Assembly: GCA_039714075.1 (NCBI GenBank)
Contig: JBDLKA010000115.1
Span: forward strand, 1-10,937
Direction: 5' to 3'
DNA: 10,937 nt
Source: Candidatus Krumholzibacteriota bacterium
Lineage (GTDB): Bacteria; Krumholzibacteriota; Krumholzibacteriia; LZORAL124-64-63
Shown here: in pieces, positions 1 through 10,937 of the stretch
Layout of the letters: every line of letters begins with the position of its first letter
Numbering within the stretch: position 1 is the first letter of the stretch
The notes under the pieces: generated by a model
What the model was told of the DNA's origin: nothing
The model's input: the letters and a program-made list of their open reading frames with translations, nothing else
Databases searched by the model: none
Program-made: the position numbers and the translations under genes

Positions 1-537
1 TGCGCCACCTGCGACGGGTTCTTTTTCAACGGACAGGAAATCGCCGTGGTCGGCGGCGGGGACACCGCCCTCGAGGAAGCCGTGTTCCTGACCAACTTCG
101 CTTCCAAGGTTACCCTGATCCACCGGCGGGATGAGCTGCGCGGCTCGAAGATCATGCAGGAGCGCGCATTGAACCATCCCAAGATCGAGATGGCCTGGAA
201 CAGCGTCATCGACAGCTACGTCCCCGATGAAAACGGTAACTTGGTGGCCCTCAAGCTGAAGGACACGCAGGACGGCTCGCTGCGGGATCTGCCGGTGACC
301 GGTTGCTTCATTGCCATCGGCCACACGCCCAACACGGCCTTCCTGGACAGCCAGCTGGACATGGACGACAACGGGTACCTGATCACCAAGGCCGACCGGA
401 CCGCCACCAACGTCGAGGGTGTGTTCGCCTGCGGCGACGTGCAGGACCACTACTACCGGCAGGCCATTACCTCTGCCGGTACCGGCTGTATGGCGGCCAT
501 CGAAGCTGAGCGGTGGTTGGGGGAGAAAGGGCTGTAG
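1..537 (+). CDS. trxB: Thioredoxin-disulfide reductase, 5'-truncated by the window edge
   Basis: Frame 1 from base 1 reads CATCDGFFFNGQEIAVVGGGDTALEEA (CxxC active site plus NADPH-binding GGGxxA), then HRRD, IGHTPNT and GVFACGDVQDHYYRQAITSAGTGC. Stop TAG at 535-537. Confidence 0.97.
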   Translation, partial: CATCDGFFFNGQEIAVVGGGDTALEEAVFLTNFASKVTLIHRRDELRGSKIMQERALNHPKIEMAWNSVIDSYVPDENGNLVALKLKDTQDGSLRDLPVTGCFIAIGHTPNTAFLDSQLDMDDNGYLITKADRTATNVEGVFACGDVQDHYYRQAITSAGTGCMAAIEAERWLGEKGL

Positions 538-650
538 GTCCGCCGGGCATATAGGGACCGCACACACAAGGACCTCCTTCCCGCTTAGGTTTCACATGCG
601 CGGGAAGGAGGTCCTTGTGTGTGCGGTCCCTATATGTCAGGGGGATCTAC
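534..650 (+). repeat. Long hairpin element, copy 1 (GTAG...CTAC, 117 nt)
   Basis: Perfect 37-bp inverted repeat 548-584 / 600-636 around the 15-nt loop TTAGGTTTCACATGC (585-599). Outer imperfect inverted repeat TGTAGGTCC / GGATCTACA. Confidence 0.95.
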
Positions 651-721
651 AACCATCCCCCAGCCACCTTGCAAGGTAGTGCTGACCCGGGTTCGGCAAG
701 CGGGGGGCGGAGCGGGGTGGA

Positions 722-750
722 TTGACATGATTTTGTTGGGGTGCAAAAAT
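722..750 (+). promoter_or_regulatory. Possible sigma70 promoter of the sulfatase-like gene
   Basis: Consensus TTGACA at 722-727, 17-nt spacer ending TGC, then AAAAAT at 745-750 (imperfect -10), about 40 nt before ATG 793. Confidence 0.35.
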
Positions 751-792
751 ACACGGCAAAGCCATTGCCCCGAAACTTGGGAAAACGATTCA

Positions 793-2142
793 ATGCCAAT
801 CCGGTTGTTGCTTGCTGTTCTGTTCCTTAGCCTGGTCACCGGTTGCGATCGGCAGCCGGACTCCCGGCCGATGAACCTGATCATCGTACTGGTTGACACC
901 CTGCGCGCCGACCATCTTCACTACCACGGCTATCCTCGCGATACTTCGCCCCGGATCGATCAATTTGCCGCGAACTCCCAGGTTTTCCTGAGTCACCAGG
1001 CCTCTTCTTCACGAACGGGCCCGTCGGTGGCCAGCATCTTCACCGGATTGTTTCCCCGCAGCCACGGTGTCATCAATCCGCTGACCAGCTTCGACGCCAA
1101 AGGCGTGCTAAACAAAGACCAGACCACCATGGCGGAAATCCTGTCCGCGCAGGGGTACGAGTGTTTTGGATACACCGCCAACCTGAACGCCTCCGGACGG
1201 TTCGGATTCGCCCAGGGTTTCAGGGAATACCAGCTGTTGATTACCGGCAGTGCCACCGATATCCGGCGGCGGGCGGTCAAGGTGCTCGGCGAATCCCGCG
1301 ACCGGCCCTTTTTCCTTTACCTTCACTTCATGGAACCGCACAGCCCCTACCACGCCCCCGCGGGTTACGATTCCCTTTTCGTTGATCCCGAATATGGCGG
1401 TCTTATCACCGGCCGGCACCGGCAGCTCGACAAGATCGTGGTCGGCAAATTGAAGGTCGACGACGCCGATGTGGCGCAGATGGAGGCCCTCTACGATCAG
1501 GAAATACGCTACATGGACGATGAGTTCGGTTTTCTGGTCGACTTCCTGGCCGAGCAGGGCTTAGGAGACAATACGCTAGTGGTGTTCATTGCCGACCATG
1601 GCGAGGAATTTCTGGAGCACGGTTCCGCCCTGCACGGCTACACCTTGTACCAGGAGCAGCTTCACGTTCCGTTCATCATTCATGACCCTAGCCGGCCGAC
1701 TGGGCAACGCCTCGATTCGGTCACCCGCCACGTCGACGTGCTACCGACTTTGCTGGAGATGCTCCATATCAATTACGACCAGTCGGGGCAGGGCCAGAGC
1801 CTTGTGCCCCTGCTTGATGGCCGTGACAGCGGCGAGGAAGAGGTCGATGTCCTTGCCGAGGTCAGCTTGATGGCCATCAAAACAGTACGCCAGCGGTCAC
1901 TGACGGTGGGCGACTGGAAGCTTATCGAGGGAATCATCCCCAAGGAGACGGTGGAGCTTTACGACCTGCGCCAGGACCCGGGCGAGCAGCAAAATCTTGC
2001 TGCAATAGACTCCGCCAAAACGGAAGAACTGCGCACCCGACTAGCCGACCTGCTCGCTTCCCTGCCTGCGGCCAAGGGCACGACCACCATACTCAGCGAA
2101 AAAGAGATCCAAAAGCTACGTTCCCTTGGTTATGTGAGATAG
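793..2142 (+). CDS. Sulfatase-like (alkaline phosphatase superfamily) hydrolase, predicted lipoprotein
   Basis: ATG 793 gives MPIRLLLAVLFLSLVTG-C (signal peptide plus lipobox). Motifs VLVDTLRADHL, RTGPSVASIFTG, PFFLYLHFMEPHSPY, ADHGEEFLEHG..HG, ELYDL..DPGE and C-terminal LRSLGY. The ORF is open from 619, but 793 is preferred because of the signal peptide. Confidence 0.88.
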   Translation: MPIRLLLAVLFLSLVTGCDRQPDSRPMNLIIVLVDTLRADHLHYHGYPRDTSPRIDQFAANSQVFLSHQASSSRTGPSVASIFTGLFPRSHGVINPLTSFDAKGVLNKDQTTMAEILSAQGYECFGYTANLNASGRFGFAQGFREYQLLITGSATDIRRRAVKVLGESRDRPFFLYLHFMEPHSPYHAPAGYDSLFVDPEYGGLITGRHRQLDKIVVGKLKVDDADVAQMEALYDQEIRYMDDEFGFLVDFLAEQGLGDNTLVVFIADHGEEFLEHGSALHGYTLYQEQLHVPFIIHDPSRPTGQRLDSVTRHVDVLPTLLEMLHINYDQSGQGQSLVPLLDGRDSGEEEVDVLAEVSLMAIKTVRQRSLTVGDWKLIEGIIPKETVELYDLRQDPGEQQNLAAIDSAKTEELRTRLADLLASLPAAKGTTTILSEKEIQKLRSLGYVR

Positions 2143-2155
2143 GCGGCAAAGGGCT

Positions 2156-2272
2156 GTAGGTCCGCCGGGCAGAAAGATCCCCTCAACACATCGACCCGCC
2201 TCCCGCTTAGGTTTCACATGCGCTGGAGGCGGGTCGATGTGTTGAGGGGATCTTCCCGTCCGGGGGAGCTAC
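2156..2272 (+). repeat. Long hairpin element, copy 2 (GTAG...CTAC, 117 nt)
   Basis: Perfect 30-bp inverted repeat 2174-2203 / 2225-2254, one mismatch, 2 more bp, then the same loop TTAGGTTTCACATGC (2207-2221). The 24-nt left flank 2148-2171 is identical to 526-549. Confidence 0.95.
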
Positions 2273-2273
2273 A

Positions 2274-2305
2274 CCCCCCACTTTTCAAGGGGGGGGTTCT
2301 GTCTT
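2274..2305 (+). terminator. Possible weak intrinsic terminator
   Basis: C6 (2274-2279) can pair with the G-run 2289-2296 and is followed by TTCTGTCTT. Lies between the convergent sulfatase and folE genes. Confidence 0.3.
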
Positions 2306-2324
2306 GGTTTCGGTAATCGGTGGT

Positions 2325-2419
2325 GCAGGAGCGGGGAGCCCGGCCACATGTGGGACCCAGTGGCGCATGTGAAACCTAAGCCAATGGGTCCCACATGTGG
2401 CCGGGCTCCCCGCTCCTAC
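2325..2419 (-). repeat. Long hairpin element, copy 3 (inverted, 95 nt)
   Basis: Perfect 33-bp inverted repeat 2327-2359 / 2385-2417, one mismatch, 4 more bp. Loop GCATGTGAAACCTAA (2365-2379) is the exact reverse complement of the loop in copies 1 and 2. Ends TGCAG...CTACA. Confidence 0.95.
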
Positions 2420-2420
2420 A

Positions 2421-2969
2421 TCAGGGCTTCTCCCGAATCAACGTCAGGAATTCCCCGCGAGTTTTGGGGTCGTTTTTGAAGCACCCGAGCATTTCACTGG
2501 TCACCGCATAACTGTTCTGCTTCTGGATGCCGCGCATCATCATGCACAGGTGCTGGGCGTGCAGAACGACGGCCACGCCGAGAGGCTCGAGATTTTCCAT
2601 GAGGCAGGTGGCGATCTGGGCGGTCATTCGTTCCTGAACCTGTAGCCGGCGGGCATAGGTATCCACCACCCGGGCAATCTTGGAGAGGCCGACGATCTTG
2701 CCGTTGGGAATGTAGGCCACGTGCGCCTTGCCGAAGAACGGCAGCATGTGATGCTCGCAGACACTGAAAAAATCGATGTCGTTGACCAGGATCATCTCTT
2801 TGCCCTCGGCTTCGAACACCGCGCTGCGCACCATGGCGCCCGGGTTCTTGCCGTATCCGTTGGCGATTTCCTTCCAGGCCTTGGCCACCCGTTCGGGTGT
2901 CTTGACCAGACCCTCGCGTTCGGGGTCTTCACCGATCTTGACCAACATTTCCCGTACCAGCTTGTCCAT
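2421..2969 (-). CDS. folE: GTP cyclohydrolase I
   Basis: [53 protein letters not shown] and HLCMMMRG (Zn ligands). ATG at 2969 is preceded by a GGAGGAG RBS. Confidence 0.97.
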
Positions 2970-3288
2970 GAAGGGACTCCTCCGGAATCCTGATCGTTTC
3001 TTGCAAGGTGCAACGGCTGCGGATTCTTTCTTGGGAATCCCAGCCCTGAAAAACCCGCCACTTTGGCGGCAAACCACGGCAAAAGCAAAGATCAAGGCAC
3101 TTCAGCCATCCGTCAAGGCGGCACCGGCAACATATTCAACTCAGGCACGGTCCCTGCACCGGTGGGTCAGGCAATATCCATTTTCATGCATATTGCCGAA
3201 ACAAGGGCCGAACGACGTTTTGGTGTCGAAGAATCGCTCCCCCCGATTCCTGACCCGAGGTCGGTGCGGCCCTTATTTCGTTCCCTTC

Positions 3289-3376
3289 TAAATACTGATA
3301 TTACAATTCATTATCAGATTTTTTACAACTTGCTTTGGTTTATTCAAAAATTACCTTTGCCCTTGATATCCAAGGG
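3289..3376. promoter_or_regulatory. AT-rich divergent promoter region for folE / nfnAB
   Basis: Strongly AT-rich island between divergent genes in a GC-rich context. Inverted repeats CTGATA-N11-TATCAG (3295-3317) and CCCTTG-N5-CAAGGG (3360-3376). Confidence 0.55.
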
Positions 3377-3416
3377 TTCGTCCAGCTTTGGTCCCGCCCC
3401 AGACAAGGAGCCTGCC

Positions 3417-4283
3417 GTGGGAAACAAAATAGTGTACGTCAAGGAGCTAGCTCCCCTCACCAAACTTTTCGAAGTTGAGGCCCCGCACATTGCCGAACGC
3501 GGCAAGGCCGGGCAGTTCATCATTCTTCGGGTGAACGACGAGGGGGAACGCATTCCGCTGACCATCGCCAACCGCAACCCTGAAAAGGGAACCATCACCC
3601 TGGTCTTCCAGGAAGTCGGTAAGACAACGGAGATGCTGGGACTGATGGACGTGGGCGACGAGATCCACGACCTGGCCGGTCCCCTGGGCAAGGCCACGGA
3701 TATTCCCGAGGGCAAGACCGTGGTCTGTGTCGGCGGCGGCATCGGCAACGCGGTGGTCTGGCCCCAGGTCCAGGCACTCAAGGCGGCGGGCAACCGGGTG
3801 GTCGCCATCCTCGGCGCGCGCACGAAGGATCTCCTCATTCTCGAGGAAGAAGTCACCGCCCTGGCCGACCTGACCATCGTCACCACCGACGACGGCAGCT
3901 ACGGCCGCAAGGGTATGGTCACCCACGCCCTGGTCGATCTGATCGACGAGGGCGAAACGATCGACGAAGTCATCACCATCGGTCCGGTGGTCATGATGAA
4001 GTTCGTCTGCAAGACCACCGAACCGTTCGGCATTCCGACCCAGGCCTCACTCAACCCGCTGATGGTCGACGGCACCGGCATGTGCGGCGCCTGCCGGGTG
4101 ACGGTGGACGGCAAGACCAGGTTCGCCTGCGTCGAGGGCCCCGAGTTCAACGGCCACCAGGTCGATTTCGACGAGTTGATCACCCGCCTGGCCTACTACC
4201 AGCCGGAAGAACGTTCGTCGTTGGAAGATTACCACCGCTGCCGCATGGAAGAAGCGGCCGACAACCTGCCCAGCAACCAGTAA
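3417..4283 (+). CDS. nfnA: NfnA/SudB-type FAD/NAD-binding [2Fe-2S] subunit of NADH-dependent ferredoxin:NADP+ oxidoreductase
   Basis: AAGGAG RBS then GTG 3417. Motifs GQFIILR..GERIPLTI, GPLG, VGGGIG, TDDGSYG.KG, IGPVVMM and DGTGMCGACRV...ACVEGPEF (Asp/Cys3 2Fe-2S motif). Directly upstream of the large subunit. Confidence 0.88.
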   Translation: MGNKIVYVKELAPLTKLFEVEAPHIAERGKAGQFIILRVNDEGERIPLTIANRNPEKGTITLVFQEVGKTTEMLGLMDVGDEIHDLAGPLGKATDIPEGKTVVCVGGGIGNAVVWPQVQALKAAGNRVVAILGARTKDLLILEEEVTALADLTIVTTDDGSYGRKGMVTHALVDLIDEGETIDEVITIGPVVMMKFVCKTTEPFGIPTQASLNPLMVDGTGMCGACRVTVDGKTRFACVEGPEFNGHQVDFDELITRLAYYQPEERSSLEDYHRCRMEEAADNLPSNQ

Positions 4284-4295
4284 AGGAGGACCGGC

Positions 4296-5780
4296 ATGAA
4301 CGACACACCGAAAAAACCGAAGAAGGTCCTCAACAAGGCGAAGACCAAGACCCCCATGCGGGAACAGGCCCCCATGGACCGGATCATGAACTTCGAAGAG
4401 GTGCCCCTGGGCTACAACGAGGTCGAAGCCCAGCAGGAAGCCCTGCGTTGCATCGACTGCAAGAACAAGCCCTGCATTGAAGGATGCCCGGTGGGCATCG
4501 ACATCCCCGCCTTCCTGAACCTGGTGGGCCAGAAGGATTTCGAGGGCGCCCTGAAGAAGATCAAGGAAAAGAACTTCCTGCCCGCCATCTGCGGCCGCGT
4601 CTGTCCCCAGGAAGACCAGTGCGAGATGGTCTGCACGCTCAACAAGCCCGACAAGGGCCGCGAGCCCGGCGGCGTCGGACGCGTGGAGCGCTTCCTCGGC
4701 GACTACGCCGTGGAGCACAATCTGGACATCATGCCGGACATCGCGGCGAAGACGGGCAAGACCGTGGCTATCATCGGCTCCGGCCCCGCCGGCCTGACCG
4801 CGGCCAGCGACATGATCCAGAAGGGTCACGACGTCACCGTATTCGAGGCGCTGCACAAACCGGGCGGCGTGCTGTTCTACGGCATCCCCCAGTTCCGGCT
4901 GCCCAAGGAGATCCTCCTGCGGGAGGTCAGCGGCCTGGAGAAGATGGGCGTGAAGTTCGTCATGAACTATCCCGTGGGCAAAGCCGAGAGTCTGGACAGC
5001 GTCCGCGATAGGTTCGATGTGGTTTTCATCGCCACCGGCGCGGGGCTGCCCTGGTTCCTGGGTATCCCCGGGGAGAACCTCAACGGCGTCTACAGCGCGA
5101 ACGAGTTCCTGACGCGCGTGAACCTGATGGGCGGATACAAATTCCCCAACGGTTCGGACACGCCGGTCAAGAAGATCAAGCGCATCGCCGTCATCGGCGC
5201 GGGCAACACGGCCATGGACAGCGCCCGGACGGCCAAGAGGCTGCAGCCGGAGGTCGTGTACCTGGTGTACCGCCGCAGCCGGCTGGAGATGCCCGCGCGG
5301 ATCGAGGAGATCCACCACGCCGAAGAGGAAGGCATCGATTTCAACCTGCTGCATTCCCCCATCGAGATCATCGATGACGGGAAGGGCGCCGTGGGCGCCA
5401 TCCTCTGCCAGGAGATGGAACTGGGCGAGCCCGACGACAGCGGGCGCCGCCGCCCCGTGCCCATCGAGGGCAAGGTGCGCGAGTTCGCGGTCGACACGGT
5501 GGTCATCGCCATCGGGCAGGGCCCGAATCCCCTGCTTTCGGCGGACTGTCCCGAGTTGGAACGGAACGAGCGGAAGGGCACGATCGTCATCAACGACGTC
5601 ATGCAGACGAGCTTCGAGAACGTCTTTGCCGGCGGCGACATCGTCACCGGCGGGGCGACGGTCATCCTGGCCATGGGCCAGGGCCGGGTCGCGGCCGACG
5701 CCATGCATCGGTACCTGATGACCGGAAATCCGCAGGATACGGAAGGCGACCAAAGCGAGGTTTGCCCAAACCTGACCTGA
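4296..5780 (+). CDS. nfnB: NfnB/SudA-type (GltD-like) NADPH-dependent FAD, 2x[4Fe-4S] subunit
   Basis: AGGAGG RBS. Motifs RCIDCKNKPCIEGCP, CGRVCPQEDQCEMVC, IIGSGPAGL, YGIPQFRLP, VIGAGNTAMD, VYRRS and FAGGDIVTGGATVILAMGQG. Paired with nfnA and no gltB nearby. Confidence 0.88.
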   Translation: MNDTPKKPKKVLNKAKTKTPMREQAPMDRIMNFEEVPLGYNEVEAQQEALRCIDCKNKPCIEGCPVGIDIPAFLNLVGQKDFEGALKKIKEKNFLPAICGRVCPQEDQCEMVCTLNKPDKGREPGGVGRVERFLGDYAVEHNLDIMPDIAAKTGKTVAIIGSGPAGLTAASDMIQKGHDVTVFEALHKPGGVLFYGIPQFRLPKEILLREVSGLEKMGVKFVMNYPVGKAESLDSVRDRFDVVFIATGAGLPWFLGIPGENLNGVYSANEFLTRVNLMGGYKFPNGSDTPVKKIKRIAVIGAGNTAMDSARTAKRLQPEVVYLVYRRSRLEMPARIEEIHHAEEEGIDFNLLHSPIEIIDDGKGAVGAILCQEMELGEPDDSGRRRPVPIEGKVREFAVDTVVIAIGQGPNPLLSADCPELERNERKGTIVINDVMQTSFENVFAGGDIVTGGATVILAMGQGRVAADAMHRYLMTGNPQDTEGDQSEVCPNLT

Positions 5781-5835
5781 TTCCGTATATAGAAGATATG
5801 ATTCCAGTCGGACCTGCATTCCGGCGGGGATTGAT

Positions 5836-5876
5836 CACCTCCCGAGGTTTCGACCCTGGGAGGTGTTCGCTTTTTT
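5836..5876 (+). terminator. Intrinsic terminator after nfnAB
   Basis: Stem CACCTCCC (5836-5843) / GGGAGGTG (5858-5865) with an inner GGT-TTCG-ACC hairpin, followed by TTCGCTTTTTT. Confidence 0.7.
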
Positions 5877-5887
5877 GGGGGGAGACC

Positions 5888-5909
5888 TCAGGTCAGGTCA
5901 GGTCAGGTC
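5888..5909. repeat. Pentanucleotide tandem repeat (TCAGG)4TC spanning the purN stop codon
   Basis: TCAGGTCAGGTCAGGTCAGGTC read directly from the sequence. Confidence 0.85.
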
Positions 5910-6491
5910 GGCCGCCAGCCGGGACAGGACGCGGGGATACAACTCGCATTCGGCAGCGAACACCCGGGCGGCCAGGGTGGCCACGTCATCGCCGGGCAGA
6001 ACCGGGACCTCTTGTTGACCGAGGATGCGGCCGGTGTCGTACTGGTCGTCCACCAGGTGGACCGTGCACCCGGTCACGGGATCTCCCGCCGCCAGCACCG
6101 CCTGATGAACCCGGTCGCCGTAGAACCCCTTACCCCCGTATTTGGGCAACAGGGCCGGGTGGATGTTGACCACCGGGCCGTTGAACCAACCCGCCTGGAT
6201 GTAGAAACAGAGATATCCGGCCAGGATGATGATCCTGGGGCCATGCGGTTCGAGCCAGGCGTTGATCGCGGTGTTGTGCTGGGCGATGGAGGGATAGTCA
6301 CGGCGGCGAAAAATCCCGCAGGAAAGACCGTGGTCGCGGGCGATGTCCACCCCGCGCACGTCCGACCGGCTGGAAACGACCGCGGTCACCTCCAGGTCCA
6401 GTTCACCGGCCGCCCGCTTGGCCAGCAGGTTTTCCAGGGTCCGGCCGCTGCCGGACAGCAGCACCGCGGCCTTCACGCTGTTGCTTTCCAT
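5898..6491 (-). CDS. purN: Phosphoribosylglycinamide formyltransferase
   Basis: AVLLSGSGRTL, ILAGY, NIHPALLPKYGGKG.YG..VH and TGCTVHLVD..YDTG. ATG 6491 has GGAG upstream (alternative start 6518). Confidence 0.93.
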   Translation of the reverse strand: MESNSVKAAVLLSGSGRTLENLLAKRAAGELDLEVTAVVSSRSDVRGVDIARDHGLSCGIFRRRDYPSIAQHNTAINAWLEPHGPRIIILAGYLCFYIQAGWFNGPVVNIHPALLPKYGGKGFYGDRVHQAVLAAGDPVTGCTVHLVDDQYDTGRILGQQEVPVLPGDDVATLAARVFAAECELYPRVLSRLAADLT

Positions 6492-6505
6492 TCCACTCTC
6501 CGTAT

Positions 6506-7024
6506 TCAGGAGTCCCATTCCTCTGCCAATCGGGCCAGGACTCTTCGGTGGGCGGCAAAAGCGACCGGGCCGGGCACTTCCCCACTTCCGAAAAAGCCCA
6601 CGTCCGCGGCATCGTCGCCGGCCTGCAGCTTGCCCCCGATTTCCTCGGCCCGGTAAAAGACAACCAGAACGGGAATGTCGGGCGGCAGGATGCCGGATTC
6701 GACGGCATACAGTTCCGTCAATCGCACCTCGAGCCCCGTCTCCTCGAGGGCTTCCCGCCGGGCGGTCAGCTGGACATCCTCATCCCATTCCATGAAGCCG
6801 GTGGGAAAGGACCACTGCCCCTCCTTGGGGGGAAATTTCCGTTTTACCAGGCAGACTTTCCGGTCGCGAACCACGACCACACCGGCGCCCGGCGCGGGGT
6901 TGAGGTACTGCACGAAACCACAGTCGGGACAGGCCGGCCGCGCGAGCCCGCCTTCGGGCCGGAGGATCATGTCGGCCCGGCAGTGCGGACAAAACTTGAA
7001 GACATGGCGGTTGGACGGATTCAT
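6506..7024 (-). CDS. Nudix hydrolase with N-terminal zinc ribbon
   Basis: FKFCPHC...CPDCGFVQYLNP, and Nudix box GFMEWDEDVQLTARREALEETGL. ATGA overlap with the lnt stop. Confidence 0.92.
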   Translation of the reverse strand: MNPSNRHVFKFCPHCRADMILRPEGGLARPACPDCGFVQYLNPAPGAGVVVVRDRKVCLVKRKFPPKEGQWSFPTGFMEWDEDVQLTARREALEETGLEVRLTELYAVESGILPPDIPVLVVFYRAEEIGGKLQAGDDAADVGFFGSGEVPGPVAFAAHRRVLARLAEEWDS

Positions 7025-8631
7025 GATACCCCGTCCCTAGCCGGCGGCGCCGCCTTGCGTCCCCATATGATCGCAAAAACCGACCACACGATCAGAAGCC
7101 CGAACAGGGGCCAGGCGCCGAACGCCACATATGGAGTCCGCCCCGCTCCCGGGTGGATGGCGGCCCGCGCGATGCCCTTTTGTCCCAGCTCGAGCCAGGC
7201 GAGCTTGTTCCCGTCAGCGTCGCAGATGAAACTGATCCCGTTGTTGGCGCAGCGAATGACCGGCACCCCGCATTCGACGCCCCGCATGCGGGCCATCCAG
7301 GTGTGCTGCCGGGGGCCGGCCGATTTGCCGAACCAGCCGTCGTTGGTGATCACCACCAGGCACTGGCTGCCGCGGCGGACAGAGTACCTGGCCAGGTGGG
7401 AGAAGATGGATTCGAAACAGACCATCCCGGAAAAACGGAAGCTCCCCCGCTCGGTTTTCATGGTCATGGGCTGGGGCGGTTCCCCGGGGGTCCATTCGGC
7501 CTGGCCGACGTCCAGTTTCGCCAGGAAGGGGAACAGCCAGGTGAAGGGCATCGATTCACCAATGGGCAGCAGATGGTACTTGGCGTAATTGTCCACGATC
7601 TTGCCCCGGGGACTCAACAGGCCGGAGGAATTGAAGGTCCTCACTTTCCCGTCGGGATCGCGGTCGGCATCCGGGAACCCCGCATAGAGCCAGATCCCGG
7701 TATCGGTCACCAGTTTGCGGATCCACTCCAGCAGATCCTTGTCATAGCGCAGATAGGCGGGCACGGCCGTTTCCGCCCAGACCACGAATTCGGCATCATC
7801 ATCGGCAGCTTGGCGTGTCAACTTGTCGTAGGGTTTCTGGGTGGCGTCGATCTTGTCGTCCACCCACTTCACCGCTAAAGCGACATCGGCCTGGACGGCG
7901 GCCGCCTCCACGACATCCATGGTGTCGGGAGAAGCCGCGGGTCCGGAGAGGTTCACCCGGGAACCTGCCAGCAGACCAATCCAAATCAACCCGCAGGCAA
8001 CCAGGAGGGCATTTCGGTAGCTAGCGGCCGCAAGCAGCCCGCGCCTGGTTGCCCAGACGGCCGTAAACGCCGCAGCCAGAAAAGCGATGCCCCCACCGAC
8101 TCCGATTTCGCCGCTGGTCTTGGCGAGGAACAACAGGGGCGACCCGATGACGGCCGCACCACTCAGGCACCAGGAAAAGGCAAGTTCACCACGGGACCGC
8201 AGGGCCTCCATGCCCACCCACAAGACAGGCAGTAGCATGAGACCGGTTCCGGACCCCAGCCGATCCTTCAGCTTGCCGAACACCCAGCCCAGGACCAGGT
8301 AAAAACACGAAACGTAGAGAATGGCCGCCCCCGCCTGGATGGGCACTAGGGCGCGGGTCGGAATGGTTTTTGAAGGATCCAGCAGGAACAGCCAGTGCAG
8401 CAGGGCGGCCTGATGCGCCAGGCCGAATAACCAGGCCGCACGGCCCGGCCGCGCCGAGGTCAGCATGACACCGAACAGGAGAGCCATTCCCAGGGGAACC
8501 AAAAGGCCCGTCCACTGGTACGGAGGCAGCCCGGCGGTGACCAGCAAGCCGGCGAAAAGAGCCAGGTTGGTGGACAGGCCCGGCCGGCCCACCCGCAACC
8601 GGGGGCCCTGTTGTTCCATGGTGTCATTCAT
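7021..8631 (-). CDS. lnt: Apolipoprotein N-acyltransferase
   Basis: Multi-TM N-terminus (W...E.LRS.G..FSW) and a nitrilase-fold E-K-C triad: WAETA, YAKYHLLPIGESMP, VCFESIF, plus ITNDGWFG and RCANNGIS. Start uncertain (8640/8631/8619). Confidence 0.93.
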   Translation of the reverse strand: MNDTMEQQGPRLRVGRPGLSTNLALFAGLLVTAGLPPYQWTGLLVPLGMALLFGVMLTSARPGRAAWLFGLAHQAALLHWLFLLDPSKTIPTRALVPIQAGAAILYVSCFYLVLGWVFGKLKDRLGSGTGLMLLPVLWVGMEALRSRGELAFSWCLSGAAVIGSPLLFLAKTSGEIGVGGGIAFLAAAFTAVWATRRGLLAAASYRNALLVACGLIWIGLLAGSRVNLSGPAASPDTMDVVEAAAVQADVALAVKWVDDKIDATQKPYDKLTRQAADDDAEFVVWAETAVPAYLRYDKDLLEWIRKLVTDTGIWLYAGFPDADRDPDGKVRTFNSSGLLSPRGKIVDNYAKYHLLPIGESMPFTWLFPFLAKLDVGQAEWTPGEPPQPMTMKTERGSFRFSGMVCFESIFSHLARYSVRRGSQCLVVITNDGWFGKSAGPRQHTWMARMRGVECGVPVIRCANNGISFICDADGNKLAWLELGQKGIARAAIHPGAGRTPYVAFGAWPLFGLLIVWSVFAIIWGRKAAPPARDGVS

Positions 8632-8699
8632 GACCGGCAAAATACCTGACCGGCCGGATGGTGTCCAGTGGCGGGACAGTCAATTTGTCCGGCCCCGGC

Positions 8700-10211
8700 T
8701 CAGGTTTCCGCTGAAGCGATCAGATCCGACATCCCGTACCGCTGAATCTTCTTGTAGAGCCCCTGCCGCGAAAGCCCCAGCCTCCTGGCCGCCGAAGCCT
8801 TGCGTCCTTCAGTGGCCGCGATGGCCTTGCGGATCAAGTAACGCTCGAGTATCTCCTGCGCCTGACCCAGTTCGCGCAGCGTGCCCAGATCGGCCACGTC
8901 CACGCGGCCCGTGCGGGCGGTCTGGATGTCCTGGGACAAACTGCCAAGGGTGATGATATCGGCCTGGGGATACAGAGCCAGGAACCGCTGCACTTCGTTC
9001 TCCAATTCCCTTACGTTTCCCGGCCAGCGCCAAGCCTGCAGACACGCAATAGCTTTTTCTGTAATTGTATATTTTTCAAATTCTTTGCCACTTTTCTTAA
9101 GAAAATAGGAAAACAACGGCAGAACATCCTCCGGCCGGTTTCTCAGCGGCGGGATTTCCAGAGCCACCACCTTGAGGCGGTAATAGAGATCCAGCCGGAA
9201 CCGACCCGCGGCGATTTCGGCGGGAAGCTCTTTGTGACTGGCGGCAAGGAAACGGATATCAACCGGACGGGATTGCAGTTCCCCTATCCGGCGCACGCTT
9301 CGTTCCTGCATCACGCGCAACAATTTGATCTGGAGTTCCATGGGCATGTCGCCGATTTCATCCAGGAAAAAAGTCCCCCCGTGGGCCGCGGCCAGCAGAC
9401 CCTTCTTTTCACCGCTGGCCCCGGTGAAGGCGCCGGCCCGGTGCCCGAACAGTTCGCTTTCAAAGAGGGACGCCGGCAGGGCGGCGCAATTCTGACCCAC
9501 GAACTCGCCCTTCGCCCGTTCGCTGCATTGGTGCAGGGCCTGGGCGATGACCTCCTTCCCCGTACCGCTCTCCCCCTTCAAGAGAACATTGACACCGCTT
9601 CTGGCGATATCAGGAATCCTCTTGCCGAGTTCGTTCATTTCCCGGCTGCAGCCGATGCAGCCGGGGATTCCGGACACGGACACCGGACGCGGCATGGGCA
9701 GGCAATTCTTTTTGGCGCCAGTCCTGGATTTGGAACCGGCCCGGATCCGGGAACGGCCGAATTCCGGGTGGGGAAACAGGCAGCCCTGAGCCGGCGTAGC
9801 CGACGGGAACGATTTTTCATAGTGAGGTTCCAGCTGCATGAGCACGGGACCCAGCCTTGCCGCCAGTCTTTGTCCCCACAGGAAGATGGATTCCCGCCAG
9901 GGCTGTTCGGCCTGGAACCAGATGGCCAGACAGCCCCTCACCTGGCCTCTGTCTGCAAGCGGCTCCACCCACAGGGCGGTGTCGGCCGATTGGAAGGCCA
10001 GTTCCTCTCTGCGTTCCAGCATGGCTTTAAGCAGGGCGCCCAAGGGTGGGCGTTGGTCCAGACCCTGGGACCGTCCCCGGCCGGTGGCCCAGGAGAACAG
10101 GATGTTCAAGGGCGAGGTCAGGTCCGAGCCGTCGCGGCGGACAACCCAAACGGCCGCTCCGGTGCCCCCGTGGGGATAACTTCTGATTTCCTCCTGCCAG
10201 AATTTCCTCAT
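8700..10211 (-). CDS. Sigma54-dependent transcriptional activator (bEBP, AAA+ plus Fis-type HTH)
   Basis: GESGTGKE, ESELFGH..GAFTGA, GTFFLDEIG, FRLDLYYRL, WPGNVREL and C-terminal AARRLGLSRQGLYKK. ATG 10211 has GGGAGG upstream and lies downstream of the predicted promoter. Confidence 0.93.
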   Translation of the reverse strand: MRKFWQEEIRSYPHGGTGAAVWVVRRDGSDLTSPLNILFSWATGRGRSQGLDQRPPLGALLKAMLERREELAFQSADTALWVEPLADRGQVRGCLAIWFQAEQPWRESIFLWGQRLAARLGPVLMQLEPHYEKSFPSATPAQGCLFPHPEFGRSRIRAGSKSRTGAKKNCLPMPRPVSVSGIPGCIGCSREMNELGKRIPDIARSGVNVLLKGESGTGKEVIAQALHQCSERAKGEFVGQNCAALPASLFESELFGHRAGAFTGASGEKKGLLAAAHGGTFFLDEIGDMPMELQIKLLRVMQERSVRRIGELQSRPVDIRFLAASHKELPAEIAAGRFRLDLYYRLKVVALEIPPLRNRPEDVLPLFSYFLKKSGKEFEKYTITEKAIACLQAWRWPGNVRELENEVQRFLALYPQADIITLGSLSQDIQTARTGRVDVADLGTLRELGQAQEILERYLIRKAIAATEGRKASAARRLGLSRQGLYKKIQRYGMSDLIASAET

Positions 10212-10255
10212 GCAATGAAACCCTCCCGTTGAATTGAACAGTACGGGATACCCAT

Positions 10256-10271
10256 TGCAGGAGAAGTGCCA
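10256..10271 (-). promoter_or_regulatory. Sigma54 (-24/-12) promoter
   Basis: Minus strand TGGCACTTCTCCTGCA: exact GG-N10-GC spacing, one mismatch to TGGCAC-N5-TTGCW, about 45 nt upstream of ATG 10211. Confidence 0.7.
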
Positions 10272-10446
10272 CTCAAGAAAGAGGGACACGAACCTGTGGC
10301 GCTTTGCCAGGCAACGACAGCAAACCCTTGTCCGGCAGACGGATAAATATGCTCCGGATCCAGCGGTCAGCCACCTCTTAGGGAACATGTGTCCCAGTCC
10401 TGTCCCGGGCCGACGTCACCCTCATACCCTCATCGGGACATGTCCC

Positions 10447-10476
10447 AAAAAAAAGCCGGCGGAGAACCGCCGGCTT
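10447..10476 (-). terminator. Intrinsic terminator after purM
   Basis: Minus strand AAGCCGGCGG-TTCT-CCGCCGGC-TTTTTTTT, about 22 nt after the purM stop. Confidence 0.92.
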
Positions 10477-10498
10477 GATCAATCCGTGCAGGGTCATT

Positions 10499-10937
10499 TC
10501 AAAAAGGCATCCGCACCTTTTCCGCACCTTCGCTGACGGTGCCGATTTCCCTGACCTCAAGGCCCTCGATGCGGGTCAAATCGGTTTCCGGCCCCGTGAC
10601 CACCACCATTCCGATCCCCATGTTGAAGACCCGGTACATCTCGCTGTCGGCCACGCCGCCCTTGTCGGCGATCAGTTGGAAGATGGGCAGAGGCGTCCAG
10701 GCAGTCGGATCGACCTCAACGCACAGGCCGTCCGGCACCACACGGGGAATGTTGTCGTAGAATCCGCCCCCGGTGATGTGGACCAGACCGTGGACGGACG
10801 GGCGGCCAGCCGCGGCCCAGATGGCGCGCAGATCGTTCAGGTAGCTGCGGTGGACCGCCAGCAGGGCGTCGGCCACCGAATCCCCGCCCAGGACCTCGGG
10901 CCTGTCGTCGACGCCGAAACCCGCCTTTTCCAGCAGG
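10499..10937 (-). CDS. purM: Phosphoribosylformylglycinamidine cyclo-ligase (AIR synthetase), C-terminal part, truncated by the window edge
   Basis: GLVHITGGGFYDNIPRVVP and EMYRVFNMGIGMV. The frame stays open to the window end. Stop TGA at 10499-10501. Confidence 0.94.
   Translation of the reverse strand, partial: LLEKAGFGVDDRPEVLGGDSVADALLAVHRSYLNDLRAIWAAAGRPSVHGLVHITGGGFYDNIPRVVPDGLCVEVDPTAWTPLPIFQLIADKGGVADSEMYRVFNMGIGMVVVTGPETDLTRIEGLEVREIGTVSEGAEKVRMPF

Follow-up and report, generated by a model that had tools for sequence, protein, structure and literature searches.

Palindromic elements with a conserved tip and re-copied arms at gene ends of a Krumholzibacteriota genome

Closest described systems

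REPINs are described as extragenic, long-lived and vertically kept (10.1101/2021.07.10.451892), and GTAG REPs often provide the TAG stop codon of the flanking ORF (PMC3733652). The elements reported here are likewise extragenic, multi-copy, palindromic, about 100-130 bp long, long-lived and vertically persistent. Their design differs: REPINs, as far as the cited description goes, have two conserved REP ends around a variable spacer, whereas these elements lack such ends and have a conserved centre with locus-specific arms. They occur in tens of copies, not hundreds, and flank no RAYT gene.

TwoAYGGAY (RF01731) is treated as an RNA in the accessible text of its description, which leaves the mechanism of mobility open and gives an excess of divergent doublets, 68.4% (10.64898/2026.09.22.753630). 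TwoAYGGAY and the present elements both carry long arms, specific to each copy, at gene ends, and of the four tip families found here only family C matches RF01731 (7 matches in this genome, 2 above the gathering score). In relatives, the TwoAYGGAY motif strand is antisense to the abutting gene end at 8 of 9 loci; an excess of divergent doublets is therefore expected. The tip of family B, in contrast, has no AYGGAY loops. An Rfam scan of positions 400-2600 of the window gave no RF01731 match and 25 sub-threshold matches, mostly generic miRNA hairpins, none at gathering score.

Template switching at quasi-palindromes (Ripley model) has arm homogenisation and spacer inversion as described outcomes and accounts for both here; the repeats in these sources are short and tip-independent, with arms below 20 bp in E. 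coli (PMC5941160, PMC8604942). The model leaves unaccounted for a conserved tip, its fixed orientation and its presence on nearly all long hairpins of the genome. ssiA of RSF1010-type plasmids, the phage G4 origin and the N4 promoters are folded single-stranded DNA (ssDNA) signals for proteins, capped by a C(GNA)G mini-hairpin. According to the same source, GNA mini-hairpins are unusually stable as DNA: the GAAA form melts at 76.5 C, and the single RNA counterpart compared far lower, at 39.0 C (PMC13037366). These signals are single-copy plasmid or phage origins or promoters, whereas the present elements are dispersed gene-end repeats with long self-copied arms.

attC sites are folded single-strand sites with a variable terminal hairpin, an unpaired zone and a bulged base. 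The present elements would fold in the same manner, but no attC boxes (RYYYAAC...GTTRRRY) were seen in their tips by inspection, they form no array by the integrase of the genome and their neighbours are mostly housekeeping genes. No description of tips A, B or D was found in the literature searched, and the palindrome family that carries them is apparently new.

The trxB-sulfatase-folE locus

The window is the whole stretch of 10,937 nucleotides that was analysed (contig JBDLKA010000115.1, forward strand); its features are given in Table 1.

Table 1. Features of the window. Hairpins are given with their two arms; the gap is the distance between the arms.
Feature	Positions	Strand	Basis and remarks
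trxB, 3' part (thioredoxin reductase)	1..537	+	ORF; Pfam Pyr_redox_2, E=7.6e-24
24-nt direct repeat, copy 1	526..549	+	trxB 3' end + 12 nt
Hairpin 1, family B	530..654	+	Arms 530-584/600-654, gap 15 nt; folding; 36 perfect pairs by the tip, imperfect outer zone into trxB
Tip of hairpin 1	583..601	+	19-mer match; opposite strand GCGCAT-GT-GAA-AC-CTAAGC = GAA triloop mini-hairpin
Sigma-70-like promoter match before the sulfatase gene	722..750	+	10/12 positions; about 1 such match expected by chance
Sulfatase gene	793..2142	+	Pfam Sulfatase, E=3.7e-49
24-nt direct repeat, copy 2	2148..2171	+	Displaced duplicate of the trxB end
Hairpin 2, family B	2151..2277	+	Arms 2151-2206/2222-2277, gap 15 nt
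Tip of hairpin 2	2205..2223	+	19-mer match
Hairpin 3, family B	2321..2423	-	Arms 2321-2364/2380-2423, gap 15 nt; assigned to the folE 3' end
Tip of hairpin 3	2363..2381	-	19-mer match
folE (GTP cyclohydrolase I)	2421..2969	-	ORF; Pfam GTP_cyclohydroI, E=7.3e-78

A sequence-only reading had reported three hairpins with a common 19-mer. All three were recovered where it had placed them; the window contains no further match with up to 3 mismatches, and three matches were reached in 0 of 200 shuffles. Folding z-scores range from -12 to -14.5, both strands alike. Copies 1 and 2 have, as claimed, the same length (117 nt) and loop offset (51), and their left arms differ at 14 positions; all 14 of these, not 13, are compensated, with Watson-Crick pairs in both copies. 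The core that had been called invariant is so only within the window; of 35 distinct armed B/D-type tips collected, 13 carry the exact 19-mer. What had been taken for a fixed 15-nt loop is a small imperfect hairpin with a varying tip.

The outer left arm of hairpin 1 is made from the last trxB codons and the TAG stop; the foot of hairpin 3 is the TGA stop of folE. Orthologues of hairpin 3, with differing arms, are found at the folE end in three relatives (G001, G007, L243). The 24-nt repeat is exact between copies 1 and 2. Hairpin 2 is probably the resident trxB-end copy, since its arm is the closest to the trxB-end hairpins of relatives. Two copies of the trxB-end hairpin enclose the sulfatase gene as lineage-specific cargo: the unit between them measures 1622 bp, GC3 is 0.73 against 0.88 for trxB, and the gene is not present at the trxB junction of G001, G002, G004, G007 or L243. 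Two contig-only DNA sequencing runs confirm the unit at a depth like that of its flanks; tip inversion is invisible in such data.

Tip families, distribution and placement

The suspicion that the hairpins form a real family is upheld: about 50 long hairpins of the genome (G000) carry one of four tip families (A-D), and the genome-wide search that had been proposed gave 5 exact copies of the 19-mer. Among the 57 longest hairpins, 50 overlap a tip of these families and 2 more correspond to a B-like element; long perfect arms therefore go with the tip. The centre is conserved, and arms at different loci are unrelated save for a weak consensus near the tip. The 19-mer generalises to CTYAG / mini-hairpin / ATKCG, capped by a GNA triloop on the strand antisense to the gene. 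Of the 35 distinct B/D-type tips, 29 retain a TTC/GAA triloop whose 2-3 bp stem covaries, and a G-N-A end on the antisense strand is shown by 117 of the 150 A tips and by 29 of the 35 B/D tips.

Family A occurs in 29 of 208 genomes of the phylum, all within one taxonomic family. The scan of genome contigs gave 20 loci (6 with arms, for 7 matches, and 14 without) and the metagenome scan 36 loci, of which two overlap; 17 of the matches there were armed. Matches to a loose B pattern over the 208 genomes were mostly due to chance (3 armed among 51 loci checked). Nothing was found in 10 genomes of another class, a sample too small to carry meaning.

Nearly all of the long hairpins lie 13-52 nt downstream of a stop codon, and most flank housekeeping genes without cargo. 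TAG is the stop codon at 19 of the 31 G000 gene ends with elements (background: 28%). The same gene ends keep elements across species and genera. They bear different tips, including TwoAYGGAY, in different species; at an infB-like gene end, tip A is found in some and TwoAYGGAY in others.

Drift and re-copying of the arms

The inner zone of 169 A/B elements comprises 3845 Watson-Crick pairs, 12 G.T, 29 A.C and 9 other mismatches. When orthologous sites are compared, the inner arms differ at 941 positions, and 860 of these are paired in both genomes, counts across genomes being not independent. Arm identity is 0.61 and four-fold-site identity 0.62 at these sites, on which ground hypermutable arms were rejected. 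In elements that pair 9 or more of the first 12 bases at the gene end, the right arm fits each genome's own version at 96 of 142 differing gene-end positions. Standing inner mismatches indicate no direction of copying (8 left-derived, 8 right-derived). Spacers from elsewhere in the genome were also rejected as a source of the arms: only local duplicates and chance 16-17-mers were found. The near-neutral drift with kept pairing, the tracking of gene-end changes and the flips and deletions of the tip are, on this comparison, the signature of DNA-level re-copying. The proposal that the arms are re-copied from one another is thus borne out by orthologous sites, which provide comparative evidence for repeated DNA copying between arms at the ends of housekeeping genes.

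A tip proposed to be read on single-stranded DNA

The GNA triloop is a signature of DNA mini-hairpins, and the tip looks like a signal read on ssDNA by a putative protein. Where an inner mismatch stands isolated, it is G.T on the GNA strand in 38 cases against 15, and the strand of the G.T mismatch tracks tip orientation in 4 of 4 informative flipped cases. The two strands are indistinguishable by nearest-neighbour folding, which shows no preference for the antisense one; some variants of the tip stem are wobble-compatible on the sense strand only.

The favoured explanation, to which about an even chance is given, is a largely sedentary element that resembles a REPIN with its design inverted and presents its tip, as ssDNA, to a putative factor. 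The element would be a long-lived, non-autonomous palindrome with an asymmetric conserved tip and perfect arms of about 33 bp, placed right behind a stop codon. Comparison shows that the arms drift nearly neutrally and are repeatedly re-copied from one another at the DNA level, so that the arm away from the gene reflects the gene end as it now stands; the tip is occasionally inverted or deleted. A putative trans-acting protein would read the tip as folded ssDNA on the antisense strand, through the GNA triloop, a bulged G and a G.A mismatch. A nick or block at the tip on the antisense template would allow the growing sense strand to turn back on itself and take the gene-side arm as its template. 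Copying would then run outward from the gene and be harmless; the orientation bias may exist because a flipped tip would overwrite the gene end. Spread would formerly have been REPIN-like, with insertion at stop codons and TAG favoured; the element would now be mostly sedentary, and may be retained because it is incidentally useful as a 3' stem in mRNA. Against this reading stand the negative enzyme searches, the outer-arm G.U bias and the T-rich runs described below; nor was any recent insertion into an unambiguous empty site observed.

A repeat family with the REPIN design inverted and without a recognisable transposase is now a testable system. If the tip drives copying, it points to a putative ssDNA-hairpin-directed enzyme, and may also account for the spread and the divergent doublets of TwoAYGGAY, which is testable in culturable Pseudomonas; with a passive tip, the family would still document template switching over long arms cleanly and in nature.

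RNA element or DNA signal

According to a second explanation, less likely but the main alternative, the element acts at the 3' end of RNA: the transcribed hairpin would terminate, protect or process the mRNA, the tip would be a protein-binding loop, and enzyme-free template switching with selection would keep the arms matched. The placement fits: the tip lies a median of 38 nt past the stop codon and is gene-sense in 112 of 130 unambiguous cases (18 inverted), and junctions with elements are convergent (17) or tandem (15), never divergent (background: 148 convergent, 598 tandem, 312 divergent). Sites persist across genera, G.U mismatches of the outer arms are on the gene-sense strand in 66 cases against 33, and three B/D-like tips enclose a terminator-like hairpin. 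A T-rich run (5 or more T within 8 nt near the start of the right arm), as in the U-rich tract of an intrinsic terminator, is present in 53 of 138 A elements (control: 8), but in only 2 of 18 elements of family B, to which the hairpins of the window belong; the terminator scan admitted loops of 3-8 only, which makes it an unfair test of these hairpins. Inner-stem G.U is rare (12/3895) and less frequent than A.C, and it is the non-transcribed-sense strand that bears the stable triloop. At trxB, moreover, relatives show that the site tolerates tip inversion, tip loss (central deletion in G004, absence in G002) and total loss.

The ssDNA reading has a broader form, which is speculative and is held with low confidence. 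The elements would belong to an unrecognised cross-phylum class in which a short ssDNA tip attracts an enzyme dedicated to the element, either a host enzyme or a domesticated one. This enzyme would insert the element behind stop codons and repeatedly write the gene end anew, in inverted copy, behind it, tips A, B, D and TwoAYGGAY being interchangeable signals of one system. TwoAYGGAY would then be a DNA signal rather than an RNA.

Cargo and gene cassettes

An attC-like folded recombination site, capturing gene cassettes at gene ends, is improbable. The sulfatase unit between two hairpins fits it, as do a similar gene-hairpin-cargo-hairpin layout in G019, other cargo at the same trxB-end junction in L243 and half elements broken at the tip in G004 (guaB) and G133; a search for the missing right arm of the guaB half element returned the left arm only. 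G000 also encodes an IntI-like integrase (on C87), but this locus has its own attC-like sites and no catalogued A-D hairpin; neither this recombinase nor the two other tyrosine recombinases of G000, both on C1, showed a link to hairpins. What has been duplicated is the gene end upstream of the tip, and the copy that came in at glmS lacks a hairpin altogether, as would be expected if islands integrate at gene ends in the ordinary way. The tips without attC boxes and the prevalence of cargo-free elements beside housekeeping genes also argue against cassette capture.

Candidate enzymes

The sequence-only reading had proposed a mobile hairpin with an HUH-cut loop or a structured motif. The second part stands in so far as the tip looks like a structured ssDNA signal; the first found no link to HUH/Y1, Y2 or reverse transcriptase genes, and present-day mobility is not supported, since orthologous gene ends keep their elements throughout the genus and outside it. 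A hairpin currently mobilised by an HUH enzyme (RAYT-like or rolling-circle origin) is thus very doubtful. Its conserved tip on a variable stem, the patchy occurrence of family A, a contig, apparently unrelated, with an armed B tip after an mltB-like gene (L271) and GTAG at 11 of 31 G000 gene ends (background 416/3483, 12%) would suit it; this GTAG/TAG is provided by the stop codon of the host and is tens of bases away from the tip. Arms are not common to copies at different loci. No armed copy was found on viral contigs (0/29 A matches; B 0 and 0/1 in two scans).

Armed tips are found at 0 of 31 Y1/Y2 loci, including 0 of 12 Y2 loci. Y1 genes occur in 12 of 90 genomes of the family and are absent from G146 and G170, which are near-complete and bear tips; the two of G000 are both on tiny contigs. 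No RAYT (Y1 HUH, PF01797) is flanked by elements, although very divergent RAYTs could escape PF01797. In G000, 92% complete, no match was obtained for Y2 (PF04986) or reverse transcriptase (PF00078), and an HUH-motif regular expression retrieved from the ORFs only the two Y1 genes and three unrelated proteins.

An assembly or library artefact producing inverted copies is extremely improbable: k-mer contigs do break at these hairpins, so that single-tip orientations could be mis-assembled, but many independent assemblies have the same sites with different, internally matched arms, derived states are common to copies in the imperfect outer zones, and 33 of 52 pairs covary at the trxB site, a level equalled in 0 of 500 shuffles.

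Hairpins and tip families

The three long hairpins and their common 19-mer were found again as first noted. The left arm of hairpin 1 begins within trxB and hairpin 3 begins at the folE stop; hairpin 2 lies 3′ of the sulfatase gene, yet its first 24 nt repeat the end of trxB exactly. The 14 differing left-arm positions of copies 1 and 2 stand; the sequence-only reading gave 13 as mirrored, and the count is 14/14, Watson-Crick in both copies.

The source genome (4.06 Mb, 92% complete) holds five exact 19-mers, every one in a long hairpin, and none with 1-3 mismatches. Its long-inverted-repeat scan gave 57 hairpins, 50 overlapping elements of four tip families (tip, conserved hairpin centre) and 2 more being part of a B-like element. 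Its catalogue comprises 49 elements (29 A, 8 B, 10 C, 2 D), whose neighbours are, by inspection, ordinary-looking genes. Tip A is ATGTCCTC...CTGCGGATTA; tip B, that of the window, is CTTAG...ATGCG. By sequence, tips A, B and D look related, because CTYAG...ATKCG, common to B and D, corresponds to CTCRG...CTGCG at the same place in A. Family C matches TwoAYGGAY (RF01731; 7 Rfam matches, 2 above cut-off); tip B matches no Rfam family.

With at most one mismatch, the 19-mer is present in 4/7 genus mates and in 0/53 other relatives. A second genus (G149, G151) has variant B tips at the trxB end. One armed B tip (armed, flanked by paired arms), 37 nt behind a mltB-like gene named from sequence alone, on an apparently unrelated metagenome contig (L271), hints at a range beyond this phylum. 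Tip A is patchy (29/208 phylum genomes, all within one family). Eighty further A regions were fetched, 8 at contig edges being left out; with earlier loci, they give 169 distinct armed A/B elements.

Evolution of the arms

In these 169 elements, the inner zone (near-perfect pairing beside the tip) has a median of 33 bp and is 98.7% Watson-Crick (3845/3895). The imperfect outer zone beyond it often extends into the gene. Orthologue identity is similar in arms (0.61) and four-fold sites (0.62) and a little lower in downstream flanks (0.52); the 8 bp beside the tip reach 0.80, higher than the rest of the arms. Of 941 differing inner positions, 860 form pairs in each of the two genomes, changes at the trxB site are two-sided at 33/52 pairs, and the right arm tracks its lineage's own gene end at 96/142 differing positions, in elements pre-selected for pairing there.

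At the trxB-folE junction, relative G001 has both hairpins, no sulfatase and an inverted trxB tip; G002 has 8 bp without hairpin; G004 retains the outer arms, tip and inner arms being gone. Hairpin 2 is nearer than hairpin 1 to relatives' trxB hairpins; therefore hairpin 1 plus sulfatase is probably the newcomer.

Template switching between arms leads to near-neutral drift, scarce G.U intermediates, centre inversion and central deletion, as described in sections of PMC5941160 and PMC8604942. Re-copying of the arms from one another, proposed earlier, is upheld by near-neutral drift with pairing kept, centre inversion and central deletion. At the DNA level it is well supported by these comparisons, since drift, scarce G.U, inversion and central deletion are expected template-switching products.

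Position at gene ends

In the armed A/B set, tips lie 13-52 nt downstream of the stop (5-95%; median 38). Of 130 unambiguous cases, 112 have the tip in gene-sense orientation and 18 have it inverted; a further 26 elements have a stop close by on either side, and no gene could be assigned to 13. Source-genome A/B/D junctions are convergent (17), tandem (15) or divergent (0), against 148/598/312 for background gaps of at least 100 nt. TAG stops are in excess (19/31 vs 28% background, p=1.5e-4). Among the matches listed, relatives' elements map to gene ends of the source genome that are occupied in 28 cases, empty in 13 and at an edge in 1; 12 elements are without orthologue. Tips differ by species at the wzc-like (B vs A) and infB-like (TwoAYGGAY vs A) gene ends.

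Strand on which the tip may be read

The loop claimed as fixed is so in the three copies of the window; over armed B/D tips the core is variable (CTYAG / covarying 2-3 bp stem, TTC loop / ATKCG). TTC, kept in 29/35 of these tips, is GAA on the antisense strand, and 117/150 family A tips are G-N-A, where N is A, C or T and the closing pair is usually C-G. According to part of PMC13037366, the stability of G-N-A mini-hairpins in DNA form is exceptional, and ssDNA priming and promoter signals contain them. In relatives, the TwoAYGGAY motif strand is antisense to the abutting gene end at 8/9 loci. Isolated inner mismatches place G.T on the GNA strand (38 vs 15), the side moving with a flipped tip, and outer-arm mismatches have the contrary sign, G.U being favoured on the mRNA strand (66 vs 33; 25 vs 4 in the source genome); orthologous copies being non-independent, such ratios exaggerate support.

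At the level of sequence comparison, symmetric re-copying, tip inversion or loss, fixed gene-end sites and exchange of tips can be taken as established. A trans-acting factor would read the tip as antisense ssDNA and bias fold-back copying outward from the gene side (copying direction from standing mismatches, 8 vs 8). Elements would earlier have spread REPIN-like at stop codons and would perhaps be kept today through an mRNA 3′ stem. This proposal as a whole is the favoured one, at about even odds.

That the hairpins are an RNA 3′-end element is a tentative alternative. The outer-arm sign and a T-rich run in 53/138 A elements (8 in control), found in only 2/18 of family B, point to it. Together with some tip-stem variants whose wobble pairs are possible on the sense strand only, and with nearest-neighbour folding that prefers neither strand, they count against reading on the antisense strand.

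Broken elements and cargo

An att-like site is improbable. The gene glmS is a known integration hotspot, and its layout at L371 is an island-type duplication. Such duplications, at trxB as at glmS, are read as integrations at gene ends adjoining the element, not recombination at the tip, because what has been duplicated is the end of the gene and the glmS hairpin stands on the displaced copy only. Two half elements are nevertheless broken at the tip: L053 and L119 (G004, guaB end), where the left arm and first tip-B bases are followed by foreign DNA.

Tandem duplications of tip A with a single arm only, 90-222 bp apart, occur in L047/L206 (G170 C2), L357 (G133 C145) and L053.

Location of features in the window, source-genome contigs (C) and fetched loci (L)
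Location	Feature	Remark
Window 2274-2296	Between hairpins 2 and 3, small C-run/G-run hairpin, then T-rich stretch	Also in G001; candidate ordinary terminator for the junction
Window 3402-10936	Putative NfnAB/gltD-like pair, purN, Nudix, lnt, sigma-54 activator, purM	Presumably ordinary genes, by sequence
C2:31506-36132 (L371)	glmS, 677-aa cargo gene, displaced diverged glmS 3′-end copy, TwoAYGGAY-type hairpin	
L243 2614-3102	162-aa gene between both hairpins, trxB-folE junction	Another lineage; similar DNA there in G004
L053 640-720 (G133)	Right half of tip A and right arm	Standing alone
C87 (L018 1144-3600)	IntI-like integrase, then low-GC cassette-like ORFs with own attC-like sites	No relation to hairpins
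C71:15310-15466, C116:4114-4286, C209:716-896	B/D-type tips enclosing a complete terminator-like hairpin	A/T runs in loop
C26:1358-1523, C116:199-400, C32:33236-33395	MITE-like small repeat	Inverted ends conserved, 26-29 bp; centre 108-150 nt

Linked enzymes and assembly

An active HUH-mobilised element is more doubtful still. Y1 HUH genes occur in 12/90 family genomes and Y2 is frequent across the family; Y1 is absent from the near-complete, tip-bearing G146 and G170, and Y2 has 0 matches in the source genome. The suggestion of an HUH/Y1 gene flanked by copies is not supported (0 armed tips among 31 Y1/Y2 loci), nor is that of a reverse transcriptase (no match in the source genome). No enzyme linked to the hairpins was found in a search covering Y1, Y2, reverse transcriptase and IntI-like genes.

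Two Y1 HUH genes are carried by source-genome contigs of 1.1-1.3 kb (C247, L014; C256, L015), possibly bin contamination; that of C256 is bordered by terminal inverted repeats.

An assembly origin of the hairpins is very improbable. Inverted loci L072 and L069 are on contigs tagged k127 and k141, respectively, values exceeding arm length, but individual tips may be mis-assembled despite this.

Relation to known elements

The hairpin family is real, a form of dispersed palindromic element with an unexplained tip, and apparently undescribed so far; nothing in the literature searched, whose coverage leaves out most subscription journals, was found to describe tips A, B or D. It does not belong to the REPINs, in which the ends are conserved, the spacer varies and a RAYT is present (10.1101/2021.07.10.451892; PMC3733652, PMC6006769, PMC3337134), and is like them in ecology only. 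TwoAYGGAY is the nearest described relative by architecture; that its copy number varies and that it forms divergent doublets is reported, the mechanism being left open, in main-text parts of 10.64898/2026.09.22.753630, whose supplement may cover gene orientation.

The MITE-like repeat of the source genome has a design opposite to that of the hairpins.
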